From: a virus
Length of the DNA: 64,000 nt
IMG/VR virus record: IMGVR_UViG_3300027797_000012
Location: 32,001 to 96,000 of that record
Direction: 5' to 3' (one strand)
Numbering within the stretch: position 1 is the stretch's first letter; every line of letters starts with the position of its first letter. A model generated the notes under the pieces. The model was not told the origin of the DNA and ran no database searches. It saw nothing but the letters and a program-made list of their open reading frames with translations. Position numbers and translations under genes: made by a program. Of the stretch, positions 1 through 64,000 are shown piece by piece.

Positions 1-105
1 ATAAACGGACATGTTCCTCCCGTGTCGCTGCTAGCTCCACGTCGCTGTTTAAGCAAGCCGCGTGCTCTCGCAAAAGAAAGGATATTTCTTCTAGCTCTAT
101 TTGGT

Positions 106-1032
106 TCATTCTTCTTCTGCCCCGGTCTCTTCAGCTTCGATAACATTGGCGTCACTTATACTCCCGTCACTAGTTTCTATTTGAATGCCCGCTTCAGCTA
201 GTGTCGCAGCTATTGCTAGAGCTCCACTTGCTAATCGGTTTAACCGTTCGTTAATAATATCTGCTGCAGGCCTTGCGTCCGTCACAGTTATATTACCGTC
301 TAACTCTACACCACCACGGACACCCGCGCGGTCTAGAATCTCCGTAGATGCTTTTAATCTTACTGGCTCTGATACTGCCGATGACATTAAATCTTCAAGA
401 ACATCAACCGCGTATGGCGCAGCCTGAACTAATTTCTTCCGGGCCCGTTCGATGTCTTCACTTGGGTTCTTCTTGACATGACGAAGATGAACACGACACA
501 AGCCGTCATCCTTAAGTCTTCCTGATGTCCAAAGCATGCAGCGAATCTTGTCGTCTTTAATTTGTCTGCAACGACTTGGCATTGCCGTCGGCTTACGCTT
601 CTCACTTACGATTGGATTATCTTGCTCTGCTACCCACATCCGCGTAGCTCCAACTACCCAGGGAGGGACTAGATGATCGGACGCCGCCTCGGCTATTAAA
701 TCCAGGCCCGTCAGGTAATCGCTGTTCATGTTCTTCGGATCTACGAGGATCGGCTTCTTCTCAGCTAACGAGAGGATACGCCGTTGGGTAACCATGTCCT
801 TTGACCGTGCCTGAATCAAACCGGTAGGCACGCCGTTTGTTGCGTAGACCGTGTCCCAACCAAGTTGGGAAGATCTTAGGACCGCACGGTTTTCAAATGT
901 ATCTTCACAGACTCCGCGCTCTACCTCGATGATTCCGAGAGCCGCGAGGTCAGGCCGGATGTTAACCGGAGTCTCGATGATAGGTGTATCATCACCGGAC
1001 TCTTCCTCAAGTAGTGCTGGTTTGTTTTCCAT
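106..1032 (-). CDS. hypothetical phage protein, terminase small subunit candidate
   Basis: C-x9-C...C-x2-H cluster followed by the helical segment AAPYAVDVLEDLM...VRLKASTEILDRAG, of the kind seen in TerS-like proteins; leaderless TACAAT promoter. Confidence 0.45.
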   Translation of the reverse strand: MENKPALLEEESGDDTPIIETPVNIRPDLAALGIIEVERGVCEDTFENRAVLRSSQLGWDTVYATNGVPTGLIQARSKDMVTQRRILSLAEKKPILVDPKNMNSDYLTGLDLIAEAASDHLVPPWVVGATRMWVAEQDNPIVSEKRKPTAMPSRCRQIKDDKIRCMLWTSGRLKDDGLCRVHLRHVKKNPSEDIERARKKLVQAAPYAVDVLEDLMSSAVSEPVRLKASTEILDRAGVRGGVELDGNITVTDARPAADIINERLNRLASGALAIAATLAEAGIQIETSDGSISDANVIEAEETGAEEE

Positions 1033-1055
1033 AGTTCAATTGTACATACAAGTAG

Positions 1056-1110
1056 AAAAGGAGACAGACTCCATACCGCCGGGGAGAGGACTGGATACGG
1101 AGCCTGTCTC
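1056..1110 (-). terminator. intrinsic terminator after holin-like gene
   Basis: Long stem GAGACAG...CTGTCTC. Its plus-strand A.C mismatches become G.U pairs on the minus strand, and CTTTT follows on that strand. Confidence 0.7.
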
Positions 1111-1133
1111 GTTCTTTTAGGTTTAGAAGTTAA

Positions 1134-1316
1134 TTACTTCTTTCGACCAAACGCTGCGTCATTTGGATTTAGGTAACGCAAGACTACTGGGAGCATAGCT
1201 GCTAGACCAGCCTTTGCGATATCCGCTGGATCTGTCACGCCAGCCATGTACACGGCAATTCCTGCGGCAAGAAATGATCTTGCCCATGATGCTGCCATTG
1301 CTTTTAAATCATTCAT
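1134..1316 (-). CDS. holin-like small membrane protein
   Basis: 60 aa, two hydrophobic segments, basic C-terminus, AGGAG SD. Confidence 0.6.
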   Translation of the reverse strand: MNDLKAMAASWARSFLAAGIAVYMAGVTDPADIAKAGLAAMLPVVLRYLNPNDAAFGRKK

Positions 1317-1465
1317 GTGTTCTCCTTTTGAGACAGGGTTTGTCTCTAAGGAAATACTACACTACGTCTCGAAGGTTTAGTGGGTGAGAGAGGAGATAAT
1401 TACCCTTAAAAGACCCATGTAGAAACAGAAGTTTTACAAGGGTACCTAACTGCTTCTTTTTATGG

Positions 1466-1675
1466 TTAGTTTTTCTTTTCAACCGTCAAAGCTTTGGGCT
1501 TCCAAGACTTGTTACAGTCACAAGAACACACCCATAATTTCTCGTACCAGGCGATTTCATGAGCGCATTTCTCACATTTAGTGTCTCGACAAAGTCCGCA
1601 TGGAAGCGCAGTGGGAATCACAGTCCGTGTTCCCCACCAGGCTTCCGCACGTAGATCTTTACTTTGATTATTCAA
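1466..1675 (-). CDS. small Cys-rich hypothetical protein
   Basis: CxxC/CxxC/CxCxC pattern. Confidence 0.55.
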   Translation of the reverse strand: MNNQSKDLRAEAWWGTRTVIPTALPCGLCRDTKCEKCAHEIAWYEKLWVCSCDCNKSWKPKALTVEKKN

Positions 1676-2333
1676 CTACGTAAATCACTTCCTTATGATG
1701 TTTAACCTTGACCAGTGAATCTACCCAGATCTTGTATCCAGCTTCCTTAGCTCCTTCGCACCATGAGTAGTCTTCACCCATGTTAACAGGGAATCCAATT
1801 TCTTCCCAGTAAACCTCGCGAATCTTGAACCACGGTCTCTTCATGTTTTCAAAGACTCCATGCTTCATAGCCACGAATCCAAAACCTACACCGCCGACCT
1901 CTACGGGGTCCCAACGGAGAAGGAAATCAGACTTGTTGACCTTTGTCGGTCTCCCTTCAGGATCTGTAAGATTAACTGCTACTGTACCGTTTGGGTGAGT
2001 CATGTACACTCCACTGACCACGTCCATCTCGGAATCGTAGATACGCATGAAGTCATCTGGCTCCCACTCGATATCTGAATCAATCCAGAAGATCTTCTTG
2101 TACGAGTACTTTCCTCCGGCAATTTCGTTAGTTGACCAGTCATGACCATACGAGTCAGATGCTACCTGCTCACGGGTAGATGGGATAAACGAACCAGACT
2201 TGTTTAGAAGATGATACGAAATCCCGTACTCATTAAGAACACGAGTGGTAGCTACTAAACTATCAACGTAAGCTGCTTTGTAGGAAGATCCTGGAGTCGC
2301 AATCAAAACGTCGTAATGTTTTTTATCCGTCAC
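1668..2333 (-). CDS. GT-A fold glycosyltransferase-like protein
   Basis: WIDSDI (DxD), GFGFVAM, GEDYSWC and terminal H motif; start moved to the GTG overlapping the upstream TGA. Confidence 0.8.
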   Translation of the reverse strand: MTDKKHYDVLIATPGSSYKAAYVDSLVATTRVLNEYGISYHLLNKSGSFIPSTREQVASDSYGHDWSTNEIAGGKYSYKKIFWIDSDIEWEPDDFMRIYDSEMDVVSGVYMTHPNGTVAVNLTDPEGRPTKVNKSDFLLRWDPVEVGGVGFGFVAMKHGVFENMKRPWFKIREVYWEEIGFPVNMGEDYSWCEGAKEAGYKIWVDSLVKVKHHKEVIYVVE

Positions 2334-2476
2334 CACTCTGCTCCAATCCAAAAGAAGCACAGATCAAGATCAAACGATTTCTTGTCAAAGCGGATAGCTA
2401 ACGAGAAGTGCTTGAAGGAGTATCCATAATGAAACCAGGTGTTTCCCTTCTTCCCGACTTTAATCTCTTTGTGCAT
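2330..2476 (-). CDS. small hypothetical protein (48 aa, not in ORF track)
   Basis: MHKEIKVGKKGNTWFHYGYSF...WIGAEW*; fills the gap and overlaps both neighbours. Confidence 0.6.
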   Translation of the reverse strand: MHKEIKVGKKGNTWFHYGYSFKHFSLAIRFDKKSFDLDLCFFWIGAEW

Positions 2477-2684
2477 TTTTAAGATCCTTCTTGTTTATTT
2501 TTACCCTGGTTGCTTCATCTTCATAGGAGTCACCGTCATAGGTGAATCCGGTGTATTCAACGCCGATGACCCAAGCTTTACCTGGAACTCGTAATAGCTT
2601 GAGCATGAAATCAAAAATTCTGCTCTTCCATTCTGGCATATCAATCACAACGAACACAGGAAGATCTTTTTTCTTCTTAGCCAC
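2460..2684 (-). CDS. hypothetical protein
   Basis: Probable GTG start at 2684 after GAGGTG; operon-like packing. Confidence 0.55.
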   Translation of the reverse strand: MAKKKKDLPVFVVIDMPEWKSRIFDFMLKLLRVPGKAWVIGVEYTGFTYDGDSYEDEATRVKINKKDLKNAQRD

Positions 2685-2685
2685 A

Positions 2686-3162
2686 TCACACCTCAGTTCT
2701 ACAGGAAGAGCATAGAAGAGCATCAAAACCGGTAGGACCATCGGAAGCTCTACCTGAAGCAGAAACTGGAACGGGAACAACCTTGCTGTCGTTCTTCCCG
2801 CAACGAGCACATGCTAGCTCGATAATCCACTCGACGCCCTTACCCGCTGAGATACAAGCGTAAATCCCACGACTCAACGCGTGCATTGCTCCAGCACCTT
2901 CAGTCTTACGAAGGAACATACGAGTATCATCCGCAGTCAATACGGCATGGATCTTCTTGCAAGGGCATAACATCGCAGAAGGTTTACACGTAAGAATTCC
3001 AGCGTAGGTCGTATGCTTTGAAACAGCATGGCCACAAACGCAGATCCTCTTGTCTCGCCCACCAGACTTAGACTTATTCACAATTGCCTTATCCGCTGCC
3101 TCAACCTCATCAAAAGTTAATCCCATAGCCTCAAGGGCGTCAAGGGAATTATCCTGTGACAT
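2686..3162 (-). CDS. Cys-rich (Zn-binding) hypothetical protein
   Basis: CxCGH...H...C...CxC plus two CxxC. Confidence 0.7.
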   Translation of the reverse strand: MSQDNSLDALEAMGLTFDEVEAADKAIVNKSKSGGRDKRICVCGHAVSKHTTYAGILTCKPSAMLCPCKKIHAVLTADDTRMFLRKTEGAGAMHALSRGIYACISAGKGVEWIIELACARCGKNDSKVVPVPVSASGRASDGPTGFDALLCSSCRTEV

Positions 3163-3412
3163 ACGTGTAACCCATCAAGCAGATCCACCATAGGAATAAT
3201 AAGCTGGAGATAGAATTAACTACCGTTGCCAGTAGCGTAATAGTTCTATTTTCCTTCTTTATAATATGTTTTTGTGTTGTCTTTACCAAGCTTGCTGCTA
3301 CCCAAAGAAAAATAGAAAACCAAAACAGTTTAGATTCAAAGGTATTCATAGCCCACCTCTCAGAAGCAAGTGCACCTTGTGTACACGAGAAAATAATATC
3401 ATAAAAACTCAA
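3149..3412 (-). CDS. small membrane protein
   Basis: Two hydrophobic segments; start uncertain. Confidence 0.5.
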   Translation of the reverse strand: MSFYDIIFSCTQGALASERWAMNTFESKLFWFSIFLWVAASLVKTTQKHIIKKENRTITLLATVVNSISSLLFLWWICLMGYTYVTG

Positions 3413-3562
3413 CTAAAGTACTACTAAAATCAACTTCTTTCTTTGATTCTTTAATCCTCAACTATAAATTCTAAAGCCCCTAGGGAGAATCTCCTACACG
3501 TAAACTAAATATAGTAGAGTATTAAAGTATCAATATATACTTTATATAGTTTTTTACCCACT

Positions 3563-3666
3563 TACTAAGGCATTCTGTCTCTTTAGTTTTATTTTTCTAC
3601 CTTAGTAAGCCTCTCTGGCAGTACTAAGGCAAAACAGTACTTCTCTCACTCTTTTCTACCTTAGTA
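3563..3666. repeat. two tandem 45-bp units, each bounded by the inverted repeat TACTAAGG/CCTTAGTA
   Basis: TACTAAGG at 3563 and 3622; CCTTAGTA ending at 3607 and 3666; AT-rich non-coding divergence region. Confidence 0.8.
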
Positions 3667-3768
3667 TCTTTTTTATCACTTTTTCTTTATTTCTCTCTTC
3701 TTTCTCTTCTTCTCATTTTTCTTCTCATTATAAGACACATTGCGGTGATAAGATGATAAAATTCCACC

Positions 3769-3999
3769 ATGAGATCCGAACAAACGGTGGACTTTAATAC
3801 CACCATGAGTCGAGTATCTGCCTGTACTATTACGGTCCGTCAGACCATGCAAGATCTAATTGATCCATACTTTCTTGACCAACGAGCGGATCTACTCATA
3901 GCCGTTCAAGACTTACTCAATGACGCCACACGACTCTACAACATCGCATCCGAGATCGCCTGGTCCGAGTCAGATGAAAAGGCCGAGCAAGAACAATAG
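3769..3999 (+). CDS. hypothetical protein
   Basis: 76 aa; TGA-TAAAAT 6 nt upstream of ATG (leaderless). Confidence 0.65.
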   Translation: MRSEQTVDFNTTMSRVSACTITVRQTMQDLIDPYFLDQRADLLIAVQDLLNDATRLYNIASEIAWSESDEKAEQEQ

Positions 4000-4086
4000 G
4001 AGAGAAATAAAATAAATCGCAAAGCTCAACGTGGGGGAGAGCACGCGATACCAAGTAAGGCAAAACTACTACGAGCAACGTCCGCG

Positions 4087-7000
4087 TTGTTCGTTTTCAT
4101 GTCCGTAGTTCTAGGACCCCTTCTTCTTACAATGCCGTCTGCCCAGGCAAACCCTTCAGGGTTAACCGCCGAGGTCTACAACGTTCTAGGCCAGAATAAC
4201 GCTCCTTACATTCCTCAAGGCGCTTCTCCCGTAGTTACAACTAGCGTTCCCAATATTAACTTCCAATGGGGAAGCGGCAGCGTTCTAGGCGGACCGTATG
4301 AAGATGTAATCGTAGTCTTTACAGGATGGATTACCAGTGATGCTACCCAGGACATTTCATTTTTAGCTACCGCGGATGACGGAACTAAACTCTACATTGA
4401 CGGTAACTTAATAACCAGCGACTGGTTTGATAAAGGTGGCGGAGGAACTACAAGCTCCCCTGTACCTTTTACCGCAGGAGTCTCAAAGTCTATAGAGCTT
4501 ATGTACTATGAAAACGGTGGCGGAGCAAACGTATTTCTTCACTGGGATAAGTCTGGCCAAATGGAAATCATTCCAGCCTCTGCTTTTGTGTATGCTACTC
4601 CTCCACCTCCTGAAGTCTTGTCCGTTGGCGCTCCTACCAATCTAACAGTAGTTGATGGCGCATCTTCGGTTGTTCTTACGTGGAACGCTCCTACAGATGG
4701 AAATAGACAACCAGAGCGCTATGCTATTGGTTTTACCTGTCAAGGTTGTGGCGGTTGGGGAGTTGCTACAGGAAACGTTGGCGGTCCTAACTCGTTGAAC
4801 ACTACCATTACCTTAGATCATTCTTTGTTTAATTCATTAAAGCCAAGTGGCACCGTCTGGACATTCACAGTTAGATCTGACAATGACACGTTAGCTCTCT
4901 ACTCCTCTGTCTCCAACGCGGTGACAGTTAAGGTAGGTCTTACCGCACAAGAAATTGCAGATGCTGAAGCTGCAATCGCAGCAGCTACTGCGGAAGCCGC
5001 ACGGTTAGCAGAGGTAGCAAGGCTTGCGGAAGTTGCGCGTTTAGCAGAGGTCGCACGTCTTGAAGCAGAGGCCGCAGCTCTTATCGCCGCGCAGGCAGCA
5101 GCCGCACAGGCACTTGCAGATCAAACTGCAGCAGATGCGGTAAAGCTACTAATAACTAATTCAAGTTGGACACAGGCTAGAGCTGCATACGACATCTTAA
5201 CAGCTCCTCAAAAAGATCTCGTTACTAATTACGCAACCTTAACATCCGCGGAAGCGGCAGCAATTGCAGCACAAGTAGCAGCCGCGCAAGCGGCAGCAAC
5301 CGCTGAAGCCGCAAGAATAGCAGCAGAGGTTGCAGAAGTTGCAAGATTAGCAGAAGTTGCAAGATTAGCAGAAGTTGCGCGATTAGCGGAGATAGCAAGA
5401 TTAGCTGAGGTAGCAAGGCTTCAAGCAGAAGCAGCAGCGGTATTAGCTGCGCAGCAAGAAGAAGCAAGAATTGCAGCCGCCACAGCAGAGGCTGCTCGTC
5501 TTGCTGAAGTTGCTAGACTCGCTGAAGTTGCAAGACTAGCGGAAGTTGAAAGGCTAGCAGAGATTGCTAGAGTAGCAGAAGCGGCAAGACTGGCAGAGAT
5601 AGCAAGACTTGCCGAAGTGGCTAGACTTGCTGAGGCAGCAAGATTAGCGGAAGCAGAGAGAATAGAAGCCGAAAGAATTGCAGCTGCTACTGCTGAGGTA
5701 GCAAGATTAGCTGAGATCGCGAGACTTGCTGAAGTTGCCAGGTTAGCAGAAGTCGAAAGACTTGCCGAGATAGCGAGACTTGCAGAAGTAGCGAGATTGG
5801 CTGAAGTCGCTAGAGTAGCAGAAGAGGCCAGACTTGCTGAAGTTGCTAGACTTGCAGAGGCTGAAAGACTCGAGGCTGAAAGAATAGCAGCAGCAACTGA
5901 AGCTGCTCGTGTCGCCGCAGAAGCAGAGGCTGCCCGTATAGCCGCTGAGGTTGAAGCTGCGAGAATAGCGGCAGAGGCAGCAGCCAAAGCGGAAGCTGAC
6001 AGAATTGCTGCAGAAGAAGCTGCAAGAGAAGAAGCAAGAATTAAAGCAGAGGCCGAGGCAAAAGCCGAGGAAGAGCGCATTGCAGCCGAGATTGAAGCAG
6101 CAAGAATTCAAGCAGAGATAGAAGCTAAGGAAGAAGCGGATCGTATTGCAGCGGAGGTTGCAGCAGCTGAGGCAAAGGCCGAAGCCGAGGCTAAGGCTGA
6201 AGCTGAACGTATAGCGGCAGAGGAAGCGGCTGCAAAGGCAGAGGAAGAAAGACTTGCAGCAGAGGCAGAGGCAGCAGCTAAGGCTGAAGAAGAAAGAATA
6301 GCAGCAGAATTAGCAGAGGCAGAACGTCTTGCAGAAATTGAACGTCAACGAATTGAAGCGGAACGTATCGCTGCTGAGGAAGAAGCCGAAGCTGCACAGG
6401 CAGCAATTGACGAAGGTACACCTGAAGCGGTTGATAATTCGGTAACTGATGCGCTCGCAGATGGAAAAGTCAGTTCAACAGAGGTAGCAGCAGTTGCAGA
6501 GATAATGGCGGCAGATGGAAAAGTTGACGCTAAAGAAACAAATCAACTAGTTGAAGCGTTATCAGCAGACGGTAAAGTTTCTGTAGCAGACCAAGTCTCT
6601 GTGCTAGCAGCGCTTGCATCAGACGGTGACGTTTCAAAAGAAGACGTAGCAGCCATCGTTGCGTTAGCTGGTTCGGACGGGGCATTATCAGAGGGTGAAA
6701 AAGACATTGTTGCAGATGCTCTTATCCAGTCAGTCGCCCCAGGAGAAAACTTAACTACAGAACAAATTCAAGATGCTGGAATCGAGTATAAAGATCTCCC
6801 TGCTGAAACTCCCGTTGAAGTTCGTACAGATGACAGCGGAAATGAAATTGTTATCACCGCCGAGGTTGCAGCTAACATCGAGCTTGTAACAGATCCTGGA
6901 GCATTAGCCGAGGCATTGTTCACAGACCCTGGAGCAGCGCTCGCAGCCTTTGGAAGTCTAGGCGCGGATATGTCTGAGGAAGAACGTGAAGAGTCAACCA

Positions 7001-7185
7001 AGGCGGTTGTTGCAACTGTTGTTGCGGCAGGCGCTGCAATTCAAGCAGCTGCAGGCGCAGCCGCTGTAGCAACATCAACAGGAGGCTCGTCTAGTGGCGG
7101 TGGGTCTTCAAGCGGTGGAGGAGCTCCTACAGGAGATGCACGACGCAGAAATGCAGCTGGACCAAAGAGAACCCCTGGAAAGTAA
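4087..7185 (+). CDS. exported PA14 + FN3 domain protein with long alpha-helical (AEVARL) stalk
   Basis: Signal-peptide-like segment ending AQA; PA14 motifs ADDG and YYENGGGA; FN3-like APTNL..LTWNAP; 6-aa repeats; ADGKV repeats. True start probably upstream (ATA 4012). Confidence 0.85.
4990..5890 (+). repeat. degenerate 18-nt coding repeat (AE[V/I]ARL)
   Basis: Dozens of hexapeptide copies with synonymous divergence; boundaries approximate. Confidence 0.85.
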
Positions 7186-7221
7186 TATAAAATAACTACG
7201 CGCAATAAGGAGATGTAAACA

Positions 7222-7395
7222 ATGAAAGACTTAATCCGTGACATGGTTGACCAGGCATGGACATTTTTAGGAATGTTCGTAGCATGGTTAGTCCTTGATG
7301 GAAGCGCAAAGACAATCACCGGTTACGCTATTGTAGCTACCGCGGTGTTCTGGGCAGCAACCTACCCGTTGCGCAATCCTAAAGACGAAGAGTAA
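7222..7395 (+). CDS. small two-TM membrane protein (57 aa, not in ORF track)
   Basis: MKDLIRDMVDQAWTFLGMFVAWLVLDGSAK...PKDEE*; AAGGAG SD. Confidence 0.8.
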   Translation: MKDLIRDMVDQAWTFLGMFVAWLVLDGSAKTITGYAIVATAVFWAATYPLRNPKDEE

Positions 7396-7490
7396 TCTTA
7401 ATCTTCCCTTATAATTCAATTGTAATAATAGACTAATACCTGTATATAATCAAACCTGTACGTAAGCACAAGTTACAGGAGAGATTATAG

Positions 7491-7802
7491 ATGAAAAGAC
7501 TTGTTGTCTACATTGTAAACGTAGATGAAGATCTAGCAGAGAAAGCACTTGAAGATTCACTTGCGGTGATAGCTTTACTTCCTTTTATTAAGGTAAAGCC
7601 GAAGTCTATGTTCGCAGAGCCGTACAGTGACGCACGCGGAATCATTGCCTACTTTGACTACGACTACTCCACTCCTGAAGCTGACGCGAGTAAAAATGCG
7701 TCTAAGGCTCTATACAATACTCTTGAAGAGTTAATCAAGGCACACCTATGGAATATCCCTGCGGTGAAAATCACATTAGAAAGTGGACGTAAACCAGAAT
7801 GA
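7491..7802 (+). CDS. hypothetical protein
   Basis: AGGAG SD, TATAAT upstream, ATGA coupling to the next gene. Confidence 0.7.
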   Translation: MKRLVVYIVNVDEDLAEKALEDSLAVIALLPFIKVKPKSMFAEPYSDARGIIAYFDYDYSTPEADASKNASKALYNTLEELIKAHLWNIPAVKITLESGRKPE

Positions 7803-8305
7803 CTAAGATAGTTAAAACAAAAGATTACCCGGAGATCACCGAGAAGTACGCAAAGAAGATAGATCCGCTGCTTGCGCTCGCTAAACGAGCTTACGGCTTG
7901 CGCGGTCAAGCTACTCCTGCGCACACCGCGTCAACCAAGTACACCGAGCTAGTTAAGGAGTACTACGCTAACGGAGGATCTCTCGTTGCTCTTTCACAAA
8001 GATTAGGTGTTGCCTACTCAGGATTACGCCGTCGTGTATTTACGTCTGCGTTGCCACCTGTTACCCGTAAGAATCGCTCTAAAGTCTCCGAGGAGACCAT
8101 CGCTAAGGCTATGGACGCGGTTCTAAAGGCACGAGATACTTCAACCGAGGATTACCACAAGGCGCTTCATAAGGCGTATCACGAAGGCATCTCCCTTGCA
8201 ACCGTCTCTAAGGCGCTTGGTCTTTCATCGTCTGCTCCGTTGTATTACGCTGTCCAGCGCCACGAAATACGCCAGCAGGAGAATAAGAAGAAGAAGAAGA
8301 AGTGA
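7799..8305 (+). CDS. putative DNA-binding protein with two HTH-like repeats
   Basis: GSLVALSQRLGVAYSGL and GISLATVSKALGLSS; poly-Lys tail. Confidence 0.6.
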   Translation: MTKIVKTKDYPEITEKYAKKIDPLLALAKRAYGLRGQATPAHTASTKYTELVKEYYANGGSLVALSQRLGVAYSGLRRRVFTSALPPVTRKNRSKVSEETIAKAMDAVLKARDTSTEDYHKALHKAYHEGISLATVSKALGLSSSAPLYYAVQRHEIRQQENKKKKKK

Positions 8306-8493
8306 TTACCCTACTTGCTATATTACTTACCTGGTACCTAACTAAGGTCTACTACACAAGATCATTGCGTCTAAATATAGACGGTGTAGACAATGATAAG
8401 TTTGTCAGAGTTAAGTGCTCTAAGTGCACTCGAGATACTTTTGTAGTTAGAGATAACCTTCGTACTCCGTTCTACTGTTCGATGTGTAAATGA
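8302..8493 (+). CDS. small membrane-anchored Zn-ribbon protein
   Basis: N-terminal hydrophobic stretch, two CxxC. Confidence 0.6.
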   Translation: MITLLAILLTWYLTKVYYTRSLRLNIDGVDNDKFVRVKCSKCTRDTFVVRDNLRTPFYCSMCK

Positions 8494-8918
8494 AAAAGAT
8501 AGTTGTCATTAGCGGTGGATTTGATCCACTTCACTCTGGACATATCGCGTATCTTCGTGCGGCGCGTATGCTAGGAGATCAACTTGTTGTTGGAATAAAC
8601 TCTGACGCATGGCTAGTTCGTAAGAAGGGTAAGGCGTTCCTACCGTTTGAAGAACGCAGGGCTATTCTTTCAGAGTGCCGTTCAGTTAATCATACGGTAG
8701 AGTTTAATGATGATGACGGCTCCGCAAAGAATCTTATCCTAACTACGCTCGAGGTTTTCCCTGACGCGGAGATCATCTTTGCTAACGGCGGTGATAGAAC
8801 CTCAGAGAATATTCCGGAGATGGAAATTCAAGATCCACGCTTATCGTTTGTGTTTAGCGTTGGCGGAGAAGATAAAAAGAATAGCTCTAGTTGGATTCTT
8901 AAGAACTGGGAATCGTAA
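8490..8918 (+). CDS. cytidylyltransferase-family nucleotidyltransferase (TagD/RfaE-like)
   Basis: SGGFDPLHSGH (HxGH), NSD, GGDR, SSS. Confidence 0.9.
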   Translation: MKKIVVISGGFDPLHSGHIAYLRAARMLGDQLVVGINSDAWLVRKKGKAFLPFEERRAILSECRSVNHTVEFNDDDGSAKNLILTTLEVFPDAEIIFANGGDRTSENIPEMEIQDPRLSFVFSVGGEDKKNSSSWILKNWES

Positions 8919-8930
8919 GAGTAGTACAAC

Positions 8931-9003
8931 GCGGACGTAGCGCAGTTGGTAGCGCGGAACCTTGCCAAGGTTCAGGTCGCCGGTTCGAACCCGGTCGTCC
9001 GCT
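8931..9003 (+). tRNA. tRNA-Gly (GCC)
   Basis: Acceptor GCGGACG/CGTCCGC, anticodon arm GAACC-TTGCCAA-GGTTC, T-loop GGTTCGAACC, U discriminator; followed by CTA, so CCA is not encoded. Confidence 0.95.
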
Positions 9004-9204
9004 CTAGATTTCAGTTAATTGTTCTATTTCTTGAACAACATCCTGTTTCATAGCGTAAAGACTATTTAGTACATCTTGTCTTAAAGGTTTATCTGGATGA
9101 TCAGAATCTGGGTAATCTAAAATGTTCTTTTCTAATATGTCTATATGCACATCAAAATTGTCAATTTGATTGTTTAATAAAACTATCTGTTCTTCATTAG
9201 TCAT
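9004..9204 (-). CDS. small coiled-coil hypothetical protein
   Basis: Likely ATG at 9204, immediately after the FN3 gene stop. Confidence 0.6.
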   Translation of the reverse strand: MTNEEQIVLLNNQIDNFDVHIDILEKNILDYPDSDHPDKPLRQDVLNSLYAMKQDVVQEIEQLTEI

Positions 9205-9205
9205 G

Positions 9206-12031
9206 TTATGCCCACCCTGAAGTTGCTGTTCCTGAAGTACCTGTTGCATTTGATGCGTAGACTGTAAAGTAAGCCCATAAGCCATTCGCACTGTTCATTG
9301 CCTGCGTAAATGATGTTCCTGTTGTATTGCCGCTTGCAGTTGCAGTAACAGTTCCGCCGCTTGATGAAGACTGATATAGAGTCCAATAGTACGTGATTGG
9401 GGCAGTTCCCGTTGCAGATGCCGTCCATGAACAAGTCCAAGAAGGTCCGATTGAGTATGTATTTATCAAAGACGTAGGTGTTGATGGAGCAACGCTCTTT
9501 GTAGTAAACGTAACAGGCGCGGAGCTTACTGGATCAGAGTTACCAGCCGAGTTGCCTGCGTATAAACTTATGTAAAAGGTTCCAGCTTGCGCAAATTCAA
9601 CCGAAGTTCCTGTTGTACTACCACTTGCTGCAACTCCTACAAGATATCTAATTATTTCATAATAATATGTAATTGTTGCGGTGCCGGTTGCAGACGCTGT
9701 CCAAGAGAAAGTTCCACCTACAGGACTTAGATTATTAGATCCAGAAGCGCTTGCTGGTGCACTAGGAACTACTCCGATAATGCTCCCGTTACCAGATGTA
9801 TTAGCACTTCCACTATTGTAGTTAGCGCGAGACGTAGTAACGGTAACAGTTGAAGCCTGGCCAGAACTTAATCCACTAACTGTAAATGGCAGTGTGCTTC
9901 CAGAGATAGTACCAAATGCTACAGAGCCCACGCTGCTGTTAGCGCTAAAGGTGTAATTTGCATCGTAGTTAGTAACAGATCCAGTAAATCCGCCTGAAAC
10001 AGAAGTGTTAGAACCAAACGTAGGTGTAAGTGCAGATCCTGCAAATGGCGTTGCGCTATTAGAAGCAGCTGATGCGCTTGAAGTTCCTTGCGCGTTTGTC
10101 GCGGTGACGGTGTACGTACGGGCATTTCCGTTAGTGTCAGACACAACGATAGGACTGCTAGAACCAGTGTTTGTATTTCCACTAGATGAAGTTACGGTAT
10201 ATCCTGTAATACCACTTCCACCAGTTGCGCCTCCGGTGAACGTTACAGATGTACTTCCAATACCTGCGGTAGCTGTACCGATAGTTGGAGCTTGCGGAAC
10301 AGAAGACGGCGTTGCGCTATTTGATGCACTGCTTGCAGATCCTGTTCCTTGAGCATTCGTTGCGGTGACAGTATAGGTTCGTGGAGTTCCTACTGTATCT
10401 GAAACGTATACAGGACTGCTTCCACCGGTGCCAGTATTTCCACTAGACGATGTAACGGTGTACCCCGTGATTGCACTGCCACCAGTAGCAGGTGCGGTGA
10501 ATGTAACTCCTACGTTAGCGTTACCGGTGTATGACTGTCCGCTTGCAACAGTAGCAGTTCCTATAGTTGGAGCAGCAGGCTTAGTTGTTATTGCTACACT
10601 TGCGCTAGAGCCAGATACCGCAGACCCGTTAGCGTTAGTTGCTGTAACAGTAAACGTGTAGCTACCTGCAGCAAGTGAGCCAACAGTTATAGGAGAAGTT
10701 CCTGATGCAGATCCGCTTGGAGTTCCAGTCGCGGTGTACGTTACTGCTTTTCCACCCGTTCCATTTGCGGTAAAGGCAACGCTTGCTTGTCCGTTATTGT
10801 ACGCGCTTCCACTTCCATTAGTAGCAGTTCCAATGGTAGGAGCTTGAGGTATCGTCGTTGCGGTAATCTGATTTGACGCAGATGAAGCAGAGCTACTTCC
10901 AACGCTGTTTCTTGCTGTAACACTAAATGTATAGTTTGTATTAGAAGCTAAACCTGTAACAGTAAGAGGAGAAGACCCCCCTGTAGCCGTGTAGCCTCCA
11001 GGTGAAGAAGTAACTGTATAGTCAATAATTGAAGCTCCACCGTTTGACGCAGGAGCCGAAAACGTAACAGTTGCAGATCCGTTGTTGTACGCGCGGCTAG
11101 TTCCAACGTCCGTTGCAGTTCCTATCGTAGGAGCCCCAGGAACAGTTGTAGCAGAGTCTGTTGTTATTTGGTTAGACGCGGATGATGCAGCGCCGGTTCC
11201 TACACCGTTCGTTGCGGTGACGGTAAACGTATAGTTTGTTGAAGCAGTAAGTCCTGTTACACTTATAGTTCCGCTTGCTGCCTGAGCAAGAGTTGCAGTG
11301 ATTCCACCCGGTGAAGATGTCGCGGTGTATAGAGTAATTGTCGACCCGTTATTAGCAGGCGCGGTGAAAGCTACGGTTGCAGTTGTTTGCCCGGTCTTTG
11401 TGGCCGTGCCAATCGTAGGAGCTCCCGGAACTGCCACAGGAGTTATCGAGGTAGTCGCAGATGATGCTGCCGAGTCTCCAACTCCGTTTGTTGCAATAAC
11501 TGTAAAGGTGTATGCAGTTCCCGCGGTTAAGCCAGAAACTGTTATGCTCCCGCTCCCCGCTTGCGAAATTGCTCCAGTGATTCCACCAGGACTTGATGTT
11601 GCAGTGTAACTAGTAATAGCATCTCCGCCGTTAGAGTTAGGCGCGGTGAACGGGACAGAAACAGAAGTAGAGCTTGCAATACTTGGAGTTCCTATGGTTG
11701 GAGCTCCTGGAACCGTCGCAGGAACAACGGACGATGAATTGCCAGAGCTGTCCGAATAAACTCCGTACACGGTGTATGTTTGAAGAGTAAAGGTATAGGA
11801 AACTCCGTTTGTAAGTCCGCTGACTGTTACCGGACTAGTTTCACTCGTTCCTGTATTATTTGAGCCAGCGCCACTAGACGTTGCAACGTAGGTAGCTGTA
11901 CTTTTTCCTTTGTAGGCAGGCTCGTTAAAATACACAAGCGCGGAGCCATTACCTCGAGTAACAGAGGTAATAGTTGGAATTCCAGGTTTAAGCCCTGCAG
12001 AGGCGTCAACAGCTTTAGCGCGTGCAGCCAC
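9206..12031 (-). CDS. tandem fibronectin type III repeat protein (virion-surface/adhesin-like)
   Basis: Repeated PGAPTIGTAT...FTAP..NGGS.IT.YT.TSSPG...YTFTVTATN units. Confidence 0.9.
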   Translation of the reverse strand: MAARAKAVDASAGLKPGIPTITSVTRGNGSALVYFNEPAYKGKSTATYVATSSGAGSNNTGTSETSPVTVSGLTNGVSYTFTLQTYTVYGVYSDSSGNSSSVVPATVPGAPTIGTPSIASSTSVSVPFTAPNSNGGDAITSYTATSSPGGITGAISQAGSGSITVSGLTAGTAYTFTVIATNGVGDSAASSATTSITPVAVPGAPTIGTATKTGQTTATVAFTAPANNGSTITLYTATSSPGGITATLAQAASGTISVTGLTASTNYTFTVTATNGVGTGAASSASNQITTDSATTVPGAPTIGTATDVGTSRAYNNGSATVTFSAPASNGGASIIDYTVTSSPGGYTATGGSSPLTVTGLASNTNYTFSVTARNSVGSSSASSASNQITATTIPQAPTIGTATNGSGSAYNNGQASVAFTANGTGGKAVTYTATGTPSGSASGTSPITVGSLAAGSYTFTVTATNANGSAVSGSSASVAITTKPAAPTIGTATVASGQSYTGNANVGVTFTAPATGGSAITGYTVTSSSGNTGTGGSSPVYVSDTVGTPRTYTVTATNAQGTGSASSASNSATPSSVPQAPTIGTATAGIGSTSVTFTGGATGGSGITGYTVTSSSGNTNTGSSSPIVVSDTNGNARTYTVTATNAQGTSSASAASNSATPFAGSALTPTFGSNTSVSGGFTGSVTNYDANYTFSANSSVGSVAFGTISGSTLPFTVSGLSSGQASTVTVTTSRANYNSGSANTSGNGSIIGVVPSAPASASGSNNLSPVGGTFSWTASATGTATITYYYEIIRYLVGVAASGSTTGTSVEFAQAGTFYISLYAGNSAGNSDPVSSAPVTFTTKSVAPSTPTSLINTYSIGPSWTCSWTASATGTAPITYYWTLYQSSSSGGTVTATASGNTTGTSFTQAMNSANGLWAYFTVYASNATGTSGTATSGWA

Positions 12032-12105
12032 AGAGCACCTCCCTACACATCATAACAGTTACCATTACTATCTTATCACTTATTAGACTTAATGATGTAG
12101 GAGGC

Positions 12106-12219
12106 TTATTTACCTGTATCCATATGCTTTTCTTCGCATCCCCGCGCAAGATCTGGGACTACGTAAACCTTGTCGCATATAGCGCATGTCCATCTGGCTA
12201 TGCGCTCGGCATCACTCAT
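12106..12219 (-). CDS. 37-aa Zn-finger-like peptide (not in ORF track)
   Basis: MSDAERIARWTCAICDKVYVVPDLARGCEEKHMDTGK*; CxxC...C...H. Confidence 0.7.
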   Translation of the reverse strand: MSDAERIARWTCAICDKVYVVPDLARGCEEKHMDTGK

Positions 12220-12259
12220 AAAACCATGCACGTTCTTAGGTGTTGGCATTAAGAACTTA

Positions 12260-12556
12260 TTACTTATCGGCTCGCTTGTCCACTGAAGTAAAGGCCGAGT
12301 TTATTTCTGCGGCGGTTAGCTTTCCATCGTCTAAAAAACCACGTGCAAGTCTTTCAACTACAGTTGCAACACCAAGTGTTCCAGCAAGGATTACTGCCTT
12401 AGCTGTGCTGATTCCAACAACTGCGCCTGCGCCAATTACCGATAAGCCTGATGCTGCGAATACAGCAATGATACGAGCAAAGATGTTTCCCATTGCGGTC
12501 ACTGCGCCCGCGCCTACAGTTACAGGTGCGTCTTGCGCTGCCTTGTTTGTTGCCAT
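12260..12556 (-). CDS. membrane protein with C-terminal DDGKL EF-hand-like motif
   Basis: Two hydrophobic helices; GGGAG SD before ATG 12556. Confidence 0.75.
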   Translation of the reverse strand: MATNKAAQDAPVTVGAGAVTAMGNIFARIIAVFAASGLSVIGAGAVVGISTAKAVILAGTLGVATVVERLARGFLDDGKLTAAEINSAFTSVDKRADK

Positions 12557-12622
12557 ATGTAAGTCTCCCAAGAGAGTAGTAGTTGATACCCCTCTCCCAA
12601 GGTGATAGTTAATTCTAACGCA

Positions 12623-12904
12623 TTACGTAGATTTTGACTTTAAGCGCCTACGATAGACGCGACGCTCTTTCTGGGTTGTCCCACCCCAGATTCCCATCTC
12701 GTCGTGGACTACGGCCCACTCAAGACAAGGTTGCTTGTACGGACAGCCTGCGCACATTCTTCGCGCTGCGTTGACGATGTATAGAGATTGACCCTTAGCT
12801 CCTTTTTCTGGAAAGAATATCTCCGGATCTGTAGTCGCACAAGCTGGGACTCCGTGATCTTCAAAGACAGGGTAATTGCTAGATAGTTGTATGTCCAATG
12901 CCAT
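12623..12904 (-). CDS. whiB: WhiB-family transcription factor
   Basis: Four Cys (C..CxxC..C), DPEIFFP, GIWGG. Confidence 0.95.
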   Translation of the reverse strand: MALDIQLSSNYPVFEDHGVPACATTDPEIFFPEKGAKGQSLYIVNAARRMCAGCPYKQPCLEWAVVHDEMGIWGGTTQKERRVYRRRLKSKST

Positions 12905-12949
12905 GGACGGACCATATACAAAATAGGTACTCTTGTAAACTGTAAGTTT

Positions 12950-13255
12950 TTAGTTTACACTTACCTTAACGCCACGCTTGCGCAGCAGCGCGTGACGTTG
13001 CTCTGGAGTCATTCCGCCCCAGACGCCATAGAACTCTGGAACTTTTAGTGCGTGTGATAAGCACTGCTCTATTACAGGACAACCTCGGCATATCTTCTGC
13101 GCTTCTCTTTGTTTCTGGTTTTTCTGTACTCCGCGCTCTCCTGCGTCAAGAAAGAATATCTCTGTATCTGCTTCTTTGCATTTCCCGTCTTCTTGCCATG
13201 CCCACTCATCGTAGACTGGGCGCAGGTTAGCTATTTGCGGGTTTTGCTTTGTCAT
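12950..13255 (-). CDS. whiB: WhiB-family transcription factor
   Basis: WQEDGKC, CRGCPV..QC, GVWGG; leaderless ATG at 13255. Confidence 0.95.
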   Translation of the reverse strand: MTKQNPQIANLRPVYDEWAWQEDGKCKEADTEIFFLDAGERGVQKNQKQREAQKICRGCPVIEQCLSHALKVPEFYGVWGGMTPEQRHALLRKRGVKVSVN

Positions 13256-13290
13256 TTGACAATTGTATAAGGTAAGGGTCAAAAAACGCC

Positions 13291-13470
13291 TTAACCCCCT
13301 GTTGAATAGAACCCGTTTCCTTTGAAGCTTATTGCAGGAAGGCTATAGACTCTCTTAAGACTCTCTGAGCACTCTGGCGCTGTGCACGTCGGATTACCCT
13401 CTGGCTCAGTCATTGGTCGCTCTATGAGGTTCTCATGACCACTAGTGCATACGTATTCGTACGTTGCCAT
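13291..13470 (-). CDS. FmdB-family Zn-ribbon protein (59 aa, not in ORF track)
   Basis: MATYEYVC..GH...C...C...LKRVYS.P..SFKGNGFYST. Confidence 0.85.
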   Translation of the reverse strand: MATYEYVCTSGHENLIERPMTEPEGNPTCTAPECSESLKRVYSLPAISFKGNGFYSTGG

Positions 13471-13472
13471 AG

Positions 13473-15524
13473 CTACTTAAGATTTTCTACAATCAGCTTG
13501 ACCTCGCACGCGTCGGTTGTGCAGTAAGCATCTCCAATTGCGTCTGAAGCCATTCCCGCGTAGACTCCTGTAAAGTCAATAGGGAACAACTTCATTGTTG
13601 AATCCTCGTACTCCTCTGCGGTGATCTGTGTGTAAGGCATCTGTGGGTACGTAAAGTTACCCATAGGCAAGAAGGATACGGTCTTTAATTGTCCGTCATA
13701 CATGTGTAAAACAGTTCCTACGTGCTCGGCTTCCTTTTCAGGATCAAATGACACGGTTACAGATACAGAGTTATCTGACCAGTAACGTTGCGCGGTTGCG
13801 GCGATGGCTGTCTTCTCAAAGATAGATACTTCTTTTTCAGCTCTTCGGGCGTTTGACTTAATAGGGAAGAACACAACCGAAGTAGAGTCTGGTGACTCTG
13901 ATGCAGGCTCAACTCTATAGTTTGCCATCTTGAATAAAGGAAGCATTGGATCTTCGTTTGAGAAACGAATTGCGCGGTTAAAGTATTCTCCGCCTGGTGT
14001 CCAGTGAACTCCAGGTGACTCACCTGCAAGAATTGAAACTGTGCCTGACGGCTTAACGGTTGTCATCTTAATTGACTCGCGAATACCTAACCACTCTGAA
14101 TAAGTATTGTCGTAAGACTTGACAGTTTTATAGCCTTCGTCCATCCAGTCGCGTAATATAGGCAAGCCAACGCGATCAGCGAAGTTAGCAACACCGGACA
14201 TTGACGTGCCAATGCGACGGTTACGCTGCATGATCGCGTTGGTTTCCTCCCAGTGAGTAGGAAGTAGCGTTACGGTCTTAGCGTAAAGGTAAGCAAACTT
14301 CAACGTGCGCTTATAATCTTCAAGCGAATCGTGACGACCTAAGTATGTTTCAACAAGTGTGCAGCACTCATAGCTCTCTAGGCTTTGCTCTGCGCAAGGG
14401 TTATAACCAGCAATTCGCCAATCCTTATTGTTTACTGGATCTGCAAGGCGACCATACTTCTTAGATACATCCATCCAGATTACGCCAGGCTCACCGTTAC
14501 GTGCGATACCTGGAACAATCTTGTTTAGGTTTTGACCTACGCTTGTCTCAACAGAGTTGTTAGACATCCAACCCCAACCAGGAGCAGTTGGATCATAAGA
14601 GTTACGCTCTGGGAATTGTTCTGCATTCTTTAAGTTTAAGAAAGTATCGTCATCTAGGCGACCTATAAGTAACTCTGCCGAGCGTCGAACGTTGCCAGAA
14701 ACAACGCAAACGCCGATAAGGTTTCCAATATCCGCGATGTCAACACGTGTAAGTTTTTCACCAGCTCTGTCCTTAAACAGTTTAGTGATGTAGTTGTGTA
14801 AACGTTCTAGTGGTTCGTGTCCTGCGGCTGTGCCACCAAATGTTTTAATTGGTACGCCTGCCGGGCGGACTTGGCTGTAATCAAAGACTGGAGTCTTCTG
14901 ATCTGCTCGTAGGTAAGCGTTGAGGATGAGCGAGAGTGATTCAACCCAACCTTCTCTTGTGTCTGGGACAACATGTGGTTCCTCTCCTTGCGGTGAATAA
15001 ATTGTAAAGTCTTTGTCTGCGCCTTTATCGTCAAAGCCAACACCAACACCAAGCATTGATGCTTCCATAAGAAACGCGAATGGCTTTGCTGGATTTTGCT
15101 TTGTCATTTCCATAGTTGAAACAAACGCACAGTTTTGCAAAGCAGCTGAGTTCTTTTGTACGTTAACTAAAGGAGTTCCCATAACCCAAAGCCCACGACC
15201 AGGTGGCGTCCACTTTAGATTGAACAGACGGTCAAAGCCTTCCTTAGCTGAAGCCTGTGCCTTTGAATCATTCCACGGTAGTCGCTGACTTTTGCAGTGA
15301 TCTTTTTGAATCGAGTACATGCCGTTAATGACACGCTCGCAAACGTCAGCCCAAGTTTCCTTAGTGCCGTCCTCTTTAAGACGTGAATACGTACGAAGAA
15401 ACGTGATCTCTCCAACAGAGTTTCCTGCTGCATCTGTATAACCAAATGGAGCTTTCTTTCCACGGTATCCTTGTACAAAATCATCACTTAGTCTGAAAGA
15501 GAAAAAACTCACCACAACCCCCAA
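13473..15524 (-). CDS. nrdJ: class II (adenosylcobalamin-dependent) ribonucleotide reductase
   Basis: PPGRGLW, NC, GNVRRSA, NPCAEQ, TVKPSGT, C-terminal CTTDAC. Confidence 0.95.
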   Translation of the reverse strand: MGVVVSFFSFRLSDDFVQGYRGKKAPFGYTDAAGNSVGEITFLRTYSRLKEDGTKETWADVCERVINGMYSIQKDHCKSQRLPWNDSKAQASAKEGFDRLFNLKWTPPGRGLWVMGTPLVNVQKNSAALQNCAFVSTMEMTKQNPAKPFAFLMEASMLGVGVGFDDKGADKDFTIYSPQGEEPHVVPDTREGWVESLSLILNAYLRADQKTPVFDYSQVRPAGVPIKTFGGTAAGHEPLERLHNYITKLFKDRAGEKLTRVDIADIGNLIGVCVVSGNVRRSAELLIGRLDDDTFLNLKNAEQFPERNSYDPTAPGWGWMSNNSVETSVGQNLNKIVPGIARNGEPGVIWMDVSKKYGRLADPVNNKDWRIAGYNPCAEQSLESYECCTLVETYLGRHDSLEDYKRTLKFAYLYAKTVTLLPTHWEETNAIMQRNRRIGTSMSGVANFADRVGLPILRDWMDEGYKTVKSYDNTYSEWLGIRESIKMTTVKPSGTVSILAGESPGVHWTPGGEYFNRAIRFSNEDPMLPLFKMANYRVEPASESPDSTSVVFFPIKSNARRAEKEVSIFEKTAIAATAQRYWSDNSVSVTVSFDPEKEAEHVGTVLHMYDGQLKTVSFLPMGNFTYPQMPYTQITAEEYEDSTMKLFPIDFTGVYAGMASDAIGDAYCTTDACEVKLIVENLK

Positions 15525-15586
15525 AATATATGTTTATTTTACTTAAAAGTAGAAGTCAAATTATACTGACTTTTTGCGCCAACGTG

Positions 15587-15814
15587 TTACTTTTCTAGTG
15601 TTTCAAAGATTTCTTTACATGTCTTACAGACAGGAAACTTCTTCCCGTCTCTTGTTGGAACCCACAGTTTCCCACATAGAGCTACAGCAGGCTTGCCTTC
15701 TACGAAGGCTTCCATCATCTGGTCGCGGTGAACATAATGCGAAAACTTGTCATGTTCCCCGTCACTCGTCCGGACATCTGCTTCAGTATCTAACTCGATA
15801 ATTACGTCACTCAT
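15587..15814 (-). CDS. DUF3039-like actinobacterial protein
   Basis: HDKFSHYV...ALCGKLWVP...PVCKTC. Confidence 0.85.
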   Translation of the reverse strand: MSDVIIELDTEADVRTSDGEHDKFSHYVHRDQMMEAFVEGKPAVALCGKLWVPTRDGKKFPVCKTCKEIFETLEK

Positions 15815-15872
15815 AGACACAATTATACTTAATATAGTATATAGTGTCTACCTATTACCGAAAGGAGAGCCT

Positions 15873-16307
15873 GTGGCTCTGCATAATCATTTATTACTTA
15901 ATGCCAAGGTCAACCAGCCTCCCGTGGATACCGCCGCTGCAATTACCTGGCTAACTGAGCTAGTTGACGCAATTGACATGAAGATCGTTCAAGGTCCTTT
16001 TGCCTCATACATAGAAGCAGAAGGAAACCGCGGATTAACCGCGTCTGTAATGATCGAGACCTCCCACATCGCTTTTCACGTCTGGGATGAAGAGTCACCC
16101 GCGCTTCTACAGTTTGACCTCTACACTTGCTCGACTTTGCCATTCTTAGACGTTCTTAACAAGATCCACGAGTTTATGGATATTCAAGACTACCGATATA
16201 TGATTTTTGAGCGAGAAGAAGAATTCAGAATGCTACACAAGTCTGTGGTAACAAACTACATGCCAGGAGTTACTCCCCCTCCTGGAGCTTTAATAGAACA
16301 ACCTTAA
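15873..16307 (+). CDS. pyruvoyl-dependent S-adenosylmethionine decarboxylase-family proenzyme
   Basis: [13 protein letters not shown] self-cleavage motif, DLYTC; AAGGAG SD before GTG 15873. Confidence 0.85.
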
Positions 16308-16621
16308 AGGTCTATATACTCTTTCAACCAAGCAAGGATGGCAGGTTTAGGTTTAGCCCCTGTCATTCTTGCTATTTCTTTTCCTTTACTAAATAGTATC
16401 AATGTCGGAATTGAAGAAATAGAATTCCCTAGTGTTATCTTAGAGTTCTCGTCGCTATTCAACTTTGCGGTGATAAAAGCAGACTCGTACTCTGCGGAGA
16501 TCTCTTCTAATATTGGCGCCAGCATGCGACACGGTCCACACCACTCTGCCCAGAAGTCTACAAGTACCGGGAGATCGTTTTCTAACAAGGAGTCGAATGT
16601 TGCAGTTGTTGCCTCGATCAA
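16304..16621 (-). CDS. trxA: thioredoxin
   Basis: [16 protein letters not shown]. Confidence 0.95.
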
Positions 16622-16755
16622 TTCTTACGTTCTCCTCGAATAATCTCTAGCGCGATGGTTAACGTTCCCAGCGCGTTCATAAATCCAGGTTTTTCTATCA
16701 TAGGCCTTAACGCAGCCTCTACCTCTTTAGCTATCTCTTCCCTTGATGATTCCAT
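16618..16755 (-). CDS. small hypothetical protein (45 aa, not in ORF track)
   Basis: [16 protein letters not shown]...GERKN*; leaderless -10 box; stop overlaps the trxA start. Confidence 0.55.
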
Positions 16756-16796
16756 AGCTAATAGTATATCAAGCCACTTGCGGTGATAGTTTTACG

Positions 16797-17663
16797 TTAG
16801 AACGTTATGCTTCCGCTTCCGGTCCATTCGTAAATGTAATTTCCACCTGATGATGTTTGAGTTGGTGCACCGGTTGTCGCTGCTGCAAGACCAAAAGATG
16901 TTGGGTATGAAATAATTACAATTCCTGAACCGCCAGCACCGCCAAAGTACGATGGCGTAGTCGTATTAAATGCAAGGCCACCACCTCCTCCGCCGCCGCC
17001 TGTGTTTGCAGTTGCAGCAACGCCATTCGCTCCGCCAGCACTGCCACGACCTCCTCCACCTGCGCCACCAGAAGCGTTAGGGAACTGAGTAGCGCCACCA
17101 CCACCACCACCACCACGAGTAACGCTTGAACCTGTAATAGATGAGGCTAAGCCAGCGCCGCCCGCGCCGCCAGTTGCGCTGCCGTTGCCACCGACTGCGC
17201 CCGCGCCACCACCTCCACCATTGCCACCGTTGTTACCTACATTAAAACTTTGACTTGAACCTCCAGTGTTTCCTTGCGTTGGGCTACTTGTTGCGCCCGT
17301 GTTACCGCCACCATTTGATCCACCCGTTGATGAGCCTGACCCGCCAGCGCCAGGATTTGCTTGTCCGCCTATGCCGCCACCTGTAGAAGTAATTGAACTA
17401 AATACAGAGTTCCCACCCGATAAGGCTTGTCCTGCTGCTGTTGTTCCACCAGCTCCAACAGTTACAGTTTGTTGAACGCCTTTGGCAAGTGAAAGTGATG
17501 AAGTGCGGTATCCACCAGCACCACCACCGCCACCGCATTGAAGAGTACCGATATATTGTCCTGAGTGACCACCACCACCACCGCCTGCAATTACTAGGTA
17601 TTCTACTGTTACTTCTAGGCGTGAGCCTTTACCGTGGGATGCAGTGTTGCCTAAGAGAGTCAT
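16797..17663 (-). CDS. glycine-rich virion-associated protein, paralogue 1
   Basis: VEYLVIAGGGGGG, poly-Gly runs, GGSGIVII.Y, WTGSGSITF. Confidence 0.85.
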   Translation of the reverse strand: MTLLGNTASHGKGSRLEVTVEYLVIAGGGGGGHSGQYIGTLQCGGGGGAGGYRTSSLSLAKGVQQTVTVGAGGTTAAGQALSGGNSVFSSITSTGGGIGGQANPGAGGSGSSTGGSNGGGNTGATSSPTQGNTGGSSQSFNVGNNGGNGGGGGAGAVGGNGSATGGAGGAGLASSITGSSVTRGGGGGGGATQFPNASGGAGGGGRGSAGGANGVAATANTGGGGGGGGLAFNTTTPSYFGGAGGSGIVIISYPTSFGLAAATTGAPTQTSSGGNYIYEWTGSGSITF

Positions 17664-17664
17664 C

Positions 17665-18033
17665 TTAGCCTTCTGTAAGAATTATTTCAACCCAGACTTG
17701 GTTGTCTTCATCCCACGTGTAAGGCTTCTCATCTGTTGGATAAGGAACGGGCGCTTCCCAAAGACAGGTTGTCTCGTTCAATGTCCATGAAGGAAATGGC
17801 TTAGGAGGCACGAACGCGTCTAGTGTTGCGTCATACTTAAAACCGATACCGGCGTAGTGCTTACGAAAAGTAGCGTTATAGGAAGTTTGCTTCCAGTTTG
17901 TGTACCCGCCTGACCAGTCAGTTAGAAACGCAATGCCTGAGGTTTCCTCGGCAGCAGGGTCAAGTACATCGTTATTAACAACGTTGACTTCTAGTACAAC
18001 GTTGCTCTCATCTAGTTTCGCGAAATGTGCCAT
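17665..18033 (-). CDS. conserved phage protein (MAHFAKLD type), partner of Gly-rich genes
   Basis: WKQTSYN, YAGIG..YD...DAF.PPKP..SW. Confidence 0.8.
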   Translation of the reverse strand: MAHFAKLDESNVVLEVNVVNNDVLDPAAEETSGIAFLTDWSGGYTNWKQTSYNATFRKHYAGIGFKYDATLDAFVPPKPFPSWTLNETTCLWEAPVPYPTDEKPYTWDEDNQVWVEIILTEG

Positions 18034-18053
18034 AAGTTAATTGTATCCTGTTC

Positions 18054-18959
18054 TTAGAAAGTGATGCTTCCGTTACCTGTCCATTTGTAATATCTGTACC
18101 CGCCTGAAGTTACTGTGCTAGGTGTCCCTGTAGTAGTAGTTGCAACTGCATAAGAATCGGGATAGCGAATTATTACAATTCCACTACCGCCAGCAGCAGA
18201 TGCAGTTTTTCTTGTGTCAAATCCACCAGCTCCACCGCCACCTCCGCCTGTATTTGCAGTTCCTGCGCCTGTTAGTAATGCAAAACTACCTGTTGTCTCT
18301 CCGCCACCGGTGCCACCGCCACCAGCTCCACCATTACTAACAACCGAAGCAGCAGAAAGATAATAAGTCGTGTAACCGCCGCCGCCGCCACCTGCAAAGT
18401 ACCCACTAGCGCCTGATGAAGTAGCAGTTGCCCATGACGAGTATGCGTTTGTGCCAGCTCCACCAGGGCGTCCTAGCCCTTGCGGTTGATCTCCACTGCC
18501 ACCTACTGCGCCTGCGCCACCACCGCCACCTCCACCTTGATTTCCCATACCGCCGTTGTTTCCTTGCCCAGCAGTGCCAAGTCCAAAACCGTTACCTTGA
18601 ACTGATCCACCACCTGAACCGCCAGTGGCAGGTGTTCCGCCTGATGCACCTGCGCCAGGGCCACCACCAAGCACAAGAGTCGCAGTTCCAACTCTTGAGT
18701 TACTGCCAATAGTTCCCATAGCAGCGCCAGCACCACCAGCACCACCAGCGCCACCGCCGCCAACTGTAATCGCTGTTGTACCTGTTAAAGAAAGAGAGGC
18801 GAAATAAAGTAAGCCACCAGCACCAGCTCCTGCAGCTGAATAATAGTCTGCGTTAGTTGCACCTCCGCCACCGCCACCTGCAACAACTAAAGCCTCAACA
18901 GAAGGAGGAAGCAGACGTGAGCCTTTTCCGTGCGACGAGGTATTTCCTAAAATAGGCAT
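18054..18959 (-). CDS. glycine-rich virion-associated protein, paralogue 2
   Basis: Same N- and C-terminal motifs as paralogues 1 and 3. Confidence 0.85.
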   Translation of the reverse strand: MPILGNTSSHGKGSRLLPPSVEALVVAGGGGGGATNADYYSAAGAGAGGLLYFASLSLTGTTAITVGGGGAGGAGGAGAAMGTIGSNSRVGTATLVLGGGPGAGASGGTPATGGSGGGSVQGNGFGLGTAGQGNNGGMGNQGGGGGGGAGAVGGSGDQPQGLGRPGGAGTNAYSSWATATSSGASGYFAGGGGGGYTTYYLSAASVVSNGGAGGGGTGGGETTGSFALLTGAGTANTGGGGGGAGGFDTRKTASAAGGSGIVIIRYPDSYAVATTTTGTPSTVTSGGYRYYKWTGNGSITF

Positions 18960-18997
18960 AATTTATTCTATTCTAGTTTACGTAAAGTGTCTACAAG

Positions 18998-19345
18998 TTA
19001 CGATCTTCCAAAATCATCTTCATACCTAATGATGTCATCTTCTCCAAGATAGTCACCTGTCTGGATCTCTATAAAGACTAGGTCCATCTCGCCTTCCGCC
19101 CTTACGCGGTGAACTTCTCCAACTCCGATTGAGACGTAGTCTCCTGGGCCAAGGTGAAGTATCTGGTCAAATAGCTCAACCTCCGCGTAGCCTTCGGTGA
19201 TGTACCAGTGCTCCGCGCGGTGTTTGTGTGATTGCTTGCTAAGACGATTACCGCTTTGAACATGTATTCGCTTAACTTGAACACGTTGCTCGGTATGAAG
19301 GATTACGTAGAATCCCCACGGACGAACTTCTATTTGTCTACTCAT
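18998..19345 (-). CDS. cupin, mannose-6-phosphate isomerase type II C-terminal-like
   Basis: RPWG, LS.QSH.HRAEHW, EIQTGDYLGEDDI.RYED. Confidence 0.9.
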   Translation of the reverse strand: MSRQIEVRPWGFYVILHTEQRVQVKRIHVQSGNRLSKQSHKHRAEHWYITEGYAEVELFDQILHLGPGDYVSIGVGEVHRVRAEGEMDLVFIEIQTGDYLGEDDIIRYEDDFGRS

Positions 19346-19923
19346 GCTGTTTTCACACACCAGACTTGATATGACTTCTGCATTATCTTAATCCTATCTC
19401 CATAGACCGCAAGGAATGCGTCTATAGCTACCTTTGGCTCGTTGTATACGCCTTTTCCACTTGGCCACATGTAGTCGTCAAACGCAAGAATTCCTCCAAT
19501 AGATAAACACTCGTACGCGTTGATCGCGTCCTTCATTACCCCGTACGCGGTATGGTCTCCGTCAACGTATATGAAATCAAAGGTATCTTTATTCTTAGCA
19601 AAGAACTCGTCACTTGTAGACTTAACCTTAGTTACTTTCTTAGTCTCTCGCCAAGCCTTTGTTACGCTGTTGTATTTTTTCTCAACCTGAGACCAGTCTA
19701 TCTGCTTATGCTCTTCTTCGCTAGATCCGGCCCAAGTATCAACGTCCACCAGGTACGAATCTTTGTGAAGTAGTATATGCTCGACAAGCCAACTTGTTGC
19801 GTCTCCTGTGTACGCACCAACCTGGAGACAGCGCATACGCGTATTCTTAAATCGTACTAGGTGGCGTCTAAAGATCTCATCAGCGCCCACCCTAATAAAC
19901 CAGTTAGGCAAGTCTTGTGTCAT
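19342..19923 (-). CDS. class I SAM-dependent methyltransferase (Methyltransf_24-like)
   Basis: LQVGAYTG, DVDTW, FDFIYVDGDH, FDDY. Confidence 0.9.
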   Translation of the reverse strand: MTQDLPNWFIRVGADEIFRRHLVRFKNTRMRCLQVGAYTGDATSWLVEHILLHKDSYLVDVDTWAGSSEEEHKQIDWSQVEKKYNSVTKAWRETKKVTKVKSTSDEFFAKNKDTFDFIYVDGDHTAYGVMKDAINAYECLSIGGILAFDDYMWPSGKGVYNEPKVAIDAFLAVYGDRIKIMQKSYQVWCVKTA

Positions 19924-19943
19924 GTAAAGACTATATCATACGC

Positions 19944-20204
19944 CTATGCGTTTTTAAGTGTATTCACCCAGTCAATTATGCCGTCCATAGACAGATCCAT
20001 CATGCCGTCTTCACCTAGAAGCTCTTCAAGACGCTCGATGATTTCCGCAAGCTGATCTTGATCTACATCGGTAACGCGCATGATGTGCGCTTCCATAAGA
20101 ACCATAAGCTCGCGCATAAAGTCTAGAGGAACAAGTGCAAGATTCTCATCCTTGAGATACTTCTCAAGAGCGTCATCGTCCCAGTCTTCATCATCCTCTA
20201 GCAT
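19944..20204 (-). CDS. acidic hypothetical protein
   Basis: 86 aa, D/E-rich, SD present. Confidence 0.65.
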   Translation of the reverse strand: MLEDDEDWDDDALEKYLKDENLALVPLDFMRELMVLMEAHIMRVTDVDQDQLAEIIERLEELLGEDGMMDLSMDGIIDWVNTLKNA

Positions 20205-20267
20205 ATATCCTTCTCTCCTAAGAATGTTGCTATAGTATCTTACTCAACTTGCGGTGACAGTTTTACG

Positions 20268-21116
20268 TTAGAACGTGATAGTTCCGTTGCCTGTCCATTG
20301 ATAAATTCTGTAACCGCCTGATGTTGTTATTGTTGGCGATCCTGTTGTAGAGGCTGCTAAATCAAAAGTATCTGCATAGCGAATGCAAACAAAACCAGAT
20401 GAACCATTCCCACCTGTTGCAGATGTACCCGCGCCGCCGCCGCCGCCTGAACCACGATTTGCGATTGAGGCACTAGAACCATTTGCATTATTGCCACCAG
20501 CACCAGCACCCGCGCCACCACTTGCGCCACCGCCGCCTGTTCCGCCACCGCCTGCGCCGCCTGCATAAGCAACGCTAGTTCCAGTTATAGAACTATTAGA
20601 TGATGTGCCACCATCACCGCCGATATTTCCGTTTATATTGCTACCTGCGCTGGCTTTTCCACCGCCGCCGCCTGCCGATGTATTACCAAGACCTGACCCG
20701 CCATTGTTGCCTTGACCAGCGGTTCCTGTGCCAGCTGTATTTCTACCGCCGCCGCCTGACCCACCATTTTGCCCGACACCGCTACCCGCTGCTGGAAAAT
20801 CACAAGAACCTTGCCCGCCATAAGTAGAGGTTATTGTGTCAAAAACAGAGTTAGTGCCGTTGCCTGCTGTTGTGTTTGTAGTTTGTCCAGCACCGCCAGC
20901 GCCGATTGTTACAGTCAATGGAGAACCTGCAGCAACCGATAAACCTGTAGCCGTACGCATACCACCAGCACCGCCACCGCCGCCACCGCTGCTTCCTGCG
21001 CCTGATGTTCCACCACCACCGCCGCCGCCTGCAATAACCAAGTATTCAACAGTTGAAGTTGGGTTAGCTAGGCGTGAGCCTTTGCCGTGCGACGATGTGT
21101 TTCCTAAAATGGGCAT
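20268..21116 (-). CDS. glycine-rich virion-associated protein, paralogue 3
   Basis: MPILGNTSSHGKGSRL...WTGNGTITF. Confidence 0.85.
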   Translation of the reverse strand: MPILGNTSSHGKGSRLANPTSTVEYLVIAGGGGGGGTSGAGSSGGGGGGAGGMRTATGLSVAAGSPLTVTIGAGGAGQTTNTTAGNGTNSVFDTITSTYGGQGSCDFPAAGSGVGQNGGSGGGGRNTAGTGTAGQGNNGGSGLGNTSAGGGGGKASAGSNINGNIGGDGGTSSNSSITGTSVAYAGGAGGGGTGGGGASGGAGAGAGGNNANGSSASIANRGSGGGGGAGTSATGGNGSSGFVCIRYADTFDLAASTTGSPTITTSGGYRIYQWTGNGTITF

Positions 21117-21147
21117 GAGTTAATTGTATCTTATTATCTGTTAATAG

Positions 21148-21256
21148 ACTAAGAAGTCTTACTAAGAAGTCAAAAACCATGATAAATTCTGTTAACCCTT
21201 AACTTTAAGGATGTACAGTACTTCCTGTTCGTTGTTCTGTTGGAAAAATTGTACAT
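21148..21256. promoter_or_regulatory. candidate recombinase binding/res region
   Basis: Direct repeat ACTAAGAAGTC x2, imperfect palindrome CCTTAACTTTAAGG and two TGTACA directly upstream of the resolvase. Confidence 0.45.
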
Positions 21257-21271
21257 TAGAACGGAGAAAGT

Positions 21272-21940
21272 ATTATTTCTGCAGAGAATGTACATGCGCT
21301 TTTATACGCCAGAGTTAGCACTCAGATGCAGGTTCAAGACGGTTTATCCCTACAAGCTCAAGAGCGAGTTCTGCGTAACGCTGCCGAACTAGCAGGCTTC
21401 ACAAGTATGGAGTTGCTCTTAGAGGAAGGCAGATCTGGCAAGTCGATTAAGGGTCGTCCTGTTCTAAAAGATGCCTTACAAAGGCTAGACGAGGGTAGTG
21501 CGCAAGCTCTTATTGTTTCTCGTATTGACCGCCTAGCTCGATCTACCCAGGACTTTCTTAGCATCGTTGATAGAGCTCATAAGAATAACTGGCGTCTTGT
21601 TCTTTTAGATCTTAACCTTGACACCTCTACTTATCAAGGAAGATTCGTAGTTACGGTTATGTCTGCGCTTGCCGAGATGGAACGAGGTATCATCGCAGAG
21701 CGTCAAAAAGATGTACATAAATACAGACGAGACAATGGAAAAGTCTGGGGAGTAGACCTAGGACCTAAGCAAATGATCTCTGACGAGATACGTGCTCGTA
21801 TTGTCACTGAAAGAGAAAAAGGTCTTTCTTTACGCGTTATAGCTCGCATGCTTGATGTTGAAGGTATTCCTACCGCCTACGGCGGTAAATGGTCTGCGTC
21901 TAGTATTAAATACGTGTTAGATCAACAGTCAGGTGCTTAA
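21272..21940 (+). CDS. small serine recombinase (resolvase/invertase family)
   Basis: YARVS at 21305-21319, GRSGK, RIDRLARS, AEMER, C-terminal HTH; start inferred at ATT 21272 or 21275. Confidence 0.9.
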   Translation: MISAENVHALLYARVSTQMQVQDGLSLQAQERVLRNAAELAGFTSMELLLEEGRSGKSIKGRPVLKDALQRLDEGSAQALIVSRIDRLARSTQDFLSIVDRAHKNNWRLVLLDLNLDTSTYQGRFVVTVMSALAEMERGIIAERQKDVHKYRRDNGKVWGVDLGPKQMISDEIRARIVTEREKGLSLRVIARMLDVEGIPTAYGGKWSASSIKYVLDQQSGA

Positions 21941-21947
21941 GACTACT

Positions 21948-22085
21948 TTATATATCTTCTTCTTCTTCTATGTCAAAGTCAAAGACAGAATCTAAGTCAA
22001 GCGCCTGTAGTACCTTCATAAGGTAAGCGCCCATCGCAAGACCGGTCGTGGTGATTACTAGTAGGGCTATTAACTTCTTTTTCAT
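21948..22085 (-). CDS. small membrane-anchored acidic peptide (45 aa, not in ORF track)
   Basis: MKKKLIALLVITTTGLAMGAYLM...EEEEDI*; TAATG coupling to the upstream GT. Confidence 0.6.
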   Translation of the reverse strand: MKKKLIALLVITTTGLAMGAYLMKVLQALDLDSVFDFDIEEEEDI

Positions 22086-22930
22086 TATTCGTCTACCTTA
22101 GATACAAAGGTATGCCCTCTAAATGTATGTGTCCCAATGTGGTTTAGAACTATCTTAGTATCTAGCCATATCTTTCCTCCAAGAGCTTGCCACCTGCGGC
22201 AGAACGTGTAGTCCTCACTTAGGTAACGTCTTGTCTCTGGCTCGATGATAGTGTCAAATAAGGCGTACTGCTCTGTAGGTATGTTCTGCACGCTGCCATC
22301 TGGCATTAAGTCTTTGTTGTCTTTTATGTATGATACCTCGTCTTTGTAAGCTTCTATCATTTCTTCTAACACCTCGCGACGGATCATCATAAACCCCGTC
22401 CCTGCGTCTTTAACCTTTAGAAGATCACCGTGCAGTGTAACAGAGCCGGTCGCCCTGTCTTCTTCACTGTCAAACTCAAAGTTAATTACGTAATCTGTTA
22501 CTCTTTCTGAAATTTCCTTTGCAGATAGAGTCATATTTTCTACATTGTTGTAGTTTACAACCTTCAGAGGGTAAGCTCCTACAACAACGTCCTTATCGTG
22601 AATAAGCAGTCTTATAACGTCCGTGGGCTCAAACTCGATATCCGCGTCTATAAACAGAAGATAATCTGGCTTCTTGTACTCGCCATCGTTATGTTCTACC
22701 TCTAAAGAAAGAAATGAGGCAACTATGTTGTTACGCGCTCTAGTCACTAAACTTTCATTTGTTATTGTGTTTAGAACAACTCGTACACCTAGCGTCTCAC
22801 ACACGCGCTGAAGTAAAAATACAGACTGAAGATAGCCAGTAGTGCACATACCGCCGTAGCAAGGAGTCCCAATCATAATAGATTTGCCAACTAAAAACTC
22901 TCGCTGTGCGTCGGTTAGCTCTATTGCCAT
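22085..22930 (-). CDS. GT-A fold glycosyltransferase-like protein
   Basis: TPCYGG, ESLVTRARN, FIDADI, GTGFM, SEDYTFC, HIG. Confidence 0.85.
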   Translation of the reverse strand: MAIELTDAQREFLVGKSIMIGTPCYGGMCTTGYLQSVFLLQRVCETLGVRVVLNTITNESLVTRARNNIVASFLSLEVEHNDGEYKKPDYLLFIDADIEFEPTDVIRLLIHDKDVVVGAYPLKVVNYNNVENMTLSAKEISERVTDYVINFEFDSEEDRATGSVTLHGDLLKVKDAGTGFMMIRREVLEEMIEAYKDEVSYIKDNKDLMPDGSVQNIPTEQYALFDTIIEPETRRYLSEDYTFCRRWQALGGKIWLDTKIVLNHIGTHTFRGHTFVSKVDE

Positions 22931-22966
22931 AGTATAGTCTTTCCGTAGGTAGTCTTTCGTAATTTG

Positions 22967-23012
22967 TTAAAACAGAACGGAACGCGCTTACGCGCGTTAC
23001 CGCCCTGTTTAA
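22967..23012 (-). terminator. intrinsic terminator-like hairpin with GTAA tetraloop
   Basis: Minus strand AAACAGGGCGGTAACGCGC-GTAA-GCGCGTTCCGTTCTGTTTT. Confidence 0.75.
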
Positions 23013-23068
23013 GATCTTAGCGTCTCTCCCAAGCGCTAAAACGTATTTCTAATATATACCTAAAAGCT

Positions 23069-23854
23069 CTACTTAGCAGGAAATCCTGTAATAGCAGTCC
23101 AAGTTTTTGGACCGACAACTCCGTCTGCCGCGCCTAGCTTTGGGTTAGCTTTTTGGAAGGCGATAACTGCCTTCTTAGTTACAGGCCCATAGTGACCGTC
23201 GGCTGGCTTAATATCAAGTGCAGCCTGAATAGTCTTAACGTGAATACCTGCTTCGCCTGGATCAATTGTCTCTCCAGGGTAAACCTTACCTGTTGTATCC
23301 TTTTCCTTTACTGCCTTAGGAGCAACTGGAGCAGCTGCAGATCCCGCGTAGTCAGGACGACCCCAGCCGACGATGCCCATAGGAAGTTTCTTCGCATTGT
23401 TTTTACGGAATCCGCGCTCCTTCTTGCAGGTTTCGCCTCCGTTGCGTTGGTCACCTTTAGGTGAGCCTGAAGTGTTGCCTTCAAGACAGATTGCAACACC
23501 GGTCTTAGCGTCTGCCTTAACAATGATACCTACGTGCGAAATGCGATCTACGCCATCACCTGCAAAATCAAAGTACACGATGTCGCCTGGTTCAGGGACG
23601 TTAGTCCCGTCGTTCTCGTACCAGCGCTTCATCTTCTTAAACGCGGTTGATCCAGCCACCGTTGAGACGGTGTTTGGAATTTTTACTCCAGCTTTATTTC
23701 CGCACCAATTTACGTAAGAACCACACCAAGGCAAGAAGTTTGCTTTTGTGAACGCTCCGTACTTTGTTTCATTGTCCTTAGGACCTTCAATTGTTCCTAC
23801 CTCAGCAAGCGCAACCTCAATTAGTCGCGCGGCTGTTCCTTGAGCTGCTGCCAT
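23069..23854 (-). CDS. endolysin: CHAP domain + peptidoglycan-binding domain
   Basis: PWCGSYVNW, PGDIVYFD, SHVGIIV, EGNT; ADG.YGP.T...V..FQ...ADGVVGPKTW. Confidence 0.9.
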   Translation of the reverse strand: MAAAQGTAARLIEVALAEVGTIEGPKDNETKYGAFTKANFLPWCGSYVNWCGNKAGVKIPNTVSTVAGSTAFKKMKRWYENDGTNVPEPGDIVYFDFAGDGVDRISHVGIIVKADAKTGVAICLEGNTSGSPKGDQRNGGETCKKERGFRKNNAKKLPMGIVGWGRPDYAGSAAAPVAPKAVKEKDTTGKVYPGETIDPGEAGIHVKTIQAALDIKPADGHYGPVTKKAVIAFQKANPKLGAADGVVGPKTWTAITGFPAK

Positions 23855-23855
23855 T

Positions 23856-23921
23856 TTACTTGCCTCCTTTTGGCTTTGGCTTTGGCTTTGGCTTTGATTT
23901 ACATCCGCATGTCGCGCACAT
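23856..23921 (-). CDS. 21-aa Cys/Lys-Pro micropeptide
   Basis: MCATCGCKSKPKPKPKPKGGK*; GAGG SD; stop lies 1 nt before the endolysin ATG. Confidence 0.65.
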   Translation of the reverse strand: MCATCGCKSKPKPKPKPKGGK

Positions 23922-23944
23922 ATTACTTCCTCTCTGTTAGATTC

Positions 23945-24595
23945 TTACTTAACGATTATAACTGATATTTTAGCTTTAGGACATTTAGCGTTGCTGTCCT
24001 TTATTACCTTTAGCTCTTTGTCATCTACTGTAAGTGACCAGCGAATTTTTACAGCAACCCAATTTTTAATGTAAGTACATACATCTTTTGCAGGAAGCCA
24101 TTCTGCTGGATCTTGATCTGACTTTGAACGATTAGTCGCTGCGGTGACAGCAATCAACGCGTTAACGTCTCCCATGTCATTTGCGTATTGTTGACGCTTG
24201 TCAGCGTCCCATTTACTTGCGCCTGAATCCCAAGCCTCGGCAAGAGGGACCATATGGTCAACATCTAGCGCAGAAAAATTTGTAACGGTTAATCCGTCAT
24301 ATGCAGAGTACCACTTGCCTGTATCTTTAACGATCTTGCATCCTGCTTCAACCTTAGGCTTTTCAAGAGCTTCTTGAAGGATTACATCGTTGCGCGTGTT
24401 GCAACCGTTCTTATCTAGGTCAGACCAGTGCTTAAACTGCGAACGAGCGTAACCTACGCGAACGTCAGGTGCAACCTTGAGCACTTTAATTCCAGCGTCA
24501 ACAGAGGCAAATACCTTTGGCTTTTCTACCGCATAGGCAGAAGACATAACTGTAAGTGACACAAGTGCTCCTGCAAAAATAATTTTTTTATTCAC
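23945..24595 (-). CDS. secreted HNH nuclease (DUF1524-like)
   Basis: Signal peptide ending AYA; CNTRN, DVDHMVPLAEAW, NRSKSD. Confidence 0.85.
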   Translation of the reverse strand: MNKKIIFAGALVSLTVMSSAYAVEKPKVFASVDAGIKVLKVAPDVRVGYARSQFKHWSDLDKNGCNTRNDVILQEALEKPKVEAGCKIVKDTGKWYSAYDGLTVTNFSALDVDHMVPLAEAWDSGASKWDADKRQQYANDMGDVNALIAVTAATNRSKSDQDPAEWLPAKDVCTYIKNWVAVKIRWSLTVDDKELKVIKDSNAKCPKAKISVIIVK

Positions 24596-24602
24596 TTTGT
24601 TC

Positions 24603-27221
24603 CTAACGTGTTGAGTAGCGTGAAGCAATGCCCCAGTCAACTTCTCCTGTTGGCACAGCACGCGGAACTAATGCGCGGCCTTGAATCTCAGCTCGTGAGC
24701 CAAGACCTACAACTTTCATTCCACGATCAGATATCTTACGCTGGAATGCGATCTGTGTCATTGGTCGTTCACCACGTTCTTCAGACCACGCACGGTAGAC
24801 AGAATATAAAGCCTTAACTGGAACTACAGTCCCTTCAGACTCCTTTGTCTCTTCATTTAAGAAGATACCGATACGGTCTTCGTTCTTACGATACATGTCA
24901 CTTGCTTCGGCAACAGCGGCGCACATACCAAGAGCGTCTCTTGCGCTTGAGCCAAGAAGCTTAATCGCACCCTCTACTGCCCAAGAGAGAACAGCAGGCA
25001 GTGCACCTTCAGGATCAAATATGTAGTGCTTTAAGTCTGGGTCCGGTGACTCCGGAACGTTTGTTAGAGGCACTGGACGAATACGACGCCACATTGCATC
25101 ATCGTTAATGATAGGTCGGTGGTTTGTTGTTACCCAAAGTTTTGCGCGAGAAGAAAATGTGAACGGTTTTTCACCAGGTGAACGAGCTGAAATTTCACTT
25201 GAACCTGTAAGCTTCTTAACTGAGTTTTCCTTAAGGCGCTCTGACTCAGGAAGTTCGTCAACCCACACTAGACGGCGACCGCGAAGCTCTGCCCAGTGAT
25301 AAAGATCTGATCCGTTTGCGTGACCGTCTCCTTGAGCAAGGATAGATGAGTCTAAAGGCCAGGCGTATTGCTGCGTGCCCATGCACTTAACTAAAGCTTC
25401 AACTAGTGTGTTCTTACCTGAACCTGCAGGTCCATAGATCAAAAACATTACGTCATAAGTACGAAGACCAGTTAGCGAGTAACCAGCTGCGCGTTGTAAC
25501 CAGTCCTGTAGCTCTTTATCTCCGCCTGTTGCAAAATCTAAGAACTGTTCCCACTTAACATTTCGCATTCCTGGCGTGTACGCAACTGGTGCGCGACGAG
25601 TAATAAATAAATCCGGGCGACCTTTAAGAAGTTCTCCAGTGCGAAGATCAATAACTCCGTTAGCAACACCAAGTAGTGTTTCATCTGAGTCCCAGGCGTT
25701 AACCTCAACCTGTACGCGAGGATCTGACGTCGCGTTTTCAATGCAGCCTGCAATGCGTGAATTAGACTTTGCCTGCAGAGCCCACTTCATAAGTTCAGAC
25801 TGCTTGTCTGCATCTTCGTAGTTTACAACTTCAGACGCAATGATCGGTGCAAGTTTTTTTGTTAGCTCTTGAAGCTCGAGGTTTTCAACGTCTGGCTTCC
25901 AGTATCCACCGTCCCAGTGAAACCAGCCAAGTCCTGGAGTGTAACGAATTGCAGGACCAAATGAATCTACAAGACGACGACCATTTCCTGTATCTGTAAG
26001 TGTACGCTTACCAGGTTCTCCACCGTCGTTCTCATTAACGGCGTCAACGTCTCTAGGCACATCCATTTTCATAAGACTTGATGCTTCAGAAATTGAATCA
26101 CCATCTGAGATTGACTGTGTGATTCCACCACCAATAGTTCCAGGCATGTTGTAAGTATCCTGCGGTGAATAATTTTCAGTTGTTCTTATTTCCTTTTGTA
26201 CTGCAGGCTTAGAGCGTGTCTCCTCTTGAGATTTAGTTGCCCATTCTTGAAGTCCTGGCCACATGCGCTCTGTCTTTGGGTTGTCAATAACAAATTGAAT
26301 AGCGCGACGTACGTGCATCAACAATCCGCCTTGGCCTTCAAGCTCAAGCGGCGGCCGCACCTTTTCTGCGTTAAAACGAATCATCATTGTTTCAACAGCA
26401 AGACGTCCTGCTTCAGTATTTATTGGAAACTTATTAGCAAGTGCGCATGTCATAGAGTAAATATCAACAGCGCGTGAGCCTTCGTCGATTCCTTCTTCAA
26501 GAAGTCTTTCAACATCAACACGCTCGCCCGCAAAATCTAAATCATCTAAGAAACTCCAGTCGCCTTCACCTAATGCTGTCGGTGACTTGCGTCCGCGCTT
26601 ACGAAGTGACATAAGCAACTCTTCTGGAGCAGTTGCCATTTCAATTTCCCAAGGCGCATGACCAGGTGCCCACTCGTAGCAAACTCCAGAGAAGTGACGT
26701 GAAGGCGTAATTAAAACGTATCCGTTGTGTTTAATGTCAACGCCCGGAAGATTTGCTTTCTTAAGATTTCCAACGAGCTGCTCTGCTTCTTCACACTTAT
26801 AAAATAGGTGTCGTCCTCGCATAACTTTTCCACCGGCGATTGTGTACTCACCTGTGATTGCCTCAACTGTAGGAGGCAAGAATCCTTCAACTAACGCTTC
26901 AAATTTTTCGAATGAATCTGGCCCACCTGAGCGCGGATCAATGTCAATTACAAAAAATCCACTTGAACGACACATGACGCCGATATTCATGTTTGGATCT
27001 TTATCCCACCAGGCGTTTACAGTCGCAGCGTCTGTAGTTGCGAACTTGTTCCACTCTGGAAGTGATGGGTGCTTGCCTACATCTTTTGGCTCAACGTGTG
27101 CGCCGCCGCAAGTACAGCGGCCTCCGACGATTCCGTAGCAAGGAAGTATTGACCAGTTATTAGTTGCGTACCAACTCGCAGCAGGACCTAAACGTCCCTC
27201 TGCTGATTCCCATACGCTCAT
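24603..27221 (-). CDS. bifunctional prim-pol + D5/P4-type SF3 helicase
   Basis: GKHP, NIG, DIDPR, GRHLFY; TDTGNGRR (D5_N); GPAGSGKNT Walker A; TNHRP. Confidence 0.95.
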   Translation of the reverse strand: MSVWESAEGRLGPAASWYATNNWSILPCYGIVGGRCTCGGAHVEPKDVGKHPSLPEWNKFATTDAATVNAWWDKDPNMNIGVMCRSSGFFVIDIDPRSGGPDSFEKFEALVEGFLPPTVEAITGEYTIAGGKVMRGRHLFYKCEEAEQLVGNLKKANLPGVDIKHNGYVLITPSRHFSGVCYEWAPGHAPWEIEMATAPEELLMSLRKRGRKSPTALGEGDWSFLDDLDFAGERVDVERLLEEGIDEGSRAVDIYSMTCALANKFPINTEAGRLAVETMMIRFNAEKVRPPLELEGQGGLLMHVRRAIQFVIDNPKTERMWPGLQEWATKSQEETRSKPAVQKEIRTTENYSPQDTYNMPGTIGGGITQSISDGDSISEASSLMKMDVPRDVDAVNENDGGEPGKRTLTDTGNGRRLVDSFGPAIRYTPGLGWFHWDGGYWKPDVENLELQELTKKLAPIIASEVVNYEDADKQSELMKWALQAKSNSRIAGCIENATSDPRVQVEVNAWDSDETLLGVANGVIDLRTGELLKGRPDLFITRRAPVAYTPGMRNVKWEQFLDFATGGDKELQDWLQRAAGYSLTGLRTYDVMFLIYGPAGSGKNTLVEALVKCMGTQQYAWPLDSSILAQGDGHANGSDLYHWAELRGRRLVWVDELPESERLKENSVKKLTGSSEISARSPGEKPFTFSSRAKLWVTTNHRPIINDDAMWRRIRPVPLTNVPESPDPDLKHYIFDPEGALPAVLSWAVEGAIKLLGSSARDALGMCAAVAEASDMYRKNEDRIGIFLNEETKESEGTVVPVKALYSVYRAWSEERGERPMTQIAFQRKISDRGMKVVGLGSRAEIQGRALVPRAVPTGEVDWGIASRYSTR

Positions 27222-27471
27222 ATATGATTACCTTGCTCTAGCATCTTTGCGTCGTTAACTCCAATCAAATCTTAATGTACTGCGCTGCTTTAGCAGAGAA
27301 GCTCTATCATATCACTTTTGTGCAAAATGTGTTACTTGGCGAATATAAAGGGTACTTGCCATAAGTGTACACTACATTTCACTTAAATTACTCTTTTTAT
27401 CATTAACTACTTATTCCACTTAATATACAATTTATCCACTATAACCATTCACCTGGAAGGCACTATTCTCT

Positions 27472-27828
27472 ATGCAAAGCGTTTCAATGCAGATAGGTTT
27501 TATTGCCGCCTGTGTCGGTGGGATTACTTTTTTAATTGGCTTCTTGTACTCTGTCTATAAGGTGATCCGCAGGGTAGAATCTGCCATCGGTACAGATGAA
27601 AAAGGAAGAACTGTTTCTGACCGTATGGAAAGAGTCGAGTACCAGCTTTGGGAAAATGGCGGAAGCTCACTTGCCGATAGGGTAAATACCATCGGAGCTC
27701 ACGCAGACCAGATGGCGGTAGAAGTTAAGTTTATCAAGGATGTGCTCCTTCGTCTCTTGGATATGCCTGAGATTGAAGTTGAGCCTGCGGTAAAAAAACG
27801 CACAAGAAGTAAAAAAGCAGAGGCTTAA
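27472..27828 (+). CDS. membrane-anchored coiled-coil protein
   Basis: N-terminal TM, NGGSSL.D motif. Confidence 0.7.
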   Translation: MQSVSMQIGFIAACVGGITFLIGFLYSVYKVIRRVESAIGTDEKGRTVSDRMERVEYQLWENGGSSLADRVNTIGAHADQMAVEVKFIKDVLLRLLDMPEIEVEPAVKKRTRSKKAEA

Positions 27829-28020
27829 AGAAGCAGTTTATTTGCTTATATAATTATTATATAGGTACTTTGAATTATCTGTATAAGTACAACATGCCGA
27901 TAAGGTTGTAGGCAAGTATGACTTGTAAAGTTCTGGAAACTATAGCGTTAAAACCACGCTAAGCTTGCACCTATAGGTTATAGTTTATTCTAACATAGAC
28001 CTGTTAGGAGAAACAAGCGT

Positions 28021-28320
28021 ATGTCATTGATACAAAGACTTGAAAAAGAAGCAGGTAAGTCAAGGCCTGGATTGGCTTGCAGGGTTGGATCCATACTTCT
28101 TAGCAACGATATGACTAAAGAAGATAAAGACTATCTTAAAAAAGTATTAGAAACTCCGGCTGATGATCCGGCTCGAATACCAACAACAGCGATAACTCAA
28201 GCGCTTCGTCAAGAAGGTTTTGACGCAGGTCCCGCGGCGATAAATCGTCATCGCAGGCGCGAGTGCCGTTGCTACGGCTCAAGCCCAAAGTTTAATTTAA
28301 GAGAAGAAGAAGAGGCTTAG
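28021..28320 (+). CDS. small putative DNA/Zn-binding protein
   Basis: C...RHRRRECRC; AGGAG SD. Confidence 0.7.
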   Translation: MSLIQRLEKEAGKSRPGLACRVGSILLSNDMTKEDKDYLKKVLETPADDPARIPTTAITQALRQEGFDAGPAAINRHRRRECRCYGSSPKFNLREEEEA

Positions 28321-28324
28321 TCCA

Positions 28325-29542
28325 GTGGCTTTTTCTGACAAGCTTGAAGATCTTTTATCTGCGCCAACCTCTTCTTTTGCAAGAAGAGCACGCCCAAGCT
28401 ACCCGTCTGGCTGGGAGCCAGGGGTTCTACATGGGGAAGATGGCGTTCTTACTGTAACCACAGATAGAATTCCAAAGATAGAAGATGAAGATTCTTGGAA
28501 GGCCGCTGTTGAGTCTTTAGGCGTTGCTGTCCCAGAAGGCTGGGTAGTTAGACCGTTTGAAGCGCGATACGACCCTGCTGTTTGGCACCGTGATGAAGAG
28601 GGCGCCGACGCAGTAACACGCCCCGTGTGGCGATATAAGTTCAAGATAGAGCAGGCTTACGCGTCGGATATTAACTTTGAAGAGCTAATAGAGCTAGTTT
28701 CTAAGCATAAGGCAAAGAAACCATCGGACGCAGAAATTGGTACACGGCAATGGGTTCTAGCAACTGGCGACTGGCAGCTTGGCAAGATAGACGGTGACGG
28801 AGTAGAGGGCACCGTAAAGCGTATCCTTGAGTCTACAGATCGCTCGATTGAACGTATTAAGGAATTAAAGCGTCTAAAGAAGTGGCCTGGTAACGCGGTG
28901 CTTCTTCTAACAGGCGACTGCGTTGAAGGTTTTGTTTCACAAGGTGGCGGAAATACATGGCGCACTAACTTGACTATGACAGAGCAAGTTAGACTTTACC
29001 GCCGCTTAGTTTTTGAGATAGTTACACGTTTAGCAGGAGAAACTGAGAATCTTCTTGTAGTTGCTGTACCTGGTAACCATGGCGAGACAGTTCGTTTGAT
29101 GGGTAAAATGTCTACTCGTATGGATGATTCATGGGATATTGACGCGGTAATCGCGGTAGCCGAGACACTACAGCAAAATAAGGCAGCCTACTCACATGTC
29201 AAGTTTGTTACTCCTTCAAAGGATGAAGGCACTATCGTATTAGACCTAGGCGGAACCATTACCGCTATCGCCCACGGTCACCAGGTCAAGGGTGGCAACG
29301 TCCCCAAGTGGGTTGCAGAGCACGCAAAGAATATGGCGCCAGTTGGAGACGCCCACTTAATTGTTACTGGTCATCATCATCATTTGCACATCCAAGCGAT
29401 GGGACCTCGCACTTGGATACAGGTTCCGGCAATGGAATCAGAGTCAACATGGTGGCGTGAAAAGACTGGAGAGGTATCTCCTCCAGGTATGGTAAGTATG
29501 CTTGTAGGCGCGAGAACTTGGTCTGATCTAGCAGTTTTATAG
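28325..29542 (+). CDS. calcineurin-like metallophosphoesterase
   Basis: GDWQ, GDCVEG, GNHG, AHGH, GHHH motifs. Confidence 0.85.
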   Translation: MAFSDKLEDLLSAPTSSFARRARPSYPSGWEPGVLHGEDGVLTVTTDRIPKIEDEDSWKAAVESLGVAVPEGWVVRPFEARYDPAVWHRDEEGADAVTRPVWRYKFKIEQAYASDINFEELIELVSKHKAKKPSDAEIGTRQWVLATGDWQLGKIDGDGVEGTVKRILESTDRSIERIKELKRLKKWPGNAVLLLTGDCVEGFVSQGGGNTWRTNLTMTEQVRLYRRLVFEIVTRLAGETENLLVVAVPGNHGETVRLMGKMSTRMDDSWDIDAVIAVAETLQQNKAAYSHVKFVTPSKDEGTIVLDLGGTITAIAHGHQVKGGNVPKWVAEHAKNMAPVGDAHLIVTGHHHHLHIQAMGPRTWIQVPAMESESTWWREKTGEVSPPGMVSMLVGARTWSDLAVL

Positions 29543-29667
29543 CAAATTACACTAATGTAACCAAGTAAATAGTATAAACTTTTGGTAATATCTACTTGTA
29601 GTCTGCTATAGGTAGCAGTGCGCTAGCTTGCACTCGTGCCGTGCAACAGCGAAAGAACGGAGCGTCT

Positions 29668-31740
<2,073 letters not shown>

Positions 31741-31752
31741 GAGACCTAAGAT

Positions 31753-33894
31753 ATGAAACCATTATCCGGTCGCTTTTCAGTATCTGCAGTAACTGAAACT
31801 GCAGCAGGTGTCTACAGTGTCACAGGCACGTTTAACGACGAGTCAGGTCTATACGGCCCTGGTGATATTGCAATTGGCCAACGCCTATATATGTACGAGA
31901 ATAATGAAGGCGCAATTCGTTATGAAGTAACAGGCATCACCAGCGTTGCGTCTAACCCTGTATCAATATCTGTTACCTGGGACGCTGCTGGAGACGCAAT
32001 CGAGGTGCCTGGAAGCACTGGTGTTCTTGTAGCTGTCACAGACAGTCTTACTCTGCCAGAGCACCCGTCGTTTAGTCAGCAGAATTTTGATGAGTCTTTA
32101 GCCGCAGGAATTATCGCGGAGACGTACCGCGAGCAGTTAGACTCGCTGACAAGTGGAAACACAGGAGCGCTTGGCGATTATGTTCCACTTACGCAAAAAG
32201 GAGCTAGCAACGGCGTAGCCGAGCTTGATGTAAATGCAAAGATCAAGGTAGCTCAACTTCCTGGTCTTGCGATAACTAATACGTACGCGGCTGCAAATCA
32301 AACTGCTATGCTTCAACTTGCAGTTGAGGTTGGAGATCTTGCTCTTCGCTCAGACGTAACAAAGACATTTGTTTTTGCAGTAGACGCATTAAGCGTAACA
32401 ACTAAAGCACTTACGTCTAACGTAGCAACAATTACTACCAGCAGTTCTCACGGGCTGTCTGTAAATGACACTGTTGTTATATCGGGTATTGACGCGGTGT
32501 TCAACGGCACATACACTGTTGCAAGTGTCCCTAGCGAAACAACATTTACATACGAAAAAACAAACACTAACGTAGCTTCAACTGCAGTTAGCCCGAATGG
32601 CTCATTAGTAAGCATTCATAACTGGCTAGAGCTTCTTAGCCCAAGTACATTAGGAGCAACCGGAGCAACCGGAGCAAATGGCGCTACAGGTGCGAATGGC
32701 GCAACCGGTGCGAATGGCGCTACAGGTGCAACCGGAGCAAGTTCAACTGTTGCAGGTAACACCGGTAACACCGGCGCACAAGGCGAAACTGGCGCAACCG
32801 GCGCAGTTGGCAACACAGGTGCGACCGGCGCAAATGGTAACACAGGCTTAACTGGTATCACAGGTGATACTGGTGCAGTTGGCTACACAGGTTACACTGG
32901 AGCAACAGGCGCGACTGGCTACACAGGTTACACTGGAGCAACAGGCGCGACTGGTAGCACAGGCGCACAAGGTAACACAGGTTTAACTGGTAACACAGGT
33001 GCAACTGGTGCAGTTCCTTTTACCTATCAAGGTCCATATAACTCTGCAAATGTGTATGTTCAAAATGACGCGGTAACTTATGGCGGCTCGCTATGGTTAC
33101 GCATTGTAGCTTATGCGCAGACAGACCCAGGCACAGATTACTCTTGGCAAGTTCTAGCTTCTAAAGGAGCAACAGGAGCTACCGGTGCAGGTGCGACTGG
33201 AGCAACAGGAGCGACTGGTCCTACTGGGACTTCAATAACAGCTTCTGACACCCAACCTACTGGAGCAATTAGTGAAGGCGCAGGCTGGTTTGATCCAGCA
33301 AGCGGAACTTTATATGTTTACTACGACGGCTTTTGGATAGAAGCGCTGAGCAGTACTAGCGTAGAGAATGGAGCAACAGGTGCAACAGGGGCGACTGGAC
33401 TTACAGGTAATACAGGAAGCACAGGAGCTAATGGCTCAACTGGAGCTAATGGCGATACCGGAGCTGTGGGAAACACTGGACCAACTGGTGCCAATGGATC
33501 TACAGGAGTAACTGGCCCGACGGGGTCAGCTTCTACCACAGGCTCGTGGACTGTTGCCACAGGCACTAACACCTACAATTTTGAAGTTCCAAGTGGCGGC
33601 ACGTACACCATGTGGGTCAAGGGAAATATACCTAATGGTATTCTAATTTGGAATGCTACAGTCAGTGTGACAAATACAAATGTCCCAGCAATAGGATATC
33701 AATATGCTTGGAACTATACGGGTGGTGGAAGTCCTATTTTACTAACTGCCATACCTAATCAGATTAAAGGAGTAGCAGGTACAATTAGTACAGACGCTAC
33801 ATACGCGGGTACAAGTAGTAATAGATTTGACTTTACAATTGCTAATACCAGCGGCGCATCGCAGACCATTTATTACGGGTATACTACTATTTAA
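31753..33894 (+). CDS. collagen-like fibre protein 2
   Basis: G-X-T tracts separated by small beta modules. Confidence 0.85.
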
Positions 33895-33921
33895 TAGCCA
33901 AGGCTATGAAGCAGCATAATT

Positions 33922-33950
33922 TAAGACACTAATAACATAAGACACTAATA
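33922..33950 (+). repeat. intergenic direct repeat TAAGACACTAATA x2
   Basis: 33922-33934 and 33938-33950, upstream of the fibre 3 promoter region. Confidence 0.6.
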
Positions 33951-34001
33951 CGTAATAAGTATAAGATACATCCTGGATCCCAATCGCAAAACTATAGTTA
34001 A

Positions 34002-37136
<3,135 letters not shown>

Positions 37137-37147
37137 GGCTAAATACT

Positions 37148-37196
37148 TAGCAAGAAAGCTGCCCGTCTTCCTACGAAGGCGGGCAGTTTTTGCTAG
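37148..37196 (+). terminator. intrinsic terminator
   Basis: CTGCCCGTCTTC-CTAC-GAAGGCGGGCAG-TTTTT. Confidence 0.85.
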
Positions 37197-37245
37197 ACAA
37201 TTAAGTAAAAAGCTGAATTTTATAGTATAGTATGCCTATACATTA

Positions 37246-38932
<1,687 letters not shown>

Positions 38933-38951
38933 GCAAAAGAAAAGGATAACC

Positions 38952-39287
38952 ATGGCAACATACGTTACAAAAGAACTAAAGGCTGTAACAGGGCTGACTA
39001 CTACCGCAGCGTCTTTGTACTCCGCGCCTGCGTCAACGACTACCCTAGTTAAGACTATCCTTCTTGCTAACTACACTGCAGTAGACAGGCTAGCGACTAT
39101 TCACGTAGTCCCAAGTGCTGGCTCTGTCGCAGGCGCAAACAAGGTATTTGGTGAGGTGCTAGTAGCAGCAAACACAACGACTACAATTGATACCGCCATA
39201 GTTATTCCTACAGGCGCTTCCATCCATGGGCTAGCATCTGCCAATAGCGCAATTAACATTCATATTTCAGGAGTAGAGATAGCCTAA
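38952..39287 (+). CDS. small beta-rich virion protein
   Basis: Ends HISGVEIA; AAGGA SD; coupled to the next gene. Confidence 0.7.
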   Translation: MATYVTKELKAVTGLTTTAASLYSAPASTTTLVKTILLANYTAVDRLATIHVVPSAGSVAGANKVFGEVLVAANTTTTIDTAIVIPTGASIHGLASANSAINIHISGVEIA

Positions 39288-41491
39288 TGCCTGTCTCATC
39301 GTCATCACCTATCGTAGTCGGAACCCGCGTAGGCGGTCTTTTCGCGTACGGCGAAGGTAGTGACGGCAACGTAACAATATCTACAAACACATCTTTAACT
39401 AGAGATATGTATTACAACAACTTAACAATCAACTCTGGAATAAACCTAGACCCTGCCGGGTATCGCGTATTTGTGAAAAACACCCTTACCTTTGTTGATA
39501 ACACTTCAAGTATTGCGCGTCTTACAAATACAACTGCCGTAGGCACGGTAGGCGGCGGAGCAACAGCCGGTAACAATGCGGTGAACTCCCTGGGCGGTAA
39601 CAGCGGTGATAAGACAGCAGCGCAGATATCAAGTGGAAAAGAATTTTTTTACAACATCACTAACCTAATCTCTGGTCTATACGTTGATGCTATCTCAAGC
39701 ACTGTTGCCGCAGTCTCAGGCGGCGCGGGCGGATCAACCGGTGCGGCAGGAGAAACGGGCGCGGCAGGAACTGCTAACGCAGGAAGCGCGGGCAGTGCAG
39801 GTAGTCACCCGACTAATGCCAACTCAGTAGGAGTTGCAGGCGGTAGAGGCGAAAGTGGCACTCCAGGAACTGCTGGAACAGGCGGTGCAGGCGGCGCGGG
39901 AGGTGCGGGTGGACCTGGTGGCGGAGTAGTAATTGTTCTTGCAAAAACAATTGTGGGCGCAGGTAAAATTTTAGTAAACGGTGTCGCCGGCTCTTCGGGA
40001 TCTGCAGGATCTCCTGGTAACGCAGGTACTTCTGGTTCAGCGGGCGCGTCTGCGCCAACTCTCTTTGTCGCTTCCACTCCCGCGTCTTACAATGCTCCAA
40101 CAAGTCCGATAGCTTCTTACGCCACTCCTACTTATACTTACACGGCTGGTACAGGCGCAACTAACAATAACAATGCGCCGACATATGGATTTACAGCTGG
40201 CGGAGGCGCGACGAATAATAACAATGCGCCTACCTATGGATTTACTGGTGGCACTGGTGCAACTAATAATAACAATGCACCTACCTACGGATTTACTGCT
40301 GGCTCAGGCTCAACTGTAAACGCTGCTACTTATACTTACACCGCGGGTTCAGGCGCAACTACAAACCCTAACAACGCGCCAACGTATACGTACACTGCTG
40401 GCAATGCAAACCCTAACAACGCGCCGACATACGGATTTACTGCTGGCTCAGGCTCAACTGTAAACGCTGCTACTTATACTTACACCGCGGGTTCAGGCGC
40501 AACTACAAACCCTAACAACGCGCCAACATACACGTTTACCGCTGGCACTGCAAACCCTAACAATGCGCCAACATACACGTTTAGTCCTGGTACGACAGGA
40601 TATAACGCTCCGTCATCTACGATGGAAGGGCCTGGAAGTCCTCTAAATACATACAACTCAGTAGCACCAAAAACTAGAAAATACAACGCGCCTACTTACT
40701 CGTACTCTCCAGGTAACGTATTTTACAATGCGGGTAGCTTCACATATTCTGCTGGCACAGGCTCAACTAATAACGCAGCTAGCTACACATATTCTGCTGG
40801 CTCAGGCTCAACTACAAACCCTAACAACGCGCCAAAGTATACGTACACTGCTGGCAATGCAAACCCTAACAACGCGCCAAAGTATACATATACCGCTGGC
40901 TCAGGCTCAACTGTAAACGCTGCTACTTATACTTACACCGCGGGTTCAGGCGCAACTACAAACCCTAACAACGCGCCAAAGTATACATATACCGCTGGCA
41001 CTGCAAACCCTAACAACGCGCCAACGTATACGTTTACCGCTGGCACGTACGCTAGCACAAACCCTAACAACGCGCCAACGTATACGTTTACCGCTGGCAC
41101 GTACGCTAGCACAAACCCTAACAACGCACCGACATACTCATTTACCGCTGGAACTTTTGCAACCGCAAACCCTAACAACGCACCAACATACACGTTTACC
41201 GCTGGCTCAGCTTCAACCTTTAATTTCTCCGCGGGCACAGCGTCTACGTACAACGCCTCTGCTACGTTCCCTGGAGGCGCGGGTGGCGCAGGAGGAACAG
41301 CAACCGCTGGTGCAACAGGGGCTACCGGTGCAAGTGGCTTTGTAGGCGGTGGAGGCGTTCTTTTCATCATGTCTACAAGCGGTCTTCCTGTTGGGTTTAC
41401 AACGAGCGCGGCAGCAGGTGCAAGTGGCGCGGCTGGTTCAGCAGGCGCAGGTACAGTAGTTATCGTTAACCATGAAGTTATTGCAGCGTAG
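39287..41491 (+). CDS. Gly-rich protein with inserted NNAPTY(T/G)(Y/F)TAG repeat array
   Basis: G.GSDG.VT...LTRDMYYNNLT N-domain; repeat array about 40080-41270. Confidence 0.85.
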   Translation: MPVSSSSPIVVGTRVGGLFAYGEGSDGNVTISTNTSLTRDMYYNNLTINSGINLDPAGYRVFVKNTLTFVDNTSSIARLTNTTAVGTVGGGATAGNNAVNSLGGNSGDKTAAQISSGKEFFYNITNLISGLYVDAISSTVAAVSGGAGGSTGAAGETGAAGTANAGSAGSAGSHPTNANSVGVAGGRGESGTPGTAGTGGAGGAGGAGGPGGGVVIVLAKTIVGAGKILVNGVAGSSGSAGSPGNAGTSGSAGASAPTLFVASTPASYNAPTSPIASYATPTYTYTAGTGATNNNNAPTYGFTAGGGATNNNNAPTYGFTGGTGATNNNNAPTYGFTAGSGSTVNAATYTYTAGSGATTNPNNAPTYTYTAGNANPNNAPTYGFTAGSGSTVNAATYTYTAGSGATTNPNNAPTYTFTAGTANPNNAPTYTFSPGTTGYNAPSSTMEGPGSPLNTYNSVAPKTRKYNAPTYSYSPGNVFYNAGSFTYSAGTGSTNNAASYTYSAGSGSTTNPNNAPKYTYTAGNANPNNAPKYTYTAGSGSTVNAATYTYTAGSGATTNPNNAPKYTYTAGTANPNNAPTYTFTAGTYASTNPNNAPTYTFTAGTYASTNPNNAPTYSFTAGTFATANPNNAPTYTFTAGSASTFNFSAGTASTYNASATFPGGAGGAGGTATAGATGATGASGFVGGGGVLFIMSTSGLPVGFTTSAAAGASGAAGSAGAGTVVIVNHEVIAA

Positions 41492-41504
41492 AGAGTAGAA
41501 AACA

Positions 41505-42179
41505 ATGGGAAAATACGGAGTAACATCAATAGGAGCTTCTACAGCTACCTCCTCTTTTGCCGCCGTTCCCGATGAGATCTACGGCTCAGGGTATGACGGG
41601 AACGTAACCGTCTCTGCTAACACAACTCTTACACGCGATATGTACTACAACAACTTAACTGTCGCAGATGGAATTCATCTTAACACCGCAGGATATAAGG
41701 TATTTGTTAGAAACTCTTTATCCTTCTCTACTAGCTCTGGGAACCAAGCTACTACAAGCATAGGGTTAAAGAACGGGTCTTCAGCGGTAGGAACACTTTC
41801 TAGCGGAGGTCTTGGATCTGTAACTAACTCGCTAGGCGGGGCAAGCGCCAGCTACACTGTTACTGCACCTTCTCCAGCCGAGTACTTTTCTTTAGCGCGA
41901 AACGCAGTAACTGGGTATATCTTGTCTGCCTCTCAAACAACTCCTCTATTCTTAAGAGGAGGAGCTGGGAATAATACGCAGTATGGCGGAGGCGTTGTTA
42001 TCCTTTGTGCGCGTAGGATCTCGGGGTACGGCACTGTCTACGCAACTGGGTACTCTAGCGGCTCGTATGTTACGGGCGGAGGCGTTGTTATTCTCGTATC
42101 TCAGGCTGCAAAAACTGCTAGTCTTTCTTTAGATGTTTCAGGCTATGCAAGTGGCACGACTAAGGAGTTTATAGTATAA
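41505..42179 (+). CDS. short paralogue of 39287..41491 lacking the repeat insert
   Basis: Shares DGNVT...LTRDMYYNNLT...AGY.VFV.N.L and GGGVVI. Confidence 0.85.
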   Translation: MGKYGVTSIGASTATSSFAAVPDEIYGSGYDGNVTVSANTTLTRDMYYNNLTVADGIHLNTAGYKVFVRNSLSFSTSSGNQATTSIGLKNGSSAVGTLSSGGLGSVTNSLGGASASYTVTAPSPAEYFSLARNAVTGYILSASQTTPLFLRGGAGNNTQYGGGVVILCARRISGYGTVYATGYSSGSYVTGGGVVILVSQAAKTASLSLDVSGYASGTTKEFIV

Positions 42180-42218
42180 TATATGTACTAGCACGCACTA
42201 GTACAAGGAGAACTATAG

Positions 42219-43448
42219 ATGTCGTACGGAATGATGAGAAATGCCGACAGGGCATTTACTAACGAAATGGAAAATGAATATAGATACGATTCTATATTTG
42301 ACACTAAAAAAGAAGCTAGAAATAGCAAAACTATATTTATTGCCATACCGTGCTACAGAGACGATGAACTTGTCCCAACCATTGAAAGCGCCCTATTAAA
42401 CGCTAAAAATCCTGAGCGCTTAGTTTTCGGCGTAGGGCTTATATATAAAGAAGAAGATGAAAAATACTGGGAAGTTTTTAAAGACAACAAACAAGTAAAG
42501 ATAAAGGCAAAAGAAGCTACTGCAAAGAACGTAGGACTTGGTAATCAAAGAGCGGATGCAAATGCGTTCTACAATAAAGAAGATTATTTCCTTCAGATAG
42601 ACTCCCACATGCGTTTTGATATGCATTGGGATGATTTGCTAATTCATCATTTAGAAAACATAAGAGCCCTTGGAGAAGAAAAACCACTTGTTACTGGTTA
42701 TCCTAGAGCGTACGCTCCTGATATCTACCCTTCAGTGGCTGAGCATTTTCCTTACTACAACCCTATGTCTAAGGAAATATATTTTAGACAACGAAGAGGC
42801 CACAATAACGTTCCCGTTTTTCGTGTAGGCCCAGGGCCAGCTCGATTCTTAAAGGACTACGGTTTTCCTCGCCATGGAGATAGAATTTTTACTATATTTG
42901 AGACGCTTGCCTTCTCGCAAACTCTCTCTCCTGCGCAGATATTTACTGATGGAGCGTACGTAACAGATGTGCCAGCAAATAGAAATATTAGATTTCTAGA
43001 AGAAGAGCAGTATTACTCTATTCTTTCATATATGAAGGGATACAATTTCTACGTTCCAAGGGTTACTGGTATTATGCATTACTACTCAGAAGCAGGCGGC
43101 TGGCAAAAGCTTATGGATAGACATCATCCAATTGAAGATTTCCCAGAAGACTACAATTACGAAGGGTATATCGGCGCTAAAGATGCAGGTGTAGAGATAT
43201 TTAATACACTTAAAAAAATAACAGGGACACCAAGATCGTTTTCTGACTACGAAAAGTTTGCGGGGGTAGATTACACTGCACGACGATTACTATCACCAGT
43301 TAATAAAATAATTCACAATAAAATAACAGAAGCAGTTAATTTTGCATCTGAAATTTACAGCTACTCAACTAATGACTACATAGACTGGATGTATGATGCA
43401 GAATACCTTTGGTATGATGACGTCAAAAATAATGAAAATCGTCAATAG
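42219..43448 (+). CDS. GlcNAc transferase, Skp1-hydroxyproline GlcNAc-T (GT60)-like
   Basis: IFIAIPCYRDDEL, A.NPERL.FG, YFLQIDSHMRF..HWD, EE. Confidence 0.8.
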   Translation: MSYGMMRNADRAFTNEMENEYRYDSIFDTKKEARNSKTIFIAIPCYRDDELVPTIESALLNAKNPERLVFGVGLIYKEEDEKYWEVFKDNKQVKIKAKEATAKNVGLGNQRADANAFYNKEDYFLQIDSHMRFDMHWDDLLIHHLENIRALGEEKPLVTGYPRAYAPDIYPSVAEHFPYYNPMSKEIYFRQRRGHNNVPVFRVGPGPARFLKDYGFPRHGDRIFTIFETLAFSQTLSPAQIFTDGAYVTDVPANRNIRFLEEEQYYSILSYMKGYNFYVPRVTGIMHYYSEAGGWQKLMDRHHPIEDFPEDYNYEGYIGAKDAGVEIFNTLKKITGTPRSFSDYEKFAGVDYTARRLLSPVNKIIHNKITEAVNFASEIYSYSTNDYIDWMYDAEYLWYDDVKNNENRQ

Positions 43449-44148
43449 AAATTCTAATACTATAGAATTTATATGCGAAGACGCAGATCTTGACTACTTC
43501 TCTAAGCCTTTGCCTTCAAGCAAAAATATACCAGAGTGGTATAAAAAGTTAACTACGCATATAGACAATAAAAAAACGTATAGCGATGGTCATGCAAACT
43601 CTACTGTAAAAAAATGCATGCCTGTGTTTGATGCTATGACTTCAGGCTACTTAATAACGTTCCCCTGCGATGTAGTTGTTACACGAAATCCTGACGGCTC
43701 TCCAGCGTTTAGTTGGCCTATTCAGTTTAAGATGGTAAATCAACACAGCTACGAACAAGCGTCAACTTTAAAAGTGCCTTCTGAGTACGGTCCTGAGTTT
43801 TTAAAGTGGTCAAATCCTTGGATCATAAAAATGCCTAAAGGTTGGAGTGTTCTTTTTGTTCAGCCTATGCATAGAGATGACTTGCCTTTTAGCATACTTC
43901 CAGGAATAGTTGATGCTGACGGGTTTAAACTTTCTGTTCAATTTCCATTTTTATTAAGAAAAGATTTTGTAGGCGTTATCCCAGCTGGAACGCCTATGGC
44001 CCAAATTATACCGATAAAGCGTTCTGATTGGGTAGCAGAGTACTCTTCAATTGAAAGAAGAGAGAGTCAAAAAAATTTAGAACATCATTCTATATATCTA
44101 GAAAATAGGTATAAGAGAACTTTTTGGAACAAGAAAAACTATAAATGA
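43432..44148 (+). CDS. DUF6065-like (dUTPase-fold-like) protein 1
   Basis: IPEWYK, KKCMPVFDAM..GY, PGIVD.D, IPAGTP.AQIIP. Confidence 0.65.
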   Translation: MKIVNRNSNTIEFICEDADLDYFSKPLPSSKNIPEWYKKLTTHIDNKKTYSDGHANSTVKKCMPVFDAMTSGYLITFPCDVVVTRNPDGSPAFSWPIQFKMVNQHSYEQASTLKVPSEYGPEFLKWSNPWIIKMPKGWSVLFVQPMHRDDLPFSILPGIVDADGFKLSVQFPFLLRKDFVGVIPAGTPMAQIIPIKRSDWVAEYSSIERRESQKNLEHHSIYLENRYKRTFWNKKNYK

Positions 44149-44876
44149 AAATAAAAAGGCTAACTATAAGTGTAGACAACTACGCTCAACATTTAGGAGA
44201 CTCTCATTTTCTCAATGAGTATCATCCAACTCCTGCTGAAGAAAATCTTCCTGACTGGTTCAAAAAACTAGAAAACGGCGCTCAACCAAGAACTGCAAAA
44301 ACTTGTAGAGGTCTGTACGATGTAATGACAGTTGGTTACATGGTAGTCTGGCCTTTTGATGTAACAATAACCAAAGATGAAAATGGAAAACTTTTTATAA
44401 AGAAAACGCGTGATGACGATAGAGGCTCTTTATGGCATCCGCATCCGCAATTCCAACTTGGGATGTATCCAGATGCAAATCTATCTGCGCAAAAACATGG
44501 TATTGATAAGGTAGGTTTACCTTACAAAGTAAAGACTCCAAAAGGCACAAGTATCATGATGGTCCAACCAGCGTATAGACCAGACTTAAAAACACAGGTT
44601 ATGCCGGGCATTATAGATACTGATAAATTCTATACTCCATTAAATGTTCTTTACACTATTAAAGATACTGATAGAGATATACATATCTCAGCTGGAACGC
44701 CGCTAGCGCAGATAATTCCATTTCTTCGCACGGAGTGGGAGATAGAGTACAATGCGGTAGATGAAAAGTTAGACCGAATTACCCAAGAAAATACAGACCA
44801 TATAGACAGATACTACCAAAAAAAGCTATGGACTAGAAAATTCTACAAAAGAAAAGTAAAGGACGAAAGAAAATGA
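44145..44876 (+). CDS. DUF6065-like protein 2 (paralogue)
   Basis: LPDWFK, KTC.G.YD...GY, PGIIDTD, AGTPLAQIIPF. Confidence 0.65.
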   Translation: MKIKRLTISVDNYAQHLGDSHFLNEYHPTPAEENLPDWFKKLENGAQPRTAKTCRGLYDVMTVGYMVVWPFDVTITKDENGKLFIKKTRDDDRGSLWHPHPQFQLGMYPDANLSAQKHGIDKVGLPYKVKTPKGTSIMMVQPAYRPDLKTQVMPGIIDTDKFYTPLNVLYTIKDTDRDIHISAGTPLAQIIPFLRTEWEIEYNAVDEKLDRITQENTDHIDRYYQKKLWTRKFYKRKVKDERK

Positions 44877-45478
44877 ATTACACACAACTTGCAGTAGGTG
44901 TTTATCAGTACGACTTTCCAGAAGATCTAGCGAAAAATCTTGTTGAAGTTGCTAGACAGGCAAATGACGCAGTCTGGAAAAAAAGTGGCATAGGTTCTGA
45001 TCAAAACTTGGATCAAGACTACAGAACTAGTCGAGGACTAGAAATGAGATCGGTGTTTCCTTTCTGGGACGATGAAGTGCGCAAATACACAGTTCCAGCA
45101 ATAAATCATTACTCTTCTGATTTTGAAGCTTCTATCTCTCAAGATGAAGGCTTTAATATGCTTCACTACAAAGTAACAAATAAATACGACTACCACTCTG
45201 ACTCAGACTGGACAACTTACCGAACCGTGTCAATTTTAGTCTACCTAAACCCTTCAGAATACGAAGGTGGAGAGACGCATTTTAAGAAGTTTGATATAAA
45301 GGTTAAACCAGAAAAACCAGCTATTGTAGTTTTTCCTTCTAATCACGCCTACCTGCATGCCTCCTTGCCAGTGACAGAAGGCGAAAAGTATATTCTTGTA
45401 AGCTGGATGAATGACATGCCGACTGGTTTCACGCCGTCTATAATGCACGCGCTTGCAGGCTTAACAGGGCGACTTTAA
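44873..45478 (+). CDS. 2OG-Fe(II) oxygenase, prolyl-4-hydroxylase-like
   Basis: YDYHSD (HxD), YLN...YEGGET.F, FPS...YLHA.LPV..G.KY. Confidence 0.9.
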   Translation: MNYTQLAVGVYQYDFPEDLAKNLVEVARQANDAVWKKSGIGSDQNLDQDYRTSRGLEMRSVFPFWDDEVRKYTVPAINHYSSDFEASISQDEGFNMLHYKVTNKYDYHSDSDWTTYRTVSILVYLNPSEYEGGETHFKKFDIKVKPEKPAIVVFPSNHAYLHASLPVTEGEKYILVSWMNDMPTGFTPSIMHALAGLTGRL

Positions 45479-45547
45479 AGCTCATAAGTAGACTTTGTTG
45501 ACTAGTGATATAGTTACCTTACGCACGTATCAAGTATTAGGAGAATC

Positions 45548-45820
45548 ATGTCTGAAGAAGTTACAGTTAAGAAGTACGCTATAGTTAACGCAGGAGTTGT
45601 TCTTTCAACCATTTACACAGAAGCAGGGTTTATGGAAATGCTCTCAGCCAACACTGTGGTTGATATTACCAACGAGCCTTCTGTTGCGGATATCTCTGAC
45701 GGTTACACATATGAAAACGGAGTTTTCTCTGCTCCTGTAGAGACTCCTGTAGAGACTCCTGTAGAGACTCCTGTAGAGACTCCTGTAGAGACTCCTGTAG
45801 AGACTCCTGTAGAGGGGTAA
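45548..45820 (+). CDS. small acidic protein with PVET tail
   Basis: AGGAG SD; GYTYENGVFSAP. Confidence 0.75.
   Translation: MSEEVTVKKYAIVNAGVVLSTIYTEAGFMEMLSANTVVDITNEPSVADISDGYTYENGVFSAPVETPVETPVETPVETPVETPVETPVEG
45734..45814 (+). repeat. perfect 12-nt tandem repeat CCTGTAGAGACT (6.75 copies)
   Basis: Read directly; encodes (PVET)n. Confidence 0.95.
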
Positions 45821-45828
45821 ATTTTGTA

Positions 45829-46500
45829 ATGACAAGTGTTAATACATTTTTTAATAAAGTGTATTATATAAATCTTACTAGAAGACCAGACAGGCTAGTT
45901 CACATCACTCAGCAACTATCTTCTAATAATATAGTGGCTGAAAAGATAGAAGCTATAGATGGGTTATTTAGCTCTTTTTCTTGCGTACCTTCCGTAGATA
46001 CAAATAAAAAAGAAGTAACACTATTGTCACATACCAAAATATCTTCTTTTGAGGCAGCATTAGTTGCTACACACAAGCTGATACTCATAGATGCCTTAAA
46101 AAATAACTATAGTAATATTTTAATATTAGAAGACGACGCGGCGTTTAGTTCTAGTTTTACAGAAGGATTTAATAATATAGTAAAAGACATACCTACTAAC
46201 TGGGATGTGCTCTACCTAGGAGCTTTAGGACTGCCTGCTCTATCTAAAAGAGAGAAATACTCTTATGCGCTGGATAAAGCAGTGTACATACTTGGATGTC
46301 ACGCTATCGGAATAAACTCGAGCGTGTTTGAAAAACTACTTGCAGTATCTACATTCGATAAACCTATAGATGTGTCGTATGCAAATCAATTACAAAGCTT
46401 AAATGCTTTTGTTTCTAGCAAACCATTAGTTAATCAAAAAGAAGGATTCTTTTCTGATCTAAAATTTGCTATGAACACCTCACTTGCATTTCCTTTCTAA
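45829..46500 (+). CDS. glycosyltransferase family 25-like
   Basis: YYINL.RRPDR, AIDG, H, LILEDD, WDVLYLG, PID. Confidence 0.85.
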   Translation: MTSVNTFFNKVYYINLTRRPDRLVHITQQLSSNNIVAEKIEAIDGLFSSFSCVPSVDTNKKEVTLLSHTKISSFEAALVATHKLILIDALKNNYSNILILEDDAAFSSSFTEGFNNIVKDIPTNWDVLYLGALGLPALSKREKYSYALDKAVYILGCHAIGINSSVFEKLLAVSTFDKPIDVSYANQLQSLNAFVSSKPLVNQKEGFFSDLKFAMNTSLAFPF

Positions 46501-46501
46501 T

Positions 46502-47416
46502 ATGAGAATGACTATTAAGTCTTTTAACAAAACACTGCTGTATGTTAGTAAGTCAGATATATCTATAACGGTAGTTCAAGGCACACCTACTGTGAGAACA
46601 AATACTCTTTTTACAAAATATTTTTATACTAAAGAAATACATATATCGTCAGGGATATTATTTTCTGTGTACAATTGTTGCGCAGAAGATTTAACTGTAG
46701 AACTAGAAACAGAAAATTGCACTGTAATTAAAGAGGAGTATGAAAACTGTCAATACATCGGGACAGGAAGAATACGAAAAGGGGAAGATAGACTCAATAT
46801 ATTTGATAAGTTCATGCATCACTATTTTTCATTTGGCTACAAAATCTTGACTGCGGACACCGACCACGAGGAATTTAACAGAGCAGCAAGCAGAAACGTT
46901 TTAGCCAGTATTTTTCCAAATAATATTATGGTACTAATAGATGGTGATGCTTTTTATAGTAAAAAACAAATAGATGACTCAGTAGCGTATGCCAAAAACC
47001 ATGATGTTATTGTAAAACCAACAAAGTCTATACTAATAGGAAGTAAAAAGATAAATCTTTACTCTGGCTATTGCTGGGTAGTCAAAACTCAATTGTGGCC
47101 AGGTATGGACGAAAGATGCTTGTCTTGGGGCGCTGAAGACATCATATTGTCGAATACTAGACTAATACGCACAGAACCATTAAACAATGGAACGGCACAA
47201 GTCTACGAGCATCTCCGTGATGAAAAAAAGGGTTCACATAACTTTGAATTAACAAAAGACTATGGAGATACTTTAGGATTCCCGCTTAGTAAAGAAAAGG
47301 TATTGCCTATTTTTTTACAACATTGCGGGTATGGAACATACGGACACTTTTCTACTTATTTTTCTGAGCCCAGAACTGCCAACAATTTTTATCTTCAAGA
47401 ACAGAAAAATCTGTAA
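46502..47416 (+). CDS. glycosyltransferase (GT2/GT7-like C-terminal domain)
   Basis: FNRAASRN, IDGD, GMDE...WGAED. Confidence 0.65.
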   Translation: MRMTIKSFNKTLLYVSKSDISITVVQGTPTVRTNTLFTKYFYTKEIHISSGILFSVYNCCAEDLTVELETENCTVIKEEYENCQYIGTGRIRKGEDRLNIFDKFMHHYFSFGYKILTADTDHEEFNRAASRNVLASIFPNNIMVLIDGDAFYSKKQIDDSVAYAKNHDVIVKPTKSILIGSKKINLYSGYCWVVKTQLWPGMDERCLSWGAEDIILSNTRLIRTEPLNNGTAQVYEHLRDEKKGSHNFELTKDYGDTLGFPLSKEKVLPIFLQHCGYGTYGHFSTYFSEPRTANNFYLQEQKNL

Positions 47417-47936
47417 AATCTAATCTATTTACTCCATTTTTTACATAAAAAACTTTTATCTTTTCTCTAAATGATGCGTAAGTATCTAGCATGTTGTAGT
47501 CATCAAAGCTTATAATGCCTTTAGATGAAAGCGCTTTAAGCGCGTTAGTGCCGTCTTCTACTACAGCCTCTTCACTATGGTCTCCGTCTATATAGATAAA
47601 ATCAAAAGTATCAGCATTAGTGTTAAAAAAATCAGAGCTGTAGGAGTGTACTTTAACTACTTTACCTTTTTGAATATGCTCCTGCATTTGTAAGTTGTAT
47701 TTTTCTTCTACTTCCTTTGAATCTATCCCCGCCACGTGAGGTAAAAAAGTCCAAGTATCTACATCTACAAGTCTAGACTCAGGGTGTGTAAGTATATTTT
47801 CCACCAACCACTTAGAGGCGTTTCCAGTAAACGCTCCTATTTGTAGGAAGTTCACTGGCTTGTCTTTAAAATGACTTAAATGCTTTATAAATAGTTTATC
47901 TATTTCTAGACTATAAAACCAGTTAGGGTCTCTCAT
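47352..47936 (-). CDS. class I SAM methyltransferase, paralogue of 19342..19923
   Basis: LQIGAFTG, DVDTW, FDFIYIDGDH, FDDY. Confidence 0.9.
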   Translation of the reverse strand: MRDPNWFYSLEIDKLFIKHLSHFKDKPVNFLQIGAFTGNASKWLVENILTHPESRLVDVDTWTFLPHVAGIDSKEVEEKYNLQMQEHIQKGKVVKVHSYSSDFFNTNADTFDFIYIDGDHSEEAVVEDGTNALKALSSKGIISFDDYNMLDTYASFREKIKVFYVKNGVNRLDFTDFSVLEDKNCWQFWAQKNK

Positions 47937-48372
47937 TTTTTACCGATTCTAAAAACTCTTGCGATCCTGCAAAAAAGGCAACACCGTCTACACTCCACTT
48001 AATATTCATATTGTGTTTTTCAGAGTAATCTTTTGCCCAAGCAATAATCTCCTCAGATGCTGGCCTACCCGCTTCTGCAATCTGAAGATACTCAAAGCCG
48101 TTGTATGGTTGTCGAACAAAAATAACATCAGTTTTTGTAGGCGCTAGCCACTCATCAAAGTGTGGGTTTCTTCGCCACTCACACTGGAAAAGAACACAAG
48201 GGTCGTACGGTCTAGTTTCATATTCTTTACATCCTACTCCTTGCTCGACAAAGATGCAAGGCTTACCAGGGAACATCTCGCGGCCATGTATTGTGGCTGA
48301 TAAGTATCCTTCGCAACATTTAGTGCACCCGTCGCACGATTTTTTATTAAGTATCTCTATAAAACTAAGCAC
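47923..48372 (-). CDS. CxxCxxCC (YkgJ-like) Zn/Fe-S protein
   Basis: CDGCTKCC, C.F...GC..YE.RP..PC..F.C.W. Confidence 0.8.
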   Translation of the reverse strand: MLSFIEILNKKSCDGCTKCCEGYLSATIHGREMFPGKPCIFVEQGVGCKEYETRPYDPCVLFQCEWRRNPHFDEWLAPTKTDVIFVRQPYNGFEYLQIAEAGRPASEEIIAWAKDYSEKHNMNIKWSVDGVAFFAGSQEFLESVKNERP

Positions 48373-48514
48373 TACGTCTAAATATTCTTTTTAGTAGGTT
48401 AATTATAAAGTTTTCTACCTTTGCCTCTAACAGTCCTTCTGCAGTTTCGTCCTTGTAGTGGTAAGTGTGATACCGTCTATTGCAGTAAGTATCGTGAAAA
48501 TGTCGGCGACTCAT
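48365..48514 (-). CDS. small hypothetical protein (49 aa, not in ORF track)
   Basis: MSRRHFHDTYCNRRYH...FRRSA*; TATAAT just upstream. Confidence 0.5.
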   Translation of the reverse strand: MSRRHFHDTYCNRRYHTYHYKDETAEGLLEAKVENFIINLLKRIFRRSA

Positions 48515-48566
48515 GTTACTATATTATACCTATAACTGCACGTAATACGCTAAAGATAGGAAAATT

Positions 48567-49376
48567 ATGAAAAAGGTTCTTGTCACAGGTGGCTTGGGGT
48601 ACATTGGGTGCGCCACAGACGTCGCGCTAAAAGCGCACGGCTACACACCTATCATAACTGACAAGAAGATAGGCAGTTCTACAGAGAACATTCTTAAGAT
48701 GCTTATAGTTTTTTTGCGCGACAGACCTGTAGGTGTTATCCATCTTTCAGCTAAGAAAAGTATAGGCGAATCTAAAAATCATCCTATTTCATACTACTGG
48801 AACAATGTGTCTTCGACTGTGTCCATAGCTATTCTGTGCAGACTTTTTAATCTACCTATCGTCTTTGCTTCATCCGCCTCGGTGTACGAACCTACTAACC
48901 CTTACGCTAGAAGCAAGTTGTTAGAGGAACAGATACTTTGTAAGGTTAAATCGCACGTGATTCTGAGATACTTTAATATAGGAGGAAAAGCGCCTGGCGT
49001 TTCTGACACCGCAAAGCAGAATATATTTTCTATTCTTGACAACGTGCAAAGAGAAGGGTTGACATTTATAGTCAATAGCCCTAACTCAACGCGAGACTAC
49101 ACGCACGTTCTTGATATAGCAGAAGCTAACGTACGCGCGCTTGAGTATGCGCTGGCGGGAAACAAAAGCATTCTAACCGACGTATTTTCTGGAGCTCAGT
49201 ACTCAGTGCTAGACGTGATAGAAGAGTATAGGAAGAACAATGTAATTATTGCGTATTCTACTAATAGCGCGGTAGATAAGACTATATACCCTAAACATAA
49301 CAAGCTAGACTTGCTTCAGTGGGCGCCTACGCGTTCTTTTTTTGATATAGTTCGGTCAGAGATAGAGATAGATTAG
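48567..49376 (+). CDS. galE: NAD-dependent epimerase, UDP-glucose 4-epimerase-like
   Basis: TGGLGYIG, YxxxK (YARSK), LRYFN, RDYTHV.D. Confidence 0.85.
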   Translation: MKKVLVTGGLGYIGCATDVALKAHGYTPIITDKKIGSSTENILKMLIVFLRDRPVGVIHLSAKKSIGESKNHPISYYWNNVSSTVSIAILCRLFNLPIVFASSASVYEPTNPYARSKLLEEQILCKVKSHVILRYFNIGGKAPGVSDTAKQNIFSILDNVQREGLTFIVNSPNSTRDYTHVLDIAEANVRALEYALAGNKSILTDVFSGAQYSVLDVIEEYRKNNVIIAYSTNSAVDKTIYPKHNKLDLLQWAPTRSFFDIVRSEIEID

Positions 49377-49410
49377 CTGATTTTACAAAGAAAGATGATA
49401 AGGTATAACC

Positions 49411-51066
49411 ATGAAAGTTGCCGCTTACTCTATTGCCCTTAATGAAGAAAAACACGCCGCGCGCTGGGCCGAAACTACCAAAGGCGCCGACATCCGCGTT
49501 GTATGTGACACTGGATCCACAGATCGCACCGTTGAGATCCTGCGCGAGCATGGCGTCATCGTTTATGAAATTAACGTAAAGCCTTGGCGTTTTGACACCG
49601 CGCGAAATGCAGCGCTCGCGCTTATACCATCTGACATAGACGTATGCCTAAGCCTAGATCTTGATGAGACGTTAGATGAAGACTTCTTTGACAAGGTAAA
49701 AGAACACTGGGTGCCTGGCGCAACTCGTGGTTGGTGTGATTTTGACACGGGGCACGTCTGGTCTATGTGCAGACTTCATTCACGCGATGGAATGTATTGG
49801 AAGTGGCCTATTCATGAAGTGTTTGTTCCTTCATTAGACACTAAGCTAGTTAACTGCACGATACCTACAAAGATGTATCATAAGCCGGATAGCTCTAAGC
49901 CTCGTAGCCAGTACTTGCCTATGCTTGTTGCAGCATGCGCTGAAGAAGGAAATGCAAAAGATCATCGTCTTGTTACGTATCTATGTAGAGAATACACGTA
50001 TTATCGTGAGTGGGAACTTGTAATATCAACCGCAGAAAGACTTCTAGCGTTTAGTGATGACTGGGTAGTTGAACGTGCTGCTGTGTGTCGCTGGGCAGCA
50101 GAAGCTTGTCGCAACTTAAATCGTTTAGAAGAAGCTATGTCATGGGCGGATCGCGCTATCGAGCTAGATCCATGCGGAGAAAATTACTATGAAAAAGTTA
50201 ACTGCTACTACGCCATGAGAGACTGGGGCGGAATGTGGGAAACTTCTAAGCTTGTAGCCACGTGCGCTCCAACAAATCATTATCTTTCTTCTGGGTCTCT
50301 ATGGAAGTGGCAGCTCAACGACATGCGCGCCTTGTCAGCGCACAATCTTGGCGATAAGAAAAAGGCAGTCCTATACGGGCAAATGGCGTTAGACGCTAAT
50401 CCTACAGATCAACGCCTTGCAAATAACATCAAATTTTACGAGCAAGGCATTGAAAACTTAGAAGAAACTAGTATAGCTTCAGGACCAGCAACTTCAATAT
50501 TTGAAAGTATATACAAGAATAGCCACTGGGGAAAAGGCAGTGGCCCTGGGTCAACTGAGGAAGCTACATTAGAGTATCGAAAAATAGTGCAAGAGTGGGT
50601 TGACAAGAAAGAGATAAAAACAGTATTAGATCTCGGCTGCGGAGACTGGCAGTTCTCTAAGCTTCTTGACTTTTCAAGCGTGGACTATACAGGCGTCGAC
50701 GTTGTGCCAGACGTTATCGCGCAAAACGATATGGCATACGGCAGTAACAACATTAAGTTTGTCTTATCTGACGCGCTTAATTTTGACTTCCCTGAAGTAG
50801 ATTTAATCCTATGTAAGGACGTTCTTCAGCATCTTCCAAATAATGACGTTGACGTTATCGTAAAAAGAATACAGAAAGCGGCAAAGTACGCTTTGATATG
50901 TAATACGACATACACTCACGACAGTATTAACTACAATATTTCTCCAGGTGGCTACCGTGGACTAGACTTAAAGCTCCCACCATTCTCAATGCAGGTTGAG
51001 ACTGTGCTGCAGTGGGAAACTGCAGGGGCACCTAAAAGAATAGACCTAATAACAAGAAAAGACTAA
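49411..51066 (+). CDS. GT2 + TPR + SAM-methyltransferase fusion
   Basis: DTGSTD, LDLDE, IHE; TPR-like helices; GSGPGS, LDLGCGD, KDVLQH. Confidence 0.85.
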   Translation: MKVAAYSIALNEEKHAARWAETTKGADIRVVCDTGSTDRTVEILREHGVIVYEINVKPWRFDTARNAALALIPSDIDVCLSLDLDETLDEDFFDKVKEHWVPGATRGWCDFDTGHVWSMCRLHSRDGMYWKWPIHEVFVPSLDTKLVNCTIPTKMYHKPDSSKPRSQYLPMLVAACAEEGNAKDHRLVTYLCREYTYYREWELVISTAERLLAFSDDWVVERAAVCRWAAEACRNLNRLEEAMSWADRAIELDPCGENYYEKVNCYYAMRDWGGMWETSKLVATCAPTNHYLSSGSLWKWQLNDMRALSAHNLGDKKKAVLYGQMALDANPTDQRLANNIKFYEQGIENLEETSIASGPATSIFESIYKNSHWGKGSGPGSTEEATLEYRKIVQEWVDKKEIKTVLDLGCGDWQFSKLLDFSSVDYTGVDVVPDVIAQNDMAYGSNNIKFVLSDALNFDFPEVDLILCKDVLQHLPNNDVDVIVKRIQKAAKYALICNTTYTHDSINYNISPGGYRGLDLKLPPFSMQVETVLQWETAGAPKRIDLITRKD

Positions 51067-51944
51067 AGAACGTCTGGGACGTTTATAGCGTTATACTTAG
51101 CTTCTCTAGTCTCCGGATCTGCTAATTCGTTGTACATCCACGTAGACGCGTCTGCGTTTTCAGTTAACGTAAGTACTCCGTATATCTTTCTATTGTCTAG
51201 GTACTGATCTACGTTGTTCTTTCTTGCTGACTCTGAGAATACCATGTATTCCCAGCGATCAGATTCTTCAAGGTAACTAAGAGTGCCAAGATGCTCTCGC
51301 TTAATTAAGTACGTGCAGTGCACGCAGTCAACCTTATGCGGCTTACGCTCTTTCTGATAAAGAATCTGATAGTAAACTGGTTCAGGTATTACCGATCCGT
51401 AGCTATCTACTATATAGTGGTAATTAGAATAGTAGCGTCCTTCATGTCCAGCAAGACGATCTTTTTGATCTTCGCTGTCTGGGTGCTCTGGTGTAGCTAC
51501 CGCATACCTAAGCAGAGGCGCAACGATAGGGAGATCAAGCGCAACTAGTTCTTTAAGTGTTTCAGGGTATATAAAGTTATCAGCGTCAATAACAAAGTAG
51601 TAATCGCTACCGGCGCGTACAGCTTGACGCAGACTCTCTTGACGTATTTTACCGAGAACTCTAAATCGTTCTCCGTTCCATTCGTGCACTCCGTAATTTT
51701 CAACTTTAGTAGATACGTTTGAGCAGTCAAACAAGTAGTCTTGATACTTGTTACCGTTGGCAGAAAGCCACTCACGAAGAATTTTTTCAGAGTTATCTGT
51801 ATTGTTATTTGTTCTTACGTACAAAAATATCTTATCTTTAGGGTAGTCAAGCTCTTCTAAGGTTCTTAGAAACAGAGGAAGAACAGCTTCTTTTTGCTTA
51901 ACAAGTATGGCTATAAATACCGTAGGAAGATCAATATCATTCAT
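51063..51944 (-). CDS. glycosyltransferase resembling the procollagen galactosyltransferase N-terminal / PLOD GT domain
   Basis: PTVFIAIL..., LDYPKDKI.L...T.NN.DN...IL.EW, DAD, IVAPLL, YSNY, VHCTYLI. Confidence 0.75.
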   Translation of the reverse strand: MNDIDLPTVFIAILVKQKEAVLPLFLRTLEELDYPKDKIFLYVRTNNNTDNSEKILREWLSANGNKYQDYLFDCSNVSTKVENYGVHEWNGERFRVLGKIRQESLRQAVRAGSDYYFVIDADNFIYPETLKELVALDLPIVAPLLRYAVATPEHPDSEDQKDRLAGHEGRYYSNYHYIVDSYGSVIPEPVYYQILYQKERKPHKVDCVHCTYLIKREHLGTLSYLEESDRWEYMVFSESARKNNVDQYLDNRKIYGVLTLTENADASTWMYNELADPETREAKYNAINVPDVL

Positions 51945-51970
51945 AGGTATAACATATCATATTTATTTGT

Positions 51971-52483
51971 CTATTCTTTAGTCTTTTTCCTAGTAGGTTT
52001 TTTAGTCTTTTCACGTTCTTTCTTAGCGAGCTTTTCTTCCCTCTGAGCGTGGTACGCATCAACAGCGTTCGCGCTTGTTCGCGAGCGCCAGGTAAAGTCA
52101 CATGCCTCGCATTGAACAAGACGCATAGTTGCCCAACGGCCTCCGCCTGGAACATCAACAACTAATGTCTTAAGCTTATTTGGTCGTGCGTTACATGCAG
52201 GGCACTGTGGGAAGCGTTGACGACGCGATTCTTGCCCGTTCCATGAAACTGAAAGAGTACGACGAATTTCACCTTCGTCTTTTCCACCCCAGATTCCCCA
52301 GATTTGTCTATGTTCAAGCGCCCACTTTAAGCAGTCACGACGAACAGGACAAGAAAAACATAAGTTCTTTGCTTGATACTTTTCAGAAGGTTCAGATGAA
52401 AAGAAAAAATCTCTTATTCCTTCATTCTCCTTTAGTGCGCAGGCTGAATCTTTCTGCCAACTTAAATCAATAGAAGCGCTCAC
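51971..52483 (-). CDS. whiB: WhiB-family regulator with C-terminal Zn ribbon
   Basis: WQKDSAC, CFSCPV..DC, GIWGG, plus CPAC...CEAC. Confidence 0.9.
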   Translation of the reverse strand: MSASIDLSWQKDSACALKENEGIRDFFFSSEPSEKYQAKNLCFSCPVRRDCLKWALEHRQIWGIWGGKDEGEIRRTLSVSWNGQESRRQRFPQCPACNARPNKLKTLVVDVPGGGRWATMRLVQCEACDFTWRSRTSANAVDAYHAQREEKLAKKEREKTKKPTRKKTKE

Positions 52484-52824
52484 TCTGCGTGTACCTCTAC
52501 CCAGGTGACGGAAAATACTTGATCAACTACGTCACCTTCGCGTGTTTCTCCTTCTTCATCGCACGCGGTAAGCTCTGTATCTCCGTCAATTTCACCGGCG
52601 TAGCCATACGCCAAGTAGGACGACTCTAAAAATTGAAAACCTTTTCCTAATGATACGGATACGCCATCGCGCTGTAAGGCAGACGCTAATGCGCGGCGGA
52701 TAAGCTCGTTCTCTAGGTCTATATGGTCTTCTGTGAAGAACACGATAGATTCATCGTTTAGTTGTTCATAACCGTCTCCGGTCCATTCTTTCCACAAAAG
52801 TTCGCCTATACGCGAGTCTTTCAC
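52480..52824 (-). CDS. acidic hypothetical protein
   Basis: GGGAG SD; coupled to whiB. Confidence 0.7.
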   Translation of the reverse strand: MKDSRIGELLWKEWTGDGYEQLNDESIVFFTEDHIDLENELIRRALASALQRDGVSVSLGKGFQFLESSYLAYGYAGEIDGDTELTACDEEGETREGDVVDQVFSVTWVEVHAE

Positions 52825-52962
52825 TGTCTCTCCCTTACGCCGCCGTAAGAGGAATACTACACTGGAAAGTGAGCCATTGCGCGGATAAACGCAGATTATT
52901 TTAGAGCAATAAATTACCTCAGGCTAGGCGTGAAAGTGTCTCTAAGAGTCACTGAGCAATGC

Positions 52963-53490
52963 CTACATATTGTTGTAGGTGCCTAGTTGAAGCACGCCGT
53001 TACTATCAGGCCATAGGTACTGATAGTACTCAGGACGATAACCTTTATCCTCTGGCCAGTTAAATTGAGAATACCAGTCGTACTCTTTGCGTAGTAAAGC
53101 AATGCGGTGGGTAGAGGCAATTTGCTCGTATGTATCTTTGTCTTTAAACCAGTAAGGAAAGGTAAGCTCGTCGCTGATACGCCCTAGCTCAAGCGCGCGG
53201 ACTAGTGTTCCTTGAATCTTAGGAATCATTGTAGATTTGTAACCGCGAGCTAGCCACTCGTCACACATTGTAGTTGCGTACATAGACAAAGCTTTTTCGT
53301 GGCCTTCCCACATCTTTGCTGCAGGATGATTACGCCAGCCTTTAGGGTCACGGTGTTCGCCCTGTGGATTTAGCGAGGTAAGCACTAACATAAGTTGCCA
53401 CGCCTCAAGGACCTGCTTATTAAGGCGCTTGTTGTCTAGTTCTTGAGCAATATGCTCGAAGGAGCTAGTCTGAGGTAGAAAGGTTTGCAT
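52963..53490 (-). CDS. pyrimidine-dimer DNA glycosylase-like (MSMEG_6728 family)
   Basis: MQTFLP, LD.KRL.KQ..EA.Q, GW.NHPA..MW.G, H...L.RK. Confidence 0.85.
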   Translation of the reverse strand: MQTFLPQTSSFEHIAQELDNKRLNKQVLEAWQLMLVLTSLNPQGEHRDPKGWRNHPAAKMWEGHEKALSMYATTMCDEWLARGYKSTMIPKIQGTLVRALELGRISDELTFPYWFKDKDTYEQIASTHRIALLRKEYDWYSQFNWPEDKGYRPEYYQYLWPDSNGVLQLGTYNNM

Positions 53491-53522
53491 ATATTCGTCC
53501 GTTCGTCATTGTGTAAATTATA

Positions 53523-53837
53523 TCAGGTAGGCGTGTCCTCTGGCGGTATTTCGTCAAAAGGAAGAACATTTTCTCCCTCCATGTCCATATCCATTTCTGA
53601 GTCAGCTTCTTCTATATCATCAGCTGAAACGTATATACCTACAACTGTAACCTTACTGCAGATAAAGCATTCGCAGACCGTGCCTGGAGAAAGTTTAATA
53701 GGTACATTTACGCTAACTAACCGCGTCAGAATGTTCCCTTCCATGTCTACGCTTTCTGGTTCCCACACGCTATTTTCCGCAATCCAACACCGCTCACAAA
53801 GTGGAACAAGATCATCGTTGTAATCGCGTATACTCAT
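53523..53837 (-). CDS. Zn-binding hypothetical protein
   Basis: CERC, C.CFIC. Confidence 0.65.
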   Translation of the reverse strand: MSIRDYNDDLVPLCERCWIAENSVWEPESVDMEGNILTRLVSVNVPIKLSPGTVCECFICSKVTVVGIYVSADDIEEADSEMDMDMEGENVLPFDEIPPEDTPT

Positions 53838-55099
53838 TTAGCGCTAGTCTCCATAGGGCTACTGTACCACTGTTTCTTGGCGTAGTGTCTTGAGAATCCT
53901 TTGTCTGAGTCGATTAAGTACTCTCGGTCTCCGATTAGCTCCGCAGGTTCTCCTTGTGGGTTTCCGTCAAGTGCGTCTTTAAGTGCCTTACCAATCCAGT
54001 TGGCCGCTTGCACTGGGACAGCCTTGCCCCATACAGCCGCCAGGTGAGAGTAATTGCGCGATTCTTCAATGTTCCAATCGTCAGGCAAACCTTGCATACG
54101 AGCAGACTCGCGATGCGTAATAAGGCGCGGTTGCGTCGGATGAATAACGTGGTCTAGCGCAGAGCCGGTAAGCACGTTGCACCAGTGATCTTCTTTCCAA
54201 CGGTACGGTTGCGAAAAGCCAAGCTTAAAATTTTTACGAATAACACGAGGAGAAATGTCAATCCACTTCTGAGGAAACTTACCGTCATTTAAGTCTACGG
54301 CTTTCTTAAGCGCACCGCCGGTGTCACCGTTGCCTTCCCAGCCGTCGTTGCCGATGATGCTAAAGATCTCTTCAATTCGTTGCGCATGGATGTTTGTTTT
54401 ACCGATGTGACCGTCAACCATTCCATTTTTTGTGCGTAGGTGCTTAACCCACTTAGAAGGAGAAGGCGCGGTATACTTTTGCTTATTCCAAGTCTGAGGC
54501 ATCTCCGCAAGATCACCGATGATGTCCATGATACGTGGAAGTTCTTTAGGTTCTGGAGTTACCGCGCTAAACTTAAGTCCTGACTCAACAGCAACCCAGA
54601 AGTAACGCGGGCGATATGAAAATCCGCCAACCTGTAGGTTATTTTCCTTAACGTGATACAAATCGTATTTTTTACCGGAGACTTGCTCGACCATGTCGCG
54701 ATACTTAACCATTACGTCGCGCCCTTGCGTGTACGCTTGCTGAACACACTCGAACACTATAGCGCGTGGTTTTACGCGTCCAGCGTATTTCATAAAGGCT
54801 ACGGTATGCTCGTGTGCCTTAGAGTCAGGTCCACGATTTGCAGGGCCAGACCATACAGACCAACCGGAGCATGGCGGGCAACCCATGACGATGTCTGCTT
54901 TTTGCACGCGCCATTCGTTAGGATCGTCTGAAAACTCTGAGGTCCAGTCATCTCCAAGAAGATGACGGTTGCTTTCTGCAACTACGTTTCCAAAGTTTAA
55001 TGTTCCGGTGCGTTGAATCATCTTCATGTCGTTTTGGATAAAGCCAAGACTCATAAAAGCTGCAAGCCCGTTGCAGTCGATAAAGGTATGTTGTGACAA
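53834..55099 (-). CDS. C5-cytosine methyltransferase-fold enzyme with atypical cofactor motifs
   Basis: Motif IV GCPPCSG, VI ECV, VIII RPR, IX HP..PR..T.RE.AR.QG.PD, X GKAVP; motif I degenerate. Confidence 0.85.
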   Translation of the reverse strand: MSQHTFIDCNGLAAFMSLGFIQNDMKMIQRTGTLNFGNVVAESNRHLLGDDWTSEFSDDPNEWRVQKADIVMGCPPCSGWSVWSGPANRGPDSKAHEHTVAFMKYAGRVKPRAIVFECVQQAYTQGRDVMVKYRDMVEQVSGKKYDLYHVKENNLQVGGFSYRPRYFWVAVESGLKFSAVTPEPKELPRIMDIIGDLAEMPQTWNKQKYTAPSPSKWVKHLRTKNGMVDGHIGKTNIHAQRIEEIFSIIGNDGWEGNGDTGGALKKAVDLNDGKFPQKWIDISPRVIRKNFKLGFSQPYRWKEDHWCNVLTGSALDHVIHPTQPRLITHRESARMQGLPDDWNIEESRNYSHLAAVWGKAVPVQAANWIGKALKDALDGNPQGEPAELIGDREYLIDSDKGFSRHYAKKQWYSSPMETSAK

Positions 55100-55162
55100 G
55101 GTGTAGCCCTTCGTAGTTCCTAGGTAGGACCTTATACCGACATCGCACTTATGGCATGCTAT

Positions 55163-55486
55163 TTACTCAGAAAGATTTGCTTTTTTCTCTAGATCAATCA
55201 TGCCTACCTCATAGCCGCAACCTGCGTATCCCGCGATATCAATCCAGGTATCTCCCTGGAACCCAGATTTAGACGCGTATCGAGCGACTTTAAGACCTAC
55301 CATCATCATGGCAACGTCTTCTTGTGATAAGTCTATACCTAGTATGACTGACCAGATCTTGCCTATTCTAGCAAAGTTTTCTTCAGGAGCGCCGTACTGC
55401 GCATCTCTATCTCCAGAGATAATTTTAGCAGCTTCGCGTAGAGCTTCTACTCGGTACTGCAGAGGCTCATTTGATGAATCAGCCAT
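55163..55486 (-). CDS. DUF6378-like protein
   Basis: GDR..QYG.P..NF..I...W, DVA.MM..LK.AR, D.W.DIAGYA. Confidence 0.85.
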   Translation of the reverse strand: MADSSNEPLQYRVEALREAAKIISGDRDAQYGAPEENFARIGKIWSVILGIDLSQEDVAMMMVGLKVARYASKSGFQGDTWIDIAGYAGCGYEVGMIDLEKKANLSE

Positions 55487-55697
55487 GCTTAGTCTCTATC
55501 TTAGTGCGTATTGTTATGTAGGCAATTAGCATTCCGTCATTGTTAGGATCTTCATTAAAGTCCCTAGCCTTTAGTTCAGAATCAGGCGGCAACTCCGCAG
55601 AGTCGTTATTTACAAATCCTTGCCAACTTTTCTTTGCATTGGCAAGAATTTCATCGATGTTTCTACCACGAACAATAAGCTCTACTGTAGATCGCAT
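55479..55697 (-). CDS. hypothetical protein
   Basis: Tightly coupled within the operon. Confidence 0.65.
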   Translation of the reverse strand: MRSTVELIVRGRNIDEILANAKKSWQGFVNNDSAELPPDSELKARDFNEDPNNDGMLIAYITIRTKIETKHG

Positions 55698-56116
55698 TAG
55701 CGAACTCTCTTCTCTAGTTGGTGCGGTGAATAGTGTGCCCCGTCTAAGATAGGTTCTTTATCATCTGTAGACTTAAATATAATGTCGCCGTAACGGATTC
55801 CTACAACCTTACCGCGTCTCCCGTTGTGAATACCGCCGGTTGCGCCGTCGTACGCGTCAGCCTTGACACGCACGTCGTCACCTAGACTAATTGCGCCTGG
55901 TTGCGCATCAACCCATAGCTCATCAGGATTATTTTTTACTGCGGCATGCCCAAGAGAAAGACGGCTAAATAGCGCTATAACTTCCTTTTGCTGGTTTACT
56001 GATAGGGTAATATCTTTCCAAGTTGCAAGAAGTTTAAGTGTAGCATTACCGATACCTACTTTAGTCTTTGCATCTTGCATTTCAGATCTGACCCATTCAT
56101 CGTTGACTTCAGGCAC
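55697..56116 (-). CDS. hypothetical protein with C-terminal SH3/KOW-like domain
   Basis: GDDVRV...HNGRRGKVVGI. Confidence 0.65.
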   Translation of the reverse strand: MPEVNDEWVRSEMQDAKTKVGIGNATLKLLATWKDITLSVNQQKEVIALFSRLSLGHAAVKNNPDELWVDAQPGAISLGDDVRVKADAYDGATGGIHNGRRGKVVGIRYGDIIFKSTDDKEPILDGAHYSPHQLEKRVR

Positions 56117-56594
56117 TGTAGTCTACCTCCTTAGGTAAGCACTTTGCGCACATGTCTGGGCTAGCGCCTCTACCAACGTCGTCGATAGCTCTAGTGCACA
56201 ATGCACATTTTACGCCTTCTTCTTTAACTTTGTACCCTTTTAGCTGTCTTTCTTTATTGCGCTCCATTTTTTCAAGATAGAACTTGTCAAGCATTTCGTC
56301 AGTTCCGCCAGCTGCAACAATGATATTAGCCACAAAGTGTAGAACATCAACAGCTTCTTTGATTACTTCTTCTCTATCAGCGTAAGGTTGGTCGTGTTGC
56401 CAAGGCTTCCACGAGATTGCTTGGCGCATCTCTGCAAGTTCATCGTCTACCGCAAGCATGTTCCAGCGCAGGTACTCAACGAACCGACGTATATTCTGAG
56501 GCTTATCGCCTTCCATATCTTCGTAGTTAATAAAGTACACGTCTTTTTGTAGATCTTTTGTTCTTTTTAGCCATGAATTAAACAGAATAGTCAT
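56109..56594 (-). CDS. all-alpha NTP pyrophosphatase (dimeric dUTPase/dCTPase-like)
   Basis: DELAE....WKPW, KEAVDVLHF, Y..K...N..RQ..GY. Confidence 0.85.
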   Translation of the reverse strand: MTILFNSWLKRTKDLQKDVYFINYEDMEGDKPQNIRRFVEYLRWNMLAVDDELAEMRQAISWKPWQHDQPYADREEVIKEAVDVLHFVANIIVAAGGTDEMLDKFYLEKMERNKERQLKGYKVKEEGVKCALCTRAIDDVGRGASPDMCAKCLPKEVDYSA

Positions 56595-56597
56595 ATA

Positions 56598-57617
56598 CTA
56601 ACCTTTCTTAGAATATAGTTTAAGTGCACTTGACAGCGCGATTGCTGCATCGGTGCGAGTTGGTATTGCGTTTACATAGTCCTTACGTTGTTCTTTAGCA
56701 AGTGCGTTTCTTTCTTCTTGAGACATATCTTCTATCTTTGAAGCTAGATGCGCCCATGAACTGCCAATAGCGCTACTCTCTCGCCAATCTGTAGCTACAG
56801 GGGTTAACGTATTTATACATTGTATAAGTCTGTATGACCACCACGTGCCGTTTAGGTGCGGATTGAACAAGGCTCCTACGCCGGCAGCAATTTGATTTTC
56901 TACCTGCATGTCTGTCCAACCTTTATGCCACTTCATAGGAACCGTAGGTCTTTGTAAAGTAGCAGTTGTTGATTTTACCCACGATGATGAATAGTTTTCA
57001 ACTACCCACTTTTCACGGCGTTCTAGCTCGATAACATCTTGATTGTTTATAAGATAGGAATCTAAACTTATAGGAATTAGTGAAGCAGCAGCGCCTTTCG
57101 GCAGTTGAGCAGCCACCTTACTTACGTCCTGCCACGGAAGGGAAGGATAGAGCGTTGTTGGCCATTCTTTAGTAAGTAGGTGCTCTACTACGTCTAATAA
57201 GTTTTGAAGCATGTTTGGCTGCGACGCTGTGTCATATCCTTTTCTATACGAATAGAAAGGTTTAGTTAAGTTATCCGGTGTCTTTACTATTGCACGAAGG
57301 CTAGACGTAATCCGGTTTGGCTCCGGCGCGTCTAAGAAAAGAACTAGCTTATCGGTGTCAAGCAATACGTCTATAACGCTTAATGCGCCATAGACTCTGT
57401 TTGCGCTTAAGCTTGTCAAAGGGCTTAGCCCAACTAAAACGGAGTCGTACTCATTTAAGTCTTTAGTGTTCCATGAGACTTCAGGATCTAGTTGCACTAC
57501 GTCATGTCCTTGAAGAACTAGCACAGTCCTTATTACACTTGCAAACGACGCAGATCTGGCATTTGCAGTTTCGGATGCGTGCGAAGCTGACATACCAGTT
57601 ATAAGAATTTTGCTCAT
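56598..57617 (-). CDS. GT-B-like protein, degenerate paralogue of 57614..58825
   Basis: KILITG, GHDV, DL..YD.V.V.L.PL.SL, GAL, WWS.R. Confidence 0.6.
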   Translation of the reverse strand: MSKILITGMSASHASETANARSASFASVIRTVLVLQGHDVVQLDPEVSWNTKDLNEYDSVLVGLSPLTSLSANRVYGALSVIDVLLDTDKLVLFLDAPEPNRITSSLRAIVKTPDNLTKPFYSYRKGYDTASQPNMLQNLLDVVEHLLTKEWPTTLYPSLPWQDVSKVAAQLPKGAAASLIPISLDSYLINNQDVIELERREKWVVENYSSSWVKSTTATLQRPTVPMKWHKGWTDMQVENQIAAGVGALFNPHLNGTWWSYRLIQCINTLTPVATDWRESSAIGSSWAHLASKIEDMSQEERNALAKEQRKDYVNAIPTRTDAAIALSSALKLYSKKG

Positions 57618-58825
57618 GCTGGCGTCCCGTCAGCGTTACGCTTAACGCCTTTGTCCTCTGCAACAGCGCGCTCGATGATGCGATTGCAATGTTCTACAAA
57701 CGCGGAGTACTCCGGGATATATGGAGCAAGTGCGGCGCGTTGAGCCATAGCCGCTTCATGTAGCTCTGTATCAGACATTTTCTCGACATCTGTAATCTTT
57801 AACTTATACGCATCGCCAAGTGGATCCCCTTCACCCTTATCGGTGACAAGTATAGAACCCACATGCGCTGCGTATAGGAAGCGGCTGCGCCACCAGCCAG
57901 AGCCCGCGTGCGGATACGGCGGAGAAAGAATACCCCAGTGATGATTATAGAATTCAATAACGTCTTGTTCAGTGTCAAAGCGTTGTCCGCCAAGTTTTTT
58001 AATAAGCTTACGACTTCCAACAATTTCAACCGGCCAGTCTGGATTTTTCTTTTCTAACCAAGTATCATGTGGCATAAGAGCTCCAAGCACCCATGCACGC
58101 TTCTTGCTTGTCGGTGGCAGAGGAGTAACTGGTTGCAACGTTGGGACAATAGTTGCCGTAGGGTCTAGAGCTTCGATAGGGCCAACTTCATCAGGCATAC
58201 GCTTACGTACACTAGATCTATCTCCGAAAGCGTACATAGGGCACACTGGAACCATACCAGCAGCCCATCTATCAGCAAGTAAGTCGCGAGCAGCTTCAAC
58301 TAAACGCTTCTCGTAAGGCTTAATGTTTTCGTCGTTGTCCATCATATAGTAGCGTTCGATGTAGCACTTTTTTGCCGCCGCAGGATTTAATTCTTTAACT
58401 CGCTCGAGCGCTGCCTCGATGTCTGCGCGACTAAAATAAGTTGCGCCTTCTTCACCGCGATGCTCAGTTCCTACAAGCAGATGCTTATACAACATCTCCG
58501 GTTTACGAATAAGCGCACGTGCACCGTTAAACACTGTGTTAAACTGCCAATCATCAAAAAATCCTACACAAGGAATACCAGATGACAGTGCGTATAGCGC
58601 GCCCATCGCACCTTGACGACCATTCAACGAGTTAAGTGGTGCAAGATTTATCCACAGTACATCATAACTAGAAAGATCTTCGCCTGGAGTAATTTTACGC
58701 CAGTCAACATCATGTCCAGCTTCGCGCAGTGCTTTAGCGACAGACGCAGGTACGTCAATCTTTTGTATTGTGCGTTTTTCTGTGTTGATCTGCAACGCAG
58801 TGAAACCACTCATCAATACCTTCAT
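57614..58825 (-). CDS. GT-B-like glycosyltransferase, candidate DNA-modifying enzyme
   Basis: AL..AGHDV, FDDWQ, GIL.PPY.HAGSGWWR.RF; located in the replication operon. Confidence 0.65.
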   Translation of the reverse strand: MKVLMSGFTALQINTEKRTIQKIDVPASVAKALREAGHDVDWRKITPGEDLSSYDVLWINLAPLNSLNGRQGAMGALYALSSGIPCVGFFDDWQFNTVFNGARALIRKPEMLYKHLLVGTEHRGEEGATYFSRADIEAALERVKELNPAAAKKCYIERYYMMDNDENIKPYEKRLVEAARDLLADRWAAGMVPVCPMYAFGDRSSVRKRMPDEVGPIEALDPTATIVPTLQPVTPLPPTSKKRAWVLGALMPHDTWLEKKNPDWPVEIVGSRKLIKKLGGQRFDTEQDVIEFYNHHWGILSPPYPHAGSGWWRSRFLYAAHVGSILVTDKGEGDPLGDAYKLKITDVEKMSDTELHEAAMAQRAALAPYIPEYSAFVEHCNRIIERAVAEDKGVKRNADGTPA

Positions 58826-58907
58826 GTCCACTACCTTTCTAAGTAGATTTGGAATATCATCTACGCACTGTACCAGGAATAGATGATAGACCAGACTTAC
58901 TTAGTCT

Positions 58908-59468
58908 TTAGAATGGAGCAGCCGGCGGAGCTGCAACGACTGGAGCTTCTGCTACAGCCGGCGCAGGTGCAGGCGCCGGAGCTGGCGCGGCTGCCGGTGA
59001 AGGTGCAGGTGCAGGTGCCGGAGCTGGCGCGGCTGCTGCCGGTGTAGCGCCAGGTGTTGTAGCAGAAGGATAGTACTGCTTAATTTCGTTTTTCTTCTGA
59101 CCTTGCCAGGTACGTGATGTTACCTGTGCACGGAAAGAACGTCCACGAATTGCTTGCTCGATTTGAGCGTTTGAAGGGTTGGTTGCAAAAAATTCACGAC
59201 CAAGACCTAGAGCGTACATCTTACGAAAGAACATGCCTAGTGCAGCATTGTTGTCTGGAGTAACTACGAGGTTATCCCAAACAAGACGCTTAGCATGCGC
59301 TCCGTTTTGTACTTGTGCCTTAACGGCAAACATAGTCTTGCCTGATTGCGAGACCTTTGCGGTAGCTTCTACAACTAGTAAGTCGTAATCGCCATCTGGT
59401 AGTGGATCATAGCCAGTTGAAACTTCGCCGGCATCTTTAACTAAATCGCCCCAGTTAAGAGTACTCAT
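58908..59468 (-). CDS. DUF669-like putative ssDNA-binding protein
   Basis: PLPDG.Y, S.SGK.M, Ala/Pro linker, terminal PF. Confidence 0.8.
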   Translation of the reverse strand: MSTLNWGDLVKDAGEVSTGYDPLPDGDYDLLVVEATAKVSQSGKTMFAVKAQVQNGAHAKRLVWDNLVVTPDNNAALGMFFRKMYALGLGREFFATNPSNAQIEQAIRGRSFRAQVTSRTWQGQKKNEIKQYYPSATTPGATPAAAAPAPAPAPAPSPAAAPAPAPAPAPAVAEAPVVAAPPAAPF

Positions 59469-59470
59469 CT

Positions 59471-60244
59471 TTAGTCATTTCCTTTCGTTGTTGGAGTTGC
59501 TTGTGGTGTTGGCCCGAAGATCATGTCTAGCATGCGCTCGATTCCAAGGTTTTCTTGTTCAACGATCTTTCCAAGTCGACCTTGTACTCGCTCGCCTGCT
59601 TCGTATTCGTCTGTGCGTTCTACGTACATACGACGTGCCTTAAACGGTGATTGCAGTGGATCTGGATTTGGAAAAGTTTCCACTGTAATTGCGCCAAGGA
59701 TGTCATAGAAGTAAGGTGCTTGAATTGCGAGCTGACCCTGTAGGTACGGACGTGAACGTCCGTCTGCTCCAGGACGCGCCATAGCAGTCAATACAACAGC
59801 TTCTAGGGGCTGTGTAGGGTGCATTGTTAAGTCACGCAGGTCACGCAGTAGCGCACCCATGTGACGAAGCAACTCGCCCCATTGTTGCATTTTCATCTGT
59901 TCAGTACCCGCAATTGAATCCATGCACTTCACTTGAAGTTCAGAGATGGAGTCAATGATGAGTGACTTGAACTGATGCTTTCCAGTTTGTAACCACTGGA
60001 ATGTTTTGAGAACAACATCGTAATCGCGAACGTTAACGACTACAGTATCCCAAGTGCCATCGGCAACTGGTGGTTCTTCTCGGATAGGGTCCCAATACTT
60101 AACGGTGATAGGTAGGAACCGATGCCCACCTTCAACATCAAGCATGAGACGTGGATACGGCGCGGTTACGGCGAAGGTTGATTTACCAACCTTTGATTCT
60201 CCGTAAACCATGATAGTCAGCGAACGTTGTACGTCAGACATCAT
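59471..60244 (-). CDS. AAA_24 / Sak4-like ATPase
   Basis: YGESKVGKST, LDVEGG, IIDSISE. Confidence 0.85.
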   Translation of the reverse strand: MMSDVQRSLTIMVYGESKVGKSTFAVTAPYPRLMLDVEGGHRFLPITVKYWDPIREEPPVADGTWDTVVVNVRDYDVVLKTFQWLQTGKHQFKSLIIDSISELQVKCMDSIAGTEQMKMQQWGELLRHMGALLRDLRDLTMHPTQPLEAVVLTAMARPGADGRSRPYLQGQLAIQAPYFYDILGAITVETFPNPDPLQSPFKARRMYVERTDEYEAGERVQGRLGKIVEQENLGIERMLDMIFGPTPQATPTTKGND

Positions 60245-60274
60245 TGTTTCCTTTCATCTCTTGTTTGTGTAACA

Positions 60275-61201
60275 TTAGTCTGTTGTCTTTTCTTCTACGC
60301 CATAGTAAGCATATGGATTAGAAACTTCAAATGCGTCTTCTAACGCGGCCTCAGCAGCACTTCCATCGTCAAACATAGGACATATAGAGAAGAATGTACA
60401 TTTCCATTTGCAATCGCGTGAAGGACTTGGGTACGCCGTAAAGCGGTGATCTGTGCCTTCGTCTAGCGCCTTACGTGTTGCAAGCATATCGGTAAGTGTT
60501 CCATGGATACGTTGCCAGAATGATCTTAAAGCAAAGACGTTATGTCGAACTTCCATCTGCTCGTAGAAGGGAGGGCGCGCATTAGCCGAACGCTTAACTT
60601 TCTTAAGCATAGTAAACAGTCCGCCTTCAGAGCGTTCACCTTCTTTGTTCTGTGCTGTCTCAAGAAGCATATAGGTAAGAATCTGTTCGTTCATGTGCGC
60701 CATTGCTGTAAAGTCGGTAAATGACCCACCTACTGTCTTAAAGTCACGGAACATACGCACACCGTCAGCCTTACGACGAACACGCATATCAATCTTACCT
60801 TGCAGGATAACCTTGCCGTCAAAGAGTGGCATTTCAATAATCTCTTCTGTAGAGATCATTTCAAGCTCGGCATCAATGCCGTTTTCTTCAACCCATTGTA
60901 GGTAACCTTCAAGCATAATGCGCCCTAGCTCGGCTTCTGAATCTAAATCGAAAGTATCTCGGCCTTCGTTCTCTAGTAGAATTTTGTCCTGTTCGACTAG
61001 TTGCGCATGAGCTTCTTGTAGAGGTATCTGCTTAGAGTAGTACATGTCCAGCGCTTCATGGACGCGTGAACCTAAGGCAAGTGCGCCTGTGAATGACTTT
61101 TGTTTTGGCTGTAGGCGACGATAGTAACTTAACCACCAGCGTCTCTTACAATCTTTGTAAGTTTGAATCTCGGAGTTAGAGATTCTTATAGGTTGTGTCA
61201 T
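60275..61201 (-). CDS. PD-(D/E)XK exonuclease (Cas4/RecB-like)
   Basis: S.S....Y..C.R, G..VH, GKID, DFKT, C-terminal Cys cluster. Confidence 0.9.
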   Translation of the reverse strand: MTQPIRISNSEIQTYKDCKRRWWLSYYRRLQPKQKSFTGALALGSRVHEALDMYYSKQIPLQEAHAQLVEQDKILLENEGRDTFDLDSEAELGRIMLEGYLQWVEENGIDAELEMISTEEIIEMPLFDGKVILQGKIDMRVRRKADGVRMFRDFKTVGGSFTDFTAMAHMNEQILTYMLLETAQNKEGERSEGGLFTMLKKVKRSANARPPFYEQMEVRHNVFALRSFWQRIHGTLTDMLATRKALDEGTDHRFTAYPSPSRDCKWKCTFFSICPMFDDGSAAEAALEDAFEVSNPYAYYGVEEKTTD

Positions 61202-63000
61202 AGCTTTCCTGCCTTATCGTCTTTGAGTAGTGAGAGAAGCTTGTCTTTATCTTTTACGATTTGTTCAAAGTTATCAGCCTTAGTTGATAGAACTTGGATA
61301 ACACGTTCTTCAATTGAGCCGTCTGTAACGTAATCTGTAACAATAATCGAGTCGTGGATCTCAGAACCGATACGGTGCACGCGGTCAAGCGCTTGTTTGT
61401 GGTCAACAAGTGACCATGGACGTTGCAGCATTACTAAACGACGAGCTGCAGTTAAAGTAATTCCAACTCCGCCAGCCTGCGCGGTAAATAGAATCCACTT
61501 TAGCTTGCCCGACTGAAAATCATCAACCGCTTGCTGACGTTCATCTTCGTTCTGTGCTCCGGTTATCAAACCGTGAGGGATCTTAGCCTTTGTCATTTCC
61601 GCGCTTAATAACTCAATTAACTGACGCGATACTGCGCAGACTGCGACAGAATCATCGCCAAAATCTCCGCTGTTTATGTCGCTCATTAAAGAATCTACCT
61701 TGCAAGAAGGCTCAGCAAGTATGGCGCGCATCTCGCCGGTGTCTTCGTTTACGTCCATGGTTGCATATGAACTTGCAAACTGGAGTAGGCGAATAGTTTG
61801 AGTAAGCGCTGAAGGTGCGGTAATCGCATCTCCAGACTCTAACTCTGCAATCATGGTGTCGCGCATCTGGTCATAAGCCTTCTTTTGCTTAGTCGACATC
61901 TCTATATCGCGACGTTCAAACATCATTTCAGGTAACCATGGCAAAACTTTTGCCTTAAGCATACGACGCATACGTGGATTGACAGTTGCGTAGAACTCTT
62001 GTTCCATGTGTGGCTTTACGCCTAAAACCATCATGCCACCGAAGGCATTTAACATTACGTTAACCATACGATCAACCCAACGGGTCTTGCTTGGCCACTC
62101 TTCAGGTGATAGCCAGTGAAGGATAGACCATAGATCTAAAACGTTGTTTGCGATAGGTGTTCCCGTTAACGCAAAGCGAATATCCGCGTCGCCTGTTGCA
62201 GCCCACAAAGCACGAGATTGCTTTGACTTTGGCTCTTTAGAGCGGTGTATCTCATCAGCAATCACTGCCTTAAAGTCGATTTCGTTAAGTTCCCGCTTGT
62301 GAACCTCGCAACGATTTATTGTTGTTTTATCATCGTGCCCGCCGCAGTCTGTACAACGAGCTAAGGCAACCGAGCCATAAGGTGCAAGACGCGAGTGAGA
62401 GCGCAAGGACTCCCAGTTAATAACGTATACGTCAGCCTCGCCCTCGAAGATCTTCCTACGCTGAGTTGCAGAGCCTTTGATAACTTCAACATCAACACCA
62501 GGCCACCACATATCAAACTCGCGCTTCCAGTTTTTCTTTAATGTGTTAGGGCAAACGATAAGAGCAGGGAAAACATCTTCGCCGTTGTCTTGTAGTTGCT
62601 TTAATGCTCTAATTGCCTGGGCTGTTTTACCTAAACCAGGCTCATCTGCTAATAATGCTCTACGGGCTACCGATAGGAATTTAACGCCCGCACGCTGGTG
62701 CGGGAACAGGTCCTCGTTACCCTCTTCAAGGGTTTCTAGGTCACGAAGTTCATTGGCTGGGGTAATACGTGTAGTCACTTCGTTGGTTGCCCAGGAGGCC
62801 AATCTAGGGCCAATCTCAAGGTCAGTCTTAAAGGTAGATCGCAACGCTAAGCATGTTGCCCATGACGTAGGGACAGCCCACACCTGAGTCTTTGCGTCCC
62901 ACTTCGCTCCTGGAATACTCTTGCAAAGCTCCTTGAGACGCCACTCGGTGTTTATTATTACGTGCTTGCCCGATTCATCGAGCTCTACGTTTACTGGCAC
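61198..63000 (-). CDS. SNF2-family helicase
   Basis: DEPGLGKT, DEIH, LTGTP, QA.DRVHRIG. Confidence 0.95.
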   Translation of the reverse strand: MPVNVELDESGKHVIINTEWRLKELCKSIPGAKWDAKTQVWAVPTSWATCLALRSTFKTDLEIGPRLASWATNEVTTRITPANELRDLETLEEGNEDLFPHQRAGVKFLSVARRALLADEPGLGKTAQAIRALKQLQDNGEDVFPALIVCPNTLKKNWKREFDMWWPGVDVEVIKGSATQRRKIFEGEADVYVINWESLRSHSRLAPYGSVALARCTDCGGHDDKTTINRCEVHKRELNEIDFKAVIADEIHRSKEPKSKQSRALWAATGDADIRFALTGTPIANNVLDLWSILHWLSPEEWPSKTRWVDRMVNVMLNAFGGMMVLGVKPHMEQEFYATVNPRMRRMLKAKVLPWLPEMMFERRDIEMSTKQKKAYDQMRDTMIAELESGDAITAPSALTQTIRLLQFASSYATMDVNEDTGEMRAILAEPSCKVDSLMSDINSGDFGDDSVAVCAVSRQLIELLSAEMTKAKIPHGLITGAQNEDERQQAVDDFQSGKLKWILFTAQAGGVGITLTAARRLVMLQRPWSLVDHKQALDRVHRIGSEIHDSIIVTDYVTDGSIEERVIQVLSTKADNFEQIVKDKDKLLSLLKDDKAGKL

Positions 63001-63088
63001 CTTTTACTTATCCTTTCGTCGTTATGTCGCTATACTAACAGGAAACTACAGAAATGTTATTACATTTTCACTTAGTATGTAGTTTTTA

Positions 63089-63541
63089 TCATTGAAGCAG
63101 TCTTCTAGGAATCCAACCGAGCTTTACGCACTGTAGCAAGGCGTGTCGTATCGCATCAAGAGCGTGTCCTTCGCCGCCTACATACCAATACTCAAGCTTC
63201 TTAAGTTTAGAATTATCAAACATTGCCTTGGCGTCGGAAGGTGACTGAAGGATGATGTCATCTGCCTTTCTTCCCGCGTCCATAAGACATTGCTTGAGAA
63301 TACCAATTTGCTCGAGGCTGTACGGAGCCTGCGACTTTTTTGCCGTCTGAGCGTTAATGATAAAGCGCTCGCAGACAATAATTACGTCAGGGTACTCAAC
63401 AAGAGTGTCACGAATAGGCTTAGCGTACTCTTCTTGTTGATACTCTCCAGCCCAGAGCAAGACAGGTTCTTCACCGCGCTCAAACGAGAACAATGTCATG
63501 CCTGTTGCCTTGCCTGGATCTACTGATAAGATTACCTTCAT
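63089..63541 (-). CDS. RuvC-like / RNase H-fold Holliday junction resolvase
   Basis: VDPGKATG, CE.F, H..DA.RH. Confidence 0.75.
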   Translation of the reverse strand: MKVILSVDPGKATGMTLFSFERGEEPVLLWAGEYQQEEYAKPIRDTLVEYPDVIIVCERFIINAQTAKKSQAPYSLEQIGILKQCLMDAGRKADDIILQSPSDAKAMFDNSKLKKLEYWYVGGEGHALDAIRHALLQCVKLGWIPRRLLQ

Positions 63542-64000
63542 CGATACTTTTCTCCCCAGTTCTCCATAGGTCCGTCAATTCCAGATGTCAAAGGTACAGC
63601 CCAGCCTTCGGTTGTAGTCATGCACTGCTTTACAATTTTCATAATCTCCTGCGCGTCCTCGCGCGGAGCATTGAGTACAATTTCATCGTGCACTGGGACG
63701 ATAAGCAGTTCAGTTAATTCTGCCTGATCTAGCTTTATTAAGTTAGACTTAAATACCTCGGCAGCTCCACCTTGAATTAAATAGTTAACAAGTGTGTATA
63801 CTCGATCTTCATCGCAAGGCAAGCGTCTGCCAGTCCATGTGTAGACGTAGCCTTGGCCTTCTGCTTTAAGTCTACGCATACCGGCGTCTTCAATTTGTTT
63901 TTGAAAGAGTGACATACCAGGGAAGCGCATGTCGAACGCGTCTGAAACAGTTCTCATCTGACCTTCTGCTACACCAGCTGTAAGTGCTTGTTTTGCGACG
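63538..64000 (-). CDS. polA: family A DNA polymerase, C-terminal part (runs off window)
   Basis: GRR, NYLIQG.AA, motif C VHDEI. Confidence 0.9.
   Translation of the reverse strand, partial: VAKQALTAGVAEGQMRTVSDAFDMRFPGMSLFQKQIEDAGMRRLKAEGQGYVYTWTGRRLPCDEDRVYTLVNYLIQGGAAEVFKSNLIKLDQAELTELLIVPVHDEIVLNAPREDAQEIMKIVKQCMTTTEGWAVPLTSGIDGPMENWGEKYR

Follow-up and report, generated by a model that had tools for sequence, protein, structure and literature searches.

At positions 53834–55099, on the minus strand of the window (the whole 64,000-nucleotide stretch of viral DNA analysed here), the six-frame ORF list contains a 421-aa reading frame with a TTG start that encodes a cytosine-C5 methyltransferase-fold enzyme of the Lys type, hereafter MTase(K). 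Its Pfam match to PF00145 (E 8.8e-21, 75.1 bits) was the sole one in the 130,553-bp genome, and the alignment covered only positions 58–323 of the 324-position profile, leaving the N-terminal SAM-loop part unmatched. When the phage collection was searched by megablast with a 10-kb segment surrounding the gene, no match was returned.

The minus strand beside MTase(K) carries four further genes. A DUF6378 protein of 107 aa (55163–55486; PF19905, E 5.2e-29) belongs to the same operon, followed by a MazG-like all-alpha NTP pyrophosphohydrolase of the dUTPase_2 family (56109–56594; PF08761, E 8.7e-11; PHROG category dUTPase / NTP-PPase), a 339-aa protein of no known family (56598–57617), and a 405-aa paralogue of the latter (57614–58831).

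An AlphaFold2 model of MTase(K) built with 117 sequences reached a pLDDT of 96.1 and a pTM of 0.94 (a single-sequence model with a pLDDT of 32.6 was set aside), and in this model the two-domain C5-methylase fold is present, with superposition on C5-methylase structures spanning residues 1–380. The model matched DNMT1 with Z 29.9 (rmsd 3.4, 358 aligned residues), M.HaeIII with Z 28.7 (rmsd 2.7, 288 aligned), M.HhaI with Z 26.1, and M.MpeI (4dkj) with Z 24.1. The fold is common to the canonical C5-methylases compared (M.HaeIII 1dct, M.HhaI, the CP-933R prophage enzyme 3g7u, and DNMT1/MET1) at Z 26–30, and MTase(K) is no nearer in structure to CmoX (8yf3), with a Z of 23.3, than to these ordinary methylases.

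Conserved and altered motifs

Translation places motif IV PPC (residues 75–77, with the catalytic Cys77) at 54869–54877, the segment from motif VI ECV (Glu117) to motif VIII RPR (Arg163 and Arg165) at 54605–54751, and motif X, which reads GKAV, at 54017–54028 with the Lys359 codon at 54023–54025, all on the minus strand; motif IX is also retained. MTase(K) shares the PPC Cys, motif VI Glu, RxR, and motif IX with the canonical C5-methylases but differs from them at the motif I Phe and first Gly, the motif II Glu, the ENV Asn, and the motif X Asn, all of which are changed. Motif I reads DCNGLAAF (residues 8–15; 55055–55078, minus strand), and in the alignment of the family profile 'vdcqglAGgf' to 'ISLFSGAGGL' of M.HaeIII, Asn10 corresponds to the canonical Phe and Leu12 to the first Gly. 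The F-x-G-x-G pattern is absent, with N-G-L-A-A aligned to F-S-G-A-G of M.HaeIII, and Gly32 is aligned with the motif II Glu of 'ANE' in the same enzyme, the SAM-ribose-binding acidic residue being missing. The first-pass annotation had described retained catalytic motifs and an altered donor side; translation and alignment confirmed the former, and translation and profile alignment the latter.

In the HMMER alignments, GKAVPV of MTase(K) is paired with GNAVPV in M.HaeIII and with GNAVP in MET1. The Asn of the motif X 'GN' we take to be N304 of M.HhaI. Together with this presumed identity, the sequence alignments and the correspondence of HhaI N304 to CmoX R350 given in the CmoX report (PMC12783734) place Lys359 at what is probably the position of HhaI N304, MpeI N374, and CmoX R350. 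The structural match that had been anticipated for the Lys holds for the fold, which superposes; the residue match itself is drawn from the sequence alignments.

Family-wide conservation

With a threshold of E<=1e-3, the MTase(K) family comprised 905 representatives; at E<=1e-30, 137 clusters remained. Unlike the canonical C5-methylases, it was found in phage-like DNA only and travels with a dCMP-type thymidylate synthase (TS) homologue; a scan of 185,579 species' genomes yielded only two loci, both on phage-like contigs, and showed no restriction–modification setting for the family.

The motif X Lys was present in 92/97 and 112/117 aligned members, and Asn in none of the 117. The base side was equally constant, with the catalytic Cys kept in 94/97 members, the motif VI Glu in 96/97, Arg163 in 94/97, and Arg165 in 97/97. 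The ENV Asn is replaced by Ser in 90/97 members and by Cys in the query's clade, and the residue before PPC is Asn in 62, Thr in 13, Cys in 10, and Val in nine of the 97 (CPPC in the query, mostly NPPC in the family). Among 117 aligned members, motif I column 10 holds Gln in 51, Asn in 30, and His in 13, column 12 (the first Gly) Leu in 57 and Phe in 48, and the motif II column Glu in 61, Gly in 30, and Ser in 12. Judged from these alignments, the donor-side changes are a signature of a large family, not the erosion of motif I that had been read into the single sequence.

These counts bear on the simplest interpretation, a divergent but ordinary SAM-dependent C5-methyltransferase that produces 5mC on residual phage cytosines or on host DNA. 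The full C5-methylase fold and the complete set of base-side catalytic residues speak for it, as do the methyltransferase annotations of relatives in public records; moreover, 58/117 members have the motif II Glu together with the Lys, and most retain the Gly-Gly of motif I. In members that have both, about half of the wider family, SAM or another adenosyl cofactor resembling it may bind. Against it, the motif X Asn occurs in no aligned member, other residues stand throughout the family in place of the canonical Phe and first Gly of motif I, the query's clade has in addition neither the Gly-Gly nor the motif II Glu, and the cellular genomes scanned offered no restriction–modification context.

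The donor pocket is most strongly degraded in the query's clade, and a winged-helix MarR/TrmB domain occurs in one member of the family, two features that would suit a non-catalytic base-flipping DNA binder that either reads modified cytosine or acts as a scaffold, offering the base to decorating enzymes. A pure binder needs no Cys, however, and the near-invariant retention of Cys with the Glu and both Arg residues makes this role very improbable in our judgement.

Association with a thymidylate synthase homologue

A TS homologue of the dCMP hydroxymethylase type lies approximately 2 kb past the window end (G000:C1 98008–98877), flanked by a dCMP deaminase gene and a kinase-like gene. Its best PDB match was the CMP 5-hydroxymethylase MilA (E 7.9e-24), it scored far under every NCBIfam ThyA cut-off (e.g. 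87.1 vs 174.55 bits), and the residue that decides its pyrimidine specificity (T4 gp42 Asp179 / E. coli ThyA Asn177) is Asp. At this position, Asp is found in T4-like gp42 and the OLIVR6 dCMP hydroxymethylase, and Asn in T4-like td and the ZC01 dUMP hydroxymethylase; the cytosine-specifying Asp was present in all 21 TS-like proteins examined. Instead of a hydroxymethylated dCMP, the product of the enzyme could be 5-methyl-dCMP or another compound. The neighbouring 338-aa kinase-like protein gave weak matches to AAA_18 (20.4 bits, cut-off 29.4) and to dTMP kinase (E 1.3e-4). The first-pass annotation had supposed glycosyltransferases working with neither a TET nor a dCMP hydroxymethylase in the window, a premise that fails with the discovery of this Asp-type gene; the search of the rest of the genome that it advised yielded the TS-like gene and no CmoA, and neither TET/JBP (PF12851) nor ThyX (PF02511) was found in the phage genome.

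A TS-family gene was present in 20 of the 22 other records with an MTase(K) member, which represent related phages and not independent events. The two records without one are fragments with an estimated completeness of 9% and 21%, and the gene is present in all eight MTase(K) records with a completeness of 90% or more. Ten control records with ordinary methylases (the Asn type was confirmed for the methylase in nine) contained no TS-family gene. An ordinary methylase leaves this link (20/22 vs 0/10) unexplained, and on the whole we consider that interpretation unlikely.

In the part of the eLife MetaGPA paper drawn on here, TS, pyrophosphohydrolase, and dCMP deaminase genes were linked with modified-cytosine contigs, and no mention of a methyltransferase was found in that part.

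Adjacent and fused genes

In loci L100, L102, L104, and L001, DUF6378 homologues lie close to a TS-like, a MazG, or an MTase(K) gene. The MazG-like protein, which we infer to be a candidate dCTPase, has a homologue directly adjoining MTase(K) in seven of the 14 diverse IMG/VR loci compared. The 339-aa protein and its 405-aa paralogue (23% identity) are leads for a T4 beta-glucosyltransferase-like and a GT-B-like glycosyltransferase, respectively. The former shares 37% identity with a hypothetical protein of DSL-LC01 and the latter 29% with a DSL-LC01 protein annotated as a glycosyltransferase; in the Atlas feature search, clusters of PF09198 (T4-Gluco-transf) appeared at ranks 12 and 22 (score 0.95) for the 339-aa protein and at rank 12 (score 0.96) for the 405-aa protein. 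The 339-aa protein matched nothing in Pfam, in NCBIfam, or among PDB sequences, the twins gave nothing meaningful with Pfam at E<=10 or with a 7-sequence profile against PDB sequences, and PF09198 had no match at E<=10 in a six-frame genome search, so the glycosyltransferase nature of both is offered as a lead only.

Domain fusions were found among 20 long family members: one to HMUDK_hel (5-hmdU DNA kinase; E 5e-40), four to an FkbM-type methyltransferase, and three to Methyltransf_23 (UbiG-like), with the Lys kept in all eight fused proteins. Just upstream of MazG and MTase(K), locus L105 encodes an HMUDK_HMUD1 kinase (35 bits against a cut-off of 27) together with a protein that weakly resembles ADDT. 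HMUDK_hel occurred in 1/22 related records, indicating that a DNA kinase is not a constant partner, and a viral-contig scan with the kinase-fused member P0243 detected no relative.

C5-methylases deaminate cytosine when SAM is lacking. This property can be counted for a further, entirely inferential explanation, in which MTase(K) would attack host cytosine DNA by a donor-free addition of Cys to C6 with protonation of C5 by Lys359, leaving uracil or a trapped adduct, and the 5-substituted phage DNA would be immune. The constant companions of the gene are cytosine-removing genes, whatever the decorating genes, and self-immunity predicts exactly such pairing. That family members are fused to O-methyltransferase-type domains and, in one case, to a hydroxymethylpyrimidine DNA kinase suggests, on the contrary, that the modified base of the phage is the shared substrate, and we hold an attack on host DNA to be highly unlikely.

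Comparison with carboxymethyltransferases

Carboxymethylation of phage cytosine by CmoA and CmoX was reportedly described in 2025. The first-pass annotation had proposed a non-SAM donor that leaves a handle, for example carboxymethyl, on cytosine; its more general part stands, the basic residue at motif X making a non-methyl activity plausible, whereas the carboxymethyl handle found no support. As a carboxy-SAM-dependent C5-carboxymethyltransferase, MTase(K) would use host Cx-SAM and make 5cxmC, its Lys being the analogue of the basic residue in CmoX and M.MpeI N374K. According to the CmoX report (PMC12783734), a basic residue at motif X lets M.MpeI N374K take Cx-SAM, Arg350 of CmoX contacts the carboxymethyl group, and the CmoA of E. 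coli itself sufficed for CmoX in vivo. SpCmoX of Synechococcus phage S-B43 (8yf3; PMC12783734) and M.MpeI N374K share with MTase(K) both the C5-methylase fold and, adjoining the transferred group, a basic residue that replaces the Asn of motif X, and SpCmoX is likewise phage-encoded and proposed to install or serve hypermodification. The residue is Arg350 in SpCmoX and Lys359 in MTase(K), Lys being that of the engineered M.MpeI N374K, so the property may be shared. The fused class I methyltransferase domains could, we infer, in principle esterify the carboxylate.

The genomic setting argues against this activity. CmoX enzymes, as PMC12783734 defines them, go with a co-encoded CmoA and a neighbouring AMP-forming amide ligase, CmoY, neither of which was found with MTase(K): CmoA (TIGR00740, at E<=0.01 or looser) was absent from all 23 MTase(K) records, i.e. 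this phage and 22 related records, as was an Asn-synthase-type ligase of the CmoY type (PF00733, the ligase family searched). By comparison, 4,257 CmoA genes are reported in PMC12783734 on the contigs of 5,615 candidate CmoX sequences. CmoA also exceeded the cut-off in none of 201 sampled genomes from the phylum of G030, the genome that holds locus L136 and is recorded as a Coriobacteriia MAG, the best three sub-threshold matches among them scoring 132–152 bits (one in G032). SpCmoX keeps the adenosine contacts Phe25, Glu47, and Asp69, whereas in MTase(K) the residues in the places of Phe25 and Glu47, both Cx-SAM contacts, are Asn10 and Gly32, and the SPPC of CmoX is replaced by CPPC in the query and NPPC in the family. 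Every complete MTase(K) genome has a dCMP-type TS homologue, which would occupy C5 before DNA synthesis; where C5 is already hydroxymethylated at that stage, MTase(K) cannot add carboxymethyl there. We therefore regard carboxymethylation as distinctly unlikely.

Proposed activity on hydroxymethylcytosine DNA

Our tentative proposal, which we consider a serious possibility short of a probable one, is that MTase(K) acts on 5-hydroxymethylcytosine (5hmC) in the DNA of the phage by covalent Cys–C6 catalysis and does not carboxymethylate cytosine. In favour of it stand the family signature, the link with a cytosine-specific TS homologue, the adjoining MazG-like genes, the fused or neighbouring partners that act on hydroxyl groups, and the restriction of the family to phage-like DNA in the scans. 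The family has retained the machinery that flips cytosine and attacks C6 (Cys77, Glu117, Arg163, and Arg165) beside a rebuilt donor pocket, in which the motif I Phe has become Gln, Asn, or His, the first Gly has become Phe or Leu, ENV has become ESV or ECV, and the motif X Asn has become Lys. MTase(K) would belong to a T4-like pre-replicative cytosine-replacement system whose parts are a TS-fold enzyme of the dCMP hydroxymethylase type, a kinase-like protein, the MazG-like dCTPase candidate, and dCMP deaminase, beside which the decorating genes vary from phage to phage. The phage DNA would then contain 5hmC, and this base would be the substrate: Cys77 would add to its C6, and Lys359, at the place of the transferred methyl group and hence of the 5-CH2-OH group, would aid the departure or reaction of the oxygen substituent, a hydroxyl or, in phages with a kinase, a phosphate, such that the 5-substituent is exchanged or further modified without methyl transfer from SAM. 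Chemistry of this kind has a precedent in C5-methylases without cofactor, which hydroxymethylate cytosine and couple thiols to 5hmC according to PMC7176277 and to works cited in PMC8829811.

A bolder form of the proposal, which we put forward as doubtful, is that MTase(K) represents the first natural C5-methyltransferase-fold enzyme without any SAM transfer. Covalent Cys–C6 catalysis on 5hmC or its phosphate in finished DNA would give an exocyclic methylene intermediate and allow exchange of the 5-CH2-O substituent, a common activating step of an as yet undescribed group of cytosine hypermodifications in actinobacterial phages, with sugar, amino-acid, phosphate, or methyl decorations set by the variable neighbouring or fused genes.

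Relation to known modification pathways

The T-even 5hmC pathway comprises the gp42 dCMP hydroxymethylase, gp56 dCTPase, gp1 kinase, and alpha- and beta-glucosyltransferases. Similar components in this phage are the Asp-type TS homologue, dCMP deaminase, and, as candidates, the all-alpha NTP pyrophosphohydrolase, the kinase-like gene, and the two possible beta-glucosyltransferase-like genes in the replication operon. T4 glucosylates 5hmC without a C5-methylase-fold enzyme, and no known pathway step therefore needs MTase(K), whereas MTase(K) is a constant member of the module here.

Thymidine hypermodification, with its 5-HMUDK kinase and amino acid:DNA transferase, offers a second comparison through the MTase(K) relatives that are fused to HMUDK_hel or lie beside HMUDK_HMUD1 and an ADDT-like gene. 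By analogy, this suggests activation and substitution at the 5-hydroxymethyl group as in the thymidine pathways, although the TS homologues that accompany MTase(K) specify cytosine, not uracil. We know of no C5-methylase-fold enzyme in the published thymidine hypermodification pathways.

The few known routes to modified cytosine in phage are those in which a pre-replicative TS-type hydroxymethylase is followed by glycosyl- or carbamoyltransferases, a methylase acts with TET, or CmoA and CmoX carry out carboxymethylation. None of these accommodates a conserved enzyme of the methylase fold whose donor pocket is rebuilt and whose genes are linked with those for hydroxymethylation, and MTase(K) could reveal a new enzymatic DNA reaction and possibly new modified bases that shield phages from host nucleases. 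What C5-methylases do to 5hmC in the absence of a cofactor has until now been a laboratory curiosity, exploited in sequencing methods; if MTase(K) is a natural enzyme that has evolved for reactions of this kind, it would serve as a useful reagent for labelling 5hmC.

In the literature on phage DNA hypermodification, Gordonia phages, and DSL-LC01, we found no account of the Lys-type family, and the literature on the phages of the cultured hosts yielded no DNA-modification data. Cultured relatives comprise the Gordonia phages GMA2, Phendrix, and GodonK and the Micrococcus phage Kurnik; the GMA2 paper, in the part drawn on here, merely mentions putative methylase and glycosyltransferase genes. 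These four cultured phages make the question directly testable.

The enzyme gene and its family

The window corresponds to positions 32001-96000 of a source record of 130,553 bp that is complete by CheckV. Within the window, a minus-strand ORF of 421 aa with a TTG start, at 53834-55099, encodes the enzyme, which is the sole PF00145 match of the genome (E 8.8e-21, spanning only profile positions 58-323 of 324). Direct translation confirmed each motif that the first-pass annotation had quoted for this ORF, all on the minus strand: the altered motif I DCNGLAAF (55055-55078), motif IV PPC (54869-54877), the stretch from ECV through RPR (54605-54751), and motif X GKAV (54017-54028). HMMER alignment paired GKAVPV of the enzyme with GNAVPV of M.HaeIII and with GNAVP of plant MET1. 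The predicted fold reached a pLDDT of 96.1 and a pTM of 0.94 with a 117-sequence alignment as input, which was used instead of the single sequence (pLDDT 32.6). Superposition of residues 1-380 of the model gave Z scores of 29.9 for DNMT1, 29.0 for the prophage CP-933R methylase 3g7u, 28.7 for M.HaeIII, 26.1 for M.HhaI, 24.1 for M.MpeI, and 23.3 for the phage DNA cytosine C5-carboxymethyltransferase CmoX (8yf3). Residue equivalences proposed between the enzyme and known methylases are based on sequence alignment.

When 1.84 billion cluster representatives were searched exhaustively with HMMER, 905 sequences proved related at E≤1e-3, of which 137 passed E≤1e-30, and most aligned over their whole length. 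A word-indexed search returned 321 proteins at E≤1e-5; identity to the query was 60-93% among the top 120. In an alignment of the query with 96 representatives of 370-480 aa, out of 150 listed, motif X carried Lys in 92 of 97 rows, Arg in three, Ser in one, Gln in one, and Asn in none. The catalytic Cys (94/97), the motif VI Glu (96/97), and the motif VIII residues Arg163 (94/97) and Arg165 (97/97) were kept, while Ser stood in place of the ENV Asn in 90 of the 97. Adding 20 close relatives brought the motif X Lys to 112 of 117 rows. The profile from this enlarged alignment paired the family's vdcqglAGgf with ISLFSGAGGL of HaeIII, so that Gln (51), Asn (30), or His (13) takes the place of the canonical motif I Phe, and Leu (57) or Phe (48) that of the first Gly. 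Motif I had earlier been described as eroded; with the Lys, Cys, Glu, and Arg residues this widely kept, the altered motifs are a family-wide signature rather than decay. Sub-type 1 (58/117) retains the motif II Glu and the motif I Gly-Gly. Sub-type 2, the query's clade, has Gly32 at the Glu column and Ala-Phe or Gly-Phe for the Gly-Gly, which places the query in the most stripped-down branch of the family.

A divergent SAM methylase would agree with the fold and with the residues retained in sub-type 1, and would have to accommodate a motif X from which Asn is absent across the 97 rows; we consider it unlikely. A non-catalytic reader would accord with the reduced cofactor motifs of the query's clade and is hardly probable given the retention of the catalytic Cys.

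Distribution

The enzyme matched 20 phage-collection records by tblastn, including Actinomycetia phage DSL-LC01 (65% identity), 13 Gordonia phage records (34-36%), Micrococcus phage Kurnik (33%), and five cyanophage records (about 21%). At least 113 close relatives are present in IMG/VR, where a search with 20 aligned sequences from the Glu-type branch yielded 24 loci, 14 of them convincing family members. A pattern-based scan of 185,579 prokaryote species, one genome each, revealed two loci, both on MAG contigs bearing phage replication genes; no restriction-modification setting was seen at either, and at one of them thymidylate-synthase-like (TS-like), MazG, and kinase-like genes adjoin the family member. 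The hosts of the named relatives, together with a homologue annotated WhiB in DSL-LC01, suggest an actinobacterial host. Family members are labelled "methyltransferase" in public records, and in the literature searched we found no account of the Lys-type family or of a tie between it and TS-type hydroxymethylases.

A thymidylate synthase homologue of probable cytosine type

Two kb past the right end of the window, three genes that form an operon in the same orientation as the enzyme gene occupy 97354-99878 of the full record (65354-67878 if the window's numbering is continued): a dCMP deaminase (97354-97833), a TS-family protein (98008-98877; PF00303 E 8.7e-29), and a 338-aa P-loop kinase-like protein (98862-99878; a weak match below cut-offs). 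The kinase-like protein bears a C-terminal extension of about 130 aa. The best PDB match of the TS-like protein was the CMP 5-hydroxymethylase MilA (E 7.9e-24), and its scores fell far under every NCBIfam ThyA cut-off. Among 60 evenly spread records of 3,465 matching ones, the next phage record after DSL-LC01 was a Pseudomonas phage ZC01 protein annotated dUMP hydroxymethyltransferase (31.8% identity). Pyrimidine specificity in the TS family is set at an established position, Asn177 in E. coli ThyA and Asp179 in T4 gp42. The phage protein has Asp there, like T4-like gp42 and the OLIVR6 dCMP hydroxymethylase, and Asn occupies the column in T4-like td and the ZC01 dUMP enzyme. Judged by its sequence, the protein looks more like a cytosine-specific hydroxymethylase than like ThyA, and the label "thymidylate synthase" on its public relatives (those of the kinase-like protein being called "thymidylate kinase") is probably wrong for the synthase. 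The premise that the neighbouring glycosyltransferases had no TET or dCMP hydroxymethylase to serve them is thereby overturned; the genome-wide search that had been proposed yielded the TS-like gene and detected no CmoA (carboxy-SAM, or Cx-SAM, synthase), TET/JBP, or ThyX in the 130,553-bp genome.

We compared 22 further records that contain a family member (14 diverse ones from IMG/VR, five long close relatives, and three named phages) with the 10 weakest of the 24 IMG/VR loci, which carry ordinary methylases (PF00145 up to 245 bits) with Asn at motif X in the nine whose residue could be read. In records that are not phylogenetically independent, a TS-family gene was present in 20 of the 22, both misses being fragments estimated at 9% and 21% completeness, and in all eight that were at least 90% complete; it was found in none of the 10 control records, only two of which were at least 90% complete. 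Asp occupied the specificity column in 21/21 TS-like proteins, the phage's own included.

Comparison with carboxymethylation systems

As reported by Yang et al. (PMC12783734), CmoX of Synechococcus phage S-B43 makes 5cxmC using Cx-SAM from a phage CmoA, after which the amide ligase CmoY ligates glycine; its Arg350 stands in place of HhaI Asn304 and touches the carboxymethyl group, and SPPC plus Arg350 defined a set of 5,615 candidates, with 4,257 CmoA genes on the same contigs. By that account, natural carboxymethylation is now real biology beyond the engineered enzyme (M.MpeI N374K), and it lends some plausibility to a carboxymethylase fed with Cx-SAM by the host. However, the Lys-type family differs from CmoX on each of these counts. 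It has Lys rather than Arg350 and CPPC or NPPC rather than SPPC, the adenosine contacts Phe25 and Glu47 would correspond to Asn10 and Gly32 of the present enzyme, and the model is less similar to CmoX (Z 23.3) than to ordinary methylases (26.1-29.9 for HhaI, HaeIII, and DNMT1). Neither CmoA nor an Asn-synthase-type ligase was found in any of 23 records with the family enzyme. G030, a genome labelled Coriobacteriia MAG, holds one family locus; of 201 genomes sampled across its phylum, none reached the CmoA cut-off, so host supply of Cx-SAM looks unlikely, and three, one being G032, had sub-threshold near-full-length matches (132-152 bits). We regard host-fed carboxymethylation as distinctly improbable.

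Genomic context and domain fusions

The enzyme gene lies in a tightly packed minus-strand operon that runs from 405- and 339-aa twin proteins through a MazG-like pyrophosphohydrolase (PF08761 E 8.7e-11), two small ORFs, and a DUF6378 protein (55163-55486, minus strand) to the enzyme. A MazG-like gene abuts the family member in seven of 14 diverse loci and adjoins the TS-like gene in three more; it was undetected at the other four, in one of which a gene resembling trimeric dUTPase/dCTP deaminase takes its place. The adjacent twin paralogues (56598-58831, minus strand; 23% identical) had no sequence match in Pfam, NCBIfam, or PDB, clusters of T4 beta-glucosyltransferase lay close to them in a protein-language-model search, and their homologues among the loci examined were confined to L096, DSL-LC01, and Phendrix. 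At other loci the position upstream of the enzyme gene is taken by a weak Glyco_trans_1_2-like protein with a sugar nucleotidyltransferase (L095), a sugar epimerase (L104), or, upstream of MazG and the enzyme in L105 (6151-9152, plus strand), myo-inositol-1-phosphate synthase, a weak amino acid:DNA transferase (ADDT)-like protein (24.7 bits against a cut-off of 26.2), and an HMUDK_HMUD1 protein of the 5-hmdU DNA kinase family (35 bits against 27). L105 thus carries a thymidine-hypermodification toolkit, yet its TS homologue is cytosine-specifying.

Twenty family members of more than 500 aa were scanned for further domains. FkbM-type methyltransferase domains were fused in four, Methyltransf_23 (UbiG-like) domains in three, the HMUDK_hel helical domain of 5-hmdU DNA kinase in one (P0243, E 5e-40), and a winged-helix domain in one; another contains an intein, and no extra domain was detected in 10. 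All eight enzyme-fused members keep the Lys. The intein of P0235 (752 aa) includes a LAGLIDADG homing-endonuclease domain (Hint_2, LAGLIDADG_3, Intein_splicing). Because kinases, O-methyltransferase-type domains, and glycosyltransferases all target hydroxyl groups, these partners suggest that the substituent is hydroxymethyl and not carboxymethyl; even so, the fused methyltransferase domains may esterify a carboxyl group.

Proposed chemistry

We tentatively favour, at somewhat short of an even chance, non-methyl, Cys-dependent chemistry on DNA containing 5-hydroxymethylcytosine (5hmC). Pre-replicative replacement of cytosine by 5hmC, if it occurs, would leave C5 blocked and make alkyl transfer to it impossible; the conserved Cys, Glu, and Arg residues would still allow base flipping and attack on C6. 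In the textbook mechanism of thiol coupling to 5hmC, the enzyme adds to C6, the hydroxyl departs to leave an exocyclic methylene, and the nucleophile then adds. Lys359, which by alignment replaces the residue beside the transferred group, would be positioned to donate a proton to a departing hydroxyl or to hold a departing phosphate, and the bulky Leu or Phe of the glycine loop would occupy some of the SAM site. Precedent comes from ordinary C5-methylases without cofactor, which add formaldehyde reversibly to cytosine and couple thiols to 5hmC (PMC7176277). This reading of 5hmC as substrate leaves unexplained how T4 manages without such an enzyme. The enzyme might alternatively be a weapon on cytosine-containing host DNA, to which the phage's own DNA would be immune; the genes expected to keep cytosine out of phage DNA, which accompany the enzyme, would fit such immunity. 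The fused kinase and O-methyltransferase-type domains point instead to the phage's own modified base as substrate, and we consider this role very unlikely.

Other genes near the enzyme

A 104-aa Cys-rich ORF with an acidic tail (53523-53837, minus strand) shares 4 bases with the enzyme gene at its stop codon, with no homologue detected among 17 related loci. DUF6378 homologues stand beside TS-like, MazG, or enzyme genes at four of 17 loci examined, and the PHROGs name "phosphofructokinase" for their relatives appears to be a misannotation that has spread. Positions 49411-51944 hold a 551-aa fusion of GT2, TPR, and class I methyltransferase parts and, convergent with it, a weak GT2-like gene of 293 aa. 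A pyrimidine-dimer DNA glycosylase of the T4 endonuclease V type (PF03013; 52963-53490, minus strand) is encoded roughly 0.3 kb beyond the 3' end of the enzyme gene, and its homologue holds the same place in DSL-LC01 and L107.
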